Positions 1-64,000 of a stretch of 64,000 bases of DNA are shown here, in pieces. The DNA comes from an uncultured delta proteobacterium. Lineage in GTDB: Bacteria; Desulfobacterota; Binatia; UBA9968. The DNA is taken from NCBI GenBank assembly GCA_963728565.1, contig CAVSLC010000028.1, forward strand, positions 1-64,000. Reading direction: 5' to 3'. A model generated the notes under the pieces. The model saw only the letters and a list, made by a program, of their open reading frames with translations. It searched no databases and was not told where the DNA came from. Numbering within the stretch: the first letter of the stretch is position 1; the number at the start of each line of letters is the position of its first letter. Made by a program: the position numbers and the translations under genes.

Positions 1-827
1 TGGAAGGCATCGATACCGCCGTGCTGTTCGGCACTTCCCCTTTTTTGAGCCTTCCTTTTGTCGAAGACAAGGATCTGGCTTGCGCCGTGGCGCGGGTTTA
101 CAACAATTGGCTGGCTGATTATTGCAAGGCCGATCCGCGACGGCTGAAGGGGGTCGCTCTAACGGCAATCCAGGATCCGGTCGAAGCCGTAAAAGAACTA
201 CGGCGCGCCGTGGAGGAGCTGAAGTTCGTAGCTGTGGCGACACCGCCGATCTCGGCGTCGGGGAAAAATTTGGACCATCCCGATCTGTATCCTTTCTTTG
301 CCGAAGCGCAGCGGCTCGAAGTGCCGGTCTGTATTCATGTCGGCGCTGGCGACGGCGTGCCCGCGGGCACCGAACGATTCGATCATCCGCTGTACACTCA
401 CGCTCTGGCGCACCCGTTCGAACAGATGATTGCCGCGCTCTGCGTCGTCGCCGGCGGGTTGCTGGAAAAGTTTTCCGGACTGAAGTTTGCCTTTATGGAA
501 GCGGGTTGCGGCTGGGTGCCGTATTGGATGGAGCGCCTCGATGAGCATTACGAGATTCTGCAGCCGACGGTGCCTTGGCTCACCAAACCGCCTAGCGAAT
601 ACATGCGCAGCGGACAGATGTTCTATGCCTTCGAGATGGACGAGAAGATGCTGCCCTATGTCGCGGAATTCGTCGGGGCCGATCGGCTAGTGTTTGCCAC
701 CGACTATAATCATAGCGATTCCAAGTTTCCGCATACGGTGGAAGAAGTCATGGAGCGCACGGATATATCGGAAATCTTAAAGGCAAAAATCATGGGTGAA
801 AACGCCGCCAAACTCTACAACTTGTAA
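1..827 (+). CDS. Amidohydrolase family protein (Amidohydro_2), 5'-truncated by window edge
   Basis: Frame is open from the window start (EGIDTAVLFGT). Motifs YNNWLADYC, VCIH, FMEAGCGWVP, FATDYNH. Confidence 0.9.
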   Translation, partial: EGIDTAVLFGTSPFLSLPFVEDKDLACAVARVYNNWLADYCKADPRRLKGVALTAIQDPVEAVKELRRAVEELKFVAVATPPISASGKNLDHPDLYPFFAEAQRLEVPVCIHVGAGDGVPAGTERFDHPLYTHALAHPFEQMIAALCVVAGGLLEKFSGLKFAFMEAGCGWVPYWMERLDEHYEILQPTVPWLTKPPSEYMRSGQMFYAFEMDEKMLPYVAEFVGADRLVFATDYNHSDSKFPHTVEEVMERTDISEILKAKIMGENAAKLYNL

Positions 828-849
828 GCCGCCTAAGCCTTCAATTGTC

Positions 850-2472
850 TCAATGAAGGATCTGTTTGAAGAAATCGTTACCCTTGTCGTCGACTAGAAT
901 AAAAGCCGGAAACTCTTCGACTTCGATCTTCCAAACCGCTTCCATTCCCAACTCCGGATATTCGAGCACTTCGACTTTTTTGATGTTTTCCTTGGCGAGT
1001 ATCGCCGCCGGCCCGCCGATGGAGCCGAGATAAAAGCCGCCATACTTCTTGCACGCATCGGTAACCTGCTGGCTGCGGTTGCCCTTGGCGAGCATGATCA
1101 TCGATCCGCCGTGCGACTGAAACAAGTCGACGTAGGAATCCATCCGGCCCGCCGTCGTCGGACCAAAAGAGCCGGACGGCATTCCTTCGGGTGTCTTGGC
1201 CGGTCCTGCATAGTAAACGGGATGATCCTTGAGATATTGCGGCAATCCCTCGCCCCGATCCAACCGTTCTTTGATTTTGGCGTGAGCGATATCCCGGGCA
1301 ACGATCATCGTGCCGGTAAGTGAAAGCTGGGTCGTTACGTTATGCTTCGAGAGCTGCGCCAGGATTTCCTTCATCGGACGGTTGAGATCGACTCGCACCA
1401 CATTGCTGGCGACCTTACCGCGATGCTCTTCCGGAATCAGCCGGCCTGGATCGCGTTCCAATTCTTCGAGCCAGATCCCGTCGCGGTTGATCTTCGCTTT
1501 GACGTTGCGGTCGGCGGAACACGAAACGCCCATTCCCACCGGACAGGACGCGCCGTGGCGAGGTAACCGGATAATCCGCACGTCCAATGCGAAATACTTG
1601 CCGCCGAACTGCGCGCCATAGCCCGATTTATACGCGGCCTGCAACAGCTTCTCCTCGGTCTCGACATCGCGGAATGCGCGTCCGTGAGCATTGCCGGTGG
1701 TCGGCAGATGATCGAGATAGCCGGTGGTGGCAAGTTTGACGGTTTTGAGACACGCTTCGGCCGAAGTTCCGCCGATGACGAACGCCAGGTGATAGGGCGG
1801 GCAACCGGCGGTCCCCAGTGTTATCATTTTTTCCGTCAGAAACTTTTCCAAGCTCCCCGGATTCAGCAGAGCCTTGGTTTCCTGGTACAGCGAAGTTTTG
1901 TTGGCCGATCCGCCGCCCTTGGTGACGAATAGAAACTGGTACTCCATGCCGTCGGTGGCCATAAGATCGATTTGCGCCGGCAAATTGGTGCCGGTATCGA
2001 CCTCGTCGTACATGTTTAACGGCGCGGTTTGGGAGTAACGCAGATTTTCTTCGGTGTAAGTTTTGTAGATCCCTTTGGCCAGGTATTCTTCGTCCTTAAC
2101 ACCGGTCCAAACCTGCTGGCCTTTTTTACCGACGATCGTGGCCGTGCCGGTATCCTGGCAAAACGGCAGAATCCCCTTTGCCGCCGTGTCGGCGTTGCGC
2201 AGCATCGCCAGCGCTACATAGCGATCGTTGGCGGAGGCTGCTGGGTCCTTAAGGATCGCCGCAACCTTTTCAAGATGAGCGGTTCGCAACAAGAAAGACA
2301 CATCGCGAATGGCGACGTTCGAGAGATACGTCAGCGCTTCGGGTGCAACCTTCAGTATTTCTTTGCCTTCGAACTGAGTGACCGAAACGTGTTCCTTGGT
2401 TAGCAAGCGATATTTTGTCGTGTCTTTCTGTATCGGGAGCGGATCTTGGTAAACAAATTCAGGAGCAGCCAT
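850..2472 (-). CDS. fumA: Fumarate hydratase class I (Fe-S)
   Basis: Motifs [36 protein letters not shown]; 540 aa. Confidence 0.95.
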
Positions 2473-2717
2473 ATTCGTACCTCATCGTGAAAATAGTAAC
2501 GAAAAAATATCGGCTTGTCGATGTACCGCGATCGAGCGATTTCGGCTGTTTAGCAGTGATGGTTGCGTAAAATTCGCGCGCGAATTCGCGGTATCTACCC
2601 GGCGACAAGCAAGTTCTTCTCTGGTCGAAGCGACAGCAAAGACATTCGCGTTGCTTCGTCATAGGCCGTTGACATATCAACGCCTGCTCGACTACTTTCT
2701 CTGATAATGGAGGGCGC

Positions 2718-3710
2718 ATGAGAAGAGGAATTCTATCGCTTCTTTTTACTACGTTCTGTTTTGCGATCACGCAGCCCGCCTTGGCGCAAACGTATGAGCA
2801 GCTCATTGCCGGCGCAAAAAAGGAGGGCAGACTTATCCTCTATGCTTCGGCCACCGCTCCCCAGTTACAGATGTATTTTGCCGCGTTCAATAAAAAGTAT
2901 CCCTTTATCAAGACGGAATTCTTTCGCACCGGCAAACAAGCGCTGTTGAGTAAGGTCCTCCTCGAAGAGCAAGCCAAACAACGAATAGCCGACGTCATCC
3001 ACACCAGCGTCATCGAAACCAGCATCATGAAAAAACGCGGCGCGCTAAGCAAGTATGTCCCGCTCGAGGCGGCCGCTTACCCGGCGCAGTACAAGGATCC
3101 GGAAGGCCTTTGGACATCTGCCTACGCCAGCGGTACCCTTCTCGGATTTAATTCGCGCCAAGTTAAACGGCCCGAGGCGCCCAAGAACTACGAAGATCTA
3201 CTGAATCCGCGCTGGAAAAGCGCCATCGCCATCGATTCCAACAAGATCGAGTGGTTCGCGATGCTGTTAAAGCTCAAAGGCCAAGCCTTCATGGAGAAAC
3301 TTGCCGCCCAGCAGCCCACCGTCCGCTCCGGCAACACCTTGGTCTTGCAACTATTGGCTGCGGGCGAGTTTCCCATTTCTGCCGGCGTGTACGAATATTC
3401 GGTGGAGGAACTCAAGACCAGAGGAGCGCCGGTGGATTGGATCGGCTTGGAACCGGTCATCACTTACACCGTTGCTGTCTCGCTTCCGTCGCAACCTCCT
3501 CATCCGTATTCCGCGAAACTTTTTACCGAATGGCTGTTGTCAAAGGAAGGCCAGGAGGTCGTCAACCAGTATGGCCGGGTGCCGATTCGCGATGACGTGG
3601 ACTCCAAGTACGGCAAGATTCTCAAACAACACAAACTGCTGATGACCGACGTCGATCTCGGCCAGAAGGAAGCCGAAGTCAACGCCACATTTCGAAAACT
3701 ATTCCAATGA
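2718..3710 (+). CDS. ABC transporter substrate-binding protein (Fe/thiamine-type)
   Basis: Signal peptide; AKKEG..LY, P.NYEDLL.PRWK, PHP.SAKLF.EWLLS.EGQ. Upstream TTGACA-18-TACTTT at 2669-2698. Confidence 0.85.
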   Translation: MRRGILSLLFTTFCFAITQPALAQTYEQLIAGAKKEGRLILYASATAPQLQMYFAAFNKKYPFIKTEFFRTGKQALLSKVLLEEQAKQRIADVIHTSVIETSIMKKRGALSKYVPLEAAAYPAQYKDPEGLWTSAYASGTLLGFNSRQVKRPEAPKNYEDLLNPRWKSAIAIDSNKIEWFAMLLKLKGQAFMEKLAAQQPTVRSGNTLVLQLLAAGEFPISAGVYEYSVEELKTRGAPVDWIGLEPVITYTVAVSLPSQPPHPYSAKLFTEWLLSKEGQEVVNQYGRVPIRDDVDSKYGKILKQHKLLMTDVDLGQKEAEVNATFRKLFQ

Positions 3711-3761
3711 AAAGGGTCGAATTAACCTAAGCCGACAATAGTTGAGCGTGGTCAGCAATGA

Positions 3762-3908
3762 GCGAAGCTGGCGAGAGCGCAAGCCGTGGGCAGTCGAGCA
3801 CGCAGCTGGCTCTAAGGCTCGATGTACCAAACATCACATCAGGGGAATGCGGGGTGGCCTCTAAGGCACTGTCCGATTGCCCGCGGCTCTAGGGCTCGCT
3901 GGCCTCGC
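3762..3908 (+). ncRNA. Candidate structured RNA, family unassigned
   Basis: 3783-3796 pairs with 3874-3887 (14 bp) and 3767-3775 with 3895-3903 (9 bp). All four non-Watson-Crick pairs are G-U on the + strand. CTCTA(A/G)GGC occurs three times. Confidence 0.5.
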
Positions 3909-3980
3909 GGGATTCGAACAAGGTCGGATTGGGGTTAACTCTCAGTGCTATAAAATTTCGCTGATTGAAAAAGTACTTTT

Positions 3981-6323
3981 ATCGCCACCGAACAATTACA
4001 CACATACTGCTCAATGTGCACGTCGCGTTGCGGCGTTGTCGCGACTGTCGACGACGGGGTATTGACGCAAGTCAATGCCGACCCTGAGCACCCCAATGGT
4101 TGTATCTGCGTCAAGGGCGCGGCCGCACCGGAAATCGTTTACTCGCCGGACCGGCTACATTATCCAATGGTACGAACCAGACCCAAGGGCGATCCTGATC
4201 CCGGTTGGACCCGCATCACCTGGGACCAGGCGCTCAATCTCGCCGCGTTGCGACTCGATGATATAAAAGATAACTACGGCGCCGAAGCCGTCGTCTTTTC
4301 CCGCGCGACCACCGCCGGCAGTGCTTCCATTGACTTCGACGGCTGGCTGCAAAGGCTGGCCAATGCATTTGGCAGTCCCAACCTGCTCACTTCCAATCAT
4401 ATCTGCACTTGGAACCGCCGGGTCGGATCGAAGTACACTTTTGGCGTAGGCATGCCGCTGCCGGACTTTGACCATACGGAATGCATGTTGATCTGGGGCA
4501 TCAATCCGCCTGCCACTTCACCGGCGCAAGCGCTGCGCATCAACCGCGCGCGCCGGCGTGGCGCGAGACTGATCGTCATCGATCCGCGCAAGACTACGCT
4601 GGCGGCAAAAGCCGATTGCTGGTTGCGGGTTCATCCTGGAACTGACGGCGAGCTCGCGATGGCGATGATCCACGTTCTCATCGAAGAAAAGCTTTTTGAC
4701 GAAGAGTTTACCCGCCGTTGGACCAACGGACCATTGCTGGTTCGCTGCGATAACAATCAACTTCTCACGCAACGTGATCTGCAGATTAGTGGAGACTCGA
4801 ACACCTACATGGTGTGGAACGAACAAGAAAACGCGCCCAAAGCGATGGGAGATAATACTGCCGCGGCGCTTTTTGGCAGTTTCACTGTGGATCTCAGCGA
4901 TGGAACAGCCATCGAGTGTCGCACCGCGCTGCAAATGCTCGCAAACAAAGCCGCCGCACACGCACCCGAACAATCGGCAAGCATTACGACAGTTCCTCCT
5001 AGCCATGTCAGAAGGGCGGTGCGCCTGTTCGCGACGGAAAAACCGTCGAGCTACTGCACATGGGTCGGGCTCGAACAGGACTGCGACGCTATGCAAACCA
5101 ACCGCGCTGTCTGCTGTTTTTACGCGCTAACCGGCCAATTCGACGAGCGCGGCAGCAATGTTCTCTTCGCCACCACACCGAGCAATCCGATCAACGGCCG
5201 CGAGCTATTGCCGAAAGCGCAAGCGGATCGCCGGTTAGGAATCGCACAGCATCCGCTCGGTCCGCCCACCGATCCGGGACTCGTCCAGGCTGCGGCAGTC
5301 TACCGGGCCATTCTCACTGAGCGCCCGTATCCGATCAAGGCTCTGGTGTTATTCGGCAGCGATCCACTGCTCGGACACGGCGATCCGCTCCACGGCAAGG
5401 CCGCACTGGAAGCGGTTGATTTCTACATCCACGTGGACATTACGCTTAATCCCAGCGCGGCATTCGCGGATTTGTTGCTGCCGGCGACAACGTGTTGGGA
5501 GAACGAAGCCTTGATGCCGTCTTTCGAAATCGCCGAAGACACGCTCAATTGGGTGCAGCTCCGGCCGGCGGCGGCAAAACCGGTGGGCGAGTCACGCTCG
5601 GATATGGAAATTATTTTCGATCTAGCCCAGAGGCTCGGTTTGGCGGACCAGTTCTTCAACGGCGAGGTCGAAGCAGCTCTAAAGCATCAACTGGCTCCGG
5701 CGGAAATTTCCACGCAGGAACTGCGCCAAAATCGACTTGGAGTTCGAGCCAACGTCAGCACCAGGCACCGCAAGTACGCTGAGACTGATCCGCGCACCGG
5801 CGAAGCAAGAGGTTTCGAAACCGTCACGCGAAAGCTTGAAATCTATTCGGCTGCGTTCGCCAAAGCCGGCTACCCGCCGCTGCCGGTGTTCGAAACCCGA
5901 GTTGACGACACAGAATCGCGCTATCCGCTCACTTTGACGTTTTACCGCCTGGTGCAATTCTGCGACGAGCAACACCGCAACATCCCGCGCCTGCGGCGAT
6001 CGTTTCCCGAGCCGTTCGTCGAGCTTCATCCGAGCACGGCTAAAACTGAAGGCATCGAAGACGGTGAATGGATTTTGCTGCAAACCGCGAACGGGAAGGT
6101 AAAGCTAAAGGCGAAATTCAACGAGTCGTTGCATCCGGCGGTCGTGACCACCGTGTACGGGTGGTGGCAAGCCTGCCAAATATCCAAGCTCTGCGGTTAC
6201 GACCCGTTCAGTCCGACCGGAGCCAATGCCAACCTGCTCATTGCCAACTCGGATGTGGATCCGATCAGCGCATCGGTTGCGCATCGCTCGCAGAGATGTC
6301 GCATCGGAAAAGTATCTAGCTAG
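3981..6323 (+). CDS. Molybdopterin oxidoreductase catalytic subunit (DMSO reductase family, acetylene-hydratase-like); start uncertain
   Basis: N-terminal HTYCSMCTSRCG...CVKG Fe-S motif (first Cys lies upstream of the ATG at 4014), SPDRL.YPM, NHICTWN, AD.LLPATT.WE, and a C-terminal MopB_CT domain (VELHPSTA..EGI.DG). Confidence 0.85.
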   Translation: MATEQLHTYCSMCTSRCGVVATVDDGVLTQVNADPEHPNGCICVKGAAAPEIVYSPDRLHYPMVRTRPKGDPDPGWTRITWDQALNLAALRLDDIKDNYGAEAVVFSRATTAGSASIDFDGWLQRLANAFGSPNLLTSNHICTWNRRVGSKYTFGVGMPLPDFDHTECMLIWGINPPATSPAQALRINRARRRGARLIVIDPRKTTLAAKADCWLRVHPGTDGELAMAMIHVLIEEKLFDEEFTRRWTNGPLLVRCDNNQLLTQRDLQISGDSNTYMVWNEQENAPKAMGDNTAAALFGSFTVDLSDGTAIECRTALQMLANKAAAHAPEQSASITTVPPSHVRRAVRLFATEKPSSYCTWVGLEQDCDAMQTNRAVCCFYALTGQFDERGSNVLFATTPSNPINGRELLPKAQADRRLGIAQHPLGPPTDPGLVQAAAVYRAILTERPYPIKALVLFGSDPLLGHGDPLHGKAALEAVDFYIHVDITLNPSAAFADLLLPATTCWENEALMPSFEIAEDTLNWVQLRPAAAKPVGESRSDMEIIFDLAQRLGLADQFFNGEVEAALKHQLAPAEISTQELRQNRLGVRANVSTRHRKYAETDPRTGEARGFETVTRKLEIYSAAFAKAGYPPLPVFETRVDDTESRYPLTLTFYRLVQFCDEQHRNIPRLRRSFPEPFVELHPSTAKTEGIEDGEWILLQTANGKVKLKAKFNESLHPAVVTTVYGWWQACQISKLCGYDPFSPTGANANLLIANSDVDPISASVAHRSQRCRIGKVSS

Positions 6324-6413
6324 CGCAAAGTAATCAGCCGCTGGTTCAACTTGAACCCGAATTCCGCGGGAGAAATTGACACCTGTATATCGACGTTACG
6401 ATTAATTTTACTG

Positions 6414-7382
6414 TCAATTCAGCGGCAGAAACAGTTCTTCCAACGCCATTTTCTTCGTCATCAATCCTTGATCGAGCGAATAGCCAACGAAGCGTTCCAA
6501 GTTGGGGCGATTCTTTTCGAGGCCATAGGGCCAGGGATCGTCTCCCAAAAGTTTTTGTTCTTCTTCAAATGCCTGACGTCCCCAGGCCAGCCAGGACCAG
6601 TTCGGGTCGGCGTAGAATTCACGGCAGATCCGCTTTGCTTGTTCGAACGTATCGAAAAGGCTGCGCGCCGCTTCAGGATGATTTTTCAACACCTCGTCTT
6701 TGAACGCCACCACATGCATGATCGGGAAAAATCCGTTTTTGCCGAAATATCTGAGATCCTCCGCTTTCGGATCGGCAAACAGGCGGCGGATCTTTTTCGA
6801 GCCGCGCAGCACCGGCTTGGGCGGATGCGGTGTCATCATCGCGCTGATCTCGCCTGATTCGAGCATGGCGCCGATATCGGCGCTCTCCGGCAATCGATCG
6901 ATCTTAACACCCTTTTCCGGCTCAAACTCTATGTTGTCCTTCTTGCTAAGCACCCAGTGAATTTCCCGCCATGGAACATTGAATTCGCTTTGCAAGTCGC
7001 CTTTGGAAAGTGTCGCCAGAGTATTCTGGAAGCTATGCAAGCCAACTCGCTTGCCGATCAGATCATGCGGCGACTGAACCGCGGCATCCACGTTCACCCA
7101 CATTTGTGAAAGACTGAACAAGCGGCGCGGGAACACCGGAATCGCGGTAAACGGCATACCGCGGCTCTTGGCCATTAGATAAGAGGATAGCGATAGCTCC
7201 GCCACATCGAACTCAGAATGCTGCAACATCCGTTCATGGCGATCTTCGCCGTCCCGCTGTCGATCGGATTGACCCACGATCAAGATGTTGAGATCGATCC
7301 CGTCAGGCTGCGCCGTGCCATCGAAGAAAGGCACATGGCGATCATAATGGGACAGCGCAATGGATAATCTAGGCTTTGCCAT
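6414..7382 (-). CDS. 4,5-dihydroxyphthalate decarboxylase-like protein (periplasmic-binding-protein fold)
   Basis: HYDRH.P..DG, EFDVAELSLSSY, IPVFPRR.F, FPIMH.V, DPWPYG...NR..LE. Confidence 0.75.
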   Translation of the reverse strand: MAKPRLSIALSHYDRHVPFFDGTAQPDGIDLNILIVGQSDRQRDGEDRHERMLQHSEFDVAELSLSSYLMAKSRGMPFTAIPVFPRRLFSLSQMWVNVDAAVQSPHDLIGKRVGLHSFQNTLATLSKGDLQSEFNVPWREIHWVLSKKDNIEFEPEKGVKIDRLPESADIGAMLESGEISAMMTPHPPKPVLRGSKKIRRLFADPKAEDLRYFGKNGFFPIMHVVAFKDEVLKNHPEAARSLFDTFEQAKRICREFYADPNWSWLAWGRQAFEEEQKLLGDDPWPYGLEKNRPNLERFVGYSLDQGLMTKKMALEELFLPLN

Positions 7383-7469
7383 GAGCTTCTCCTCGATACG
7401 CGTTCATTCGCTGAGCATCTAAACAGCCAAAAAGTTGCCACAGATAAATGAACGCCGAACAATCAAGCA

Positions 7470-8798
7470 TCAGTCGACAGTTAGCAGCCGGGCCAATTCA
7501 CGCGCGCTGCCGAGAGATTCCAACCGACGGCTCGCTGCAATGATCTGATCCGACTTCTCCTTGCCCAGCACGGGCTCCAGCAACCAGGCGGCTTTCCTCT
7601 CCACCTCTTCAGGATTCATCGGGTTTTCCGGGCGACCACGGCAATTGCTCACGTGCTCGCGGAGCGTCTGTCCACTCTTTAGACTAACCTCGACCAAGCC
7701 CTGGAAGCGGGCGCCCGTTCGCTCCAGCTCCTCGTCCGGAATCAATTCTACCCTCTGTTTCATCTCCTGGACCCGGGGATCGTGAAAACGATTGTAATCA
7801 TGCGCTGATTCGAAAGTGAGTTTACCGTCTATTAAGATAGTCGAAACCATGTACTGCACATTCACGTCAGGCATATTTCGGTTGTTGACCGTGCGCGCGC
7901 CGCTCGCAGGTATGCGCACGACGACTCTCTCCACGTCCTGCGGTTGAACCGGCTGCTTGGCGAGCATCGCCAGGGTCGCATCGACGGTTTCCATCATCGG
8001 CGAACCCACCGGATATTTTTTTACTAGGCAGCTGGTGATCGTGAATCTTTGCCCGAGTTCACTCAATAGTTTACTCGGGTCACATGGCGCGTATGTCTTG
8101 ATGATGTTCTGGTCTCCTTCAAGGACGTCACGATTGCCGGTGAACCCTGACTGGACGAGCAGCGCAGCGGTTACGCCGTTGCGCGCCGGCATGCCCGCAT
8201 AGTCGAATGCCTTTTCGATGTGATCGTCGTCGCCAACCCAAGCGCGGGAACCCGAAGCTTGCTGGGCGGCATATGAAACCAAGTAACAAAGTTGCAAGTG
8301 ATCGAGTTCGGCCAGGGCTCCGGCCGCGGCGGAGGCGCCAAACGTCGCGCCGAAACTGGTGGAGCGAGGTTCGAATGCCTGATGAAAGCGGAAACCGATA
8401 TCGTATCCCAAAATGACGGCGCGCAGGAAAGCATCGCCATTACGCTGCTGCGACTCGGCGATGGCGAATGCGGCGGGCACGATGGCGCAGCCCGGGTGGA
8501 GCTGGCTGTTCGAATCGTCGGTTTCATCCGCATGACCCGACATTCCGTTAGAAAACGCGGCAACGATCGGCGTGGTTTTAAAATTGGACCCTAAAACGCT
8601 GCAAGTTTCTTTGCCTCCTTGTTGCCGCGCGTGCTGCAGGCCTAGCTGTCCGGGCTTCAGGCGGGAGCCCGAGACTACAGCAGCGAACGAATCGAGAATA
8701 TGGCTTTTCCCTTTTTGGATGACCTCCGTCGGCAGCGGCACCTGTCGCGCAGCCAACATATACTCGACGAGTGAGTCTATAATTTTTTTTGATGGCAT
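7470..8798 (-). CDS. MmgE/PrpD family protein
   Basis: NG..GHADETDD...HPG, A.NGV.AA.L...GFTG, K.YP, RG.PENPM. Confidence 0.9.
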   Translation of the reverse strand: MPSKKIIDSLVEYMLAARQVPLPTEVIQKGKSHILDSFAAVVSGSRLKPGQLGLQHARQQGGKETCSVLGSNFKTTPIVAAFSNGMSGHADETDDSNSQLHPGCAIVPAAFAIAESQQRNGDAFLRAVILGYDIGFRFHQAFEPRSTSFGATFGASAAAGALAELDHLQLCYLVSYAAQQASGSRAWVGDDDHIEKAFDYAGMPARNGVTAALLVQSGFTGNRDVLEGDQNIIKTYAPCDPSKLLSELGQRFTITSCLVKKYPVGSPMMETVDATLAMLAKQPVQPQDVERVVVRIPASGARTVNNRNMPDVNVQYMVSTILIDGKLTFESAHDYNRFHDPRVQEMKQRVELIPDEELERTGARFQGLVEVSLKSGQTLREHVSNCRGRPENPMNPEEVERKAAWLLEPVLGKEKSDQIIAASRRLESLGSARELARLLTVD

Positions 8799-8868
8799 GC
8801 CCCCTCCGTTAATCCCTACTCATTGTCCGTTGCATCTTCTTCTTCTGGTTTGGTGTGAAGAAAAGTCT

Positions 8869-8948
8869 CACCACAGAGGCACCGAGGTGCAGAGTTCGGA
8901 GTGAGCTTATCATACCCCTTTCTCCGCGTGCTCCGCGCCGCTGCGGTG
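8869..8948. repeat. REP-like imperfect inverted repeat with ~9-nt internal period
   Basis: CACCACAGAGGCACCGAGGTGCAGAG ... CTCCGCGTGCTCCGCGCCGCTGCGGTG. Confidence 0.55.
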
Positions 8949-9021
8949 CCATATCCACCCCTGATTCATAAGGAAGCGTGAAGAACTATTTACTTTGTCA
9001 CTCTCAAACAGTGTTGAGCCG

Positions 9022-9088
9022 ATCGTATGGTTACTCGTAAGCGCCTGTCAAGAAGACGTTGACACTATTTGATCAGATGCGTTATAGC
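9022..9088. promoter_or_regulatory. Back-to-back sigma70-type promoters for the divergent MmgE and SBP genes
   Basis: + strand TTGACA(9059)-18-TATAGC; - strand TTGACA(9051)-18-TACGAT. Confidence 0.5.
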
Positions 9089-9160
9089 CGTGATGTAGTT
9101 TCCTCTATTCGCTCGGCAGATCTTAACTGAAGGTGTGGCGCCTCAACAAAGGAGATTTCT

Positions 9161-10705
9161 GTGAGCATGAAAAAATCTTGGAGCCGGAGGGAATTCATCC
9201 AAAAGTCGGCCGCCGCCGGGGCAGTCCTCTCCTTCTCACGCTTCCACGCCGTTTCACCCAGTGCCGAAGCCCAGTCCCTGAACAAGAACCGGGTCACCGT
9301 CGCTCACGGGGTCGGCGTTTATTCCATGAACCCGTACGCGGTAACCACCTCACCGATTCAGGGAGTCTGGGGATCCGTGATGGAAACGCTGATTGACTTC
9401 GATTATGACAAGCGTGAATACAGGGGGATCCTGGCTGAATCCTGGACCGTCAAAGGCAACAAGCTGCATTTCACCGTCCGCAAAGGCGTTCGTTTTCACG
9501 ACGGAACTCCATTTAGCAGCAAGGACGTCATCGCTTCCTTAAAGCGAATGATCACCGACAAGCAGAGCCTGGTGGCGCCAAGCTTACAGAACATCAAGGA
9601 AATGGAGTTACCGGATGAGTTCAGTTTTGTCCTGACACTCAAAAAAGCCGACGCCACGGCTCTGGAAGATCTGAACAACCGTGTGATCATGAAGCAGCAG
9701 GTGGCTGAGAAGATGGGAGAGGCAGACAGTCCGCCAATCGGGACCGGCCCATTTAAATTTGTCAGTTGGGAACGTTCCGGCAATTTCGTCATGCGCCGCC
9801 ATGAAAATTACTGGGGACCGCCTGCAAGAATCGAGGAGATTCTTTATAAAGTCATTAAAGAAGATGCGGCCCGCATTGCAGCACTGGAATCCGGTCAAGC
9901 GGATCTGGTCAGCAATATACCGCCTCATGAGGTAGCCCGGCTCAAGTCTAATCCCCGCCTCCAGGTGCAACCGGTGCAGGGCCTGCGTCCTATCTTCCTG
10001 GTATTGAGTCCGGCTTACAAACCGCTGGATAACCCGAAGGTCCGTCGCGCGATCACACAGGCGATCGACCGAGAGGCATTGATCAAACACATCTTGGAGG
10101 GAAACGCTTATCCGTTGAGCGGCCTGCTCAGTCCGCAGGTATTTGGCTACGATCCCGGAGCGAAAGCTTATCCATACGATCCCGAGAAAGCAAAGCAACT
10201 TTTGAAAGAAGCCGGCTTTGGCAGTGGGTTCGAGCTCGAGTACTACAGTCCTACGGGAAGATATCCCAAAGACCTGGAGATCGCGCAAGTGATTGTCGAG
10301 CAGCTTTCTAGAGTCGGCATCAAAGCGATTCTCAAAACACCGGAATGGAGCATCTTCAACACCGATTATAAAAACGGCAAATATCCTATGTACCTGACCG
10401 GCCGCGGCAGTCTCACCGATGCCAATGCGCTATTTCATCAGTATTTCAGGACCGGTGTGACCAAGCGTGTGCTGGGATACAGCAACCAAAAACTCGACGA
10501 GATTCTCGATACGGAGCAACAAACCTTTGATGTGAAGAAGCGAGAAAGGCTGCTCGGGGATGCTCATCGGATCATTTTAGAAGACGCCCCGGCCATCCCG
10601 TTGTGGAATAGCATGGATATCTATGCTCACCGGGCCGATCTGGTTTGGACCCCGCCTCCCGATGAGAAGGTCCAACTAAAGCACGCCTCCTACAAGTCGA
10701 AATAG
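9161..10705 (+). CDS. ABC peptide/nickel-type substrate-binding protein (family 5) with Tat signal
   Basis: SRREFIQ Tat motif; LAESW, R.GVRFHDG.PF, PIGTGPFK, VRRAI..AIDR. Confidence 0.9.
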   Translation: MSMKKSWSRREFIQKSAAAGAVLSFSRFHAVSPSAEAQSLNKNRVTVAHGVGVYSMNPYAVTTSPIQGVWGSVMETLIDFDYDKREYRGILAESWTVKGNKLHFTVRKGVRFHDGTPFSSKDVIASLKRMITDKQSLVAPSLQNIKEMELPDEFSFVLTLKKADATALEDLNNRVIMKQQVAEKMGEADSPPIGTGPFKFVSWERSGNFVMRRHENYWGPPARIEEILYKVIKEDAARIAALESGQADLVSNIPPHEVARLKSNPRLQVQPVQGLRPIFLVLSPAYKPLDNPKVRRAITQAIDREALIKHILEGNAYPLSGLLSPQVFGYDPGAKAYPYDPEKAKQLLKEAGFGSGFELEYYSPTGRYPKDLEIAQVIVEQLSRVGIKAILKTPEWSIFNTDYKNGKYPMYLTGRGSLTDANALFHQYFRTGVTKRVLGYSNQKLDEILDTEQQTFDVKKRERLLGDAHRIILEDAPAIPLWNSMDIYAHRADLVWTPPPDEKVQLKHASYKSK

Positions 10706-10771
10706 ATCGTCTCGCCGAGGATGCACACGTATAGCGCAGTGAAGATGAAAGGATATGAAAAATTCGGTGAG

Positions 10772-10811
10772 AAAAAACCAGGGGGGTGTCCCGGCCCGGC
10801 ACCCCTTGGTT
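10772..10811 (-). terminator. Rho-independent terminator downstream of the RRM gene
   Basis: GC-rich hairpin AACCAGGGGGGTG...CACCCCTTGGTT followed by a U run on the - strand. Confidence 0.65.
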
Positions 10812-10827
10812 CGTGATGATTTACAAC

Positions 10828-11169
10828 TTACCAGCGATTCCGACCGCCGCCGCCACCGCGTCGCTCGCCACCCCCGCCACCACCGCCGCCACCACCACCG
10901 AAGCCACCGCCGGATCGTCTTTCTTGGGGACGCGCTTCGTTGACCGTCAGAGTCCGGCCACCAAGATCGCTGCCGTTAAGCGCTTGGATCGCCTTCTGAG
11001 CTTCCTCTGAGGAACTCATCTCGACAAATCCGAACCCGCGCGAACGGCCGCTGAACTTGTCGGTGATCACGCGAGCCGATTCAACAGCTCCATGGGCGGA
11101 AAAGATTTCCTGCAACTGATCGTCGGTCGTAGAGTATGGCAATCCACCGACATAGATCTTACTACTCAT
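10828..11169 (-). CDS. RRM-domain RNA-binding protein with Gly-rich tail
   Basis: RNP2 IYVGGL, RNP1 RGFGFVEM, L.VNEARP, poly-Gly C-terminus. Confidence 0.95.
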   Translation of the reverse strand: MSSKIYVGGLPYSTTDDQLQEIFSAHGAVESARVITDKFSGRSRGFGFVEMSSSEEAQKAIQALNGSDLGGRTLTVNEARPQERRSGGGFGGGGGGGGGGGERRGGGGGRNRW

Positions 11170-11489
11170 GTTCTCCTCCTCTGGAAAACGTTGTTGCTGT
11201 CTTTGACCCTGAGAACCTGATCAACGCAGGAATCAGAACATGAAAAGAAAAACACGCTCTGGCCGGATTGTCCGCGAGGTAAGAATCGCAAGGAAAGACT
11301 GACCAAGCCTTCAACTCTCTGATATATGTCACTACAGAAGGCTCCATACTGAAGTGTATTTTTAGCCTACTGGGTTTCCAAATCCAAAACAAGAGGAATT
11401 TTTACCGGTTTAGTTGCGCCAAAGATACTTTTTGTATTAAGTGGACGGCTGGACAATTCTCAAAAATATCCGACTTGAAGGAGACCAAT

Positions 11490-12245
11490 ATGTACCGAAC
11501 AGATCAATATGAAGGCATGATCGCCGAGACCATGACGATGCCGGGGCACAAAGGTGAAGCGATCAACGCTTACGTCGCCCGCCCCTTAGGCGCGGGTCCT
11601 TTTCCAGGCATGGTGCTGATCCATCACGCGCCTGGATGGGATGAGTGGTATCGCGAATGCACTCGCAAGTTTGCTCATCATGGCTACGTCTCGATCTCAC
11701 CGAATCTCTATTTCCGCGAAGGCCATGGCAGCCCGGAAGATGTTGGCGCAAAAGTACGCGCGGCCGGCGGAGTGCCCGACGAGCAGGTCCTGGGAGATTT
11801 AGATGGCGCGAAAAATCTGCTTCGTTCGCTTCCTTACGTAAGCAAGGTAGGCGTTTTTGGCACCTGCTCGGGCGGCCGACATGGCTTTCTCGCCGCGTGC
11901 AAGCTCAAAGGTTTCGATGCGCTGGTGGAATGCTGGGGTGGGGGCGTGGTCATGAAACAGGAAGAACTCACCCCTAAACGTCCGGTAGCGCCCATCGATT
12001 TTACCAAGGATCTTTCCTGCAATATGATCGGCATCTTCGGCAACGACGACAAATCACCATCTCCTGAACAGGTCAACCAACACGAGGCAGAACTGAAGAA
12101 GCATGGCAAGAACTACGAGTTCCACCGCTACGATGGCGCCGGGCATGGCTTTTTCTATTACGACCGTCCGGCCTATCGCCAGGAGCAAGCAGTTGATGGT
12201 TGGAAAAAAGTTCTCGCATTTCTTGAGAAAAATCTAAAGGGCTGA
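11490..12245 (+). CDS. Dienelactone hydrolase family protein
   Basis: GTCSGG nucleophile elbow, G.DD, YDGAGHGF. SD AAGGAG precedes ATG 11490. Confidence 0.9.
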   Translation: MYRTDQYEGMIAETMTMPGHKGEAINAYVARPLGAGPFPGMVLIHHAPGWDEWYRECTRKFAHHGYVSISPNLYFREGHGSPEDVGAKVRAAGGVPDEQVLGDLDGAKNLLRSLPYVSKVGVFGTCSGGRHGFLAACKLKGFDALVECWGGGVVMKQEELTPKRPVAPIDFTKDLSCNMIGIFGNDDKSPSPEQVNQHEAELKKHGKNYEFHRYDGAGHGFFYYDRPAYRQEQAVDGWKKVLAFLEKNLKG

Positions 12246-12340
12246 TTGAAGATCGATAAAGCTCCACGCCCATCCTCAGATCTACTAGTCAGCATCATAG
12301 CAGCAGCCAATGCGGCGAAGTGAATTGAAAGGAATGGAAA

Positions 12341-12634
12341 ATGTGCACGATGATTGTTCATCAGGCGAAGATCGAAGGCCGCGGTAAGAACGGCGGTGAT
12401 TGGTTCGAGATCAGCGAGGCCAACATTTCCTACGATCATCCCTACGACATGCCGCTGGAACACGCGCTCAACATCGATTTCGTGAATCAGGCCAAGGGCC
12501 CGGCGGCGCGTGTGGCGGTGGAGTTGACCATCGAGGGAGCGCGCAATTTGGTCAAAACCATCGAAGCGGTGCTGGCGCAAGCAGAAGAGCGCGGCGTGTT
12601 GGAAGACATACGGGTAGCGGCATCTTCCAGATAG
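12341..12634 (+). CDS. Conserved hypothetical protein (DUF6295-like)
   Basis: MCT...G.GK...WF...YDHP...P.EHALNIDF.N...GP.ARVAVEL pattern, recalled from this family. Confidence 0.6.
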   Translation: MCTMIVHQAKIEGRGKNGGDWFEISEANISYDHPYDMPLEHALNIDFVNQAKGPAARVAVELTIEGARNLVKTIEAVLAQAEERGVLEDIRVAASSR

Positions 12635-12663
12635 GCAAACCGGCGAACAGCGCGGCGCTTTTG

Positions 12664-12980
12664 TAGCAGGTTGATGAAAAACCCGGACGCAGGCTGCTCA
12701 AAAAGATCTCGAGCCGAGGAGCGCGAGGTTCGATGAGCTGAGCCTCATATCGGGCCTCACCAGGACAACTTCCATGGAACCTTTGACTCCGTTCTTTTGC
12801 TGGGGACAGTACTCAGCTGGATCCTCTAACGGGATCGCGTGCGTAAGGTTCTCTAACCGGCAAGCTTTTTGGACGACGACGATGCAATATCCATCATCGA
12901 GTGTGACTACAGTGATATGAGGCGTGGGTCGGCAGTACATAAGAGCGAAACGAAAGCTATGAGTCTTTTTCAGCAGCCTA
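12664..12980 (+). mobile_element. MITE-like repeat copy A, with a nested 182-bp insert
   Basis: TAGCAGGTTGATGAAAAA..GCAGGCTGCTCAAAAAGA ... TCTTTTTCAGCAGCCTA; homologous to copies at 34754, 36435, 39607 and 42310. Confidence 0.75.
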
Positions 12981-13049
12981 CAGAGCGTCCTATCCGCCCC
13001 ATCAACACCAGCAAACCACCTCATTTTATCCTCTGCGCCGTTCATCCGG

Positions 13050-14312
13050 TTGCTGAACCGATTGGCTGATTCACCCGAAATAGAGTTGCCATCTCCGCCG
13101 AGCAACATTCGCCCCTGGTCGTCCCTGCTGATTCGGGATTACCGCTTGGTATGGTCGGCCAGCGTCTTAAATGCCGTCGCGGTTCAGGTACGGAATGTCG
13201 CCGGTCTCTATCAGGTGTACGAAATTTCCGGCTCTCCCTTTCAATTGGGGCTCACTGGTTTTTTCCAAGCTTTTCCTTTCGTCATTTTCGGCCTATTTGC
13301 CGGCGCGGTTGCCGACGCTTTCGACCGTAAGAAGCTCCTCATCGCAACAGTTTTGATCCAATTCATTCCCAGCCTGCTGCTAGGGATTCTTACCGTCACC
13401 GGCAACGTGCAGGCTTGGCATGTCTACACGCTAGGATTTCTCGGCGCGCTGGTGGAGGTTTTTAATTGGCCGGCGCGCTCGGCGTTGATCCCCCGATTGG
13501 TGCCGCGCCCATGGCTAATGAATGCAGTGACCCTCAACACGATTATCATCCAAATGAGCTTTTTACTCGGACCGGCAATCGGCGGGGTCTTGATCGATCA
13601 GGTCGGCTTATCAACGACCTATTTCATCGCCGCCGCCGTGCTGATTCCAGCGGCCACGGCGATTGGCGCAATGCGCACTTCGGGGGTGCCCGAAGGGGTG
13701 CGCCGCAGGGTCAACCTGCGGAGTATTTTCGAGGGCATCGAGTTCATCTGGGTGCAGCGCATTATACTGTCGCTTTTTCTTCTCGACTTTGGCGTCACCC
13801 TGGTGGGTTTTTACCGGCCGATTCTGCCGATCTTTGCCGCCGATGTTTTTCACACCGGCGCCTCGGGGTTAGGGCTGCTCTACGGCGCTCCATCGCTGGG
13901 CGCAATCGTCGGCTCTTTGGCCTTGCTCATGCTCGGCGATATTAGACGCAAAGGCGTTTTGGTAGTCACCGCGGCGCTGGTCTTTGCCGGCAGCCTGGCG
14001 CTGTTGGGAGTCGCCGATTGGTTTTGGATGGCGGTCGGCGCCACTTTGATTTTAGGATTCACCGACTCGGTCAGCGTGGCGATCCGCCGCACCGTGGTTC
14101 AACTTCAGGCTCCCGATGGAATGCTCGGACGGGCCTCGAGTCTGATCTCGATCTTCGCGCAGGCGACCAACGGGCTGGGAGCAATTCTAGCGGGCGTTGC
14201 GGCCCATTATGTCGGAGCACCGAACGCGCTGCTCCTGGGCAGCCTTCTCTGTTTTATTATGATATCGGCGATTTGCATCGCCATCCCTCAATTGTGGCGA
14301 TATCAATCGTAA
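13050..14312 (+). CDS. MFS transporter (EntS/DHA3-like)
   Basis: GAVADAFDRKK motif A, LGPAIGG, GRASS; about 12 hydrophobic segments. Start uncertain. Confidence 0.85.
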   Translation: MLNRLADSPEIELPSPPSNIRPWSSLLIRDYRLVWSASVLNAVAVQVRNVAGLYQVYEISGSPFQLGLTGFFQAFPFVIFGLFAGAVADAFDRKKLLIATVLIQFIPSLLLGILTVTGNVQAWHVYTLGFLGALVEVFNWPARSALIPRLVPRPWLMNAVTLNTIIIQMSFLLGPAIGGVLIDQVGLSTTYFIAAAVLIPAATAIGAMRTSGVPEGVRRRVNLRSIFEGIEFIWVQRIILSLFLLDFGVTLVGFYRPILPIFAADVFHTGASGLGLLYGAPSLGAIVGSLALLMLGDIRRKGVLVVTAALVFAGSLALLGVADWFWMAVGATLILGFTDSVSVAIRRTVVQLQAPDGMLGRASSLISIFAQATNGLGAILAGVAAHYVGAPNALLLGSLLCFIMISAICIAIPQLWRYQS

Positions 14313-14418
14313 GCGTCCGATAGCTGCGAGCTTGCCGACAGCTATGAGACCCTCCATTGCCAGGCTCTGGAGGGCTCGCCGGTTTGATCGCGCTATACTT
14401 AGAAGTGTGAGGCCCGGG

Positions 14419-15414
14419 TTAGTAGAGGGTGCGGAAAAATCCGCTCTCCTCGAATCGTTTGCAGTAGCTCAAATCGGCGATTTCTTCCGGCTTAATCTGC
14501 GATGCCTTGGCATTGAGCCCGTGCTGCGCCATGAGCTTGAGCATTGCGCTGATTCCCTCCACAGACGGGCAGGGTGGACGCGGAAGATTTGCCAGCAATC
14601 CTTGATAAGCTTTTTCGACCCGGTCGGGTTTATCGAGGCGCAAGTTTCGGCCCAGGCTCCTCAAGACAATCTCCTTATTGGCGGGCTTATGAAGAAAAGC
14701 CGCGCCTTCGACCGTGGCCTTGGCGATGTTTTCGACTAACTGCGGATTGGTTTTGATCAAGCTGCGCGGCACGACCAGCCCGGACGATTGAAACGGAACA
14801 CCCTCTTTTCCGAGATCGACCAAAATCCGATAGCCTTCGCTGACCACCACTTGACCGATTTCCGGAGACAAGCTGGTCGCTTCCACACTACCCGACCGGA
14901 GCGCGCCCATTCGTTCGGGCACGCCGCCGATGCCCAACAACGTGATTTGGTCGCGCCGCGGCACGAGCCCAAGATGGTCGAGTGACACGTAGGTCGCCAA
15001 AGACGCCGAGCCTGCCGGCGTGCCGATCGCCACTTTCTTGCCCTTTAAATCCTCGGCGCCTTTGATCGTCGGCTTGGCTACGAAAATGTAATCGAGTTTA
15101 TTCTCCAGCCCGAGGATCATCGTGAAGTCCCCGCCGCCGGTGTTGGCGTTGGTCACATGGGTGCCGCCAACCAGGCCCACCGGCACCTGTCCCGCCAGCA
15201 TCGCCTGCATCGCTCGCCCGGCGATGATAAATACCAGGTCCGCCTCTATGCCGTACTTGCGAAAAATGCCCTGCTCCTTGGCAATCCACAACGGCGCAAC
15301 GTTGTTGCTGATCGCGCCGTGCGCGATCAGGAGCTTCGAAGGTTCGGCGCCAACGCTCGGAGAGGCAAGCATCACGAGAACGTAAAATAGAAAAATGATC
15401 GACGAACTTGTCAT
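14419..15414 (-). CDS. ABC substrate-binding protein (NMT1/SsuA-like)
   Basis: Signal peptide; PLWIAKEQGIF.KYG, DLKGKKVAIG, F....EESGF...LY end. Confidence 0.85.
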   Translation of the reverse strand: MTSSSIIFLFYVLVMLASPSVGAEPSKLLIAHGAISNNVAPLWIAKEQGIFRKYGIEADLVFIIAGRAMQAMLAGQVPVGLVGGTHVTNANTGGGDFTMILGLENKLDYIFVAKPTIKGAEDLKGKKVAIGTPAGSASLATYVSLDHLGLVPRRDQITLLGIGGVPERMGALRSGSVEATSLSPEIGQVVVSEGYRILVDLGKEGVPFQSSGLVVPRSLIKTNPQLVENIAKATVEGAAFLHKPANKEIVLRSLGRNLRLDKPDRVEKAYQGLLANLPRPPCPSVEGISAMLKLMAQHGLNAKASQIKPEEIADLSYCKRFEESGFFRTLY

Positions 15415-15489
15415 CTTGATCCACCGATCTCGCGCACTCGATAGATTCCGGCTCAAAGTAAGGATAGCCAAAATAAACCTCGCTGGTGT

Positions 15490-15855
15490 TTACGCTTTCC
15501 AGCCGTGCACGGAGACATCCACGGGAGTCCCCACCGGGTCCTGCACGCCCATTTCGGCGAATCTACCATCCCGCGGTTTTTTGTACGAATCGCTTTTCGC
15601 GCCCGTGGACGCCGCCGTTTTTAGCGTGCCTTCGAGATCCTCGACCTGGAAACCGAAGTGATCGATTCCCTCACGTCCGCCGCGCGCCGGCAAGATCGCC
15701 ATGTTGATATAACCGTCGGTCAGATAGATCGCGCGGTGGCCGTCCTCCCGCACCGGACCACGCCAGGCTTCGCTCATGCCGAAAGTTTCTTTATAAAACG
15801 TTGCAGTCCGTTCTTGATCTTCCGCTTTGATGGCGAGATGTCTGATTTTAGCCAT
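15490..15855 (-). CDS. VOC/glyoxalase family protein
   Basis: IRHLAI, YLTDGYINMA, GIDHFGFQVED, E....DP.G..VD. Confidence 0.85.
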   Translation of the reverse strand: MAKIRHLAIKAEDQERTATFYKETFGMSEAWRGPVREDGHRAIYLTDGYINMAILPARGGREGIDHFGFQVEDLEGTLKTAASTGAKSDSYKKPRDGRFAEMGVQDPVGTPVDVSVHGWKA

Positions 15856-15870
15856 AAGTCTGTCCCCCGT

Positions 15871-16857
15871 TTATTTGTTTAACCTTTCTACAAATCCGCT
15901 TTTTTTAATCTCGTCCAAGAAACTCTTGTTCACATACGACGCCAGCGACTGCGAGCGCGGCACGTTGATCAGATCGAGCTCCGCGCGCAATCCGTTATCA
16001 TCCGGGTAAGGCAGCGACACCAGTCCTTCGCGGTAATCATCGTACCAGAGCGCGATATGCTCTTCGCTCAAGCCTGCCATATATTTCTGCAGGATTTTTA
16101 TCGTCCCGGCTCGATTGGTTTTGAAATAGTGAATTGCCTCGACATAAGCTTGCACGAACCTGAGCACTGAACCTCGATCCGCTTTGATCTTGCGCTCGGT
16201 AGTTCCGAGCGGGGCGTCCAGCGCATGAAAGCCAAACTCCTTCGAACTCGCGCCTTTGAGAAATCGCGCCTTTCCGCGGAAGACCAGAAGCGCGCCCGAC
16301 TCCCCAAGAACGCCGACCTCGATCCTGCCCGCTTCCAGCGCCTGCGACACTCCCGGCGTCCCGCCCATCTGCAGGATCGTGACTTCGGATTCTTTAATTC
16401 CGGATTTTTTGAGCGCGCCGCGAATAAAGGAATCGCCCGCCGAACCATACTGCGTGACACCGATGGTCTTCCCTCGTATGTCGTTAAACGTCTGCACGGT
16501 TGAATCGGGTTTGAGCAGAACCCTTTGCGAAGAATATCCCGACAGAGATGAAAGGATCACGACATCGGCGCCTTGGGTGCGGGCTCGCACATATGCCGGC
16601 GCGCCGGCAACGGCATAGTCGAGATCTCCGGCGATTAGAGCCTGGACCGTTCGAGGACTGCCGGGAATCAGCACGACCTCGGCGCTAAAGCCGTGCTTGG
16701 CAAGCAAACCCGAGTCTTTGGCGATCCAGAACATACCTTGCCCGGGATGGATCGCCACGTGCGCCAAAGTCAGTTTCTGTGCCAGGGCGGTTTGAGAAAA
16801 TCCGACGAGAAAAAGCACGCTAATCGAAAGAAACAATGTTTTCACCAAAGTCTTCAT
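15871..16857 (-). CDS. ABC substrate-binding protein (NMT1/SsuA-like)
   Basis: Signal peptide; WIAKDSG...KHG, D.RGKTIGV...GS. Confidence 0.85.
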   Translation of the reverse strand: MKTLVKTLFLSISVLFLVGFSQTALAQKLTLAHVAIHPGQGMFWIAKDSGLLAKHGFSAEVVLIPGSPRTVQALIAGDLDYAVAGAPAYVRARTQGADVVILSSLSGYSSQRVLLKPDSTVQTFNDIRGKTIGVTQYGSAGDSFIRGALKKSGIKESEVTILQMGGTPGVSQALEAGRIEVGVLGESGALLVFRGKARFLKGASSKEFGFHALDAPLGTTERKIKADRGSVLRFVQAYVEAIHYFKTNRAGTIKILQKYMAGLSEEHIALWYDDYREGLVSLPYPDDNGLRAELDLINVPRSQSLASYVNKSFLDEIKKSGFVERLNK

Positions 16858-17028
16858 AGCAGTTTCGGTGTCCCGGTTTACTGCGCTATTTATTCCATGT
16901 CAACGCCTGTATCGCCGTCAGATCACCACTTATGCTTCCTTCGGTAACGCTGCGATCTCTGTTTTCAGATATCCGAAAGGTGCGCGATAAGATCCCCGTC
17001 GGCAGATCGTTCGGATCAAACTGATGCG

Positions 17029-17880
17029 CTAGTTTCCCACATACCGCGCTAACGCATCGCGCCAGTGGCGCATCGGCGCCAGGCCAAGCTCTTCCGAAAG
17101 CAGGCAGCGCATCGGCGTGTAACGAGGACGCGGTGCGATCCTTTGCATGTCGCGCTCATGGACAACTTCTATAAGCGACTCGAGCTGCTGTTTTTCGAGC
17201 CCCGCCAAGCGTCCCGCTTCGAGAGCGAAGTCGTAGTAGGAACAAACGCCCTCGTTGACGATCTGGTAGGTGCCGTAATGGCGAAGCTTGAGAATCTCCG
17301 AACAACGATCGATGAGATCTTCAACATAGGTGGTGCTCGACCAGACATCGTCGATGGCGCGAACGCGCCTGCCGGAGCCGAGATCGTTGTGCACAGTGCA
17401 GAGAAAGCTGTCCTTGCCGCTACCGTAAACCCAAGAAGTGCGGATGACATAACTTTGCGCGCAAGCAGCGCGCACGGCTTCTTCACCGGCAACCTTGGTC
17501 TTGCCGTAGATGTTTACTGGTCGAGGCTGGTCTTTGATCGTGTATGGCGCCCGTCCGATGAGTTCGCCGTCAAAGGCATACTGGGTGCTGAATTGAATGA
17601 TCTCCGCGCCACACCGAGCCGCCGCCTCGGCCAGAAGCCCGGCTCCTTCCACGTTCACGGCCGTAGCTTTGGCGGCATCCCGCTCGGCTTCGTCGACCTG
17701 AACCACCGCGCAATTGACAATCAGAGATGGCCGTTCTGCGGCAACACGACTTCGGACCGCCGCCGGATCGGTGATATCGAGGTCCTTTCGTTTCAACGCC
17801 AGCACATCATGATCGGTTGCAAATCGCTGCGCGAGATGGCTGCCGATTAGGCCGGCTGCGCCGGTGACGAGTACCTTCAC
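17029..17880 (-). CDS. rfbD: dTDP-4-dehydrorhamnose reductase family SDR
   Basis: GTG start at VKVLVTGAAGLIG; LDITD, YGKTK, RTSWVYG, A.RP.Y. Confidence 0.8.
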   Translation of the reverse strand: MKVLVTGAAGLIGSHLAQRFATDHDVLALKRKDLDITDPAAVRSRVAAERPSLIVNCAVVQVDEAERDAAKATAVNVEGAGLLAEAAARCGAEIIQFSTQYAFDGELIGRAPYTIKDQPRPVNIYGKTKVAGEEAVRAACAQSYVIRTSWVYGSGKDSFLCTVHNDLGSGRRVRAIDDVWSSTTYVEDLIDRCSEILKLRHYGTYQIVNEGVCSYYDFALEAGRLAGLEKQQLESLIEVVHERDMQRIAPRPRYTPMRCLLSEELGLAPMRHWRDALARYVGN

Positions 17881-17936
17881 GAAATCGAATGTAGAACGAT
17901 GGCGCAGGGCCATCAAGAGTGCGGGGAACCGAAGCT

Positions 17937-17963
17937 CTAGCAGGCTTCTTAGCACCCTGCTAG
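17937..17963. repeat. Collapsed MITE remnant (both termini only)
   Basis: CTAGCAGGCTTCTTAGCACCCTGCTAG matches the two ends of copy E. Confidence 0.5.
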
Positions 17964-18164
17964 AGGAAAACGCGCAGCAATGCGCGACGGGAGGCCAGCA
18001 GATTTACGGAGTGGGAGCTGCGAGAAAAAGCCACATCAAGATCAAACCCAAAGCGGCACCGAGCATCATGTAGAGACCTACAATCAAGTTGAGCAGAAGA
18101 TAGTCCCATTGTTGCGCGAAGGTCTTCCACATAACGCCGGTGCCCGCTCCCCTGATGTTCGAGC

Positions 18165-18533
18165 CTAGTAGTACTCGTTGCCGCGCCGGCGAATTTGTTC
18201 GAGCTGCTCGCGCTGGCGGTTAATTTCCTGCTGATTGCGGTAGATCTGCTGATCCTGTTCGTAGGCCTGATTTTCGCGGCCCTGCAACTGATCGCCGATA
18301 ACCGCTCCGGCGCCCAGACCAAGTGCCGCTCCGATAGCTGCGCCCGCGCCTGGATGACGCACCGCGGAACCGATGAGGCCGCCGGCGGCTGCGCCGCCCA
18401 AAGCGCCAATGCCGGCGCCTTTCTCACGAGTCGTGAGCCCCCCACCCGCGCACCCGGCTAACAAAGTTCCGCTTACGATGGCTACAGCGGCGATGCCGTT
18501 TAGTTTTTTTATCGCTTTTGTATGTATGCTCAT
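18165..18533 (-). CDS. Glycine-zipper lipoprotein
   Basis: Lipobox LLAGC; GAGIGALGGAAAG and GAAIGAALG repeats; Q/R-rich coiled-coil tail. Confidence 0.8.
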   Translation of the reverse strand: MSIHTKAIKKLNGIAAVAIVSGTLLAGCAGGGLTTREKGAGIGALGGAAAGGLIGSAVRHPGAGAAIGAALGLGAGAVIGDQLQGRENQAYEQDQQIYRNQQEINRQREQLEQIRRRGNEYY

Positions 18534-18675
18534 GGCCTACTCTCTCCTTTTGCCATTTAGACGAATGAAGCAGAGCTTCGTTTACATTGATCGGCTGCAC
18601 CCTGAAACATCCGTAACCCTTGTTAATGGTTGGCTTTTGGCGCAGACTGTGCTGAGAAAAGCCTCTTGCAGGCTG

Positions 18676-19377
18676 CTAGCGAATTTTCTTGAGCGCCGAG
18701 ATTCTGTCATTCAATGCGGGGTGGGTCGAGAGAAAACCGCCAGCTTGCTGATCGCCCGAGGAACGCTGGATCCAGCCGAGGGTGTCGATCATAACCTCCG
18801 GCGGATAACCGATGCGGCGCAGCAGCACAATGGCGTGTCGGTCGGCGGCATATTCCTCTGTCCGGCTGTGACCCCGGGTGATCAGTGTTCCAGCTAATGG
18901 CGCAATCGCGCCTGAGCCTGGAAGGATCTGTTCGAGGAGAGCTGCGCCAATACTCAAACCGGCGCCGAGCATTTGCGCTTTAACGGCGTGCCCCAAATCT
19001 TGATGCGCAATCTCATGCGCCATCACTCCCAACAAATGATCATCGTTGGCGCGTTGCAGCAAGCCGCTCGTCACGAAGAATTGGCAACCGCCGGCATTGG
19101 CAGCATTGATTGTCGGCTCGTTCATGATCTGCACGCGCAGTTCGTCAGGTTGGCACGGCCGGTCCATGGCTCCTAACAGCGGAAGTATCGTCCGCCGAAG
19201 ACGATCTTCGATCCGCGCATCGCCTCCCCGGCTCGACTCCGAATATGCCATGGCCGAACCGGCGCGATGCCGCGGCTCGGGCGAGTACCTGAACCCGGAA
19301 AACACCGCGCTCAGGAGTCCAAGGGAAAGCGCAAATAGAGCAAATCCGCGTCTGGAAGTTTTTTTTGACGTTTTCAC
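18676..19377 (-). CDS. M48 family zinc metallopeptidase
   Basis: NAA..GG, HEIAH, EEY.AD, FLSTHP...RI. Confidence 0.85.
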   Translation of the reverse strand: MKTSKKTSRRGFALFALSLGLLSAVFSGFRYSPEPRHRAGSAMAYSESSRGGDARIEDRLRRTILPLLGAMDRPCQPDELRVQIMNEPTINAANAGGCQFFVTSGLLQRANDDHLLGVMAHEIAHQDLGHAVKAQMLGAGLSIGAALLEQILPGSGAIAPLAGTLITRGHSRTEEYAADRHAIVLLRRIGYPPEVMIDTLGWIQRSSGDQQAGGFLSTHPALNDRISALKKIR

Positions 19378-19410
19378 TTGATCGTCTCACGTCGCCGCCA
19401 CCCGGCAAGG

Positions 19411-20296
19411 TCAACTCGACGGAGCCGGTGAATCCACAGTGGTGGCCGACTGCACGCCGGTCTTATCCTGAACCAACTCCATATAAACGTTGCCGACAAA
19501 CATTCTGCTCCAAAACTTAACCGGGATGCGCCGCTCATCGGCAGAGACCCAAATAGCAGCTTCGTTCATGCGCCCCGCATATCCTTTTTTAGTCAGGTTG
19601 GTTAATTTCGGCACAAGTTTAAACGCTTGAATCACGGCGCCGGATTCCAACTCCACCGCCTCTTTCTTTTCCACGTTTAACTCGAGCAAGTACTGATAAC
19701 GACCGCCAAAAACGTTGAAATACAATTTTTCACCGACATTGAAATCGATGCTGCGCGCAAGGTAGACGGCCGTGATCGGATCCAGGGTATTGTTGGAGTC
19801 GAAATCGTAAACTCTGGGCTTCCTTCCTTCTTGCCAACGATTGACCGCCCATTTTTTGGCCTTCTGGTTGAACTTGGCCTCGGTATCGATCACGCGAGAA
19901 TTTTCCCGCTGGCTGAAAACGAACCGCGACGGCGCCAGCGATTTCGCGTCGAACACTGAAGTGATGGTGTCGCGCATTTTCCAAATCAGGTCCAAACCTT
20001 TGGAGGTTTTGGCATCAATGCGAACTCGGATAAGACTTTTTCCCTTCGAAGATGATGGGTGTCGTTTCGATTTCCGCAGTGGCGACCGGAACGCCGTTCC
20101 AACTCGCTCGGTACGATGCTTTCTCGCCGCTCTCGTATGGATAGAATTTCGGCTGGTACAGCGGCACGCTTGTGGGAGCCTTCGTCGGTTCCTGAGCGTG
20201 CGCCGCTGTTATGAAAAGCATTGCTAAAGCCAACGCCTTAATAGTAGAAGGGAGTTTAAGCAAGCGCCGCATCATTTTACGGTTTAGACGAATCAT
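19411..20296 (-). pseudogene. DUF3108-like exported protein, frameshifted near 20028
   Basis: Removing one C in TATCCGAGTT (- strand) fuses GKKSY to RVRIDAKTSKGLDLIWKMRD. C-terminal IW.S.DERRIPVK. Confidence 0.7.
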
Positions 20297-20452
20297 AGGT
20301 TAAATAGTTACACATTTCGCCATAAAGAAAAGCCGCGTTGCAATCTCACTAATGCCGTTCGGAGCGATTGATGATGACGCCGTTTTATTGCGGCCCGATC
20401 ATCTTGTGGCTAAAATCGCAGCAATCGCGCAACACGAAGGAGAATTGTCATT

Positions 20453-21760
20453 GTGTCATTACTTGCATTAAAGCTGGCAAGAACGTTGTTTTGGCTGGCA
20501 ATCTTTTCCACGGCTCAACTTACTTCGAGCTTTGCGCAAGCCGAGCCGCAATCCTCAACATCAACTGAGTTACCTTCCATCGAGGCGCTGAAATTTTGTC
20601 TTGCCGGAGCCGACAGCGCTGCTTGCCTGGACAAGATTTTCCGCGAAGTCCTAAAAACCGAGTCGACGAAAGCTGCTTTACAGCTCATCCAGCGCTTTGA
20701 ACTCCAGGACCCTGAGCTGCGCCGCGATTGCCACCCCATCGTCCACGCCGTTGGTCGCGAAACCTTCCGAATCAAGGGTAACATCCACGACTCCTTCTCG
20801 GCGTGCGATCAAACCTGCCACTCCGGCTGCTACCACGGTTCCGTGGAGCGTTTTTTACGCGGCGAAGACATTTATTCTCAAGTCGAGCGCCATCCAAGCC
20901 AGGCGGAGCTTAAAGAGAAAGCCGCGGCCGCCTGCGACTCCGACGTGCCGGTAAGATTGCGTTTTCAATGTCTACACGGTCTCGGCCATGCGCTGATGTT
21001 CTTTTCACGCTATAAGCTCGCTCCGTCGCTCGAAGCATGTGACGCGTTAATCGAAGAATGGAGCCGCCAGTCGTGCTATGGCGGTGTGTTCATGGAAAAT
21101 GTTTCTAGTTCCACACCGGAACTGCGCGATCTCAGCCCCACCGACTACCATTATCCCTGCAATAAGGTCGATGCTCGGTACCGAGGCGAATGCTATGTGA
21201 TGCAGACCTCCAGGATGACTGAAATGGGGCTGTCGGCGTCCAGAATTTTTGAGGAGTGTCAAAAAAGCGGTGAATACGATTTGCCGTGCACACTTTCCAT
21301 CGGCCGCGATCTTTCCAACGATGTTCGAATCGGCCAGTCGCGGCCCACCGCGCAGAAATGCGAATCGGTGGCAGGCGCGCGCCGGCTGGCGTGCATGCGC
21401 GGCGTGATCTATGCTTTAATCGACAACACCTGGGATGGCCGTTATGTGCTGCCCTTCTGCGTTGCCTTCGCGGAGGAAAGCGACCAACAGAGTTGTATAA
21501 GAGAAAGCATCGGCTATCTGAAAACGACCTTTCAAAAATCAATCGAGGAGATCACCAACGACTGCGCACAGTATCTGCGGCCAACCGAAGCGCTGCCTGG
21601 ATTTGGCATCGCGTTAGACGAAGATTTCACTAGCTGCAACCGTAAACATTATGGCTCGGTTCGAGCAATTCCGTGCATCCCTCGAGTGATCACGATATTC
21701 AAGATCAGGAGGGTGTATCTGAAAACGATCAACGCACGGTTGTGGTTCTCCAGCCGATGA
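20453..21760 (+). CDS. Exported Cys/His-repeat hypothetical protein (true stop may be 21617)
   Basis: Signal peptide; repeated CH.IVHAVG, C.SGCYHG, CLHGLGHAL, CYGGVFMEN. Confidence 0.7.
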   Translation: MSLLALKLARTLFWLAIFSTAQLTSSFAQAEPQSSTSTELPSIEALKFCLAGADSAACLDKIFREVLKTESTKAALQLIQRFELQDPELRRDCHPIVHAVGRETFRIKGNIHDSFSACDQTCHSGCYHGSVERFLRGEDIYSQVERHPSQAELKEKAAAACDSDVPVRLRFQCLHGLGHALMFFSRYKLAPSLEACDALIEEWSRQSCYGGVFMENVSSSTPELRDLSPTDYHYPCNKVDARYRGECYVMQTSRMTEMGLSASRIFEECQKSGEYDLPCTLSIGRDLSNDVRIGQSRPTAQKCESVAGARRLACMRGVIYALIDNTWDGRYVLPFCVAFAEESDQQSCIRESIGYLKTTFQKSIEEITNDCAQYLRPTEALPGFGIALDEDFTSCNRKHYGSVRAIPCIPRVITIFKIRRVYLKTINARLWFSSR

Positions 21761-22143
21761 CTTCACCGCTTTTGTTAATTGTTGACGATGAATTTGGGGT
21801 GCGTGAATCCCTCAAGATGGTTTTTTACAAAGATTTTCGTCTGATGGAAGCGGATTCCGTAGGGGCGGCAATACCGATAGTGCTGGATTCCAAACCGAAT
21901 GTGGTCCTGCTCGACGTGCTGATGCCGAAAACCGATGGCATTGAAGCTCTGCGCCGCATCAAGGAAATCGAGCCTGCCTGTGAAGTCATCATGCTCACCG
22001 GGGTGAATTCGCAGCAACTTTCCAACGAAGCTTTGAACTCCGGAGCCTTCGATTTCGTCGCTAAACCATTCGACGTCGCCGATCTGCGCCAAAAAGTCGC
22101 GCGAGCCCTGCAGAAGATCCATCAGCAAGCAAGTAAAAGCTAA
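21757..22143 (+). CDS. Single-domain response regulator (receiver)
   Basis: LLIVDDE, LLDVLMP..DG, MLT, AKPF. Confidence 0.9.
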   Translation: MTSPLLLIVDDEFGVRESLKMVFYKDFRLMEADSVGAAIPIVLDSKPNVVLLDVLMPKTDGIEALRRIKEIEPACEVIMLTGVNSQQLSNEALNSGAFDFVAKPFDVADLRQKVARALQKIHQQASKS

Positions 22144-22257
22144 CTGAATGGACGGAAAAGCGGGTTCGATTCACTCCATTCGGGCACGCCTCACAATCGG
22201 CTATCCTTCCAGTCCGGCACGGATTGGACTGAGGAGAGGGATATGAGATGGCGCGGG

Positions 22258-22935
22258 TTATTTCGGCTGACTGCCTTTTGAAGGACCGGTAAAGCCGGAT
22301 CCGTTCGAAGGCGCCGACGGCTCCACTAATTGGAACGAGTTGAAGACTGCTCTCAGCAGGGCGTTTTCCTTTTCAGCGTCCGGATTGAAAAAGGCGGTCA
22401 TCACAAAGCTGATCGAATAGGGTTTCGAAAATGGGTACGAATGTATACCCGCGACAATAATCGGTTCCCCTGCTTTCATCTTGTTAAGGCTCGAGACATA
22501 GAATTTGATGGCGGCATCGTCTGAAAGATCGGTCTTCTCGCCGAATTTTGTCTCCACAGCGCCGAGATTGCGGGCAACAATCCGGTAGATTTCCTGGGTA
22601 GTCTCGTCGATCAGCTTATCGACCCGGGCGCCGCGCTTTGGATCGGACTGAAACTCCGTCTTGGTGGGATTTTGACCGCGCTTCTCGACGATCACCATGA
22701 AGGAGTCGCCGCCAGGCGTTTGCAGCGAGACTCGAATGTCGTCATTAGCCGCTCCTTCCGGCAACTTTTTTAGCTTCCAGTGGGCTGGGTACTGGAAACT
22801 ATAGGCATACTCGGGATCGCGGTACTCTGCGACCGCCGGTTGTTCCTGAGCGCCAAGGAAGCTCGCGAACTGCGCCGTCAGAAACACGCCGAAAAGCAAG
22901 ACCGCGGATCGGTTGATCAAAATTTCTGCTCCCAT
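22258..22935 (-). CDS. Exported hypothetical protein (PsbP-like start)
   Basis: Signal peptide followed by Y.D..Y.YSF.YP..W. Confidence 0.55.
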   Translation of the reverse strand: MGAEILINRSAVLLFGVFLTAQFASFLGAQEQPAVAEYRDPEYAYSFQYPAHWKLKKLPEGAANDDIRVSLQTPGGDSFMVIVEKRGQNPTKTEFQSDPKRGARVDKLIDETTQEIYRIVARNLGAVETKFGEKTDLSDDAAIKFYVSSLNKMKAGEPIIVAGIHSYPFSKPYSISFVMTAFFNPDAEKENALLRAVFNSFQLVEPSAPSNGSGFTGPSKGSQPK

Positions 22936-23102
22936 CGATTGTTTTACCAGCCTGAGACTAGCACACGAGACCGATGATGAAAGCCCAAGCAGGAAAGAGC
23001 CTAATCGCTGTGGCGCAATTGATCGCTGGCGAGCAAAAACATTGTCCATCGTCGCTTGCCGATATTACTTAAAATAGGTAATTTACGTCGATTGGAGTTT
23101 GC

Positions 23103-25103
23103 TTGACCACACAATACATTCTCAAAAATTCTACTGAACCGATCCGCAACAGCTCAGGACTCGACTACCGGAAAGAGTTAAACGAGGCGCAATATCAGGC
23201 GGCAAGCACGGTCGAGGGTCCGCTGCTGATCATTGCCGGCGCCGGCACGGGAAAGACTCGCACCCTGGTCTATCGCGTCGCTCACTTGATCGACAGCGGA
23301 GTCGATCCCCGTTCGATTTTACTGCTGACCTTTACCCGCCGCGCCGCGGAAGAAATGATTCGCCGAGCGGGGCTGCTGATCGACAGCCGTTGCCATCAGG
23401 TGGCCGGCGGAACCTTTCATTCGTTTGCCAATCTCGTTCTGCGTGAATATGGCCGGCGCATCGATTTATCGCCTTCTTTCACCATCATGGATCGAACCGA
23501 CAGCGAAGCCGTGATCCAAGAGATCCGAGCGGAAATGGGTTTAAACGTCAAAGACCGACGTTTTCCACGCAAACAGACCTGCGCCGAGATCTTCAGCATG
23601 GCGCTCAACAAACAGACGCCGTTGGGCGAGCTCATCGAACTGGAATATCCTCATCTTATCGAATCCAACGAAGAACTGATCGATTTGAATCGACGTTACA
23701 TCGACTACAAGCAAACCAAGTCGCTGGTCGACTATGACGATCTCTTGACTAAACTAAAGGACTTGTTGGCCAGCCATGAACAGGTGCGCAACCGCCTGTC
23801 GGACCGGTTCCGCTTCATCATGGTCGATGAATATCAAGACACCAATCATCTGCAATCAAAGATTGTCCGGCTGCTGGCGGCGACCCACAACAACGTTGCC
23901 GTGGTGGGCGACGACGCTCAGAGCATCTATTCGTTTCGCGGCGCCGACTTTCGCAATATCATGGATTTCCCGAAGCACTTCCCCGGCGCGCAGATCATCA
24001 AGCTCGAGGAAAACTACCGCAGCACCCAGCCGATCTTGAATCTTACCAACGAAATCATCCAACGCGCCGCCGAAGGCTACGAAAAGCGTTTGTTCACTCG
24101 CAAAAGCGCCGGTCCACGGCCGCGTCTGGTGCAGGCCGGCAGCGAACAGACACAATCACAGTTTGTGTGCGAGAAGATATTGGAGCTGCGCGAACAAGGT
24201 GTGCCGCTATGGGACGTGGCGGTGCTATTTCGCTCGAGCTTCCATTCCTTCGATCTCGAAATCGAACTCGCGCGGCAAAACATTCCCTTCGTCAAGCGCG
24301 GCGGTTTTCAGTTTATGGAAGCGTCCCACGTCAAGGATCTGCTGGCGCATTTGCGGATTTTGGCTAATCCGCAGGATGCGATTTCCTGGAGCCGCGTGCT
24401 GCTGCTGCTCGAAGGCATCGGACCGGGGGCAAATCAAAAAATTATCAAATGGCTGCTGGGCGGCGGTAATCCCATTGAGCGGTTGCGCACCTATCCGGCC
24501 AGCGCCAAGATCGCTCAGGGTTTGAAAACATTGGCGCAAGTCCTTGAAGTTACCTCCGAGGCCGAGCTGCCCGTGGAGCAGGCGCAATATCTGATGCAAT
24601 ATTACACGCCGATCCTCAAGCAGAACTATCCCGACGACCATCCAAGACGCTTACGCGACCTGGAACACTTCCAGGGCATGACCGAACGTTATCGCAATCT
24701 CGAACGTCTGCTCAGCGACATGGCGCTGGAGCCTCCGAATGACAGCATCGCCGGGGTGCTCGCGGTTAATCCCGATGAAGGTCCGCTCATCCTCTCGACC
24801 ATTCATTCCGCCAAAGGGCTCGAGTGGAACTCGGTTTTTATCATTTGGGCCTTGGAAGGAAGATTCCCGTCCATCTACAACACCAATACGACCGAAGAAC
24901 TGGAGGAAGAAAGACGTTTGCTGTACGTCGCGGCAACCCGCGCTAAGCAGAATCTTTTTATTTCCTACCCGACCAGAGTTTTTGACAAGAGCTTGCGCAT
25001 GGTGTTATCTCGCCCCTCGCAGTTCGTGGACGGCATCTCGCATCGGCTGCTCGAACCGGTCTCGCTGGTGCCCGAGGGAAGTCTCTGGAGTTGGGAGAGT
25101 TAA
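23103..25103 (+). CDS. UvrD/PcrA-like ATP-dependent DNA helicase
   Basis: AGAGTGKT, VDEYQDTN, VGDDAQSIYSFRGA, LEENYRST, TIHSAKGLEW, EERRLLYVA.TRA. Confidence 0.95.
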   Translation: MTTQYILKNSTEPIRNSSGLDYRKELNEAQYQAASTVEGPLLIIAGAGTGKTRTLVYRVAHLIDSGVDPRSILLLTFTRRAAEEMIRRAGLLIDSRCHQVAGGTFHSFANLVLREYGRRIDLSPSFTIMDRTDSEAVIQEIRAEMGLNVKDRRFPRKQTCAEIFSMALNKQTPLGELIELEYPHLIESNEELIDLNRRYIDYKQTKSLVDYDDLLTKLKDLLASHEQVRNRLSDRFRFIMVDEYQDTNHLQSKIVRLLAATHNNVAVVGDDAQSIYSFRGADFRNIMDFPKHFPGAQIIKLEENYRSTQPILNLTNEIIQRAAEGYEKRLFTRKSAGPRPRLVQAGSEQTQSQFVCEKILELREQGVPLWDVAVLFRSSFHSFDLEIELARQNIPFVKRGGFQFMEASHVKDLLAHLRILANPQDAISWSRVLLLLEGIGPGANQKIIKWLLGGGNPIERLRTYPASAKIAQGLKTLAQVLEVTSEAELPVEQAQYLMQYYTPILKQNYPDDHPRRLRDLEHFQGMTERYRNLERLLSDMALEPPNDSIAGVLAVNPDEGPLILSTIHSAKGLEWNSVFIIWALEGRFPSIYNTNTTEELEEERRLLYVAATRAKQNLFISYPTRVFDKSLRMVLSRPSQFVDGISHRLLEPVSLVPEGSLWSWES

Positions 25104-25107
25104 ATTC

Positions 25108-26625
25108 ATGGTGCAATTGTTGCTCGGCTTTGTGGTATTCGTTAGCGGTGCGGTTTTGATGTCGCTGGAGATCGCCGGCAGCCGCATCCTCGCTCCTCAT
25201 TTCGGCAGTTCGATCTTTGTCTGGGGCAGCCTGATCTCGGTGGTAATGGCCTCCCTGAGCGTCGGTTATTACTGGGGCGGCTGGCTTTCAGCCCGGGATC
25301 CCTCTTACGGCCGGCTGCTGATCCTCCTTCTTATTCCGGGAATCGTGATCTTCTTTCTTCCATTCGTTTATCCCTCGGCGAACGAATGGGTGGCGCGCAA
25401 CGATTTCGGCATGCGCCTGAATCCGCTGATCGCTTGTACCATCCTTTTTTTATTGCCCGGGGTGTTTCTCGGAACCATTTCGCCCTATGCGATTCGGCTC
25501 GCTGCAACGACACTTTCCAGCGTCGGCAGCACCGCCGGCACTCTCTACGCGGTATCGACCTGCGGCAGTATTTTCGGCACCCTGTTGACCGCCTTTTATC
25601 TGATCCCTGCGGCTGGTGTCCGCAATATTATTCACGGACTCGGGATTACTCTGGTTTGTCTATCGCTATTTGTAGTACCTTTGGTCCGCCTGCGGGGCAT
25701 TACCCTTGCCCGGGCGGTTACCGCGGTCACTGTCATACTCGGATCCTTCATGATGCCTTGGACACCCGGCGCTCTGGCACGGATAAAAACACTTGTCGAA
25801 AAGGAAACTTTCTATCACCGCATTCGCGTCGAGGAAGACGATGAAGCGCGTTACATGTACTTCGACCGAACCCTGCAAAGCGCCATGAATCTAAAGGATC
25901 CCACCGCGCTCAGACTGATCTACTCGCGCTATACGTCCTTGGGGCTTGCATTCCGGCCCGACGCCAAGAAAATGGCCCTGATCGGGCTCGGCGGCGGCTC
26001 GATACCGAAGAAGCTGCTCAAGGAATTTCCCTCTTTGGAAATCGATGCGGTGGAGCTCGACCCCGAAGTGATCCAAATCGCCAAAACCCACTTCAACGTG
26101 CGCGAGAGCAACAACTTGAGATTGCACGCTCAGGATGGACGCATGTTTCTGTCGCGAACGCAGCATCAATACGACATCATCATGCTCGACGCATATTTTA
26201 CCGATGCCATGCCCTTCCATCTGGCGACTAAGGAATTCTTCGAATTGGCGCAGAAGAAACTCACTCCTAACGGCATCATCGTCGCAAACCTGATCAGCGC
26301 CGTCACCGGTCCCTCGGGCAAAATCGCGCGTTCATTCGTGAAAACTCAGCGGCAAGTCTTCCCCCAGACCTACGTCTTCGCCGCACGGCGCCCGGACAAC
26401 GTCAGCGTCGACACCATTCAGAACGTAATTGTGATCGCGACCCGCGACAAGCAGCGACTCGATATCAAAGAGATCGTCAAGCGGGCAACGTCCATCGACA
26501 AGGGTCTTTTTCCCAATCCGATTCAGGACATCGCCGTTGCCTATTTCGATCGGCCGCTGCCTGATCACGATGTCCCCGTGCTGACCGATGATTACGCGCC
26601 GACCGATAACTTACTGCATCCTTAG
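25108..26625 (+). CDS. Fused membrane domain / spermidine synthase-like methyltransferase
   Basis: N-terminal TMs (LEI.GSR.LAP.FG); IGLGGG, VELDP, DGR.FL, D.IMLDA, LTDDYAP. Confidence 0.85.
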   Translation: MVQLLLGFVVFVSGAVLMSLEIAGSRILAPHFGSSIFVWGSLISVVMASLSVGYYWGGWLSARDPSYGRLLILLLIPGIVIFFLPFVYPSANEWVARNDFGMRLNPLIACTILFLLPGVFLGTISPYAIRLAATTLSSVGSTAGTLYAVSTCGSIFGTLLTAFYLIPAAGVRNIIHGLGITLVCLSLFVVPLVRLRGITLARAVTAVTVILGSFMMPWTPGALARIKTLVEKETFYHRIRVEEDDEARYMYFDRTLQSAMNLKDPTALRLIYSRYTSLGLAFRPDAKKMALIGLGGGSIPKKLLKEFPSLEIDAVELDPEVIQIAKTHFNVRESNNLRLHAQDGRMFLSRTQHQYDIIMLDAYFTDAMPFHLATKEFFELAQKKLTPNGIIVANLISAVTGPSGKIARSFVKTQRQVFPQTYVFAARRPDNVSVDTIQNVIVIATRDKQRLDIKEIVKRATSIDKGLFPNPIQDIAVAYFDRPLPDHDVPVLTDDYAPTDNLLHP

Positions 26626-27238
26626 CGCGCTGCTGCTTGCCTCGTGTTCTGCAATTACTTCTCCGGCGCCGGAACGGGTCGTCCGGGTCAAGGTGTTGGG
26701 CGATGTAAGCCTCAGGGCAAGAAATACCCGCTGGACGGAGGAAGTCCGAGGTCTCATTGAAGCCGCGTCAGACTACTACGAAAAAGAGTTCAACGTTCGT
26801 TTGCTCACCCAAAGCGTTTCAGCGTGGCCGCTCGAGGAGCGCATTCGCGGCACCCCCGAATTGTTGGCCAGGCTCGAACAAGATTTTCCACAGACAAAAA
26901 ACCACGATCATGATCTGGTAATCGCTTTTACTGCCGAAAGAATGAGCCGGTATACCAGAGCCGGCCGGCCACGGGTTGATCGAATCGGCGACTGCCAGCA
27001 AGGGCTGGGCGGGTATGCGGTTGTGCCGGTCGGTAGAGTCGTTCACTACACCGGATGGCGCGGCAATCCGGAACCTGAAGTGATCGCTCTGATCCACGAG
27101 ATCGGCCATATCTTCGGCGCCCAACACGTCTCTGACAGCGCTTCAATCATGCACGAAGAATTCGACTACCGCAGCGAATTTGACGCCGCCAACCGCGCCG
27201 TGATTGAAAGAAACAAGCTCTGCCGGTTTGGCAAATAA
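26588..27238 (+). CDS. Metzincin (matrixin/reprolysin-like) metalloprotease lipoprotein
   Basis: Lipobox LLASC; HEIGHIFGAQH and Met-turn SIM. Confidence 0.75.
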   Translation: MITRRPITYCILSALLLASCSAITSPAPERVVRVKVLGDVSLRARNTRWTEEVRGLIEAASDYYEKEFNVRLLTQSVSAWPLEERIRGTPELLARLEQDFPQTKNHDHDLVIAFTAERMSRYTRAGRPRVDRIGDCQQGLGGYAVVPVGRVVHYTGWRGNPEPEVIALIHEIGHIFGAQHVSDSASIMHEEFDYRSEFDAANRAVIERNKLCRFGK

Positions 27239-27248
27239 GAAACGGCAG

Positions 27249-27400
27249 GTTCCAATCGTTCCAGTGGTTCCAACAGTTCCACTGGTTCAAGAGGTTCCAG
27301 TTGTCTGGAGTAAAATCTGTAGCTTCTCAACGTTTCGAAATGTCGCAGCTTGGGAGTCTTGTCCTCCGTATAACGATTGGAACGTTGGAACGTTGGAATT
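27249..27400. repeat. Periodic GTTCCA repeat (six units, period 9) with inverted TTGGAAC units (three, period 8)
   Basis: GTTC(C/A)A at 27249, 27258, 27267, 27276, 27285, 27294; TTGGAA at 27377, 27385, 27393. Confidence 0.75.
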
Positions 27401-27412
27401 AGTTAACTGTAT

Positions 27413-28174
27413 ATGTCCTTGGAGAACATCCGAATAGTGATGGTTCGGCCGCGCGGCTCGGGCAATATCGGCTCAGTGGCGCGCGCTATGAAGAATACAG
27501 GGTTGCGTGAATTGGCCGTCGCCGGCAAATCGCGCACCCACAGTTTTTGGGCCCGGGCAATGGCGGTGCATGGCCGGGATATTTTAAGCAATGCGCTCTC
27601 TTATCAAACGCTCCGAGAAGCTGTTGCCGAATGCACGCTCGTGGTGGGAACGACTTGCCGGCAGGGTCTGTATCGCGCTCACAGCCGGAGCCCGCGGGAG
27701 GTTGCCGTCGAGATCGTTGCCGCCGCAGCAACCGGCAAAGTGGCTTTGATCTTTGGTCCCGAGGACCACGGCCTCAGCAACGAAGATTTGAAGCACTGTC
27801 AATTGCTCATCAACATTCCCGCCGATCCGCAATACCAGTCCCTGAACGTGGCGCAAGCCGCCATGATCTGTCTTTATGAGATCTATCTGGCATCGCTCGG
27901 CGAACCGATGAAAGAAAGTTTGCCGCTGGCGCGCGCCGAAGATGTCGAGCGTCTTTATGACCGCATGCGCTCATCGCTATTGAAAATCGGCTTTCTTGAC
28001 TCGCAGAATCCTGAGCACATGCTGTTTGCGTTCAGACGCATTCTGGGACGCACCCGGCTGGAAGACAGAGACGTGCGAATCCTCACCGGCCTGTTTCGGC
28101 AGATCGAATGGTATGCGGAGCGGGGATGGAAAGTGATACAAGAGAAAGAAAAGCAAGGGATCAAAATTCGTTAG
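27413..28174 (+). CDS. trmJ: TrmJ/LasT-family SPOUT tRNA methyltransferase
   Basis: GNIGSVARAMKN.G, FGPEDHGLSNE, SLNVAQA. Confidence 0.85.
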   Translation: MSLENIRIVMVRPRGSGNIGSVARAMKNTGLRELAVAGKSRTHSFWARAMAVHGRDILSNALSYQTLREAVAECTLVVGTTCRQGLYRAHSRSPREVAVEIVAAAATGKVALIFGPEDHGLSNEDLKHCQLLINIPADPQYQSLNVAQAAMICLYEIYLASLGEPMKESLPLARAEDVERLYDRMRSSLLKIGFLDSQNPEHMLFAFRRILGRTRLEDRDVRILTGLFRQIEWYAERGWKVIQEKEKQGIKIR

Positions 28175-28183
28175 GAGGCTTAA

Positions 28184-28825
28184 GTGAACGTCAACCATTT
28201 CGAACCGGAGAAAACCGGGCTGCTATTCTTCGACATCTTGAATGGCTATCTTCCTGCGCCCGAACCGGGCAAGCAGCGGGTTCTAAAACCATGGATTCAG
28301 AATGCCGTGAGACTTAGCAAAGCCGGCCGGGCCGCCGGTCTGCCGGTATTTTTTGCCAAGGGCAATCACAGGCCGGACAATGCCACCACCGCGCTACTTC
28401 TCACCGACACCAACAATTCGTTAACCCCATGGCCCAACGGCGAGGTGAGCAAACCCAAAATGCAGGTCATCGCCGGCGATAAAAGCTCCGATCCCCTTGC
28501 CGAACTCGACCCGAGCCCGGACGATTACTACATCGTGAAATATCGCTGGAGCTCATTTTATCAAACCTATCTCGATCTAGCTCTACGCGCGCGCGGCATA
28601 AATACGCTGATTATCTCCGGCGGCTCCACCGATGTCGGCGTCGCTTCGACTTTGTACGCGGGAAGGGACATGGACTATAACATGATCGTCGCCAGTGATG
28701 CTTGCGGCACATCTCATGACCAGCGCGTCCACGACATGCTCATGGAGCTGATTTTTCCGCGCATGGCGCGTGTGCGCACCACCGAACAGATTATTCAGAT
28801 GATTGAAAAGGCGCGAAGCAAATAG
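28184..28825 (+). CDS. Isochorismatase/cysteine hydrolase family protein
   Basis: LLFFD..N, K.RWSSF..T.LD..LR, G.STD.GV.ST, DAC. Confidence 0.85.
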   Translation: MNVNHFEPEKTGLLFFDILNGYLPAPEPGKQRVLKPWIQNAVRLSKAGRAAGLPVFFAKGNHRPDNATTALLLTDTNNSLTPWPNGEVSKPKMQVIAGDKSSDPLAELDPSPDDYYIVKYRWSSFYQTYLDLALRARGINTLIISGGSTDVGVASTLYAGRDMDYNMIVASDACGTSHDQRVHDMLMELIFPRMARVRTTEQIIQMIEKARSK

Positions 28826-28838
28826 CATCAGACCGATA

Positions 28839-28948
28839 AGCAGCTTGTAGGTTCACTTTGCGAGGCGCGACATTCGACAAGCCGAGACGTGCAGCAGTAC
28901 GTTGAAGCGATCAACGAAGCAAGGTAAGCCCTTTTTTAAACGGCCTGA
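28839..28948 (+). repeat. Degenerate MITE copy
   Basis: GCGAGGCGCG..GTACGTTG..CAACGAAGC..TTTTTTAAACGGCCTG aligns with the family core. Confidence 0.55.
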
Positions 28949-28964
28949 CAAAGGAGACAAAGCA

Positions 28965-30101
28965 ATGACCAGCAATGGAAAACCGCCGGTGGGCATCAGC
29001 AAGAACATCAAACAAATCGGTCGAATGGACCTTCCGGGTGGAGGTTCGATAGTTGTTGAAAATGGCTACGCCTATGTCGGTCACATGGACCCGCCGCATG
29101 GCACGTCGATCATTGACGTGCGCGACCCGAAGAATCCCAAGGTCGTGGCGCACCTGGAAATTCCTGAGGGACTCCACTCTCACAAGGTGCGCGTGAGCGG
29201 CGACGTTATGCTGATCAACTATGAACGCTATAAAGCTAAGCGGGAGCTTGACTCCGGCTTGAAAATTTTCGATATCTCGAACAGATCCAAGCCGCGTGAA
29301 ATTGCGTTCTTCAAAACGCACGGCAAAGGCGTGCACCGTTTTACGTTCGATGGCCGCTACGCCTACATTTCGCCGACCCTGGAAGGTTACCAAGGCAACA
29401 TCGCCATGGTTCTGGATCTGAAGAATCCGGAAAAGCCCGAAGAAGTCTGCCGCTGGTGGATGCCCGGTCAGTGGACTGCCGGCGGTGAAACGCCGACCTG
29501 GCGCGGCACCGACACGCGCTGTCATCACCCGATCCGCAGGGACAATCGGCTTTATATCAGTTACTGGCACGGCGGCTTTGCGATCGTCGATATCTCGGAC
29601 ATGAGCAAACCGAAGACCATCAGCAGCCTGGATTGGAGCCCGCCTTATCCCTGCCCGACCCACACGACCTTGCCTATGCTCAACAAAATCATGGAGCGGG
29701 ACTGGTTGATTGTCACCGACGAGGAGGTCGGCGAGAAACTCAACGAAACCCATAACGCATTTCTCTGGGTGGTCGATATTACCAAAGAAGAACTGCCGCT
29801 GCCGGTGGCGACATTTATCGTGCCTTTCGAAGGTAAATCGACACATCTGAACCGATTCGGCGCGCACCAGCCGGCCGAGCAGGTTTATGGCAATACATTA
29901 TACGTAACCTGGTTCGCAGGTGGTCTGCGGGCGGTGGATTTTTCCAATCCCTACATTCCGAAGGAAGTCGGCTATTACGTGCCGATGCCCGGCAAGGGTC
30001 AGTCGGCGGTGATGAGCAATGATGTTTTTCACGATAAAGACGGCAAGCTCTATCTCATGGACCGGTACGAAGGCCTGGAGATACTCGAGCCGGAAATATA
30101 G
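28965..30101 (+). CDS. LVIVD-repeat beta-propeller protein
   Basis: Repeated I.DV.DP.NP / IFDISN..KP units; His-rich motifs (HSHK, GVH, CHH, THT, GAHQ). SD AAGGAG. Confidence 0.8.
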   Translation: MTSNGKPPVGISKNIKQIGRMDLPGGGSIVVENGYAYVGHMDPPHGTSIIDVRDPKNPKVVAHLEIPEGLHSHKVRVSGDVMLINYERYKAKRELDSGLKIFDISNRSKPREIAFFKTHGKGVHRFTFDGRYAYISPTLEGYQGNIAMVLDLKNPEKPEEVCRWWMPGQWTAGGETPTWRGTDTRCHHPIRRDNRLYISYWHGGFAIVDISDMSKPKTISSLDWSPPYPCPTHTTLPMLNKIMERDWLIVTDEEVGEKLNETHNAFLWVVDITKEELPLPVATFIVPFEGKSTHLNRFGAHQPAEQVYGNTLYVTWFAGGLRAVDFSNPYIPKEVGYYVPMPGKGQSAVMSNDVFHDKDGKLYLMDRYEGLEILEPEI

Positions 30102-30206
30102 CTCGCTCAAGCGAGTTCAAAACGCTCAAACTGCTCAAGCCTTTTGAAGCCGAGTGATCGGCTCCGAAGGAGCTCGCGCCATTACTCAATTTGAGGAGTG
30201 CCAAAA

Positions 30207-30938
30207 ATGGCAATTACAAATGCTCAGTCAGGGACCAACATTCACGAGATCGCAGATCGAATTTATCGCATCAACACACCCGTTATTATCGAAGGTGGAC
30301 CGGGAGGCTTCTCATTCAATCAGTATCTGATCGTTGACGATCAGCCACTACTCTTTCACACCGGACCGCGAAAAATGTTCCCATTGGTTCGTGAGGCGGT
30401 GGCGAGCGTCATTCCGGTTGACAGGCTGCATTACGTTGCTTTCTCGCATGTCGAGGCCGATGAATGCGGCTCGCTTAACCAATGGCTTGCGGCAGCGCCT
30501 CAGTCTTTGCCGCTGTGCGGCGGCATCGCCGCGTTAGTATCCATCGAAGACCTTGCTGATCGATCGCCGCGGGCTCTGGCTGACGGGGAGCTGCTCTCGC
30601 TGGGTGAACATTCCGTGAGATGGTTCGATGCGCCGCACCTGCCGCATGCCTGGGAATGCGGCTTCCTGATGGAAGAAGCGACAAAAACACTGCTCTGCGG
30701 TGATCTCTTCACTCAAGGTGGCGCCGATCATCCGCCGATCACCGAGTCGGACATTCTGGGCCCAAGCGAGGCTTTCCGTAAGTCGCTGGACTATTACTCG
30801 CACACCAAAAATGCCCGCCCGATGCTCGAGAGACTTGCGGCGGCGCGACCCACGACAATGGGGTGTATGCACGGCAGCGCCTGGCGCGGCGACGGAGCCG
30901 CACTCCTGCGCGCTTTGGCGGACTCGCTCTCAGCTTAG
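30207..30938 (+). CDS. MBL-fold metallo-hydrolase (FprA-like N domain)
   Basis: FNQYL, SHVEADECG, PH.PH.WE, GDLF, MHGS. Confidence 0.85.
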   Translation: MAITNAQSGTNIHEIADRIYRINTPVIIEGGPGGFSFNQYLIVDDQPLLFHTGPRKMFPLVREAVASVIPVDRLHYVAFSHVEADECGSLNQWLAAAPQSLPLCGGIAALVSIEDLADRSPRALADGELLSLGEHSVRWFDAPHLPHAWECGFLMEEATKTLLCGDLFTQGGADHPPITESDILGPSEAFRKSLDYYSHTKNARPMLERLAAARPTTMGCMHGSAWRGDGAALLRALADSLSA

Positions 30939-30944
30939 TCCAAG

Positions 30945-31853
30945 CTACTCACTGCGTGCTTTTCTCCCCTCCTCCATCTCCTCCAACGTCTTGGGCCAGT
31001 CGGCTTTGAGCAAGCGCGACAGCGAACGATCGGCGAGCAAGCGTCCGCCGGTTTGACACTGCGCGCAGTAGTTGGTCTCGTTTTCGGCATAAGCGATTCG
31101 CTGCACCGGTGAACCGCAGACCGGGCATGGTTTGCGATACTTGCCGTGAACCGCCATGTCATCACGGAAGGCGGTGACCCGTTCGGGAAAATTCTTGCCT
31201 GTGTCTTTGCGCAATCGCTTGATCCACTCGCGTAAAACTTCTTTGGTTGCTCGATAGAGTCTCTCGATTTCTACCTCGCTGAGATGTCGGGTCTGCTTGA
31301 TCGGCGATAATCCGGCGCGATGGAGAATTTCGTCGGAGTAGGCGTTGCCAATGCCGCTGAACACGTGAGGATCGGTCATGGTTCTCTTAAGCGTGTGATT
31401 CTCGTCGGTCAGCGCGGCGCGGAACGCGTTCAGATCGGCGCCGAAGATTTCCAAGCCTCCAGGATCGTGTTCGGCCAACCGCTCCCTGCCGCGAACCAAA
31501 TGAAGAGACGCTCTCTTTTTTGTGCCCATCTCGGTCAATAGTAAAGTACCGGCAGGAAAATCGAGCGCAGCATGGCCGAATTTCCGCGGCACCGGCGCGC
31601 CGCGCTTTTTCCAATGGAACCGGCCGGCGACCATAAGGTGAAAGACCATAAAGAGCTCGTCTTCCAATTCGAACACGATGCGCTTACCTATACGGTTAAA
31701 CGCAACGACCTTTTTGCCTTCCGCAGCCTGGATCGGCGGATCGAACGAGCGCAATATGAAAGGGCTGGCTATGCGTATTTTCTGCAGCGGCTGGTTCAGC
31801 AGTCGCTCTTGAAGCGCCTCGATGTAAACGGTGATATCGGGAAGTTCCGGCAT
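30945..31853 (-). CDS. Fpg/Nei family DNA glycosylase
   Basis: N-terminal PELPD, GK...HLM.AG, H2TH GIGNAYSDEIL, zinc finger CPVC...CAQCQ. Confidence 0.9.
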   Translation of the reverse strand: MPELPDITVYIEALQERLLNQPLQKIRIASPFILRSFDPPIQAAEGKKVVAFNRIGKRIVFELEDELFMVFHLMVAGRFHWKKRGAPVPRKFGHAALDFPAGTLLLTEMGTKKRASLHLVRGRERLAEHDPGGLEIFGADLNAFRAALTDENHTLKRTMTDPHVFSGIGNAYSDEILHRAGLSPIKQTRHLSEVEIERLYRATKEVLREWIKRLRKDTGKNFPERVTAFRDDMAVHGKYRKPCPVCGSPVQRIAYAENETNYCAQCQTGGRLLADRSLSRLLKADWPKTLEEMEEGRKARSE

Positions 31854-31980
31854 GGTCCGATTTTCTGACTAACACGCGCGCCAATTAGTTGACAAGCGCA
31901 ACGTGAAGTCTGAGCCAGCCGAGAACCCAAGCTGGAGTTTGCCTTGCTTTTCGCGGCGCTTTCTCCTACATACCAAACTC

Positions 31981-32328
31981 ATGAAGATCATGAGAATTTA
32001 TACCGGAGCAGACAACGAATCGCACTTCGAAGAAAAAGAAATCAATCTCAAGTTCAATGGCGATATGGAAGTCTCCGAGCTGGAGCCTGCCACGGGAGTT
32101 TTTTTTCGCCAAGCTCCGGCCAATCACTTAAACGACTTCCATCCGGCGCCGCGGCGCCAGTACATCATCACTCTGTCGGGCGAGGTGGAGATCGAGATTG
32201 GCGACGGCACCGTCAAACGTTTCGGCAAAGGCGATATCATGCTCGCCGACGACACCACCGGCCGCGGTCATATCACTCGTGTGGTCGGCGACCAGCCGCG
32301 CGTCTACGTGACCATTCCTTTAAAATAA
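31981..32328 (+). CDS. Cupin-fold protein
   Basis: RIYTG.D.ESHFE, H.APRRQY...L.G, DTTGRGH. Confidence 0.8.
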   Translation: MKIMRIYTGADNESHFEEKEINLKFNGDMEVSELEPATGVFFRQAPANHLNDFHPAPRRQYIITLSGEVEIEIGDGTVKRFGKGDIMLADDTTGRGHITRVVGDQPRVYVTIPLK

Positions 32329-32379
32329 AGGTATCCCATCAGCAATCTCATTTCAGACGAAGCGCCACAGCGTGGTCGC

Positions 32380-33522
32380 TTGACGCTCTGCATCGTCCCC
32401 TGCTCCAACTTCATGCCATCGATGATGGTGGCAACATTGGGGATCGCCTTGCCTGAAATCAGGCAGTCGTTCTCGCTCTCTGAGGTCGAAGCGGCAAGCC
32501 TGTTCTCGGTTCTCATGATTGTCGCGGCCGTCACCAGCACTGTTGCGGGTCGTTTTGCCGACAGGTACGGCCGCAAGACGATATTGATCACCGGCTTGAG
32601 CCTTTTGGCCGCCGGTTTTGCCATGGCCGGCATTACTTCTAGTCGCCCCTTGTTTTTCTTGTCTCTCGGAATCACCGGATTGGGCTACGGCTTTACGCCG
32701 CCGGCGCTCTACGCCGTGATGTCGGATCTGCTACCGAACAAACGCGGTCTCGGCGCTAGCCTGGTTTCGGTTGCTTACGGCATCGGCGGCGCCATCGGTG
32801 CCGTCTTGGCCAGTCGGATCATCGCCGTCTCGGACTGGCGCGCAGCCTTTGTCAGCGTTGGAGTCATTGCCGCAGTGATCATGTTGCTGCAGCTATATTG
32901 GATCCGAAATATCCGCTCGATTAAATCCGCGGTCCGCGGCGGATCTTTCAGAGGCGCTCTCTCGCTGCCACTTTTGATTCTCGCTTTGGCCGAGTTCATT
33001 GGCGGATCGGTTTTCTGGAGCTCGGCGGCCTGGAGCCCAACATTGCTGCGCAGCGATAAAGCGCTCACACTAAAAGAAACCGGTTGGGTCATGGGCGTGC
33101 TGAGCCTGGCAAACATGCTGGGCTCGTTCTGCTTGGGCGCTTTATCGGACAAGTTGGGCCGGCGCCGGGTAATCGTGCTGAGTTCGTTTCCCGCGGCGGT
33201 GGCGGCGTTCGTGGTTTATTTTTGGTTGCAATCCCTCCTTGGACTCGCCCTCGGTATGCTTGTGTTTGGCGTGCTCAAGGCTTCGGTGCCGGCCTTGGTG
33301 GTTGCCTTGGCGCAAGAAGCCTCGCCGCCGGCCAGCGCCGGTACTGCCAGCGGCATTATCATGGCGCTGCACTACACCGCGGGAGTGATAGCGCCGCTAA
33401 TTGCGGCGAAATTGATCTCCGGCACCGGAGATATCGTCTTGGCGATGATCCTTTGCACTTCAGTCCCCTTGCTGCTCTATGGCACTCTCATCGCAACGGT
33501 GCGGGGGCGCGGCAACAGTTAG
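32380..33522 (+). CDS. MFS transporter (start uncertain)
   Basis: GRFADRYGRK and GALSDKLGRR motifs; about 12 TMs. Confidence 0.85.
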   Translation: MTLCIVPCSNFMPSMMVATLGIALPEIRQSFSLSEVEAASLFSVLMIVAAVTSTVAGRFADRYGRKTILITGLSLLAAGFAMAGITSSRPLFFLSLGITGLGYGFTPPALYAVMSDLLPNKRGLGASLVSVAYGIGGAIGAVLASRIIAVSDWRAAFVSVGVIAAVIMLLQLYWIRNIRSIKSAVRGGSFRGALSLPLLILALAEFIGGSVFWSSAAWSPTLLRSDKALTLKETGWVMGVLSLANMLGSFCLGALSDKLGRRRVIVLSSFPAAVAAFVVYFWLQSLLGLALGMLVFGVLKASVPALVVALAQEASPPASAGTASGIIMALHYTAGVIAPLIAAKLISGTGDIVLAMILCTSVPLLLYGTLIATVRGRGNS

Positions 33523-33602
33523 GCGTGATAGTATTAAAAATTTGATACTATCCCAAAGCCGGGGGGTCATCTCGAAGGATTTTCCAGGGTATCCGCAGCC
33601 CT

Positions 33603-33917
33603 TCAGCGAAGCCACGAGAGAGTCAGGACAAGCAACGTACCAGCAAGCATGCCGCTGACTGCGCTTCTGGTGATATAGGCAACGGCAATCGTCAGAGCCA
33701 ATGCCAGGGCTCGCGACGGAGCAAGGTGCAACTCAAACTTTCCATCTGTCATAAAGAGCGTCACTCCGACAATGCTGCAAATAAAAGCGTAGGATAAATA
33801 GCGTAACAGCCGGTCCAAGGATTCAGGAAATCTCCGGCCGACAAAAATCAGCTGCGGCAGGGCGCGCACGGCGAAGGCCATGAATCCCATGATCAAGATA
33901 ATGCCGATGCGCGACAT
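33603..33917 (-). CDS. azlD: AzlD-domain branched-chain amino acid export protein
   Basis: Small hydrophobic ORF overlapping the azlC end; F.VRALP...L.R.L.Y. Confidence 0.7.
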   Translation of the reverse strand: MSRIGIILIMGFMAFAVRALPQLIFVGRRFPESLDRLLRYLSYAFICSIVGVTLFMTDGKFELHLAPSRALALALTIAVAYITRSAVSGMLAGTLLVLTLSWLR

Positions 33918-34636
33918 TTCCACTGTTCCGCCCCCCAGACCAAAATTGCCACAATACTCGCCGTGACCAACCAACCCCAGCCGGCGCTCGCGAGCGCACC
34001 GGGCACCGCCAAGAACAATGCAGCAAGGCAGACGACCGGCATTGCCCAGCCGCGCATTTCCACCACCAACAGCCCTGCGAAATAGCCCGGCAGAATAAAT
34101 TTCAGCGCTTCTTCAAATCCTGTCGGGAAGCCGAGCGCGACCGCATATCCGAATGCGCTGCCGATAACCCAAACCAAAAAGCTGCTGGCGCCGACGCCCA
34201 GAAAGAAGGCCAAATTTTCATAGCCCTCTGCGGACTCAGTGAACCCCGAACAGCCAGCGTCCTGTCGTTCCTTTTGAAACTGCAGATAAGGCACGATGAA
34301 ACTACTGGCGCTAACCACATGGGACGAAAGCAACAAACTGAGGCGGTTGACGCCGTGAAAGTATGGCGCCAGAGCCGCGCTCATGGGCAGAAAGCGCAAG
34401 TTCATGAGAAAGCCTGCCAGCAGCACCTGGACTGACGACTTGCCCTCCGCCAGCGGTCCTAAAACCGCGAATTGCGCCGGACCGGAGTAGACCCAGGCGG
34501 ACATCAGGACAATTTCAGCGAATCTCATTCCGTGCGCTTGCGCGGCAATGCCCCAGGCGAGAGAGGATGGCACGAAGGCGATCCAGATCGGAATCGCCGC
34601 TTTCATTCCTTGACGAAAACGGAACGCGAAGCGCAT
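33893..34636 (-). CDS. azlC: AzlC family permease
   Basis: MS..VYSG.AQF, NLR...MS, W..GS..G, F.LP..F..L. Confidence 0.8.
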   Translation of the reverse strand: MRFAFRFRQGMKAAIPIWIAFVPSSLAWGIAAQAHGMRFAEIVLMSAWVYSGPAQFAVLGPLAEGKSSVQVLLAGFLMNLRFLPMSAALAPYFHGVNRLSLLLSSHVVSASSFIVPYLQFQKERQDAGCSGFTESAEGYENLAFFLGVGASSFLVWVIGSAFGYAVALGFPTGFEEALKFILPGYFAGLLVVEMRGWAMPVVCLAALFLAVPGALASAGWGWLVTASIVAILVWGAEQWKCRASALS

Positions 34637-34753
34637 TGAAACCGCTTAGCTGACGGCGGTTCAAAGATCAACCAAAGGCAGACATCTATCGTCTCGCGAC
34701 AATCATTGGCAACACTTACCGCCGCGAAATCTCGTTCCACCGCGCTGCCTCAG

Positions 34754-34911
34754 TAGCAGGTTGCTGAAAACTCTGGTTGCAGGCTGCTCAAAAAGATCCA
34801 GAGGCGCGCGAAGCACAAGGATGAAAGCGGAAATCTGAAAGCGGAATTCAGTTTTCAGCTTTCATAATTGATCTTTCACATCGCATATGGGTCTTTTTCA
34901 GCAGCCTGCTA
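34754..34911 (+). mobile_element. MITE-like repeat copy B, core replaced by a TGAAAGCG/CAGCTTTCA repeat
   Basis: TAGCAGGTTGCTGAAAA..GCAGGCTGCTCAAAAAGATCC ... GGGTCTTTTTCAGCAGCCTGCTA. Confidence 0.75.
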
Positions 34912-34956
34912 GTCATGTTGAATTCGACTATCGCTTATGCGAACTTGAATTTCCTC

Positions 34957-36345
34957 ATGACCGAACAAGCGACGCACCTGCTCCGCGAGCTGCCCTCGGT
35001 AGACCGGCTCATGAAGCATCCCCATTGCGAAGCGCTGCTGGCCCGATACAACCGCGACTATCTCATTCAGAAATGCCGGGACGCGCTCGATCAAGCCCGT
35101 ATTGAAATCAGGCAGGGTAAAAGTTCCGCCGGAGGCGCAGTTAAAATCGACGCGATTGCCGCACGAGTTGAAGCGCAAATCGCAGCGGAGAGCCAACCGG
35201 GTCTTGTTCGAGTGGTGAACGCCACGGGCACGATCCTGCATACCAATCTCGGCCGGGCGCTCCTATCCCAGGCTGCCATAGACGCGGTTCTCGGCGTGGC
35301 CGGTTGTCCGGTGAATCTCGAATACGATCTTACCGCGGGAAAGCGCGGCCGGCGCGAGGAAACCATTGAAAAGCTGCTGATTGAGCTGACTGGAGCCGAA
35401 GCGGCGACCGTGGTCAATAACAATGCCGCTGCGGTGCTGCTCGCTTTGAATAGTCTCGCCGAAGGCCGGGAAGTCATCGTTTCGCGCGGTGAGCTGATCG
35501 AAATTGGCGGCGCCTTTCGGATTCCGGAGATCATGGCTAAAAGCAACGCGATCTTAAAAGAAGTCGGCAGCACCAATCGCACGCACCCGCAAGACTACGA
35601 GCGAGCCATCAATGAAAAAACTGCTCTGCTGCTAAAAGTGCATACCAGCAACTATAAGGTCGTCGGATTTACCGCCGATGTCGATTTGGCGCAGCTCGTC
35701 GCCATCGGTAAGGAACACAACGTCCCGGTGATGGAAGATCTGGGCAGCGGCGCGCTCATCGATCTCAGCCGCTACGGGTTGCCGAAAGAACCGCTTGTTG
35801 CCGAGCGCATCGATGCCGGCGCCGATGTGGTCACTTTCAGCGGCGATAAAATTCTCGGCGGTCCCCAGGCAGGGCTATTGGTCGGCAAAAAAAGTCTCAT
35901 CGGCAGGATGAACAAAAATCATTTGCAGCGCGCGCTGCGCTGCGGCAAATTGACCTTGGCGGCTTTGGAAGGAACGCTTCGGCGCTACCAGCAGTCGCCC
36001 GATATCACCCGGGAGATTCCGACCTTAAGAAGCTTCACCCGCGGTGTCGATGAAATCGGCGAACTGGGCAAACAGCTGTTGCCGAGACTTCAACGCGCGC
36101 TCGGCGATGGTTACCGCTTAACTCTGGAAGAATCGACTTCGCAGATCGGCAGCGGCGCGCTACCCACTGAAGAGCTGCCAACCGTAGTCATCGCGATTGT
36201 CCATGAGGAGCTCAACGCCAACCGAATCGCCGAAAGCTTTCGCCGCGCCAAGCCGCCGATTATCGGCAGGATTCAAGACGAACGTTTTCTGCTCGACTTG
36301 AGAACGATCTTCGATGCCGAGGACTTGGTTCCGAAGTTTGACTGA
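34957..36345 (+). CDS. selA: L-seryl-tRNA(Sec) selenium transferase
   Basis: VNATGTILHTNLGRA, VNNNAAA, VSRGELIEIGG.FRIP, FSGDK.LGGPQAG. Confidence 0.97.
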   Translation: MTEQATHLLRELPSVDRLMKHPHCEALLARYNRDYLIQKCRDALDQARIEIRQGKSSAGGAVKIDAIAARVEAQIAAESQPGLVRVVNATGTILHTNLGRALLSQAAIDAVLGVAGCPVNLEYDLTAGKRGRREETIEKLLIELTGAEAATVVNNNAAAVLLALNSLAEGREVIVSRGELIEIGGAFRIPEIMAKSNAILKEVGSTNRTHPQDYERAINEKTALLLKVHTSNYKVVGFTADVDLAQLVAIGKEHNVPVMEDLGSGALIDLSRYGLPKEPLVAERIDAGADVVTFSGDKILGGPQAGLLVGKKSLIGRMNKNHLQRALRCGKLTLAALEGTLRRYQQSPDITREIPTLRSFTRGVDEIGELGKQLLPRLQRALGDGYRLTLEESTSQIGSGALPTEELPTVVIAIVHEELNANRIAESFRRAKPPIIGRIQDERFLLDLRTIFDAEDLVPKFD

Positions 36346-36434
36346 GACAAATCGCGCGAGACGCAAAGAGATAAACACGAAAGTTGAATCGCAATATTCC
36401 AGCCGAGTCCATGGAAGCACCAACCGAAATGTCT

Positions 36435-36559
36435 TTAGGCTGTTCAAAAAGGTTCAAATGCGAGGCGCGCGAAGAGCGATGAGCGGAAGCGTACTCATGT
36501 ACGTTGACGCGAAATCGCTCGAGCGCAACGAAGCAGATGAGCCTTTTTCAACAGCCTAA
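36435..36559 (+). mobile_element. MITE-like repeat copy C (between selA and selB)
   Basis: TTAGGCTGTTCAAAAAGG ... CCTTTTTCAACAGCCTAA with the family core. Confidence 0.75.
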
Positions 36560-36575
36560 GAAAAGTTGACAAAAA

Positions 36576-38507
36576 ATGCCTTACATCATCGGCACCGCCG
36601 GACACATCGACCACGGTAAAACCAGCCTGATCAAAGCTTTGACCGGCGAGGACACCGACCGGCTCAAGGAAGAAAAGGAACGCGGCATTTCCATCGACTT
36701 GGGTTTTGCCCAACTCGACCTCGGCGACGGCAATCTCGCCGGGGTCGTCGACGTTCCCGGCCATGAGCGCTTCATCAAGAACATGCTGGCGGGCGCGCAC
36801 GGCATCGATCTGGTGCTGTTTACGGTTGCCGCCGACGACGGCGTCATGCCGCAGACCGAAGAACACCTCGACATCGTTCACCTGCTCGGCATCAAGGTAG
36901 CCATCTTCGTGATCACCAAAGCGGATCTGGTTTCGCGGGCGCGCATTGCCGAAGTGGAAGAGGAAATCAACATCTTGACTCTCGGAACCGTTCTGGAAGA
37001 ATCGCCGATCATCGCGGTTTCCTCAGCCACCGGCCAGGGGCTCGGTGAGCTCAAGCAGCTTGTTTCTCAATCGTTGAAGTCCATCGATAAACCGGCGCCG
37101 AGCGGCTACTTCCGCCTCCCGGTGGACCGCGCTTTCGTGTTGCAGGGCCATGGCGTAGTGGTGACCGGCACGGCGCGCAGCGGCGAGATCAGGACTGGTG
37201 ACCGGGTGCGTTGCCTGCCCGGCGAGCAAATTTTTCGCGTGCGCAGCCTGCAGGTGCATGGAGAATCTGTTGAGCTCGCCGGCTGGGGCCAACGGGTGGC
37301 GCTGAATCTCACCGGACCCGATACCGCCGAAGTCGCGCGCGGCCACGTCATCTGTCACGAGAAGATCTCGCTGACTTCAAATCGCTTCGACGCCTATTTG
37401 GAAGTCCGGCCGGCGGCGCGCAAGGGCATCAAGAACCATCAGAACGTGAGGGTCCATCTGGGGACCGCGGAACGGCTTGGCAAAGTCATCATCCTCGGCG
37501 AAAGGGACCATATCGAGCCGAAGCAATCGGCGTACTGCCAGATCACCCTGGCCGAACCGATCCTGGCTTTGCGCGGCGATCATTTCATTCTCCGCGATGA
37601 AACCGCGCAACGGACACTCGCCGGCGGCATGGTGATCAACCCATGGGCCAGAAGACATAAGCGCTCCGACGATCTGCGCGACAAACTCGAGGCGCTACAC
37701 CGCGGCGACATCACCCAACTGACGGAAGCGTTCCTGGAAGAAAGCGAGGCGTTCGCGTTGCCGCTCGAATCCATTTACCAGTTCCTCGATTGCCGAGAGG
37801 AACTGATTCGCAGCTCCATCGACAAAATGAAAAATGTCCGCGCGGTCAGCGCGGAGGGCGAGAAAGTCTACACCACCGAACCGAAATGGCAGCGTCTCAA
37901 AGAGCAGATCTCCAGGATCCTCAAGGATTTCCACGCAACCCATCCGCTGGTTCCGGGCATGGATATGGAAGAGCTGCGCGGCAAGCTCGCCTACGAGCTT
38001 TCGCCCAAAGTCTTCCGGCTGGTAATCGACGGACTGATCGGTGAACGGCTGATCGCCAAGGAGGAAAACCTGCTGCGCTTAGCCCAGCATAAAGTTCAGC
38101 TTGGCGGCCAAGACAAATTGCTGATGGAGCGAATAAAGAAAATCCTTGCCGAACACGAGATGGCGCCGCCGGAGCTGAAGCAGATCGAAAAAGACGCGTC
38201 GGTGCCGCGTGCGAAATTGGCCGAGGTGCTGCGCCTGCTCGAAAGAGAGCGGTCGGTGGTCAAAGTAGCTACCGATCTCTATTTCCTATCCAGTTGCGTC
38301 GACAGGGTTAAGCATCTGCTTTGCACCCACCTCGCCGAGCAGGGTGAAATATCGGCTGCCACATTTCGTGACCTGCTGGGATCAAGCCGTAAATATACCA
38401 TTGCGCTATTGGAACATTTCGATCGAGAAGGCGTGACTCTGAGGGTCGGCGACGTTCGGCGCCTGAAAGCCGCTTCGATAACTGAAAAGCGTGGCTCGGC
38501 GCATTGA
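36576..38507 (+). CDS. selB: Selenocysteine-specific elongation factor
   Basis: [32 protein letters not shown]; C-terminal winged helix SRKY.I.LLE.FD. Confidence 0.97.
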
Positions 38508-38541
38508 ATTGAGTTTGCGATCGAACTACACTCAGAGGTCT

Positions 38542-39597
38542 ATGATGCTCGCAAAGAAAAAAGTCGTCCGGCTGACGCAGTCAGTCAAAGCCGCGGGTTG
38601 AGCCGCTAAGCTCGGCCCTGCCGACCTCGTGCAAGTTTTGCACGGTCTGCCAAAGTTCAACCACCCGGACATGTTGGTCGGGACGGAGACCTCCGACGAC
38701 GCCGGAGTCTTTCGCCTGCGGCCGGATCTCGCCATCGTCAACACGGTCGATTTCTTCACGCCGATCGTCGATGACCCGTATACCTTCGGACAGATCTCGG
38801 CTACCAATTCGCTCAGCGACGTCTACGCCATGGGCGGCGAGCCCAAGACATGCCTGAACCTCGTCTGTTTTCCAAAAGGAAAGATGGATATCGAAATCCT
38901 GGGCGAGATTCTCAAAGGCGGCGCCGATAAGGTCAAGGAAAGCGGCGCGGTGATCATCGGCGGTCACAGCATCATCGACGAAGAGATCAAATATGGGCTG
39001 GCGGTTACCGGGACCATCCATCCCGATAAGATCTACCGCAATGTCGGCGTGCAGGAAGGCGACGCGCTGATTCTAACCAAACCTCTCGGCACCGGCATAA
39101 TCACCACGGCTCTCAAGAAAGGTAAAGCTGGCGAACAAAGCGTCGATCAAGCCGTTCGGTCGATGACGACGCTCAACGCCACGGCTTCTGAAGTGATGCG
39201 CAAATTCGCCGTGCACGCCTGCTCGGATATAACCGGCTTTGGCATTCTTGGCCATGGTTTGGGAATGGCCAGCGGCAGCGGTGTGACTCTGGTGATCGAA
39301 TCGGCCAAGCTGCCGCTTCTGCAAGATGCCACCCATTTAGCCGAGAAAGGCTACATCACCGGCGGCTGCAAACGTAATCGCGAGTTTTTGCAGGATAAAA
39401 TATTCATCGAAAACTCGATCCGTGAGGGACTGATCGAAGTAGCCATGGACCCGCAAACTTCGGGCGGACTGCTGATAGCCGTCGCCAACCGACACGCATC
39501 ACAGCTTCTTGAAGAGCTTCAGAGCGCAGGTGTCGACGCGGCAACGCAAGTCGGCTATGCCACCTCGCTCCAAAAAGCCTGGGTACGGCTTGTCTGA
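38542..39597 (+). CDS. selD: Selenide, water dikinase containing selenocysteine (UGA at 38599-38601)
   Basis: MMLAKKKVVRLTQSVKAAG-U-AAKLGP is in frame with DDAGV, TVDFFTPIVDDP, SDVYAMGG, DPQTSGGLL. SD GAGG. Confidence 0.95.
38623..38647 (+). promoter_or_regulatory. Putative bacterial SECIS hairpin in selD
   Basis: GAC-(CT bulge)-CGTGCAA-GTT-TTGCACG-GTC; apical G about 33 nt after the UGA. Confidence 0.6.
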
Positions 39598-39606
39598 ACC
39601 ATCCGT

Positions 39607-39735
39607 TAGCGGGCTGCTGAAAAAGCCCATAGGCTTCGTTGCTCTTCGACCGATTGCGCGTCAACGTGCAGGAGCGCGCCTCCGCTCATCGATCTTCGAG
39701 CGCCTCGCCTATGGATCTTTTTGAGCAGCCCGCCA
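39607..39735 (-). mobile_element. MITE-like repeat copy D (after selD)
   Basis: TAGCGGGCTGCTGAAAAAG ... CTTTTTGAGCAGCCCGC; core in reverse orientation. Confidence 0.75.
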
Positions 39736-39800
39736 CCGAACCGGCAACCTGCTAAGCTTCGACACTTCCCCGGTTCGGCTGAGCACCGAAAAATCAGCTT

Positions 39801-40794
39801 TCATTTGCCGCTTGCCAGCACCGACTTGATAAAACCGCTCTGGTCCAACTCGCGCACTAATCGGCTATCGGCGAAATCCTCGGGTTTCGCTCCCCTGGCT
39901 TTTGGAAACTGTTTTTCCAGCTCTTGTAACAAGCTGGCGATCCCCGCCGGATATGGAGGGACACTGAAACCATTTTTGATGCTCATCTCGTATGTCTCTT
40001 CCAGCACTTCGCGGTCGTCGCTGCGAAAATACTTTCCCATGGTCTTCATGGCAAAGGCCTTGTCCTTCTGTCCGCGAACCGCGCCTTCGATATAAGCTCG
40101 GAGAAAACGGCGCACGACATCCTCGTTGCTCTTTAAGATACCTGCGGGTAGTCACCAGACCGTTGACGTGATACTCGACATCGAGTTTTGACAGGTCCAT
40201 CAATTCCTTGAGCTTAACCCTTTTCGCTTGCAGTGTCGCCGGCGGCGAGATCGCCGCCGCATGAACTTTGCCGGTCATCATGGCAGTCACCGTTTCCGCC
40301 GGCCCTCCGGTTTGGACCATGGTGACATCGCGCTCCGGATCGAGGCCATGAAGGCGCAACGCGATGCGCGAGGCCAGGTCCGATTGAGTGCCGAACCGGG
40401 TCGTGCCAAACACTTTGCCTTTTAAATCTTCCATACGGCTGATGTTAGGCTGGCTGAAGATCCACCAGTTAAATTTTTTCGCGATAGTCGCGACAATTAC
40501 CGTATCCGTGCCCGACAGGGCGACCTGGATCGGACCCGCGCCGCCAGCTTGAATGATCGGCAGCTCTCCCGACAACATCGCCTGCAGCGCCAGCGAGCTT
40601 CCGGGAATACTGATGAGTTCGACATTGAGGCCGTTTTTTTCATAGTAATTTCCCTCTTTGGCAAACCAAATAGACATCTGCGCCGCCGATGCCGAGCCGC
40701 CGCCCGTTCGCAAGTTGTCGAGCTTCTTCTCCTGAGCAAACACGTTCGATGCGATCGCAACGAAAATCACAGTGCACATTATCAGCCGATGCAT
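39801..40794 (-). pseudogene. NMT1/SsuA-like substrate-binding protein, frameshifted near 40132
   Basis: Removing one base in CTTAAAGAGC (- strand) joins TTRRYLK to SNEDVVRRFLRAY...ELDQSGFI. Confidence 0.75.
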
Positions 40795-41076
40795 GTTTAT
40801 ACCTTCTCTCCTCATCATAAAACGCCCGATGATGCATCTATATAAGACAGCTTTAGCCGCTGTTGTCGAGAAAGTCCTTCACTCATGAAAGCGATTCCTT
40901 GTTAGTGTTGTAACAATCTGGATCTATAAAAGCTTGGGTAAAGCCTCGGCCGGCGCTATGGCAATCGATTCGAGGTCCATACATACGAGCTGGGGATCTA
41001 CTTCCGCCTCCAATGAAATCCTATATACTGGCTTTATTGAAGCAACGAACTCACAGCAGACGATAAGGAGACGATC

Positions 41077-41424
41077 GTGAAGAGAACAAGCGCGCTTTGG
41101 CTGATCATCATCGCATTATTTTTAACCGCCTCTTGTGATCAGATTTTTGATCGGGACGGCGGAATTAACTGGCCAGGATCGACTCGGGATCTGGAGGGCA
41201 GCTGGTACGTTAACGGCGACCGGGATCGACGCGCCCAAATAGTCTCAGCGCCCGGGGGCCTCGAAGCTCGCAATGAGCGCGGCCAGGCCAGCCGGTTGGA
41301 TATTACCGGTGGTGGCAGCGTCCGTGCTCTGGATTGGGAAGGTGGTCTGCGAGGCACTGTCCGGCGCGACCAAATCGAGTGGCAGAATGGCACTACCTGG
41401 ACGCGGGAGGCGCGCAACCGGTAG
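41077..41424 (+). CDS. Hypothetical lipoprotein
   Basis: SD AAGGAG; lipobox LTASC; C-terminal I.W.NGT.WTR. Confidence 0.6.
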   Translation: MKRTSALWLIIIALFLTASCDQIFDRDGGINWPGSTRDLEGSWYVNGDRDRRAQIVSAPGGLEARNERGQASRLDITGGGSVRALDWEGGLRGTVRRDQIEWQNGTTWTREARNR

Positions 41425-41521
41425 CCAAGCAACACCGCCACTTACCGTGTCCGTTTCCAAGCTGTTCATGGTTGACAGATGCCGGTAAGCGTTAAGGCAG
41501 CATCGTTCGTGGTTTGCGTCG

Positions 41522-42298
41522 TCAATTACCCTGAAGCCGCGTATTAGCCGCGGCGCCAGCAGCCAGCGCGGGTTGCTCATCCGGCAATGCCGGCCACTCG
41601 CGCATCAGCCGGCCGTAGCCGCTGATCGGATATGCCAGCCCCAGTTTCGAAAGCGCGTACCATAGCATGGCGGGATTACTGGCAATCACCATCATTCCAA
41701 GCTCGCGCTCGATTTTCTCAAGAACTTTGATCGGATCAAGCACCGCGCCTTGAAAATAGATGGCATCGACAGGATCCGTCGCCCTGAGATTCTCTTTTGT
41801 CAGTTCGAAGACGTCATCGGGCTCCATTCGCTTGGGTACAGCGAGATTTTCAAAAGGATGCGGCGCCACCGCATCTACTCCTAGCTGCTCCAAATGCCCG
41901 GAAATCAGCTGATTCAAACGCTGATCGAACGGTGTCAATAACAGAACCCGCCGGGCGCGGTAAACCCGAAGCGCTGTAACGCAAGCGTGCAAAGCCGTCG
42001 TGAAAGGAACGGCAAGCGCCGCTGTGAGCGCATCGAACAGTCCGGGATTAAGCACTTCCGTAGGCGCGGCGGTGAGAATAACCCCGTCCCAGTGCCGTTG
42101 TGTGACCAGTTCTTGGAGCCGCTCCACGATGATTTGTTTTTTATCCGCAATTTGATACAGCGATTCGCCGTAGAGCTGCAAACCGACAAAATCGAATTTA
42201 ACTGATTCGGGAATCATCGGAAGAAAGCTACTGTAGTGCGGCATGGAACCGCCCCCGCCGCTGACGAAGCCGATTGTAGCTTTGATTAGTTCAGCCAT
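41522..42298 (-). CDS. Asp/Glu racemase-fold protein (maleate isomerase / arylmalonate decarboxylase-like)
   Basis: P.TTA..A...AL.....RRV...TP, DAIY, IE.ELG..V.ASN.A..W.AL..LG....I.GYGRL. Confidence 0.75.
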   Translation of the reverse strand: MAELIKATIGFVSGGGGSMPHYSSFLPMIPESVKFDFVGLQLYGESLYQIADKKQIIVERLQELVTQRHWDGVILTAAPTEVLNPGLFDALTAALAVPFTTALHACVTALRVYRARRVLLLTPFDQRLNQLISGHLEQLGVDAVAPHPFENLAVPKRMEPDDVFELTKENLRATDPVDAIYFQGAVLDPIKVLEKIERELGMMVIASNPAMLWYALSKLGLAYPISGYGRLMREWPALPDEQPALAAGAAANTRLQGN

Positions 42299-42309
42299 TT
42301 CCAACTCGC

Positions 42310-42462
42310 TAGCAGGCTGCTGAAAAAGACCCATACGCTTCGTTGCCGCTCAATCGCCTCGCTCCGACGTACTGTAAGTACGCCTCCGCTCGTCGAATTT
42401 TCGCGCGCCTCGCACCTGGATCTTTTTGAGCAGCCTGCAAGGCTTTTTTCAGCACCCTGCTA
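42310..42462 (-). mobile_element. MITE-like repeat copy E (most complete, 153 bp)
   Basis: TAGCAGGCTGCTGAAAAAGA ... TCTTTTTGAGCAGCCTGC-AAGGC-TTTTTTCAGCACCCTGCTA. Confidence 0.8.
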
Positions 42463-42544
42463 ATGTTCAGTGTTAACCTCGCGAATAGAAACTTGGTCAA
42501 CAGAGCCCCAATCTCTCTATCTCCTAGTCCCTATCAGTCTCTCG

Positions 42545-43009
42545 CTATTTCGCCTTCGCCTTGTACGCATCGATGGCCTGTTTAAGATCATCGTACTCTT
42601 CGCATCTCCCAAGCATGGGGCAGGCCTTTTTCAGCGCGGCCAGTTGTTTTTCGGCATTGGCCATTTGATTCAGATCTAGATAAAGCTCGCCCAAATATTC
42701 ATGGGCGCTGCGATGGTTGGCATCGATCTTTAGGGCGCGCTGATAGTGCTCCATGGATTTATCGAAGTTACCCGTCTTCCTATAGCTATAGCCGAGCATG
42801 TTATGGGCATCGGCATCATTGGGCAGCTCCTGCACCGCCTTCGTGAGATGCCCCACCGCGGCCTTGTAATCCTTCGCATCGATCGCCTTCCGTCCGGCTT
42901 CCATATTGGGATTCTGCGGTCCGGCCTTGGGCTCGGGCAAGTCGGCGAACGCGCCCGTCTGGGTCAGGACCAGCGTAATCAACGTAATCGCGGCTAATAG
43001 CGATTTCAT
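42545..43009 (-). CDS. Exported TPR-repeat protein
   Basis: Signal peptide; ADAHNMLGYSYRK, Y.RAL.ID..H..AHEYLGELYL, C...CEEY.DL. Confidence 0.8.
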   Translation of the reverse strand: MKSLLAAITLITLVLTQTGAFADLPEPKAGPQNPNMEAGRKAIDAKDYKAAVGHLTKAVQELPNDADAHNMLGYSYRKTGNFDKSMEHYQRALKIDANHRSAHEYLGELYLDLNQMANAEKQLAALKKACPMLGRCEEYDDLKQAIDAYKAKAK

Positions 43010-43162
43010 AGGGGACCTCCTTGTGATGGATACCGAACTTACCAATGGTGATAGCTGAAAGGCAAGACTTGCTTTTCCAGTTCTTGTAGTTGAGCCCGTT
43101 GTGTCTCCCAGTCTCCAGTCTCTTAGTCTCTTGTTTTTCCGTCTCGCTGTCTCCCGTCCGCC

Positions 43163-44140
43163 TTATCTCCTACGCAGCTCCGCCCTTGCTTCGCGGAGCA
43201 TCGAAAGATCGACTAGACGGTCTACGGGAATTTCGGCGGCAATGCCGGACTCCTGCCTGATTTTATCGAGGATGGACTTCAATACCGGCTCTTCAATGTC
43301 ACCGTCGGCATTCAACACTTGTTTGATCTGCCGGTAACTGTCCGCCGCCACGTTTTGCTCCAGACCAAATTCCTTCTGTATAAATGGAATAACCTCGGCG
43401 TCATTCTTGAGAATCATCTCGTTGCTACGCAAGACAGCGCGCAACACAGCCTTGATCTGCTCGCGATGATTCTGGATGTGGCTCATTCTTCCCACCAGCC
43501 CTCCTTGCACATCGCGCACATCGAAGGTATCGCCGAGATCGACGTAGCCGGCCAAGGTTGCCATGGAAGTATATGGCGCCGTGAGAATCACCGCATCCGC
43601 CGCTTTGCCGGTCAGTGCCGCATAGCTGTTGGCAGTGGTATTGGTGGCTATGTAATTGATCTTGTCACCGGGACCATCGCGGCCGAGCCGTTTCAACACC
43701 GTTTGCGCGCCATAGTGCGCCAGCGAGCCGATGCCGCTGACGGCAACATTTCTAATCTTCGCCGGCGTCATTCCCGGCTGGCCGATCAGACTGAAACTCA
43801 ATCGGGTTTGGATGAATATCAATGCCCTGACCGGCAGTCCTTTCATCGCCGCGCGCAGCGACACTCCGGTCGAGCCCGTGTAATCAACTTCACCCGCAGC
43901 TAAGGCAGTCACGCCGATGGGCGGCCTCATGATGATGACTTCCAGGTCGAGCCCTTCTTTTTCAAAGAGCCCTTTTGACTTGCCGAAATAATAGGGAAGA
44001 TAGGTCAAGGCCTTGGCGGCCACCGTGAGCCTGACTTTTTCCAAGGGCTTCTTGGTTTGTTGCTGGGCGCGCGCTGAATCCGGAATTGCAAGAATCACGG
44101 CGAGCAGTAAGATACTCACCAGGGTCATGGTTGGTTTCAT
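43163..44140 (-). CDS. ABC substrate-binding protein (NMT1-like)
   Basis: Signal peptide; G.FEKEGLD.E, AL..GEVDY, D.S.LREA..EL end. Confidence 0.85.
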   Translation of the reverse strand: MKPTMTLVSILLLAVILAIPDSARAQQQTKKPLEKVRLTVAAKALTYLPYYFGKSKGLFEKEGLDLEVIIMRPPIGVTALAAGEVDYTGSTGVSLRAAMKGLPVRALIFIQTRLSFSLIGQPGMTPAKIRNVAVSGIGSLAHYGAQTVLKRLGRDGPGDKINYIATNTTANSYAALTGKAADAVILTAPYTSMATLAGYVDLGDTFDVRDVQGGLVGRMSHIQNHREQIKAVLRAVLRSNEMILKNDAEVIPFIQKEFGLEQNVAADSYRQIKQVLNADGDIEEPVLKSILDKIRQESGIAAEIPVDRLVDLSMLREARAELRRR

Positions 44141-44168
44141 GAACTCTTCTCCGAGACTAAAAAGTTTT

Positions 44169-45587
44169 TCATTTCTTACCCGCCAAACTGGCGCCGAACT
44201 TCTCGAGCATCTTCTTCTTCAGCTCCGGACTGGCGCCCGACACTTTCGGGAATTCATGGATCCACTCATACGGACGACAGGCATCGATGATGCCGCGGGA
44301 TTGAAAGCCGCGCTCCTCCGGCGGAATGATCGGATCGATCGGATTGCTCCAGCAACGGCGCATGATATCGATATCTTTGATCGGATCGGTTCTGGTGCAT
44401 AGCGCCCAAAGCAGTTCGTTGCTGTCCCAAATATCGATGTCGTCGTCGACCACGACAACGTAACGGGTGAGCAGCGCCGCCGCCCGGCATTGCGCCGCGA
44501 TCAACGCCGCTTGCTTGGCATGGCCGGGATAGCGCTGCTTGATGGCAACCACAACCAGCATGCGGGTTTGGTAGTACGCCACTCCTCTGATATCGGGCAC
44601 CCCGGCTTTGTCGAGGTAGTTCCAGATGTAAGCCGCACGGATCAGATTGCTCTCGGCTCCGGGCGCGGGGCGAAACGGCGGCGCTCCTGTGATGATCGGA
44701 TCATCGCGATACATCAATCGCCTCACCTTGAGCATTGGCTCGGAACGGAGGCCGCCCGCATAATAGCCGGTGAATTCGCCGAACGGCCCCTCCGGTATTT
44801 TGGTGCCAGGGATGACTTCGCCTTCAATGGCGACTTCCGAATAGGCCGGGATCGGCAGCCGCGTGTTCTTGCCGAGAATTACTTCGAATGCCTCGCCGCG
44901 CACACCGCCGGCATAATCGTACTCCGACTCTCCGGCCGGAACGTCCATCTGACCGAAGAACCATAGCAACGGATCCGGTCCGAAACTAATCGCCACCGGA
45001 AATGGCTGTCCGCGGTCGAAAAATTTTTGCCGGTGAATGTTGCCGTGGTGCCCCGGCGACATGTAAAGCGCCAGCGTATTCTTGTCGTGCACCATAACAC
45101 GGTAGCAGCCCAAGTTGATCCAGCCTTCCTCGAGATCGCGGCTGATGGTGACATCCAACGTGCCCAGATAGCGGCCGCCGTCGCCTTCATGCCAGAAGGG
45201 CGCGGGCAATGAGAACAGATCGATATCGCCGCCTTCGAAAACATTTTCCAGGAGCGGTCCCGAATCCACAACCCGCGGGGGAATCAAACTCGGCTGGTCG
45301 AGCCGCTCTTTCCACGCGGCAATAAATTGATCGCGCGTGTAGTCGAGCGGCAGGTGATTAGTCAGGCACTGCCGCTTCAAGGTCGGATTGTGAATCCCCG
45401 TGAGCACGCGGCGTCCGGCGGGATAGCCGATGATTTTATCAAAAAGCACCGCCGGCGGCGTTTCTGAACGGGCCGCCACTTCGGCCACCGCGCCGATTTC
45501 TTGGTTCCAGTCTGCGCCTTCCACCACTCTAAGCTCGCCGAACGAGTCCACACCCTGTAACCAGCCGCGCAAATCGCGATAATGCAT
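44169..45587 (-). CDS. UbiD family prFMN-dependent decarboxylase
   Basis: DGGRY, NLG.YR, EGPFGEFTGYY, VVVVDDDID, IIDAC.P. Confidence 0.9.
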   Translation of the reverse strand: MHYRDLRGWLQGVDSFGELRVVEGADWNQEIGAVAEVAARSETPPAVLFDKIIGYPAGRRVLTGIHNPTLKRQCLTNHLPLDYTRDQFIAAWKERLDQPSLIPPRVVDSGPLLENVFEGGDIDLFSLPAPFWHEGDGGRYLGTLDVTISRDLEEGWINLGCYRVMVHDKNTLALYMSPGHHGNIHRQKFFDRGQPFPVAISFGPDPLLWFFGQMDVPAGESEYDYAGGVRGEAFEVILGKNTRLPIPAYSEVAIEGEVIPGTKIPEGPFGEFTGYYAGGLRSEPMLKVRRLMYRDDPIITGAPPFRPAPGAESNLIRAAYIWNYLDKAGVPDIRGVAYYQTRMLVVVAIKQRYPGHAKQAALIAAQCRAAALLTRYVVVVDDDIDIWDSNELLWALCTRTDPIKDIDIMRRCWSNPIDPIIPPEERGFQSRGIIDACRPYEWIHEFPKVSGASPELKKKMLEKFGASLAGKK

Positions 45588-45745
45588 TTACCCCTCCTGT
45601 GAAGTTGGCGACGATCTTAGAACGGACTGGACGCCGCTACAACCGAGCAAGGTCATCCCACTTCACAGCAAAGCGCGGATTGTCTATGTTCTAATTAATT
45701 AACAGCCGGCGCCAGCCGTGCAGTGCTGCATGAAAGGAGAATCCC

Positions 45746-47023
45746 ATGCCGCTTAAAAGTCTATTTCGCATAAGCCTTGCGTCGATATCGATGTTGATCC
45801 TTTCATGTTCGAGCGAAACTCGCTCCCAATTTTCTACAAATCACTACGCGCCCGGCACCGGACCGGCGGATAAGCTGCAGTTGCCGGCTCCGTTTGCCAG
45901 TCCTTCCGTTCGCAATACCTCGAAAGTGATCGGCTGGCCTGCTGGCAAAATGCCGGCTGCCGCGCCTGGTTTTACTGTTAGCCTGTTTGCCGAGGGGCTT
46001 AATAATCCGCGCGAGGCTTATGTGCTGCCCAACAAAGACATTCTCGTCGTCGAAGCGGTTCGCGTATTCCCCGATCGCCCGGCCAAGTCGGCAAACCAAA
46101 TCACCCTTTTCCGTGACACGGATGGTGACGGCAAGCCGGAAGTTCGTGAAGTTTTCTTGACCGGCTTGAATATGCCGCACGGCATGCTGCTGCTGGGTGA
46201 GTGGTTCTACGTCGGCAACACCGACGGAGTGGTGCGCTACCCCTACCGCGCCGGCCAAACCAAGATTGACGCACCAGGCGAGAAGATCCTCGATCTACCC
46301 GCCGGTGGACACTACACGCGCCACTTGATCGCCGATCCCGCCGGCAAAAAGATTTATGTCGCGGTGGGCTCCGGCTCCAACGTCGATGAAGACGGCAGAG
46401 ACGCCAAAGATCCACGCCGAGCGGCGATCTTGGAGATGAATCCCAGTGGTAGCGGCATGCGCGTTTACGCCAGCGGCCTGCGCAATCCGGTGGGAATGGA
46501 TTGGGAGCCGAAAACTAAAACACTGTGGACCGTGGTCAACGAGCGCGATCTCTTGGGCGACGACCTGGTTCCCGACTATCTCACCAGCGTCCAACCCGGC
46601 GCTTTTTACGGCTGGCCCTATTCTTACTTTGGCCAACACGAAGACCCGCGCAAGAAAGGTCAGCGACCCGACCTGGTTGCCAAAGCGGTGAAACCCGACT
46701 ACGCCTTGGGCGCCCACGTTGCCGCGCTTGGATTAGCTTTCTATGATGGCAAGTCTTTCCCCGCGCGTTATCACGGCGGCGCGTTCATCGGCATGCACGG
46801 CTCATGGAACCGCTCGAAGATGGTCGGCTACAAAGTCGCGTTTGTCCCGTTCGAGAACGGCAAGCCCGCCGGTCCGATGGAGGATATCCTCACGGGCTTC
46901 ATTGCGGATGAAAGCAAGTTCGAAGCTTACGGCCGCCCGGTCGGCGTCACCGTAGCTCCCGATGGCTCACTGTTGGTTGCCGACGATGCCGGCGGAAAGG
47001 TGTGGCGCGTTAGCGCCAAATGA
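45746..47023 (+). CDS. L-sorbosone dehydrogenase-family (PQQ sugar dehydrogenase) lipoprotein
   Basis: GS.SNV, GLRNPVG, VNERD.LGDDLVPDY, YGWPY, HGSWNR, GRPVGV. Confidence 0.85.
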   Translation: MPLKSLFRISLASISMLILSCSSETRSQFSTNHYAPGTGPADKLQLPAPFASPSVRNTSKVIGWPAGKMPAAAPGFTVSLFAEGLNNPREAYVLPNKDILVVEAVRVFPDRPAKSANQITLFRDTDGDGKPEVREVFLTGLNMPHGMLLLGEWFYVGNTDGVVRYPYRAGQTKIDAPGEKILDLPAGGHYTRHLIADPAGKKIYVAVGSGSNVDEDGRDAKDPRRAAILEMNPSGSGMRVYASGLRNPVGMDWEPKTKTLWTVVNERDLLGDDLVPDYLTSVQPGAFYGWPYSYFGQHEDPRKKGQRPDLVAKAVKPDYALGAHVAALGLAFYDGKSFPARYHGGAFIGMHGSWNRSKMVGYKVAFVPFENGKPAGPMEDILTGFIADESKFEAYGRPVGVTVAPDGSLLVADDAGGKVWRVSAK

Positions 47024-47289
47024 ACCGGACTGCAAAATCGGAAGTGCTCCGCAACAGGGCTATCTTGTCAGAGCGTCTGGAGCGCGGCTATGACTCCGCC
47101 ACTATAGAAGTATGGAAAAGCCACCGATCAGAACGGACTTCATCGAACATGACTGCGGCTGTAGACGTTGGTACGAATCTGTAGTGGGGCGCCCGGTCGA
47201 AGAGTCAAGGGAAGTAGTCGAATACTGCGCTCTTCACGAGATCGAAAGCGACAGCTCGTGAAATAATCGGCTCGTGAATGGAGAGAAGG

Positions 47290-48384
47290 ATGAGCACAAA
47301 GTGCCGGGCGGCGATTCTGGTAGAGCCCAACCAGCCACTGATCATCGATGAAGTCGAGTTTCCGGATCTGGCACCGGACCAGGTCCTGGTCAAGCTTTTT
47401 GCCAGCGGCGTTTGTCATTCACAACTTCACACGATGCGCCGGCCGGCCCGATCGGCTGATCGCTTACCGGCGCTCTTGGGGCACGAATCTACTGGAGTTG
47501 TCGCTGCGCGCGGCCGCGACGTGCGCCACGTAAAAGAAGGCGATCACGTGGTCACGACGTGGGTGGATCGCGATAATTCCACGACCAATCAGCCGCTGGT
47601 GGCGCACGCACTCAACGATCGCGCTCAGTCGATTGCTTTCTGGAACGGCAAACAGGTATCGCATTCCGCCGCGACATGGGCGGAATACGCCTTGGCGCAA
47701 GAACGCATGGTGGTGAAATTGCCCCAAGATGTGCCCACCGACGTCACTGCCGTGATCGGCTGCGCCGTCATGACCGGCGCCGGAGCAATCGTCAACAACT
47801 TGTGCGTGAGACCGGGCCAATCGGTGGCCGTCTTTGGCGCCGGCGGCATTGGTCTTTGTGCTATCGCAGCGGCGGCTGCGGTCGATGCGAATCCTATCAT
47901 TGCCGTTGACGTGACCGAGGAAAAGCTCGCCTTTGCGCAACGCTTCGGCGCTACCTGCATAGTCAATGGCAAAGAGTTCGATCCGGTTGGCGCAATTCGG
48001 GAGCTCACCAACGGCGGCGTCGACTACGCCATCGACGCCATCGGTTTACCGCAAACCCAGGAGCAAATCCTGCGCGCAGCAAGAATGGGATATTCCGGTC
48101 TTAATCGTGGAGGCACCGCTTTGCTCATCGGCATCACGCCCCCTGGCACCCACGCGACCCTGGATACGAGCCTATTCATCGGCAGCCGAAGCTTCACCCG
48201 CACGAGCGGCGGAGACTGCCGGCCGGATCGCGACTTCCCGCTGTTCGTGCGCTGGTATCGCGAAGGCAAGCTGAAGTTAGATGAGCTGGTGACCCGGCGA
48301 TACAAACTGGAGCAAATCAATGACGCGGTTGACGATTTGGAGCACGGCCGAATCCTCGGCCGCGCGATTATTACCTACGCCTGA
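47290..48384 (+). CDS. Zn-dependent alcohol dehydrogenase (MDR), lacking the structural-Zn Cys cluster
   Basis: GVCHS, LGHE.TG, IGCAV.TG, FGAGGIG. Confidence 0.85.
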   Translation: MSTKCRAAILVEPNQPLIIDEVEFPDLAPDQVLVKLFASGVCHSQLHTMRRPARSADRLPALLGHESTGVVAARGRDVRHVKEGDHVVTTWVDRDNSTTNQPLVAHALNDRAQSIAFWNGKQVSHSAATWAEYALAQERMVVKLPQDVPTDVTAVIGCAVMTGAGAIVNNLCVRPGQSVAVFGAGGIGLCAIAAAAAVDANPIIAVDVTEEKLAFAQRFGATCIVNGKEFDPVGAIRELTNGGVDYAIDAIGLPQTQEQILRAARMGYSGLNRGGTALLIGITPPGTHATLDTSLFIGSRSFTRTSGGDCRPDRDFPLFVRWYREGKLKLDELVTRRYKLEQINDAVDDLEHGRILGRAIITYA

Positions 48385-48459
48385 TTGGATCGCACCCACT
48401 CGAGGCCATGTCTTGATCCATACGATATTGCAGCGCCAAAGCCGACTCCAACATTACGA

Positions 48460-49014
48460 TCAACCTTCTTGCAGGATCGCTTCGGCGTCGATGGTGATCT
48501 CAACCATGTTGCCGACGACTACCCCGCCCCGGTCTAAAGCGCTGTTCCAGCTGACGCCGAAGTCGTGGCGATTGATCGCGATGGAGGCGGCAAAGCCCGC
48601 TCTGCTCTTCGGTCCCTTATCCACACCGTCTTCCCACCATGGAGTTTGCCACTGACCTAGATAATGGACGCGCAGCGGCACCGTGCGGGTGATACCCCGA
48701 ATCGTCAACTCGCCCGTGAGAACCGCTTCGTCCGCGCCGGCAAGTTCGACCTGCTTACCCGCGAAGGTAATCTTCGGATGTTTCTCTACGGCGAGAAAGT
48801 CCTCGCTCTTAAGGTGAGCGTCGCGCGCCGCTTCGCCTGTCCAGATTCCAGCAGCTTCGATCGTGACCTCGACCGAAGTCGCGGCCGGGTCCGCCGGATC
48901 GAAAACGAGCGTGCCGTGGATATCCTTGAAATGGCCGCGGACGAAAGTCACCATCATGTGACGCACAGAAAATCCCGCCGCCGTATGCCCCGGTTCGAAA
49001 AACCATTTGGCCAT
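48460..49014 (-). CDS. YceI family protein
   Basis: H....F.VRHMM...VRG.F, RD.HL.S.DF, G.LTIRGIT, INR.DFG..WN. Confidence 0.9.
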   Translation of the reverse strand: MAKWFFEPGHTAAGFSVRHMMVTFVRGHFKDIHGTLVFDPADPAATSVEVTIEAAGIWTGEAARDAHLKSEDFLAVEKHPKITFAGKQVELAGADEAVLTGELTIRGITRTVPLRVHYLGQWQTPWWEDGVDKGPKSRAGFAASIAINRHDFGVSWNSALDRGGVVVGNMVEITIDAEAILQEG

Positions 49015-49201
49015 AGTCCGCTCCTTTTATCTGCGATCATTTAGTCGCACTCCGTTCAACAGTTCAACGGTTCAACCGTTCAACGACTCTTTTCGTCGAC
49101 GGAGGGTGAGCCTTTCTCAACAGCCTGCTCAGAACAGTCGCACCTTGTTCAGCTAGCACAGTCGTGTAATAGTCCGGCCATCACCCGGAGGAGCCGAAGG
49201 C

Positions 49202-49545
49202 ATGCAGAGCACAGCCGGAATGGCGCAGCATCAACGACCCCGCTTCGCTTACCTGCACCCTATCAGCCTACCGTGCCGCGACGTGGAAGAGTCAAAGCGA
49301 TTTTACACGCGGGTGTTGGGTGGGGAAGTCATCCATAAATGTTCCAGGATTCGCCGAGGTACGCATCGCCGACATCATTTTCGGCATCTCTCAGCAATCC
49401 GGCGGTTGGACGGGGCCAACCGTGGAGTACCCGCATTACGGGCTGAATGTCGACGGAAAGAACTTTGCGCTGGCGCGCCGTTGGCTTGAAGCATGCGGAG
49501 TGCGTCAGCACGGCTGGACGCGAAACTACAAAACTTCGCAGAGCA
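49202..49545 (+). pseudogene. VOC family protein, frameshifted (near 49336) and 3'-truncated
   Basis: ISLPCRDVEESKRFY..VLGG, then the next frame VPGFAEV...EYPHY...WTR; homology ends abruptly. Confidence 0.65.
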
Positions 49546-49683
49546 GAGATGTAGATAACCACATCGAGAGCAGGGTTCCCGCTGAGAACCGGCATCGAGA
49601 GAGGATCCGCAGGTTGGAGGTCTCACGATTGCCGGAACTGATTTTTTATAGGGAAGATTTATGATAACGATCGAGGAAACGGT

Positions 49684-50688
49684 ATGGCGTTTAGGAAAAA
49701 TCTGCTGGCTTTGAGCTTCGTTCTTGGCTGGATTGGTTGCGCGTCGGTCACGGTCGCCGGCGCCCAGCTCGACACCGTCACTATCGGGTTTTCTTCCTTT
49801 TCAGGATTTTACGGTCCGTTGTGGCTGGCGGTCGAAGATGGTCTGGGTAAAAAGTACGGAGTGGATCTAAGAGCCGTCTACGCAGGCAGAGTCCGTCCCC
49901 AGCAATTGCTTGCCAGCGGCGAGACTCCCTTGGTGATTGCCTCGGGAAGCGGCGCCATGACCTCGCACGTTCTCGGCGTGAAGGACCAGGTGATCGTCGC
50001 GCTGCTCTCCAACAAAATGGGCGGCGGCATATTCTCCAAAAGCGAAATCAAAAGACCCGAAGACCTGAAGGGCAAGCTGATTGCCACCGGACGCCCAGGT
50101 GCTCTTAACGATGTTCTGGTCCGTTACGTGTTGACGCGCAAATGGGGACTCTCTCCCGATCGAGATGTAAAGCTGATGCCGATTGGAGAGCCGCCGCTCA
50201 TGCTGCAAGCTTTGGAACGGGGCGTTGTCGATGCAACTTCGTTGTCGGTTCCAGCGAGCTTCCTGGCCAAGAGCAAGGGATTCTTCGAGCTGGTCAACTA
50301 TGACGCCCTCGGATTGACCTATCCGCAGCATGCTGTAACCACCCTCCGACCGACGATTGCGAAGAATCCACAGATGATCGACGGAGTTTTGAAGGCCCTC
50401 ATCGAGTCCGTTGCGATTTTTAAAAGCAACAAACAAAAGAGTTTCGCTGTCTGGCGGAAATACATGCGGGGCGCGAGCGAGGAGTTTCTCGAGGACACCT
50501 ACCAGCACACCATCGCGGGACTGGAGGAGGTGCCGACACCTTCCGGGCAAGTGATTGCCAGTGCGCTCGACATGATTTCGGCCCATTATCCTCAAGCAAA
50601 ACAAACCGACCCGAATCTCATCGTCGATCCATCGTTCGTCCGGCGAATCGACCAGAGCGGATTTATCGCCGCCCTGTATAAAAAATAA
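49684..50688 (+). CDS. ABC substrate-binding protein (NMT1/SsuA-like)
   Basis: Signal peptide; PLW.A...G..KKYG, EDLKGK, D.SFV..IDQSGFI..LY. Confidence 0.85.
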   Translation: MAFRKNLLALSFVLGWIGCASVTVAGAQLDTVTIGFSSFSGFYGPLWLAVEDGLGKKYGVDLRAVYAGRVRPQQLLASGETPLVIASGSGAMTSHVLGVKDQVIVALLSNKMGGGIFSKSEIKRPEDLKGKLIATGRPGALNDVLVRYVLTRKWGLSPDRDVKLMPIGEPPLMLQALERGVVDATSLSVPASFLAKSKGFFELVNYDALGLTYPQHAVTTLRPTIAKNPQMIDGVLKALIESVAIFKSNKQKSFAVWRKYMRGASEEFLEDTYQHTIAGLEEVPTPSGQVIASALDMISAHYPQAKQTDPNLIVDPSFVRRIDQSGFIAALYKK

Positions 50689-50962
50689 TTCATACAAATC
50701 CGTGTCGATCCGCAAATAGGTCGCGCCAAGCTGCGCGCCCTGCGCGACGGCGCTGCGATCACGCGCAAAGACTTGGTGGGTTGATTTGGAAGTACCTGTG
50801 CGGGATTAACGAAACATGAATGCCTGGCCTAATGTTTGACATAGTCGGTGTTTTCTTACATGGAGTAGTTGCAGAGACGGGTCACGGGGGCCTCCGCAAG
50901 GCAAGGAAAGTTTTCCCGGATATTGATCCGGAATCATAAAACGGAGATCAAGGAGAAGTGAA

Positions 50963-52018
50963 ATGAATCAAAAGAACACTTTATCGAGGTCGATCGGATC
51001 CGCGACCTATATGTCGATGATCGCCTTGGTTCTCATTATCTGCGGTGCTTCTGCCGGTAAGCTCTTCGCGGCTGCTGCGGCGGATTCCTTCGATCAACTT
51101 TATGAGAAAGCAAAAAAGGAGGGAAAGATTACGCTCTATGCGCCACTATCCCCTAACGCAATGTCGGTGATTCCGCCTGCGTTCATGAAGCGCTTCCCCG
51201 GCGTGACCGTCGATCATATCGACGCCACGAGCGATAAGCTGATCGCACGAGTGCTCGCCGAGCAGAAGGGAGGACGCGTCATTGCCGACGTCATCAGCGG
51301 AGCGCTGAGCTATTTGCCACAGATCCTCGACCTTAAAATTGTCGAGCACGTCGTCATACCCGAGGCGGCGGCGTATCCGGCGCAGCTAAAAGGCGACCTT
51401 TGGGTTGCCACCGATATGCAATTCTACATTGCCGGATGGAACACCAATCTGGTCAAGAAAGGCGAGGAGCCAAAAGCCTACGAGGATCTCGCGAACCCTA
51501 AATGGAAAGATAGCATCATGGGCGAGCCGCGCGACTTCCAAGTGCTAGTCGGTTTTGCCAAACGAAAATACAACAGCGATGAAAAGGCGATCGATCTGTT
51601 TAGGAAAATCGCCGCCAATCAGGTGGAGTTTCATCGCGGGCATTCGCAGTTAACCGAGTTCCTCTTGGCCGGTCAGCGCGCCATCTGTTTTACTTGCTAC
51701 TCACACCATTTTCCTGCGCGCATAAAAAGAGGCGCCCCGATTCAACCGCTACTGACGGAAGGCGTGGGCGAAGTCGGCGGCTCCGTGATGGTAATGAAGG
51801 GAGCCCCGCATCCCAACGCCGCACTACTCTGGGTTCGCTGGGCCGTCAGTGAAGAAGGACAAAAGGTTTATGCTCAAGCGGGTGAGACTCCTGCTCATCC
51901 CAAAGTGGAACCTCTGGAAAAAATCCGGCCTACGACGCCTTACATGCTGACCATCGACGACGTCAGAGAGTTTCCGAGGTACGAGAAAACGTGGAAGGAA
52001 ATTTTTCAGATCCGTTGA
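50963..52018 (+). CDS. ABC substrate-binding protein (Fe-type)
   Basis: AKKEGK..LY, P..YEDL..PKWK, APHPNAA.L...W..S.EGQ. Confidence 0.85.
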   Translation: MNQKNTLSRSIGSATYMSMIALVLIICGASAGKLFAAAAADSFDQLYEKAKKEGKITLYAPLSPNAMSVIPPAFMKRFPGVTVDHIDATSDKLIARVLAEQKGGRVIADVISGALSYLPQILDLKIVEHVVIPEAAAYPAQLKGDLWVATDMQFYIAGWNTNLVKKGEEPKAYEDLANPKWKDSIMGEPRDFQVLVGFAKRKYNSDEKAIDLFRKIAANQVEFHRGHSQLTEFLLAGQRAICFTCYSHHFPARIKRGAPIQPLLTEGVGEVGGSVMVMKGAPHPNAALLWVRWAVSEEGQKVYAQAGETPAHPKVEPLEKIRPTTPYMLTIDDVREFPRYEKTWKEIFQIR

Positions 52019-52126
52019 ATTTCCGGAGCGGTCTCCCAGAGAAGCGGCCGCGGCAACGTAAGGCACCACTACAATGAAACCTATCGCCGGCTTGCGCCAG
52101 ATACTACCCGACCTCTGGAGGTGGGC

Positions 52127-53110
52127 ATGCTGCGCTTGACCTTGGCCGCGGGCCACTATGATCGGACAGAGGCGCTCCGCGACGGTCGGGTCCGGGCAGA
52201 GGGCATCGATTTGACCTACATCATGCTGCGCGTGGAAGAGATTTTCTGGCGCATGGCTCAGCACCGCGAGTTCGACGCCTCGGAGTTCTCGCTGGGCGGG
52301 TATGTAGTGCGCCGCGGTCGCGGCGCCGACGACCTCGTCGCAATCCCGGTTTTTCCGTCGCGCTTCTTCCGGCAGTCGTGCATCTTCGTCCACGAGGGCT
52401 CGGCAATCCGCAGCCCGGAGGACCTTCGTGGCAAGCGCGTTGGCGTACCCGAGTACCAGATGACCGCCGCGGTATGGGCGCGCGGCATCCTCGCAGACGA
52501 CTACGGGATGCGCGCGGCCGACGTTGAATGGGTGCAAGGCGGGCTCGAGGAGCCCGGTCGCCTTCCCTTTGAGCCCGCCGAGCCGCGGGGTGTTAACGTG
52601 GGCTTCGCGCCCGCGGACCGCTCGCTGGCACAGATGCTTGAGAGTGGAGAGATCGACGCGCTGATCACGGCAAGGACGCCCTCGACATTTCGGCGGGGTG
52701 GTACGGCGGTGCGGCGGCTCTTCGAGCACCCATTCGAGGTCGAGCGCGACTATTTCCGCCGGACCGGGATTTTTCCCATCATGCACACCTTGGTGGTCAA
52801 GAAAGAGGTCCTCGACGCCAACCCCTGGGTCGCGTTTACGCTGTTCAAGGCGTTGTCGGAAGCCAAGGAGCTGGCGATGGCCGACCTGACCCAGACAAGC
52901 GCGCTGCCACTCAGTCTACCGTTCCTGGTCGAGCACGCCTACCAGACCATGGACCTGATGGGCGAGGACTTCTGGCCCTACGGGCTTGAGAGCAATCGGC
53001 ACACCCTCGAAACGTTCGTGCGCTACATGCACGAGCAAGGACTCATTCCTGCGCCGATGTCGGTCGAAACCCTTTTCCCCGACAGCACGCAGCGGACGTT
53101 CAGGGTGTGA
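52127..53110 (+). CDS. 4,5-dihydroxyphthalate decarboxylase-like protein
   Basis: YDRT.AL.DG.V, EFD.SE.SL, IPVFPSR.FR, GVPEYQMTA.VW.RG, FPIMH, DFWPYG...N..TL. Confidence 0.8.
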   Translation: MLRLTLAAGHYDRTEALRDGRVRAEGIDLTYIMLRVEEIFWRMAQHREFDASEFSLGGYVVRRGRGADDLVAIPVFPSRFFRQSCIFVHEGSAIRSPEDLRGKRVGVPEYQMTAAVWARGILADDYGMRAADVEWVQGGLEEPGRLPFEPAEPRGVNVGFAPADRSLAQMLESGEIDALITARTPSTFRRGGTAVRRLFEHPFEVERDYFRRTGIFPIMHTLVVKKEVLDANPWVAFTLFKALSEAKELAMADLTQTSALPLSLPFLVEHAYQTMDLMGEDFWPYGLESNRHTLETFVRYMHEQGLIPAPMSVETLFPDSTQRTFRV

Positions 53111-53186
53111 CGCGAAGCGAAAAGCCAATCGAGGTCCGGCTTTGAAGTCTCTACCTGGCAATTATTCCAGCCGCCGACGCTTGCGC

Positions 53187-53616
53187 TTAACCGATTGCGA
53201 TCACACTAAGCTTGCAGCTTTGCGCCGCTGCGAGTTGCCTTTCGTCCGCGCTGATAAACGGCAAGGGCGTGGTCAAAGAATCCTGGATGATTATGGCAAA
53301 CGCGACATGGATGGCATCAAGGATCCGAACATTTGCGGTCTTAACCATCTTTTCCGCTTTGCTCAAAATTTGTCGAACGACTTCGACAATTGCCAGTATG
53401 AACGATCCTTGGCGAGCCGGGAAACGAGCGAATTGTAATTTGGTTGGGTAATTTCACGTTGCCGCCGCCGAGGTTGCGCGGCGGAATGGAGCTCGATCGC
53501 GGTGATTGCTGATGAGAGAAACTCGTGGCTCGTAAGCAAGCCGCGAACTCGCGATGATCCGGCTTCGCGGATGTAGTTTTGACGAGAGCGCTGGTGTCGA
53601 AATAAGCCAGGCTCAC
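53187..53616 (-). pseudogene. vapC: VapC/PIN toxin with at least two frameshifts
   Basis: YFDTSALVK | YIREAGS...E | ..R.LDAIH.A.A...F.SADERQ..AA spread over three frames. Confidence 0.75.
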
Positions 53617-53897
53617 CGCTGCTCGCGTTCTTCACTGATCATTTTCGAGATAGATTTGCCTTCGATAGTTACTGGGGCGCGCCACGCGGGCGTCGGCGTG
53701 CCGCTCTTGGGGCCACGCCTCAAGACTCCTTCAGTTTCCAGTTGGCGCAGGATGGAGTTCGTATCTTTCTCCGACTTTAGAGGCTTGATCACAGCGATGG
53801 GTTTGCCGCGTTCGGTCAAGACGACCTCTTTGCCCGCTTTAACGGCTTTAATCGCCTTGGAAAAACTCTGATTGGCTTCCCGTAATCCCATGCGCAT
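53613..53897 (-). CDS. Phd/YefM family antitoxin
   Basis: MG.RE....FS..I..V..G.EV..T.RGKPIA.I.P; overlaps the toxin start by 4 nt. Confidence 0.85.
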   Translation of the reverse strand: MRMGLREANQSFSKAIKAVKAGKEVVLTERGKPIAVIKPLKSEKDTNSILRQLETEGVLRRGPKSGTPTPAWRAPVTIEGKSISKMISEEREQR

Positions 53898-53922
53898 GGC
53901 CGCCCTCAGTCGTAAGTAGTGA

Positions 53923-53958
53923 TGTAACTACAATAATGGGGTCGGGCAAAATCGTCAA
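53923..53958 (-). promoter_or_regulatory. TA promoter with overlapping operator
   Basis: TTGACG-17-TATTGT; imperfect palindrome TGTAGTTACA. Confidence 0.55.
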
Positions 53959-54180
53959 ACAATGGATGGCGTTCACGGTGGTTGAGGCGTTCTCTGAAGC
54001 AAAGCATTCGGCGATGGCCGAGCTGACGTAGCGGTTGACGATTTGGCACACGGCCGAATCCCCGGCCGCGTAATCATCACATCCGCTAAACCGCATCGCA
54101 CGAATCGTTGGCTACAGTTTAGTGCCATGATTCGCGTGCAAGACCCGATCGGCGTCCGCCCCTTCGCTCACCCTCTGGCC

Positions 54181-55329
54181 TTACTCATTACTAACAGTGA
54201 GCCCGTAAAAACGCGCTGTGTTATCGACGAGCAGCTTTCGCTTGCTCGCCTGGCTGATATCTTCCCGCTCGAGAAAGACATCGACCGCGCCGTAGAGCCG
54301 ATCGCCGTGCGGGATGTCGGAGCCGTACACCCAGCACTGGTCGCCGAACTCTTCGATGGCGAAGGGCAGGAGTTTTTCGTCAACCTCGAAGCCAAAGTAA
54401 ATCTGGCCGCGCTCGATGTATTCTTTGGGGAGATGCTTACCGGTATAGCCGCGGTGAAAATCGACTCCGGCACGCGCGCCGGGAAAGCCGCTGTATTCTT
54501 CTATACGCTCCGCCAGCGCCGGGACCCAGGAGCAACCCGCTTCGAGAAACGCAATCCGCAAATTCGGATAGCGATCGGCGATCCCTTTCGAGATCACGCG
54601 GTGAAAGGCGAACTGCACGGTCAGCCAAAAGGAGATTGCCGTCTTGTCGTGGTGCGTGTCGTTCACCTCGCCCAGCGCGCGAAAGCTGTGTCCGGTATGC
54701 ACCGCTACCGGAAGCTCGTTGTCGTTGGCAGCGGCCCAGATCGGCTCCATCGGCGGATCGTCGATGCGCACGTCGCCGGTAACGCCGAGCAGCATCACGG
54801 CCACCGCTCCCAGCTCCTTGCCGCGCTCGATTTCGCGAACCGATGCCTGCGGATCGACCGGATCGATTATCGTGACCCACTTTAAACGGTCGGGACATTG
54901 GCTGGCGAGATCGGCCACCCAGCTGTTGTAGGCGCGCATCATCGCCACCGCCAGCTGCCGATCATAGGTGATTGGATAGGAGAGAAACATCGTCGGATAG
55001 ATCACCTGAACTGCGGTATTCTCCCGATCCAATTGTTCAAGACGAGCTTTGACCGAGCGCATCTCAGCGCTTTCGACCGGATCATAAGGACTGATCCCCG
55101 GAGTGACTTTCGCCGCCAGGCCGTTCTTGCTCAATGGAAAGCCGGCCTGCTGGTAAGGCCCGCTGCGCACGGGAAAGGAGCGGGTATCGATCATCCAGTA
55201 GAGCGGGCCGTCCGGGCCGGTCTCGATGATGGTGGGTCTTCGGTCCTTCAGTTTAGGGTCCCAGTATTTGTCCGAAAACGTGACCTCCGATTCCGATACA
55301 TGTCCATCCGCGTCCCACGCCTTAATCAT
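54181..55329 (-). CDS. Amidohydrolase family protein (Amidohydro_2)
   Basis: DADGH..E, V.YPT, AYN.W, VH, FLEAGC.WVP, GSD.PH.D. Confidence 0.9.
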   Translation of the reverse strand: MIKAWDADGHVSESEVTFSDKYWDPKLKDRRPTIIETGPDGPLYWMIDTRSFPVRSGPYQQAGFPLSKNGLAAKVTPGISPYDPVESAEMRSVKARLEQLDRENTAVQVIYPTMFLSYPITYDRQLAVAMMRAYNSWVADLASQCPDRLKWVTIIDPVDPQASVREIERGKELGAVAVMLLGVTGDVRIDDPPMEPIWAAANDNELPVAVHTGHSFRALGEVNDTHHDKTAISFWLTVQFAFHRVISKGIADRYPNLRIAFLEAGCSWVPALAERIEEYSGFPGARAGVDFHRGYTGKHLPKEYIERGQIYFGFEVDEKLLPFAIEEFGDQCWVYGSDIPHGDRLYGAVDVFLEREDISQASKRKLLVDNTARFYGLTVSNE

Positions 55330-56578
55330 GTGTGCGCCTCTTCATCCAAAATTGATCCTCCCATTCACTGCAGAAACATTTCTATGCTAGCTGTACAACC
55401 CGCGCCCGTTTGGCTCAAGCTTTCCGAAGTGACAAGATTCGCGATGATATCACTACACCTGGTTGACCGCCCGCCGCTCCAGAAGCTGTTTCCAACAGCA
55501 ACGCTATGCGTAGTATCGCGAGCGGAATGAACGATGCTTGAATCATTCACCTCGAGCGTCTTTCCGGTTCGAGCACGGCAATTTCTCGAATTAACAACGT
55601 AGGATACCAAAGACATCGCTTAATCGCTTAGAAGTTGATTCAAGGCTGAACAGCGTTGGCTAAGTAAAAAGATGCCGCGAGCAAACCGTCATTCTCTCCC
55701 TAAGCGTTGACACTATCGCTCGTCAATACAGAGGCAGTTCCAGTTGTTCCAAATGTTCCAATTCTTGTAGTCCTTCAATGGTTGCGCTCGATTCAAGCCG
55801 TTGAAGGGATCGAGAATCCATTCTTCAGCAGCGATCGCCGTTGGGAATTTGGCGTTGGGTCGAGCCGTAAAAACCAGTCCCGGCAGCAAAGCGGCGTATC
55901 GCGCAATTGAACAGATCGATGGAGCGTATGCAATGTGGGGACACGATGAGGCTCACGATCTGACTTATCACCGAAAGTGAGCCGCTAGACTAGAAAACAC
56001 TGTATGGTGGGACTAAAATGGCCGCAACTGCCGAGACATAGCGCGCGCCGGGTAAGGTCGTGTTCCCGCCGAAGGCTGAAGCATCTACAAACCGAGGCTG
56101 TCGAATTCTCTAACCTGTCAAAGAAGAAACGCACCCAAATTGACGCTCACCCGCACGGAGATGAGAACTATGTGTGTCTCAAACCTGAGCTTCTGACTCG
56201 GGTCCAGTTCACTCAGTGACTCCGGAGGCACTCACGGGACTCGAAGTTTTGCGGCGTTTGTGAGATAGGAGCCTCACGAGCTGGCGGGTATGATTAATTG
56301 TGGCTGAAAAAGCTGGAGTCAATAAAGCGAACCCCTTCGGAAACCTCTTTCAGAGTTCAGGCCTCCTGCAGTAGGCGCGATTCGTTTGATAGCTCCATTA
56401 GATCACCAAACTTAGCGAATTTAGATCTCGGCCCATCTTCACTGCGAAACAGGAGATATAGACTGCTACCGAGCAAAGATTCGCGTCCTCATCATACACA
56501 CCGAACTCGTCTTCAAGTTCCTTACCATACACCTTCAAACTCTATGAGCGGGAATCTCCACAAGTCACGACGAGGTTC

Positions 56579-56929
56579 CTACGATAAGGTCAGGAATCCG
56601 CGTTGCTGTACGTCTTCAGCCTTTGCCGGCTGCCGGTTCGCGATCTCATTAGCCATGCTGGCAAAGAAGATCGCGAAGAAGATCAGAACATTGACTAGTA
56701 TCAGCCCTCTGGCGACATAGCCCCAGATAAGATGCCTAACATTGAAGGCGCATCTCCAGACGCCATACAGTGACCAAAGGAAGGGGATCAGCAAAATGAG
56801 AAGCAGCTGCTCGCCTCCGGCCCCAGCTTTGTCAGCTAGTTTGATCGCAAAAGCAATTGGAAAGAAAATAAACCAGTAGGTCATGAACAAACTCGCCTTG
56901 CCGGTCGAAACTTTCGAAATGATATTCAT
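56579..56929 (-). CDS. Small membrane hypothetical protein
   Basis: SD GGAG; three hydrophobic segments, G...L..TYW and GVWRCA.N pattern. Confidence 0.55.
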   Translation of the reverse strand: MNIISKVSTGKASLFMTYWFIFFPIAFAIKLADKAGAGGEQLLLILLIPFLWSLYGVWRCAFNVRHLIWGYVARGLILVNVLIFFAIFFASMANEIANRQPAKAEDVQQRGFLTLS

Positions 56930-57559
56930 GTTGTATCTCCTATGGGAGCATTATCGTTGAGCCTGTCGCTCGGTTCATTAGAGCACTGAGCATGCCCGTT
57001 ACGTTTGTTGATATTTGTCTAAGAGCGCTCCCTCTCTTCATCAATACCGCCGACGAGTAAACCCGATGAGCGAGATCGCTCTGAGTTTGCAGGCAAAGGT
57101 GCCGTTCGCGCCTCCAGCGATAAAACTCCCACATTTTCCGAATTTCTCCAGGGTATTGGCTGCCCGATTGCGAGATAGCTCTCGCCTCTACGAACCACGA
57201 CGATAGATCTCAGCTTGTAACTACATCAGGATTTCATCGATGAGGGCACCGCTTTCTTCATGATAGTCAAGTTGGGAAACAATCGTCTGCCCAACTGTTC
57301 CAAGCCCCCCGGTGCGTCCAATCGATAAGACAAGGAGATCTTGCCAGTTACACATCGGCAAAGGGAACCAATCTTGTTCGTCTCGTGTTCATTAAGTACG
57401 AGCCGAAACGCGACAATGACCTCCCGTGTCAATCGAAGTGACGGTTTTGACATCGGTTTGTCATGGTCTGAAAATAGCAGTAATTTCGCAATTCTTGCAG
57501 CGTTTCATCATTTTACAGTAGACAAACAGCAATGTTTGAAAACTGAAGGGAGTCGATAG

Positions 57560-58063
57560 ATGCTAGCAGGTTTATACCCGCTGCATGTTGCGCGGAATCC
57601 TTTGCCTAAGTTGCTCCGTTCCTCAGGCCAAGCTGCTGTCGAGTTTACCCTCACATTCCTAATTCTACTGATCGTGGCCTGGATACCGGCAGATTTTGGG
57701 CTTGCGTTCTATACTGGGCAGCTTGCTCAGAACGCGGCACGTGAAGGCGCGAGAATTGCCGCAGCCGATCCGACACTCGTAAGCGGAACGGCAAGCTGCG
57801 TCATGCCTTCTTGTACGGAGAATATCTTCAAGGAAACGGCAGCCAGGCTTTCCTCAGCGCTCCTTCCGGCCGCGACGATCACCCTGGATTTAGATCCTAA
57901 TACCGGCACAAACTGTAACCGCATGGTGACGGTCACGGTATCCGGGACTTACAATTTTTTCTTCTATAAGCTCCTACGGTGGTTCGGGGCTTCAGGAAAT
58001 CTAAGCGATACACCAATAACCCGTCAAACGCGTATGCGGTGGGAGGCTCAGGCGGGGTGCTAA
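57560..58063 (+). CDS. tadE: TadE-family pseudopilin
   Basis: GQAAVEF prepilin site with E+5, TM, DFG, AAREGAR. Confidence 0.85.
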   Translation: MLAGLYPLHVARNPLPKLLRSSGQAAVEFTLTFLILLIVAWIPADFGLAFYTGQLAQNAAREGARIAAADPTLVSGTASCVMPSCTENIFKETAARLSSALLPAATITLDLDPNTGTNCNRMVTVTVSGTYNFFFYKLLRWFGASGNLSDTPITRQTRMRWEAQAGC

Positions 58064-58106
58064 TCTGGGCTGCCAATGATCGGTCCGCACAGATAGGAGG
58101 TAAATC

Positions 58107-58625
58107 ATGAACTCAGTCGGCGAAACCAAAGTGCAGCGAAACAATGAAAGCGGTCAGAGCATCGTCGAGATCGCGCTCATAATTCCGCTTATACTCATTG
58201 CGCTTTATATCCCCGTTGACTTCGGCATTTCTTTTTTCGTAGCGAATCTTACGCAGACTGCGGCTCGGGAGGGAGCACGAGTTGGTAGCGGACTTCAAAA
58301 AAGTGGGGCGAGTACAAACCTAGTCTTCAGTTCCGCAGAAGCAAATACCGTGAAAACAGAGGTTCTGAGCCGATTACCGAGCTATCTAACGAACAAAACC
58401 GTGACGGTGACTTTTTACAGAGGCACGGGCTGTATGGAATTTCTCGAGGTGACGGCACAAGGTCAGTATAACTTTTTCATGTATCAGCTATTAAGGTTGT
58501 TTGGCGGTGACGCTCCTGACTCCGCAATCATCTCGCGAACCACGCAGATGCACTACAAGTATCAGCCCTACGTGAATAACAATTACTGTACTAATGCGAC
58601 CACGTTCGGACCATATTCTGCCTAA
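58107..58625 (+). CDS. tadE: TadE/TadF-family pseudopilin
   Basis: GQSIVEIAL..P, DFG, AAREGAR. SD AGGAGG. Confidence 0.85.
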   Translation: MNSVGETKVQRNNESGQSIVEIALIIPLILIALYIPVDFGISFFVANLTQTAAREGARVGSGLQKSGASTNLVFSSAEANTVKTEVLSRLPSYLTNKTVTVTFYRGTGCMEFLEVTAQGQYNFFMYQLLRLFGGDAPDSAIISRTTQMHYKYQPYVNNNYCTNATTFGPYSA

Positions 58626-58638
58626 TTAGGGAGGTGCG

Positions 58639-59658
58639 ATGCAGACTGTAGAGAATGAACGAGGTTATGCGATTATTTTCGTAACCGTCATGATTGTTCT
58701 GCTCCTGATCATGATCGGCATGGCGTTAGATAGCGGGCACCTCGCATACGTCAGATCACAGGGGCAGCCGGCAGTGGATGCGGCGGCTCTGGCGGCGGCT
58801 TCCGCAATACCAAGCGGAAATTGGTCAACCGTTACTAATCGGGCGGCCAAGTTTAATCCGGGCGGGAGTAATCCTGGTACCGGCAACAATTATCTAGACA
58901 GTCCTAATAATGCGATTGATCAGCAAAACGTGACGCTGGTGAAGTATGACAATGCGACTGGGGAATTTACCACCTCCGGGGTCAGCATCGCTAATGCTAA
59001 TGGAGCGCGCGTCGCGTTGGAAAACAAGAACCCTCACGGCGGCTCTGCGGGAGAAGCGATGAAGTCTCCATTGTTCTTGACGCCTCTGCTCAATCTATTC
59101 GGTCAAACCACAGAAGGCACTGCTAACGTGAGCGTCAGCGCGGTTGCTGTCAACCAGGCCCTTCCAGCACTACCAATTGTCGTCGTGGAAAGTGCCTGCG
59201 GTATGGATACAACGCTTGACTTACGGACGGGAGGTAAAGGAAATGCCGGCTGGGAAACTTACCAAATTGAGAACGCAAGCACAGATGAGGTCCGTGCCCT
59301 ATTTGAGAAGCTGCCCCAGTGCGCCGGCCAGCCGGCGATCGATGTCGGCTACTGTGGAAATATCGCCAATGGGGTGAACGCAACGATCTTTAATGAGCAC
59401 CTAAAGCCTATGTTCAAAGCTGACCCCAACCGGTGTTACTTAATTCCAGTAATCAAGAATGGCGGCAACTTGAACCAGTGCCAGATGATCACAGATTGGG
59501 CACGTTTCTGCCCCGATAAGGGGAATAACACAGCAGACGCATTCCCCGGGCAGGGTCAGCTCAAGGGCAGAGTTACTTGCGGCCAGAGTGTTCACGAGTC
59601 ACGGGATAGCCAATGTTTTGTTCAACGCCTGGTGCGAGATAAAACGTCAGGTATGTAA
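58639..59658 (+). CDS. tadG: TadG-like Flp pilus-associated protein
   Basis: ERG + TM, G.A.D.G, Q.A.DAAALAAA; Cys-rich C-terminal domain. Confidence 0.75.
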   Translation: MQTVENERGYAIIFVTVMIVLLLIMIGMALDSGHLAYVRSQGQPAVDAAALAAASAIPSGNWSTVTNRAAKFNPGGSNPGTGNNYLDSPNNAIDQQNVTLVKYDNATGEFTTSGVSIANANGARVALENKNPHGGSAGEAMKSPLFLTPLLNLFGQTTEGTANVSVSAVAVNQALPALPIVVVESACGMDTTLDLRTGGKGNAGWETYQIENASTDEVRALFEKLPQCAGQPAIDVGYCGNIANGVNATIFNEHLKPMFKADPNRCYLIPVIKNGGNLNQCQMITDWARFCPDKGNNTADAFPGQGQLKGRVTCGQSVHESRDSQCFVQRLVRDKTSGM

Positions 59659-59690
59659 GGATTCACGGGCGATTGTGGTCGGGGGTCACT

Positions 59691-60222
59691 CATTAAAAGC
59701 TTGTCAAGCTCTCGTTTAGATGTACCTCTTCACGGGAGGCGTGGGGTTAGTCTAATCACCCACACTGCCGTTGTTTGCGACCAGAGTTCTGTTCGGTCTC
59801 GGTCGACAATTCGGTCAGTCACTCATCCGTGCTCTTCGGCACATTATTGAATTCGACTCTGGTCTCCTAATCAAATCTTCGGATCTCCGGTTTAGGCCGG
59901 GACCATGACCCCAGGAGGATGACCAGAGACGTCGGTAACTTTTTTTCGCCCAGGTACAGCCATAAGTCGTTGCCGAGGTCTGTGACGCTTAAACGACTCA
60001 CTTCGCTTTAGCATGGCGTAAATGACATCGAAAAATAACTTTCCAACGCCGCTTGAGTCACAGGTACAGTAACCTTGCTGGTTGTCTTTCCCTGTCGATC
60101 TTTCTTTACCACCACGGCCTTGCGCTTCCTCAGGTCCACTCCTACATACTCTTTCATGCTGCACCTCCTTTAGGCTTAGGCGACTCCTCACAGAATCAGC
60201 CTGGTATAATGTTGGTCCATTA
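59691..60222 (-). mobile_element. Internally deleted IS110-family element (mini-IS110)
   Basis: SD AAGGAGG + MKEYVGVDL (DEDD N-terminus, ATG 60157) fused out of frame to a C-terminal KL..DVIYAMLK..E.F (stop 59892). CATTA at both ends. TTGACA in the right end and CATTAT in the left end. Confidence 0.8.
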
Positions 60223-60302
60223 GAGATCGTCACCGCCCATTTGCGAGGTGCAGCTCACATCCCTAGCTTTTCATTTAATCAAGTCTTGCGGTGCCACCCT
60301 GT

Positions 60303-60680
60303 TCAAGTTGTTTGCTCGATCTGTTTGAGTCTGCGGCTCACCGTTTCATCGTGAACGCGCGAATGCGCGGCAATCTCATCAAGCCCGTACCTACGATCGT
60401 ATGCCTCGGCTATCGCTCTGTTTCCGCTTTGCAAATATCCGCGCCAGCGTCGGCTTGGCAGCTCTTAACTGTACCGCGGAAATTCTTTAAGATTCCGATT
60501 CGGAGCTGCGTGCTTCTCGATAATGATTCGCTCCCTAAATAGATCTCCCTTTTAGCTCTTCCTATGGCCGCCGCGCCGCTCCGTCTCTGACGAGTTCCGG
60601 GACTGCTTCCTCCGCTTGTGCCGTCACTTGCCGAATTGCGCGAGGATCCGATCGGTGCTTAGAATTCTTCCCGGGCCACT
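60303..60680 (-). pseudogene. Remnant of the C-terminal half of a RAYT-like (Y1 + HTH) transposase
   Basis: Across frameshifts and stops: EF.STD.ILAQFGK, VRDG..RRP*EELKG.IYLGSES, AIAEAY...YGLDEIAAH..VH.ETVSRRLK. Confidence 0.65.
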
Positions 60681-60737
60681 CAGCGGTCTCTCTGTAACTG
60701 CTCCATTTCCAACTCTGAGGCTCCATATTCCACTCTC

Positions 60738-61745
60738 CTATCTGAACATTTCCCTGAACTTCTTGCTCCAGCTCTCCAGCTCTTCTTTACTCGGCAGCCG
60801 CATTACGACGATTTGATCGTCTTTCACATCTTTTTTGAACTTGTGGTCGGCCTCGGGGTGGAACACGTACTCGCCGTAATTGCCGAAGATGGTTTGCGCT
60901 TCAGGGCCAACAAAAAAATCCGTGAACAGGCGCGCCGCATTGGGGTGCGGCGCTTGCCGGTTGATCGCCACGAAGCTCAGCGAGGACAGGTATTTGTTCA
61001 TGCGCACGTACTCGATCGGTCCCGGATACTGGTATTTATCTTTGATGTAGCCGAGCGCAACCTGCACCTCTCCGGAAGTCAGCGGCTGGATCGTATCCGC
61101 AAGGCTCCGTCCGACCCGCGGATCGTTTTTCGCCCAGCCTTCAACGACCTGCAGCCATTTCGGGCCGATGAGCTTGTCGAGATTGAGAACGAACTGCAGT
61201 GTGGTCACGTGGATCCCAGGATTGGCCATGCCGAACTTGCCCTTCCACTTGGGATCGACCATTTCTTCCCAGGTCTTCGGCGCCTCCGATGTTTTCAAGA
61301 GCTGATGGTTGAAGTTGATGCCGTATGGGAGCACGCGCCAGGGCGTCATCTTTTTGTCCGCGTCGAGAAACTGCTTGGGATAGCCTTTTGCCGCTGGTGG
61401 CTCGAATACAGCAAAGAGATTTTTCTCATCGAGGCTGGCCATGACGACTTCATTGCCGAGGGTCACGTCGAATCCTGGCTTGCCCGCCCGCGCCTCGGCT
61501 AGCGAACGATTGATCAGCTCAGTCGCGTCGCCGCGCCAGTGGCGCAATTTGACGCCGTATTTCTTCTCGAAGGCGTCGCCGATGGCTTTCGCTGAACTGA
61601 CGGTGATGGCGCCGTAGAACATCACCTCGCCTTCCTTCTTCGCCGCTTCGATCAGCTCCGGGGTGATCTGCGCCACAAGGGTGATAGGTAACGTAAAAAC
61701 AAGCACGGCGATGGTCAGCGCCGCCCGCAAAACACGGTGCAACAT
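60738..61745 (-). CDS. ABC substrate-binding protein (Fe-type)
   Basis: Signal peptide; AAKKEG.V.FY, PKTWEE..DPKWKG, APHPNAARLF.DF. Confidence 0.85.
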   Translation of the reverse strand: MLHRVLRAALTIAVLVFTLPITLVAQITPELIEAAKKEGEVMFYGAITVSSAKAIGDAFEKKYGVKLRHWRGDATELINRSLAEARAGKPGFDVTLGNEVVMASLDEKNLFAVFEPPAAKGYPKQFLDADKKMTPWRVLPYGINFNHQLLKTSEAPKTWEEMVDPKWKGKFGMANPGIHVTTLQFVLNLDKLIGPKWLQVVEGWAKNDPRVGRSLADTIQPLTSGEVQVALGYIKDKYQYPGPIEYVRMNKYLSSLSFVAINRQAPHPNAARLFTDFFVGPEAQTIFGNYGEYVFHPEADHKFKKDVKDDQIVVMRLPSKEELESWSKKFREMFR

Positions 61746-61865
61746 TCTCTCCTCCTCAAGGGTTTGACCTCTTGTATCGCCGATGGTTTAGCGAATCAAC
61801 GTAGCTCACTGCCTTGAGTCCCTGACTGAACTACGCCAACTCATGAATGGGAGCAGCGGCTGCCG

Positions 61866-61975
61866 GGGCCGGTCCTGCGATACCACATTGTTCAATTCCT
61901 GTGCTCGATGTTTGAGCCTGCGGCTCACTGTAGTTTAATGAAATCCAAAGGGGCGGCAATCTCATGAAGGCGGCG
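61866..61975 (-). pseudogene. Second RAYT-like HTH 3' remnant
   Basis: About 90-bp degenerate direct repeat of 60292-60383; reads RLHEIAA...TTVSRRLK. Confidence 0.55.
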
Positions 61976-62257
61976 ATCGTCGCCCTTCAAGGAGGCAAGC
62001 AAGTGACTCGGCCCGCTACCTAGAGATGATGTATATCGCCGAGGCGCGCCATCGTGCCATTTCGTTTAATGCGTTTCTTTGCTTCGAATACCCAATGAAA
62101 ACACCGGCGACGAGCGCGCGGTGCGAATAGTCTTCGGCTATCGCTTCCGTCCTCAACGGCTTGAATAGAGCGCAGCGGTTTGACGTTTGCAACGATTGGA
62201 ACTGACTCCTAGAGCATCCCTCAGCAAGGCCATTTTGGCGCAAAGGCGGAAGTTACG

Positions 62258-62676
62258 TTGAACGTTTTTTTCGATTCCTCCGCCCTCGCTAAACGATACA
62301 TCGAAGAGAAGGAGAGCGATCCGGTTCAAGCCATACTCTCTTCTGCTGCAGCGTTAGCCTTCTCGGTCATCTGGGTTCCGGAAATCGTCTCCGCTCTGTG
62401 CTGCCTTCGGCACGAACGCAAACTTTCAACGGAAGAGTACCGAAATGCGAAGGCATCGGTTCTTACGGATGTCGATGACGCAACTGTGGTTGGCATTACT
62501 GAGGAAGTGATCGCTCACGGCGTGGCACTGCTCGAGCAGTTCTCGTCCGTAGCGCCGATGCGTTACATATCGCCTGTGCCTCGGAAAGGGCGATTGACCC
62601 ATTCGTTTCTGCCGACGACGGTCAGGGTAAAGCCGCGAGACGGCGCGGTCTGAGAGTCGAAGAAATAGGAGTATAG
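62258..62676 (+). pseudogene. vapC: VapC/PIN toxin, frameshifted near 62545; no intact antitoxin upstream
   Basis: FFDSSALAKRY..E, EIVSAL, then another frame RSADALHIACA...FVSAD..Q..AA...GL.V. Confidence 0.75.
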
Positions 62677-63169
62677 CCCAGTGGCCAACCCGAGCCGGCG
62701 CTAAATCGACCAGTTCTACTGGCAGTCCAGCCACACGTCCTCGCTGGGTATTTAGTAGTGCTCCGCTGTGCAATTCGCGGTTGAGTCTAGGAAAATCCCT
62801 GATCACTATCTCCTGAAATTTTTTAGAGATCCCGGGACATCAGGCTACCAAACCAGGTTGTATAGATTGTGGCGTAGCGAGTCTGCTCGCGAACGTCTCT
62901 GCCGAACTCCACGGTAATAGGATGCCCGTCGGTGTGATTGGCCACGTAAACCAGATTGGCAAAACGCGTGGCTGGTGAGAAATCGGATTGGCCGCAGCAA
63001 GAATCACCTGAACAATTTCTTTTCAAGCATCTGGTCTCATCTCGGTCCCAGAGAAGTTGAACGGAAGACACACCAGGGTCTACCATCCGTAGACCCTGTC
63101 CTGCTGCTCCACGACTTGCCGTGCTATATTCGTTTCACAAACCGAGGGAGCGATGGCCGCCGAGACTAT

Positions 63170-64000
63170 CTATCGGGGAGGAAGCGGACCGGCGCCGGAG
63201 AGCTTCTTCACCAATTCGTTGACCTCCGGATCGCGCGGAATCACTCGGATTCTTCTTTCCAGCTCCTCGGCAGACAGAAAAAGCAGATCTTCATTGAAAA
63301 GCTTTTTGTAATCACGGGCCAAGTCAGGGTCGGCGAACATTTTTTGCATTGACTGCTTTAGGATATTTACCCGATCCTGCGGGGTCCCCGGCGGAAATAC
63401 GTACGGCGCACCTGAGCTTCTAAAAGCGCGAAACACCTCCAGAAGCTTGTCTTCGATAGGTGATTTGACGAAACTCTGGAGCGGCCGCAGGCTGGCAAAG
63501 CGGGGATGGGGATGCTTGACTCCCTTCGGAATCTCCACGATGGTGTGGAAATCCATCAAATTCTTCTCCAACCAATCGGGATTCCGGAGCAACACGGTGG
63601 TTGTGAGATTTGACCTTGCGTCGATCTCTCCACGCAATAACGCGACGTCGACTTCAGGGCCTTGGTAACCGCTCACGAACTTGGGCTCCTTTAAACCCAT
63701 CAGGTACGCGAAAAACCGGCCCGCAATATAGCCGGAATGCCCCACATTCTGTGCGCCGAACCTGATACCCTGAGTGGCTAAAACCTTTTCTAGAGTATCC
63801 AAGCCGAGCTCTTTCCGAGTATAGAAAACTTGATGGTTGATGTAGTCGAGCGCCCCGAGGTAAACAAATTTATCGATGTCGTACAGGATGCCGGTTTCAC
63901 CGAGGAGGTTCTGCGAGACGATGGTGGCGCTCATGGACCCCAGCGTGAGCCCGTCCGGCCGGGCTGTTCGGAACATGTAATTCGCCGCCTTCCGACCGCC
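63170..64000 (-). CDS. Tripartite tricarboxylate transporter substrate-binding protein (TctC/Bug), 5'-truncated by window edge
   Basis: AANYM...ARPDGLT, V.GY.G.E...A..RGE.D, PPGTP.DRV..L. Confidence 0.8.
   Translation of the reverse strand, partial: GGRKAANYMFRTARPDGLTLGSMSATIVSQNLLGETGILYDIDKFVYLGALDYINHQVFYTRKELGLDTLEKVLATQGIRFGAQNVGHSGYIAGRFFAYLMGLKEPKFVSGYQGPEVDVALLRGEIDARSNLTTTVLLRNPDWLEKNLMDFHTIVEIPKGVKHPHPRFASLRPLQSFVKSPIEDKLLEVFRAFRSSGAPYVFPPGTPQDRVNILKQSMQKMFADPDLARDYKKLFNEDLLFLSAEELERRIRVIPRDPEVNELVKKLSGAGPLPPR

Follow-up and report, generated by a model that had tools for sequence, protein, structure and literature searches.

What remains of an insertion sequence once the gene for its recombinase has been lost, and can such a remnant still move? 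The question is raised by a locus near the far end of the window (the whole stretch of 64,000 nucleotides that was analysed, from an uncultured member of the Binatia), where the beginning and the tail of an IS110-type transposase gene lie next to each other on the minus strand. The answer favoured here, with a probability of about 0.88, is that positions 60278..59686 of the minus strand are a non-autonomous derivative, by internal deletion, of an IS1111-type (IS110-family) element of about 1417 bp. The assignment to the IS1111 type is a putative one, made from the architecture of the element and the motif GLVPSIYSSG of the parental protein. An earlier reading of the locus, made from the sequence only, had already recognised an IS110-family (DEDD) element that has lost its recombinase by an internal deletion and kept both ends, and in this it was right; the borders that it gave are corrected below, and the guide RNA of the right end, more informative than any other part of the locus, had escaped it.

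Full-length parents and the ends of the element

In its own genome (G000), the 532-bp unit delimited by the sequence-only reading has one other match, on contig C15, which falls into two blocks; once the query was lengthened, window 60284..60028 corresponds to C15 23354-23612 (93% of 259 nt) and window 60027..59682 to C15 24432-24780 (97% of 349 nt). The search covered 61 genomes, namely G000 and 60 relatives, 14 of which gave DNA matches; full-length copies were found only at G000:C15:23361-24776 and on contig C13 of the relative G005, the two being 96% identical over 1425 nt. Of the search that had been suggested for parents and copies, the first part thus succeeded, with C15 and G005 as full-length parents; no further 532-bp copy was found.

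The G005 copy carries an intact ORF of 362 aa with the motif GLVPSIYSSG. Its product matches NF033542 ('IS110 family RNA-guided transposase') at 227.8 bits, the cut-off being 140, and, among PDB entries, the transposase of IS621 over the C-terminal domain (E 3.6e-15). Relative to G005, the C15 copy shows a frameshifting deletion of 4 nt in the transposase gene, one extra C at the left junction and an insertion of TTT between TTGACA and the right inverted repeat; its frameshifted ORF matches PF01548 (E 4.5e-21) and PF02371 (E 6.8e-15). The IS110 pair of Pfam domains (DEDD_Tnp_IS110, PF01548, and Transposase_20, PF02371) is therefore found in the parents, and the window copy is counted as a member of the family because of its 93-97% DNA identity to them. 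A second, distant IS110-family transposase gene is also present in G000, at C15:35474-36466 (27% identity over 331 residues).

When the query was given longer flanks, BLAST homology to the full-length copies continued out to 60284 and 59682. Ten independent left ends were aligned, seven of them from full-length copies (five metagenome contigs besides C15 and G005) and three from deleted ones; all ten open with TTAA(A/G)T, corresponding to window 60278, right after a flank ending in TGA, save for the one extra C of C15, and a left-end nhmmer profile matches the window at 60278..60129 (E 4e-38). On the other side, 17 distinct right ends close as ...TTGACA-N-CTTTTCATGAGTGA or a close variant, in most cases followed by CCC(C); TTGACA is invariant in all 17 and stands 16 nt from the terminus in 16 of them. 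Since the ten left ends and the 17 right ends agree, the element of the window extends from 60278 to 59686 on the minus strand and measures 593 bp, with the flanking TGA present on both sides and counted once. Its features are the following:

60279..60287, minus strand: left half of the target, AAGACTTGA, which is flank and not element, ending in the shared TGA
60158..60278, minus strand: left end and 5' non-coding region of 121 nt, starting with TTAAAT (alignment of ten left ends)
60274..60266, minus strand: left subterminal inverted repeat ATGAAAAGC, within the left end
60029..60157, minus strand: first 43 transposase codons, MKEYVGVDL...ESYFS (Pfam PF01548 positions 1-38, sub-threshold)
60027..60030, minus strand: deletion junction, where about 820 bp of the transposase gene are absent (BLAST against C15)
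59892..60027, minus strand: C-terminal tail of the transposase, ..VIYAMLKRSESFKRHRPRQ...GHPPGVMVPA and stop (tblastn to residues 311-362)
59778..59924, minus strand: structured RNA resembling seekRNA/bridge RNA (covariance model R1)
59912..59906, minus strand: 5' strand of the internal loop, GGGGTCA, complement of TGACCCC at the right junction
59879..59868, minus strand: 3' strand of the internal loop, AAGATTTGATTA, equal to the left junction 60287..60276
59826..59818, minus strand: second domain, ATGAGTGAC, identical to the right terminus
59708..59777, minus strand: variable hairpin region, then a conserved GAGGT(G)C box (alignment A2)
59702..59707, minus strand: TTGACA, a -35-like hexamer (right-end alignment)
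59692..59699, minus strand: right subterminal inverted repeat, CTTTTAAT in the window copy and CTTTTCAT elsewhere (right-end alignment)
59686..59691, minus strand: right terminus GAGTGA, its TGA being the 3-nt overlap common with the target (junction comparison)
59682..59685, minus strand: right half of the target, CCCC, flank, the complement of GGGG on the 5' side of the internal loop

With lengths of 8-9 bp, the subterminal inverted repeats are short; ATGAAAAG(C) is separated from the left end by 4 nt and (G)CTTTTCAT from the right end by 6 nt. The 3' non-coding region has 206 nt (59891..59686), as against 121 nt for the 5' one (60278..60158). In the GAGGT(G)C box, alignment A2 gives A for the window copy where G is usual. 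Both ends are kept, and the transposase gene between them is gone.

The left end holds a further conserved pair of sequences: GCTGCACCTC (60254-60245) is perfectly complementary to GAGGTGCAGC (60171-60162), which spans the ribosome-binding site just upstream of the ATG. Both are nearly invariant across the ten left ends, and the right end contains a conserved box, GAGGTGC, that is related to them. To judge from this complementarity, their pairing may act as a translational lock.

The guide RNA and its target sites

The structured RNA of the window scores 170.7 bits with covariance model R1 (E 1e-34), and full-length copies score 177-178 bits; the right end that contains it is conserved as DNA in many relatives with no transposase gene beside it. 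Across 17 distinct copies, a structure of five helices pairs in 97.3% of 475 cells, compared with 26-39% when the partners are slid by 1-3 columns, and 4 of the 28 pairs show changes on both sides (15 cells), which was reached by none of 500 shuffles; these figures are biased in favour of the structure, it having been derived from the very sequences on which it was tested. Folding of the single sequence gave z = -1.92, and an Rfam scan of 59000-61000 at E <= 10 returned nothing but three chance-level matches to unrelated families. One hairpin of the window RNA is weakened by a private G>T at 59808, in a column that is otherwise invariant.

The internal loop matches the element's own flanks, the target junction in the window being AAGACTTGA | CCCC. 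GGGGTCA, complementary to the top strand, is placed 5' of AAGATTTGA, which has the sequence of the top strand itself. The 3' loop strand AAGATTTGATTA reaches from the left half of the target across the TGA to the third base of the element, and agrees with the left junction at 11 of 12 bases in the window and at 12 of 12 in G005. In the second domain, ATGAGTGAC equals the right terminus at 9 of 9 bases, the chance expectation being 0.31 per window. The 5' strand of the donor side, ATTCAAT, corresponds to the left end, TTAAAT, at six of seven positions, with one mismatch, and the deviating left end of locus L050, TTAAGT, is accompanied by no compensating change in this strand.

In a comparison over 10 nt, no other guide fits the left flank better than the element's own in five of nine elements, and in the other four one does. 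The dinucleotide before TGA covaries cleanly in all nine (CC with CC in 5/5, YT with YT in 4/4), which amounts to some two or three independent events, and the covariation of guide and flank appears to be only partial. For the left flank of the C15 copy, ATACTTGA, the guide found in the L043 subfamily is a better match than C15's own. Furthermore, the first 30 nt of the RNA (window 59924-59892), GGGGTCA included, overlap the last 10 transposase codons (GHPPGVMVPA), and these codons are therefore under double constraint.

To judge from these comparisons, the window copy keeps a complete guide RNA, whose helices pair and whose loop strands match the flanks. The parent has a gene for a 362-aa DEDD/RuvC-like RNA-guided recombinase, with a seekRNA/bridge RNA encoded downstream. 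By analogy with ISEc11 and IS621, its movement would proceed by circle formation and RNA-guided insertion: the element would excise as a circle and insert without duplicating bases, the internal loop of the RNA pairing with both target strands at AAGAYYTGA|CCCC sites.

The target sites themselves are uniform. Among 16 distinct right flanks, 12 start with CCCC and three with CCC(T/G/A); ten left and 16 right junctions share TGA|...|CCC(C), and unoccupied sites have a single TGA, insertion thus taking place without target duplication. The site in the window, if uninserted or restored, would join ...AAGACTTGA to CCCCCGACC.... The empty site that had been predicted was GGGGTCACT-CATTA-GAGATC, whereas real unoccupied sites read AAGAYYTGACCCC. 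An unoccupied site, AAGACCTGACCCC, lies in a paralogous repeat on contig C378 of the relative G001; this paralogue is better preserved, and a single frame reads through it and ends ...GGCAAGACCTGACCCC. It is because of this intact frame that the left flank of the window element (60279-60720) can be linked to a Y1-transposase gene (IS200-like, RAYT-like), of which it is a degenerate 3' fragment with an HTH tail. The 43-aa ORF of the window flank gave no BLASTP match to the Y1-transposase protein of contig C7.

That contig of G000 carries, at C7:33787-34805 (positions 488-1506 of locus L074), a unit of about 1 kb with 28-nt inverted repeats that are 93% complementary, enclosing a 319-aa ORF with a Y1_Tnp domain (PF01797) and a DnaA_C-like HTH domain. 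Each inverted repeat holds a perfect, unoccupied AAGATTTGACCCC, which makes two sites, and the insertion in G005 is bordered on its left by the same 19 bases, TTGTCAACAAAAGATTTGA. From the perfect sites in the C7 repeats and the shared G005 flank it follows that the element targets the ends of another repeat element. The stop codon of the C7 ORF is the TGA of its AAGATTTGACCCC target.

The 3' repeat of the Y1-transposase-plus-HTH type (WKWSSYR...VSRRLKQIEQT) is also found at window 61872-61969 and at G000:C1:8606-8712. Within the same genus, nine matches to this repeat occur in G005 and five in G004, and the end of the repeat bears the insertion target. No orthologous empty site was obtained, the two flanks lying on different contigs in G005, G004 and G006, and G000 has no DNA match to what adjoins the tad-side flank in G005 and G004.

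Loss of the transposase gene, mobility and rival readings

The two protein pieces pointed out by the sequence-only reading, an ORF starting with MKEYVGVDL and the peptide DVIYAMLK, are real, and both align to full-length IS110-type transposases. The first opens a 49-aa ORF at 60157..60008 of the minus strand, and DVIYAMLK... is read in a different frame. Taken alone, the 49-aa ORF stays below the Pfam threshold (PF01548, E 0.06, 13.6 bits, cut-off 29), and the other two frames of the window element gave no Pfam match. It is the 43 N-terminal codons and the C-terminal tail, about the last 44 codons, that align to the full-length copies; past the 43 codons the N-terminal reading continues, out of register, as far as the stop at 60008, the two pieces being mutually out of frame. 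The break lies at 60030/60027, close to the join first placed near 60035, and the bases common to both of its sides are at most 1-2.

Relative to the C15 copy, 819 bp are absent (C15 23613-24431), and 825 letters relative to a contig of the public run X2; transposase residues ~44-317 of 362 are missing. To judge from the Pfam domain span (5-147) and the position of GLVPSIYSSG, the deletion would have taken three of the four catalytic acidic residues together with GLxPxxxxSG, the first aspartate remaining. In the favoured reading, an illegitimate deletion of about 820 bp would have stripped the recombinase from the parent and spared the parts that act in cis: the left end and the guide RNA are entire, and the right terminus, the TTGACA box and the pair of subterminal inverted repeats are all present.

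In principle, such a copy would need only a recombinase supplied in trans. Mobilisation in trans had been proposed for it, and it could be, with the ends corrected, an active MITE-like element that arrived as a mini-circle with the help of a trans-acting recombinase and its own guide RNA. The copy keeps more than was needed by a mini-IS of ISEc11, for which the left 50 bp and the right 46 bp sufficed when transposase and seekRNA were given in trans, according to the available text of PMC11187229. It sits in a near-cognate target, its guide RNA scores nearly as well as those of full-length copies (170.7 against 177-178 bits), three independent deletion copies keep the left end plus some 37-43 codons, and a precedent exists in MITEPpu9, as far as the accessible part of PMC12288879 describes it. 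This possibility is nevertheless an unlikely one. The copy is the only one in G000, no other with its deletion was found among the 61 genomes searched, and a 40-nt word specific to its right end had 0 exact matches in metagenome contigs; several near-identical copies at different sites, the mark of a MITE-like element, are thus not what was found. Moreover, the only cognate transposase gene in the G000 assembly, a metagenome-assembled draft with 80.55% completeness and 5.84% contamination, is that of C15 with its frameshifting 4-nt deletion, so that the proposed mobilisation is left with neither a second copy nor an intact cognate transposase in the assembly. The copy also carries private substitutions at two positions where the other aligned copies do not vary, 59694 within the right inverted repeat and 59808 within the hairpin, and both perfect AAGATTTGACCCC targets on C7 are empty. 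Most likely the window copy is an immobile relic.

The relatives without a transposase gene bear on the same question. Among 45 non-duplicate right-end instances, seven are full-length and three, namely the window copy, L021 and L050, combine an internal deletion with a complete left end; about 25 of the 45 have neither left end nor transposase gene with at least 447 nt of upstream sequence present, and the rest are cut by contig ends. The share of such orphans is inflated twice, by searches seeded on the right-end sequence and by short-read assemblies, which lose multi-copy elements. With the covariance model, 17 out of 123 genomes from the order gave matches, 25 in total and confined to one family (16 of 122 without the unpublished genome G076, which has one weak match), and a cognate transposase at E <= 1e-60 is present in three of the same 123 genomes. 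Transposase-less pairs at least 93% identical with different flanks on both sides, which would also be expected of an active element, were looked for and none was found; dispersal of the orphans is therefore not demonstrated.

The loci with a right end only are L008-L013, L022, L024, L035, L038, L039, L042, L044-L046 and L051-L053; some of them, such as L008/L044, are free of private changes and represent the same locus in two assemblies. L021 and L050 are independent deletion copies with the same architecture as the window copy. The three deletion copies belong to different subfamilies, and their left breakpoints fall at codons ~37-43 (window 60030; L050 ~405-440; L021 ~1655-1690). In L050 the first 43 residues are fused in frame to the C-terminal domain, the whole being about 155 aa long. 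Among metagenome contigs, L047 matches L036/L040 at 100% identity through the right end and the flank beyond it; its sequence departs from theirs 38 nt upstream of the RNA, with no transposase gene after that point. L047 represents either a chimera of the assembly or a variant of the same site with a deletion. Deletions made by the recombinase were considered as the origin of the right-end-only modules, several of which begin after '..TGA|C', and were rejected on account of 5' limits that vary widely.

It is conceivable, if quite improbable, that the guide-bearing remnants (the window copy, the other two deletion copies and the numerous right-end-only modules) form a persistent, parasitic 'guide-only' layer, in which orphan seekRNAs would be taken up by the recombinase that rare autonomous copies provide. 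The excess of orphans, their RNA structure fully conserved, over cognate genes (25 matches in 17 of 123 genomes, against three) and the clustered breakpoints are consistent with such a layer. If it existed, orphan guides could bring about their own movement or give the recombinase new target sites.

As for the deletion itself, it is very unlikely to be an artefact, that is, the product of a metagenome assembler that skipped the interior of a full-length locus. The assembly is a metagenome-assembled draft (80.55% complete, 5.84% contamination), and the junction is reproduced by no contig in four public runs: contigs of X1 and X15 depart from the window at 60027 and continue into a full-length interior, and the related population in X1, which has the right junction in common (329 nt, 8 differences), shows only the full-length interior, at similar depth. 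These runs were available as contigs only, with at most 0.25 of the sampled words present, and contigs drop rare variants, so that the absence of the junction is weak evidence, compatible with an in-place deletion or, less likely, with an assembly error. Against an artefact stand breakpoints that share at most 1-2 nt, with no repeat to mislead an assembler, substitutions proper to the window copy in both arms, and comparable deletion copies, L021 and L050, in two other independent assemblies. RNA-library contigs cover portions of both ends in full-length relatives, by which transcription is not demonstrated.

Finally, the borders first proposed, a 532-bp unit bounded by TAATG whose circle, closed through one TAATG, would assemble a promoter TTGACA-17-CATTAT, are scarcely tenable, since full-length homologues have other boundaries, 56-62 nt farther left and 5-9 nt farther right, and the ten left ends place the border at TTAAAT. 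Different boundaries in full-length homologues had been named in advance as the observation that would count against that unit, and for the borders this is what was found. Both pentamers do exist on the minus strand (60222..60218 and 59695..59691). The left one sits 56 nt inside the left end, in the conserved GGTCTCTAATGGACC block; the right one, which falls within the right inverted repeat, is created by a C>A change at 59694 that is private to the window copy, a position that is C in 16 of 16 other aligned copies and in contigs of three public runs, the parents carrying TCATG at this end. TAATG is moreover locally frequent, occurring 11 times in the surrounding 3.3 kb and three times on the element's own strand within the element.

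The promoter TTGACA-17-CATTAT falls because the TAATG pentamers are not the true ends, the junction that it needs being the wrong one, and CATTAT is not conserved across the left ends. The true circle junction would bring together TTGACA, 16 nt ending in TGA, and TTAAAT (...GAGTGA|TTAAAT...), TTAAAT being found in nine of the ten left ends. A junction promoter TTGACA-16-TTAAAT is thereby predicted, and fits those described for ISEc11 and others in the available part of PMC11187229. As a -10 box, TTAAAT agrees at four of six positions, lacks the A at position 2 demanded by the promoter scan and is formally weaker than CATTAT. A scan of the integrated form for sigma-70-like promoters found none.

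Known systems and the place of the Binatia element

The nearest counterparts are the IS1111-family elements ISEc11, ISPa11 and ISKpn4. As far as the available text of Siddiquee et al. (2024, PMC11187229) goes, IS1111-type elements are marked by a longer non-coding region downstream of the transposase gene and by subterminal inverted repeats of 'sufficient length', and in the seekRNA of the family the match to the top strand lies 5' of that to the bottom strand. The Binatia element resembles these three in its longer 3' non-coding region and subterminal inverted repeats, in an RNA with the same order of matches, which overlap in the target with no bases added, in the -35 box of its right end and in the GLxPxxxxSG of the parental protein. 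It differs from them in its host lineage (Candidatus Binatia), in the shortness of its inverted repeats (8-9 bp), in the overlap between the first 30 nt of the RNA and the last 10 transposase codons and, for the window copy, in the lack of the transposase gene.

With IS621 (PDB 8wt6) the parent shares a related recombinase (E 3.6e-15 over the C-terminal domain), and with the bridge RNAs of IS621 and the IS110 type a two-domain RNA in which one strand reproduces the left half-site together with the overlap. Another two or three bases agree with the DNA of the partner, like the 'handshake guides' described in the accessible part of PMC13626964. Unlike in IS621, the RNA lies 3' of the gene and not 5', the order of the guide strands is reversed, and recognition of the donor by the second loop is only partly supported.

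As regards the target, IS4321 and IS5075 insert into the terminal inverted repeats of Tn21-family transposons. The Binatia element likewise has its preferred target within the terminal inverted repeat of another mobile element, which in this case, unlike those transposons, is a unit of about 1 kb encoding a Y1 (IS200-like) transposase with an added HTH domain.

According to the available part of PMC12288879, other IS110/IS1111 members target REP sequences. Among them, ISPpu9 of Pseudomonas putida, with its MITEPpu9, is like the Binatia element a repeat-targeting member of the IS110 family that leaves transposase-less modules with a small RNA, and the modules of the MITEPpu9 type have been proposed to ride on the transposase of ISPpu9 (same source, same part). 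The small RNA of ISPpu9, Ssr9, is described there as dispensable for transposition and not as a guide, unlike the Binatia pieces, which carry the guide itself. For the window copy, moreover, unlike MITEPpu9, neither circles nor multiple copies are shown.

The window copy is thus an ordinary, internally deleted relic of a known type of element, with its borders corrected, and the case illustrates how borders deduced from short direct repeats can mislead. Guide modules without a transposase gene are common in draft genomes of Binatia, to which a bias of short-read assembly may contribute. To the catalogue of RNA-guided recombinases the locus adds an IS1111-type element of Binatia with a readable guide RNA, target and ends, together with a natural copy that has lost the recombinase and still bears its own guide. 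The point of more general use is the preferred target, which lies inside the inverted repeats of RAYT-like elements.

What the first reader, a model, noticed from the sequence alone, without database searches (positions are those of the whole stretch)
59700..59935. Candidate bridge/seek RNA in the downstream end with a 9-nt match to its own target
Seen (- strand): nested stems CTCTGGTC/GACCAGAG, CCGG-CCTAAA-CCGG, GTCGA-ATTC/GAAT-TCGAC, GTGC-CGAAGA-GCAC and GTGGG/CCCAC. An internal loop contains ATGAGTGAC (59818-59826), identical to the core plus outside flank at 59685-59693; chance is about 200/4^9, roughly 1e-3 per orientation. Weaker candidate guides are TGGTCC against the left end GGACCA, and ATTAG against the other flank. 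Established: IS110/IS1111 ncRNA loops base-pair with target and donor DNA. Inference: a 3'-encoded guide RNA, without obvious IS1111-type subterminal IRs, preserved in a mini element.
Basis: partly seen in the sequence, partly recalled or inferred. Interest (0 to 1): 0.75.

Follow-up and report, generated by a model that had tools for sequence, protein, structure and literature searches.

The report
Bridge RNA of a decayed IS1111-type element
The flagged stretch encodes the guide ("bridge" or "seek") RNA of a transposase-less remnant of an IS1111-type insertion sequence, and the 9-letter match lets that RNA recognise the element's own right end rather than its insertion target.

Summary
ATGAGTGAC stands at 59818-59826 and 59685-59693 (minus strand), and four of the five stems belong to a conserved fold.

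The locus (about 59682-60287, minus strand) is an internally deleted IS110-family element of the IS1111 type. It lacks 819 bp of its transposase gene but keeps its 3' non-coding RNA gene.

I compared 64 related metagenome loci, 3 copies from this genome and a sister genome, and about 30 copies in relatives. The RNA has two loops, and all four guide segments co-vary with their DNA partners:
- Target loop: GGGGUCA and AAGAUU-UG.
- Donor loop: a 10-nt stretch before the GUGC hairpin, plus the flagged 9-mer.

The 9-mer is the left-donor guide. It reads 5 nt of the element's end, the TG core and 2 flank nt. It is not a target guide.

The predicted target AAGATT-TG-ACCCC occurs unoccupied twice in this genome, in the inverted repeats flanking an IS200-like Y1 transposase gene.

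The mini copy carries private substitutions, and the assembly holds no intact cognate transposase. It is probably a relic.

This is a known kind of system and a new, well-resolved family member.

The parts
60282..60287 (-). Left target half-site (LT) AAGACT, outside the element
   Evidence: It matches the RNA's left-target guide AAGAUU at 5 of 6 positions. It lies 3' of a degenerate copy of a repeated gene family. An unoccupied paralog of that family reads ...GCAAGACC-TGA-CCCC.
60279..60281 (-). Left copy of the core: TG, plus an A that belongs to the element
   Evidence: TGA stands at both junctions in 4 of 4 copies that have a left end. One of them (C15) has an extra C. In the TGT lineage the third letter differs between the two junctions, which shows the shared core is TG.
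60158..60278 (-). Left end: right-donor letters TTAA (60278-60275), subterminal inverted repeat ATGAAAAGC (60274-60266), and the leader up to the transposase ATG
   Evidence: Alignment of left ends. The repeat is the reverse complement of the right-end repeat in the metagenome loci.
60028..60157 (-). Transposase N-terminal remnant (43 codons), then the deletion joint at 60028|60027
   Evidence: BLAST of the mini against the full copy G000:C15:23354-24780 shows 819 bp missing. The translation runs into a stop shortly after the joint (read directly).
59892..60027 (-). Transposase C-terminal remnant with its stop codon TAA (59894-59892), which lies in the loop of the target-loop hairpin
   Evidence: It is 87% identical to residues 311-362 of the intact protein P0001.
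59916..59927 (-). 5' strand of stem P0, which closes the target-binding loop
   Evidence: RNAalifold on 48 sequences gives 11 pairs with strong compensatory change. For example, one pair reads UA 14, AU 14, GC 12; another reads GC 17, UA 16, CG 12.
59906..59912 (-). Right-target guide (RTG) GGGGUCA, the reverse complement of TG-ACCCC
   Evidence: The full 7-mer matches the flank in 33 of 56 loci. Co-varying types are GGGGACA/TGTCCCC, AGGGACA/TGTCCCT, UUUUCAACA/TGTTGAAAA and CUUUUGGACA/TGTCCAAAAG. Alone in one copy the match is not significant (178-219 of 1000 shuffles).
59882..59904 (-). Central stem-loop of the target loop: GGUC...GAUC enclosing CCGG-CCUAAA-CCGG
   Evidence: Four co-varying pairs, e.g. 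GC 25 / AU 12 / GU 5.
59870..59879 (-). Left-target guide (LTG) AAGAUU, then core UG, then AU
   Evidence: The 5 nt before UG equal the 5 nt of left flank before TG in 22 of 45 junctions. The permutation mean was 4.5, and 0 of 10000 reached 22. Ten distinct matched 5-mers occur. The intact copy G005:C13 matches 12 of 12 (0 of 1000 shuffles). The trailing AU follows the donor's first two letters, not the target's, in the TGT lineage.
59858..59868 (-). 3' strand of stem P0
59844..59857 (-). 5' strand of short stem P2 (GUC, 59857-59855), one unassigned base (59854), and the right-donor guide region (59853-59844)
   Evidence: P2 changes GUC/GAC to AUC/GAU, with 12 sequences changed on both sides. 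The 4 nt at 59850-59847 equal the reverse complement of the element's letters 2-5 after the core in 19 of 45 loci. The permutation mean was 3.4, and 0 of 10000 reached 19. Six matched types occur. The window copy scores 3 of 4 (UCAA against TTAA).
59828..59843 (-). Hairpin A (UGUGC-CGAAGA-GCACG) in the centre of the donor-binding loop
   Evidence: Five pairs, nearly invariant, with GC changed to AU in 6 sequences. On the 23-sequence alignment 91% of cells are paired.
59818..59826 (-). The flagged 9-mer AUGAGUGAC. It is the left-donor guide: 5 nt of the right end, the UG core, and 2 nt that follow the target's right half
   Evidence: Variants ATGAGTGAC, ATAGGTGAC, ATACGTGAC, ATAGGTGTC, ATGGGTGAC and ATAGATGTT each occur at both places.
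59814..59816 (-). 3' strand of stem P2 (GAC)
59795..59808 (-). Hairpin B2 (GGUC-N6-GACC in relatives). Its first pair is broken in the mini by the private G-to-U change at 59808
   Evidence: 85% of cells are paired, with 2 pairs changed on both sides. AGUC/GACU, AAUC/GAUU and CGUC/GACG variants appear in the alignment. RNA-library contigs carry the relatives' letters at 59808 and 59810.
59702..59707 (-). Outward-facing -35 box TTGACA
   Evidence: In reconstructed circle junctions, 38 of 46 loci give TTGACA (at least 5 of 6), a 16-18 nt spacer, and a TnnnAT -10 made of the element's first letters. No promoter-like site is found in the integrated state.
59692..59700 (-). Right subterminal inverted repeat GCTTTTAAT (GCTTTTCAT in relatives)
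59685..59693 (-). Right-end copy of the 9-mer: AT (end of the repeat), GAG (left donor), TG (core, 59688-59687) and AC (first two target letters)
59682..59686 (-). Right target half-site ACCCC, outside the element
   Evidence: The flank begins with CC in nearly all copies. The empty sites read TGACCCC.

Best explanation
**What it is.** Window 59682-60287 (minus strand) holds a non-autonomous, internally deleted copy of an IS110-family insertion sequence of the IS1111 type. Positions 59930-59790 encode that family's bridge (seek) RNA.

**How the RNA is built.** It has two adjacent loops.
- The target-binding loop is closed by an 11-bp stem. Its 5' side carries GGGGUCA, which pairs with the top strand of TG-ACCCC. 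Its 3' side carries AAGAUU-UG, which pairs with the bottom strand of AAGATT-TG.
- The donor-binding loop is closed by a 3-bp stem. Its 5' side carries about 10 nt complementary to the top strand of the element's left end. Its 3' side carries the flagged AUGAG-UG-AC, which pairs with the bottom strand of the element's right end.

**How it works.** With the DEDD/serine recombinase made by a full-length copy, the RNA would align the circular form of the element with the target AAGATT-TG-ACCCC. In the circle, the right and left ends are joined at TG, which creates a TTGACA-N16/17-TnnnAT promoter. Strands are then exchanged at the TG core.

The two letters after the core in each bottom-strand guide follow the other DNA partner. 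AU in the target loop follows the donor, and AC in the donor loop follows the target. They therefore match the integrated junctions, like handshake positions.

**Shown here by sequence comparison:**
- the anatomy of the element;
- the fold of the RNA;
- co-variation of all four guides with their DNA partners;
- the empty target sites.

**Inferred from the published family mechanism:**
- the RNA strand;
- binding of the RNA to the recombinase;
- circle formation;
- strand exchange.

**State of this copy.** The mini has lost the recombinase gene. It has one change in its right inverted repeat and two in a conserved hairpin. It is probably an inactive relic, at best mobilisable in trans.
For: **Parent element**
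- A full copy lies at G000:C15. It is 97% and 93% identical to the two parts of the mini, with 819 bp more.
- An intact copy lies at G005:C13 and encodes P0001, 362 aa.
- Family assignments: Pfam PF01548 and PF02371; NCBIfam NF033542 'IS110 family RNA-guided transposase', 227.8 bits against a cut-off of 140; IS621 transposase in the PDB at E 3.6e-15.

**RNA region in relatives**

**Fold**
- RNAalifold on 48 sequences gives 27 pairs, 17 of them with compensatory change.

**Guide-DNA matches**

| Guide | Matches | Permutation mean | Permutations reaching it |
|---|---|---|---|
| Left-donor guide vs right end | 46 of 59 exact | 22.3 | 0 of 10000 |
| Left-target guide vs left flank | 22 of 45 full | 4.5 | 0 of 10000 |
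| Right-donor guide vs left end | 19 of 45 full | 3.4 | 0 of 10000 |
| Right-target guide vs right flank | 33 of 56 full | 26.3 | 14 of 10000 |

- Two loci (L122, L128) have completely different right half-sites with matching guides.

**Empty sites**
- G001:C378 reads ...GCAAGACC-TGA-CCCC....
- G000:C7 holds the exact predicted 13-mer twice.

**Junction promoter**
- Found in 38 of 46 reconstructed circles.

**RNA libraries**
- Contigs from 4 soil or rhizosphere metatranscriptome runs, from 4 studies, lie on 59750-59958. Three of them lie there with their whole length.

**Literature**
- The order 'top-strand match 5' of bottom-strand match' and the downstream non-coding region fit the IS1111 description (PMC11187229, sections 6 and 9 read).
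- Donor-binding letters in a multi-loop, and repeats flanking the donor, fit PMC11208160 (passages read).
Against: - No experiment was done. RNA ends, RNA strand and protein binding are not shown.
- Contigs from RNA libraries can hold DNA and cannot show ends. They carry the relatives' letters at 59808 and 59810, so they are not from the mini itself.
- Related loci are not independent, so the permutation figures overstate significance.
- Guide matches are imperfect in many loci:
  - left-target guide, 23 of 45 not full;
  - right-donor guide, 26 of 45 not full, including the window's own (3 of 4);
  - left-donor guide, real 1-2 nt mismatches in L072, L098/L099, L103 and L129.
- The left flank CAAGACC-TGA is common even beside elements whose guide reads GUGCC.
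- The right-target match alone is not significant in a single copy.
- Sixteen of 80 loci gave no profile match.
- The only full copy in this 80.55%-complete assembly has a frameshift, and no other cognate recombinase was found.
Confidence: 0.9

Rival explanations
1. The loop 9-mer is a target guide: it pairs with the core plus the outside flank, and so picks the insertion site.
For: - The last 4 letters of the 9-mer (TG-AC) do cover the core and two flank letters.
- In the TGT lineage these two letters follow the flank.
- The right flank is nearly always CC(C).
Against: - Empty sites read LT-TGA-CCCC with no ATGAG.
- ATGAG lies between the subterminal repeat and the core, and it is carried by every copy whatever its flank.
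- Separate segments of the RNA co-vary with the left and right flanks.
Confidence: 0.04
2. The internal 9-mer acts as DNA, not RNA. It would be a second, internal copy of the right-end recognition site bound by the recombinase, for example an alternative end or a regulatory site.
For: - Identity of two DNA sites that co-vary is what a shared protein-binding site would also give.
- Many relatives carry transposase-less 3' fragments.
Against: - The 9-mer sits in a loop of a fold supported by compensatory changes.
- Three other segments of the same fold match DNA. Two are in the sense orientation and two are antisense, as RNA guides do.
- The protein family is characterised as RNA-guided (PMC11208160 and PMC11187229 read in part).
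Confidence: 0.04
3. The match and the stems are chance features of a decaying 3' untranslated region with no function in any copy.
For: - A 9-mer match appears in about 1% of shuffles.
- The mini itself is degenerate.
Against: - The region is conserved down to 43-56% protein identity.
- The fold and all four guide segments co-vary.
Confidence: 0.01

Closest known systems
seekRNAs of IS1111-family elements (ISEc11, ISPa11, ISKpn4, ISPst6; Siddiquee et al. 2024, PMC11187229; abstract and sections 6, 9, 10, 12, 13 read)
   Same: - The non-coding region lies downstream of the transposase gene.
- Subterminal inverted repeats are present.
- The transposase has about 360 aa and a GL-P----SG motif.
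- The RNA holds a top-strand match 5' of a bottom-strand match, and the two overlap in the target.
- A promoter forms at the circle junction.
   Different: - Here a second loop is resolved whose two guides read the element's own ends. The paper's text describes only target matches in the short seekRNA.
- Sequence relatedness to the named elements was not measured, because no sequences of them were on hand.
- The figures and supplements that show their folds could not be seen.
IS621 bridge RNA (IS110 group; Durrant et al. 2024, PMC11208160, passages read; Hiraizumi et al. 2024, PMC11208158, passages read)
   Same: - There are two loops, each with one bottom-strand and one top-strand guide around a central stem-loop.
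- The core is 2 nt.
- Letters next to a guide pair with the other DNA partner (handshake).
- The recombinase is homologous (E 3.6e-15).
   Different: - The RNA is encoded in the right end, not the left.
- The order of guides within each loop is reversed.
- The core is TG, not CT.
- The handshake-like letters sit next to the bottom-strand guides, not the top-strand guides.
- The donor loop is closed by only 3 bp.
[quoted passage not shown]
   Same: An IS1111-type element whose natural target lies in the terminal inverted repeat of another mobile gene unit.
   Different: The target here is the 22-bp repeat flanking an IS200-like Y1 transposase gene with a DnaA_C-like tail, not a Tn21-type repeat.
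ISPpu9 and its ssr9 module (Pares-Guillen et al. 2025, PMC12288879; abstract read)
   Same: This is an IS110-family element with an RNA gene downstream of the transposase gene. Copies of the RNA-bearing module also stand alone in the genome.
   Different: According to that abstract, Ssr9 was not needed for transposition. Here the RNA carries the guides. No circles were tested here.

Membership tests
IS110 family, IS1111 group (element) | DEDD (RuvC-like) N-terminal domain plus the PF02371 C-terminal domain with the SG motif | tested here: met
   Met for the parent copies: PF01548 75.7 bits and PF02371 55.7 bits; NF033542 227.8 bits; GLVPSIYSSG read in P0001. The window's mini keeps only 43 N-terminal and about 45 C-terminal codons.
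IS110 family, IS1111 group (element) | Subterminal inverted repeats of 7-17 bp with short terminal extensions | tested here: met
   ATGAAAAGC lies 4 nt from the left end, and GCTTTTCAT lies 3 nt plus the core from the right end. The mini matches at 8 of 9.
IS110 family, IS1111 group (element) | The longer non-coding region lies downstream of the transposase gene | tested here: met
   About 210 nt lie between the stop codon (59892) and the right end (59686), against about 120 nt upstream. The same holds in 64 of 80 loci.
IS110 family, IS1111 group (element) | Sequence-specific insertion at a short core present at both junctions, with no long duplication | tested here: met
   TG(A) stands at both junctions. 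Empty sites hold one copy.
Bridge RNA / seekRNA | [quoted passage not shown] | tested here: met
   The right-target and left-target guides co-vary with the flanks. The fold is supported.
Bridge RNA / seekRNA | A second loop matching the donor (the joined element ends) | tested here: met
   The left-donor guide matches in 46 of 59 loci and the right-donor guide in 19 of 45, both above all permutations.
Bridge RNA / seekRNA | The RNA is transcribed and binds the recombinase | tested here: inconclusive
   Contigs from 4 RNA libraries lie on 59750-59958. They cannot show strand, ends or freedom from DNA. Binding is not testable with these tools.
Bridge RNA / seekRNA | The RNA is required for recombination, and changing the guides re-directs it | not testable with these tools
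   This needs recombination assays.
IS110 family | A promoter is formed by joining the ends in the circular intermediate | tested here: met
   By sequence only: TTGACA, 16-18 nt, then TnnnAT in 38 of 46 reconstructed junctions. No circle was observed.

The most novel reading that the evidence does not exclude
Transposase-less units that keep the bridge RNA may be more than debris. Examples are the window's mini, a second mini with a different deletion in G005:C5, and some 25-30 right-end fragments in related genomes. They could persist as guide-bearing hitch-hikers. Their RNA could load onto a recombinase made elsewhere and direct it to their own ends, or re-direct full-length elements to the target written in the orphan's loop. 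That would be a parasitic layer on an RNA-guided transposon, comparable to the ssr9 module of ISPpu9.
Probability: 0.15. Interest if true: 0.6.

Novelty: new member of a known kind. Interest (0 to 1): 0.35.

Why it matters
Bridge and seek RNAs were described in 2024. Published detail is richest for the IS110 group (IS621), while IS1111-type RNAs are known from a few elements.

This family is abundant in soil and sediment metagenomes: 446 of the 598 pattern-matched stretches in one scan encode a relative. It allows a full reading of an IS1111-type RNA from natural variation alone:
- both loops;
- all four guides;
- a TG core;
- handshake-like letters beside the bottom-strand guides;
- the junction promoter;
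- a natural target in the repeats flanking a Y1 transposase gene.

That gives a concrete, testable design for a recombinase that could be re-programmed.

For the window itself the result is ordinary: a decayed mobile-element remnant between a Tad-like gene and a solute-binding protein gene.

Tried and rejected
- **Rfam.** No family matched at gathering score in the window. At E up to 10 on 59600-60350 there were only two chance snoRNA-like hits.
- **Genome-contig scan with P0001.** It returned only 3 loci, one of them the query's own, and was of little use.
- **Hairpin B1 (GACC-N4-GGUC).** It is less well kept than the alternative B2 (GGUC-N6-GACC). B1 was dropped.
- **Downstream CUCUGGUC (59786-59779) as partner of GACCAGAG, closing the donor loop.**
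  - It is well paired in the close subfamily (87.7% of cells).
  - Only 10 of 48 wider-family sequences beat 95% of shuffles.
  - It is therefore not a family feature. The family-wide closing stem is GUC/GAC.
- **My first idea that UUA after the left-target guide is a 3-nt handshake with the left end.** It holds only for the first two letters. UGAUUG is kept whatever the left end reads.
Rejected.
- **Left ends of the transposase-less copies in relatives.** The left-end motif was found in only 4 distinct copies: the mini, C15, G005:C13 and G005:C5. One further match, in L010, was unrelated.
- **Locating the right end independently by its T-run.** It mis-picked a later T-run in the flank in 6 loci and was off by one letter in 2. 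These are counted as misses.
- **The regex for the right-target guide.** It mis-picked in 4 loci, also counted as misses.
- **Promoter and terminator scan of the integrated locus.** 0 and 0 sites.
- **Reads.** Parts of 59600-60400 without cover in the RNA-library contigs are not interpreted.
- **Not used.** Structure prediction, complex prediction and the protein atlas were not used, because the protein family is known.
Full report
**What is at the coordinates**

On the minus strand the window reads a ribosome-binding site and ATG (60157). Then come 43 codons typical of an IS110-family transposase N-terminus, a short out-of-frame stretch, a C-terminal transposase remnant ending in TAA (59894-59892), and about 210 nt of non-coding sequence.

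The same genome holds a longer copy at G000:C15:23354-24780. The mini's 5' part matches it at 243 of 260 positions and its 3' part at 339 of 349. The longer copy has 819 bp more between them, so the deletion joint in the window lies at 60028|60027. The C15 copy encodes PF01548 and PF02371 domains but carries a frameshift.

A sister genome has an intact copy, G005:C13, encoding P0001 of 362 aa. P0001 scores 227.8 bits on NCBIfam NF033542, 'IS110 family RNA-guided transposase', against a cut-off of 140. It matches the IS621 transposase in the PDB at E 3.6e-15.

**The observation**

The 9-mer stands at both stated places, and the five stems are present. One stem, GTCGA-ATTC/GAAT-TCGAC, owes its GAAT half to two substitutions private to the mini and is not kept elsewhere.

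By shuffling, a match of 9 or more letters between the 225-nt RNA region and a 27-nt junction window turns up 12-13 times in 1000. That is suggestive but not decisive.

**Ends of the element**

Four copies have a left end: the mini, C15, G005:C13, and a second mini with a different deletion in G005:C5.
- They share ...TGA|TTAA-ATGAAAAGC... on the left and ...GCTTTTCAT-GAG-TGA|CCC... on the right. C15 has one extra C.
- ATGAAAAGC/GCTTTTCAT is a 9-bp subterminal inverted repeat. In the mini the right copy reads GCTTTTAAT.

Empty sites settle what is inside and what is outside.
- An unoccupied paralog of the mini's left-flank sequence in G001:C378 reads ...GGCAAGACC-TGA-CCCCGG....
- G000:C7 holds TGTCAACAAAAGATT-TGA-CCCC twice. 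This is the same left context in which the G005:C13 copy sits.

So ATGAG belongs to the element, one TG(A) belongs to the target, and CCCC is flank.

**A large family**

P0001 has 2886 relatives at E 1e-40 or better among the 8000 candidates scored. A scan of metagenome contigs with an alignment of 28 relatives returned 80 loci at 41-89% identity.

[quoted passage not shown] The other 16 are mostly the most distant or truncated loci.

**Fold**

RNAalifold on 48 non-identical sequences gives 27 pairs, 17 with compensatory change. The elements are:
- An 11-bp stem P0 (window 59927-59916 with 59868-59858), with pair types such as UA 14 / AU 14 / GC 12.
- A central stem in the first loop (59904-59901 with 59885-59882).
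- Hairpin A (59843-59828).
- A 3-bp stem GUC/GAC, which becomes AUC/GAU in 11-12 sequences (59857-59855 with 59816-59814).

Hairpin B2 follows, with AGUC/GACU, AAUC/GAUU and CGUC/GACG variants.

The single-sequence fold is modestly better than shuffles: z -3.45 for the mini and -2.49 for C15.

**Guides**

Segments were read by profile column and the ends were located by their own motifs.

| Guide | Window position | Result | Permutation control |
|---|---|---|---|
| Left-donor guide (the flagged 9-mer) | 59826-59818 | equals the right-end 9-mer in 46 of 59 loci | mean 22.3, max 32, 0 of 10000 |
| Left-target guide (5 nt before UG in the first loop) | 59878-59874 | equals the 5 nt of left flank before TG in 22 of 45 junctions; 10 matched types | mean 4.5, 0 of 10000 |
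| Right-target guide (GGGGUCA) | 59912-59906 | is the reverse complement of TG plus 5 flank letters in 33 of 56 loci | mean 26.3, 14 of 10000 |
| Right-donor guide (4 nt in the stretch before hairpin A) | 59850-59847 | are the reverse complement of the element's letters 2-5 after the core in 19 of 45 loci; 6 matched types | mean 3.4, 0 of 10000 |

Details for the left-donor guide:
- Of the 13 misses, 6 are mis-picked T-runs in the flank and 2 are register errors.
- Five are real 1-2 nt differences (L072, L098/L099, L103, L129).
- The pairs ATGAGTGAC, ATAGGTGAC, ATACGTGAC, ATAGGTGTC, ATGGGTGAC and ATAGATGTT each occur at both places.
- Two transposase-less copies in relatives' genomes (G033:C317, G042:C486) show ATAGGTGAC at both places.

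Details for the other guides:
- Left-target guide: the intact G005:C13 copy matches its left junction over 12 of 12 letters (0 of 1000 shuffles). The mini scores 5 of 6 and C15 scores 4 of 6.
- Right-target guide: the informative cases are GGGGACA/TGTCCCC, AGGGACA/TGTCCCT, UUUUCAACA/TGTTGAAAA (L122) and CUUUUGGACA/TGTCCAAAAG (L128).
- Right-donor guide: the window's copy scores 3 of 4.

Two guides are in the sense orientation and two are antisense. In each loop the antisense guide is 5' of the sense guide. This is the order reported for IS1111 seekRNAs (PMC11187229, section 9) and the reverse of IS621 (PMC11208158, passages).

**Core and handshake-like letters**

In the lineage with ATAGGTGTC, the left junction reads ...TG-A and the right junction reads ...TG-T. 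The shared core is therefore TG.
- In that lineage, the two letters after the core in the donor-loop guide (UC) follow the target's right half.
- The two letters after the core in the target-loop guide (AU) follow the donor's left end.
- Both bottom-strand guides therefore match the integrated junctions exactly.

I read this as the counterpart of the handshake guides of IS621. This is an inference. In IS621 the handshake letters sit beside the top-strand guides (PMC11208158, passages).

**Junction promoter**

Joining the right and left ends at the core gives TTGACA (at least 5 of 6), a 16-18 nt spacer and a TnnnAT hexamer in 38 of 46 loci. For the window's family the sequence is TTGACA-N16-TTAAAT. 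The integrated locus has no promoter-like site.

Circle-junction promoters are described for this family (PMC11187229, section 12; PMC11208158, passage).

**Target**

The window's RNA predicts AAGATT-TG-ACCCC. By arithmetic, this 13-mer is expected about 0.13 times in 9 Mb of two-strand sequence.

It occurs twice in G000, as the outer part of perfect 22-bp inverted repeats. These flank a 319-aa gene with a Y1_Tnp (IS200-like) domain (47.3 bits) and a DnaA_C-like tail that scores below its cut-off. The gene's TGA stop codon is the TG core plus the following A.

The mini lies just 3' of a degenerate member of a related repeated sequence (window 60303-60434; weak HTH matches only). Many paralog matches end at that very point.

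**Expression**

Four metatranscriptome runs from four studies hold short contigs on 59750-59958. Three lie there with their whole length, and one runs on into full-length transposase sequence.
- They carry the relatives' letters at 59808 and 59810, so they come from full-type copies elsewhere, not from the mini.
- Contigs cannot show strand or ends, and RNA libraries can hold DNA.
- This is a weak hint only.

**State of the mini**

The mini has no recombinase gene. It has one change in the right repeat and two changes that break the first pair of hairpin B2 and alter its flank.

In this 80.55%-complete assembly the only cognate gene is frameshifted. The other IS110-family genes are only 27% identical. 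The mini is most likely a relic.

Related genomes hold many more transposase-less 3' ends.

**Comparison and novelty**

Every defining sequence feature of an IS1111-type element and of a bridge/seek RNA that could be tested here is met. Transcription is only hinted at. Binding and requirement cannot be tested with these tools. This is a new, unusually well-resolved member of a known kind.

I searched the held literature three times:
- seekRNA and IS1111;
- bridge RNA, IS1111, STIR and donor-binding loop;
- bridge RNA, non-autonomous and IS110.

I saw no description of this subfamily or of guide-bearing mini elements other than the ISPpu9/ssr9 case (abstract). The supplements of the two 2024 papers, which may list it, are closed.

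Noticed in passing
L131 (G000:C7:33700-34900); repeats at C7 about 33778-33799 and 34793-34814: A 319-aa gene has a Y1_Tnp (IS200-like) domain and a DnaA_C-like tail. It is flanked by perfect 22-bp inverted repeats whose outer 13 nt are the exact target predicted from the window's bridge RNA. The gene's TGA stop codon is the TG core plus the next letter.
   Followed up: partly
window 60303-60726 and 61872-61969: These are degenerate copies of a repeated sequence, with a small HTH-like ORF ending ...RLKQIEQTT. Many paralog matches in relatives end exactly where the mini is inserted. It looks like the decayed 3' end of the same kind of Y1-transposase unit.
   Followed up: partly
G000:C15:24241-24280: The only full-length copy in this genome has a one-base frameshift just before the conserved ITKQGS motif. 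This could be a pseudogene or an assembly error in the MAG.
   Followed up: no
L029 (G005:C5:18000-20500), about 617-955: A second mini element of the same family carries a different internal deletion. The joint lies inside hairpin A, so the target loop is lost. Its left flank ATGCC-TGA matches the guide GUGCC-UGA of another copy on the same contig (L042).
   Followed up: partly
L015-L028 and L033-L049 (relatives' genomes): About 25-30 transposase-less right-end fragments have no left end within about 2 kb. In two of them (L034, L019) homology starts right at the left-target guide. In about five (L028, L033, L035, L036, L040) it starts at the beginning of the donor loop. Whether these boundaries mean anything was not tested.
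   Followed up: no
window 59786-59779: A second CUCUGGUC downstream can pair with the same GACCAGAG strand as stem P0, giving mutually exclusive helices. Both co-vary in the close subfamily, but the feature is absent from most of the wider family (10 of 48 above 95% of shuffles).
   Followed up: yes
window 59892-59930: In this subfamily the transposase reading frame runs through the 5' strand of stem P0 and the right-target guide (codons ...SGHPPGVMVPA). It stops in the loop of the target loop's hairpin. In more distant relatives the protein ends earlier.
   Followed up: no
L052-L091 (metagenome loci): The left flank CAAGACC-TGA recurs in many unrelated contigs, sometimes with 18 identical letters upstream. 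It appears even beside elements whose left-target guide reads GUGCC. This suggests a widespread conserved target sequence and tolerance of mismatches far from the core.
   Followed up: partly
window 58639-59658 and 60738-61745: The neighbours of the mini are a gene with a Tad (TadE/G-like) domain on the plus strand and a periplasmic solute-binding protein gene on the minus strand. Neither is disrupted.
   Followed up: no
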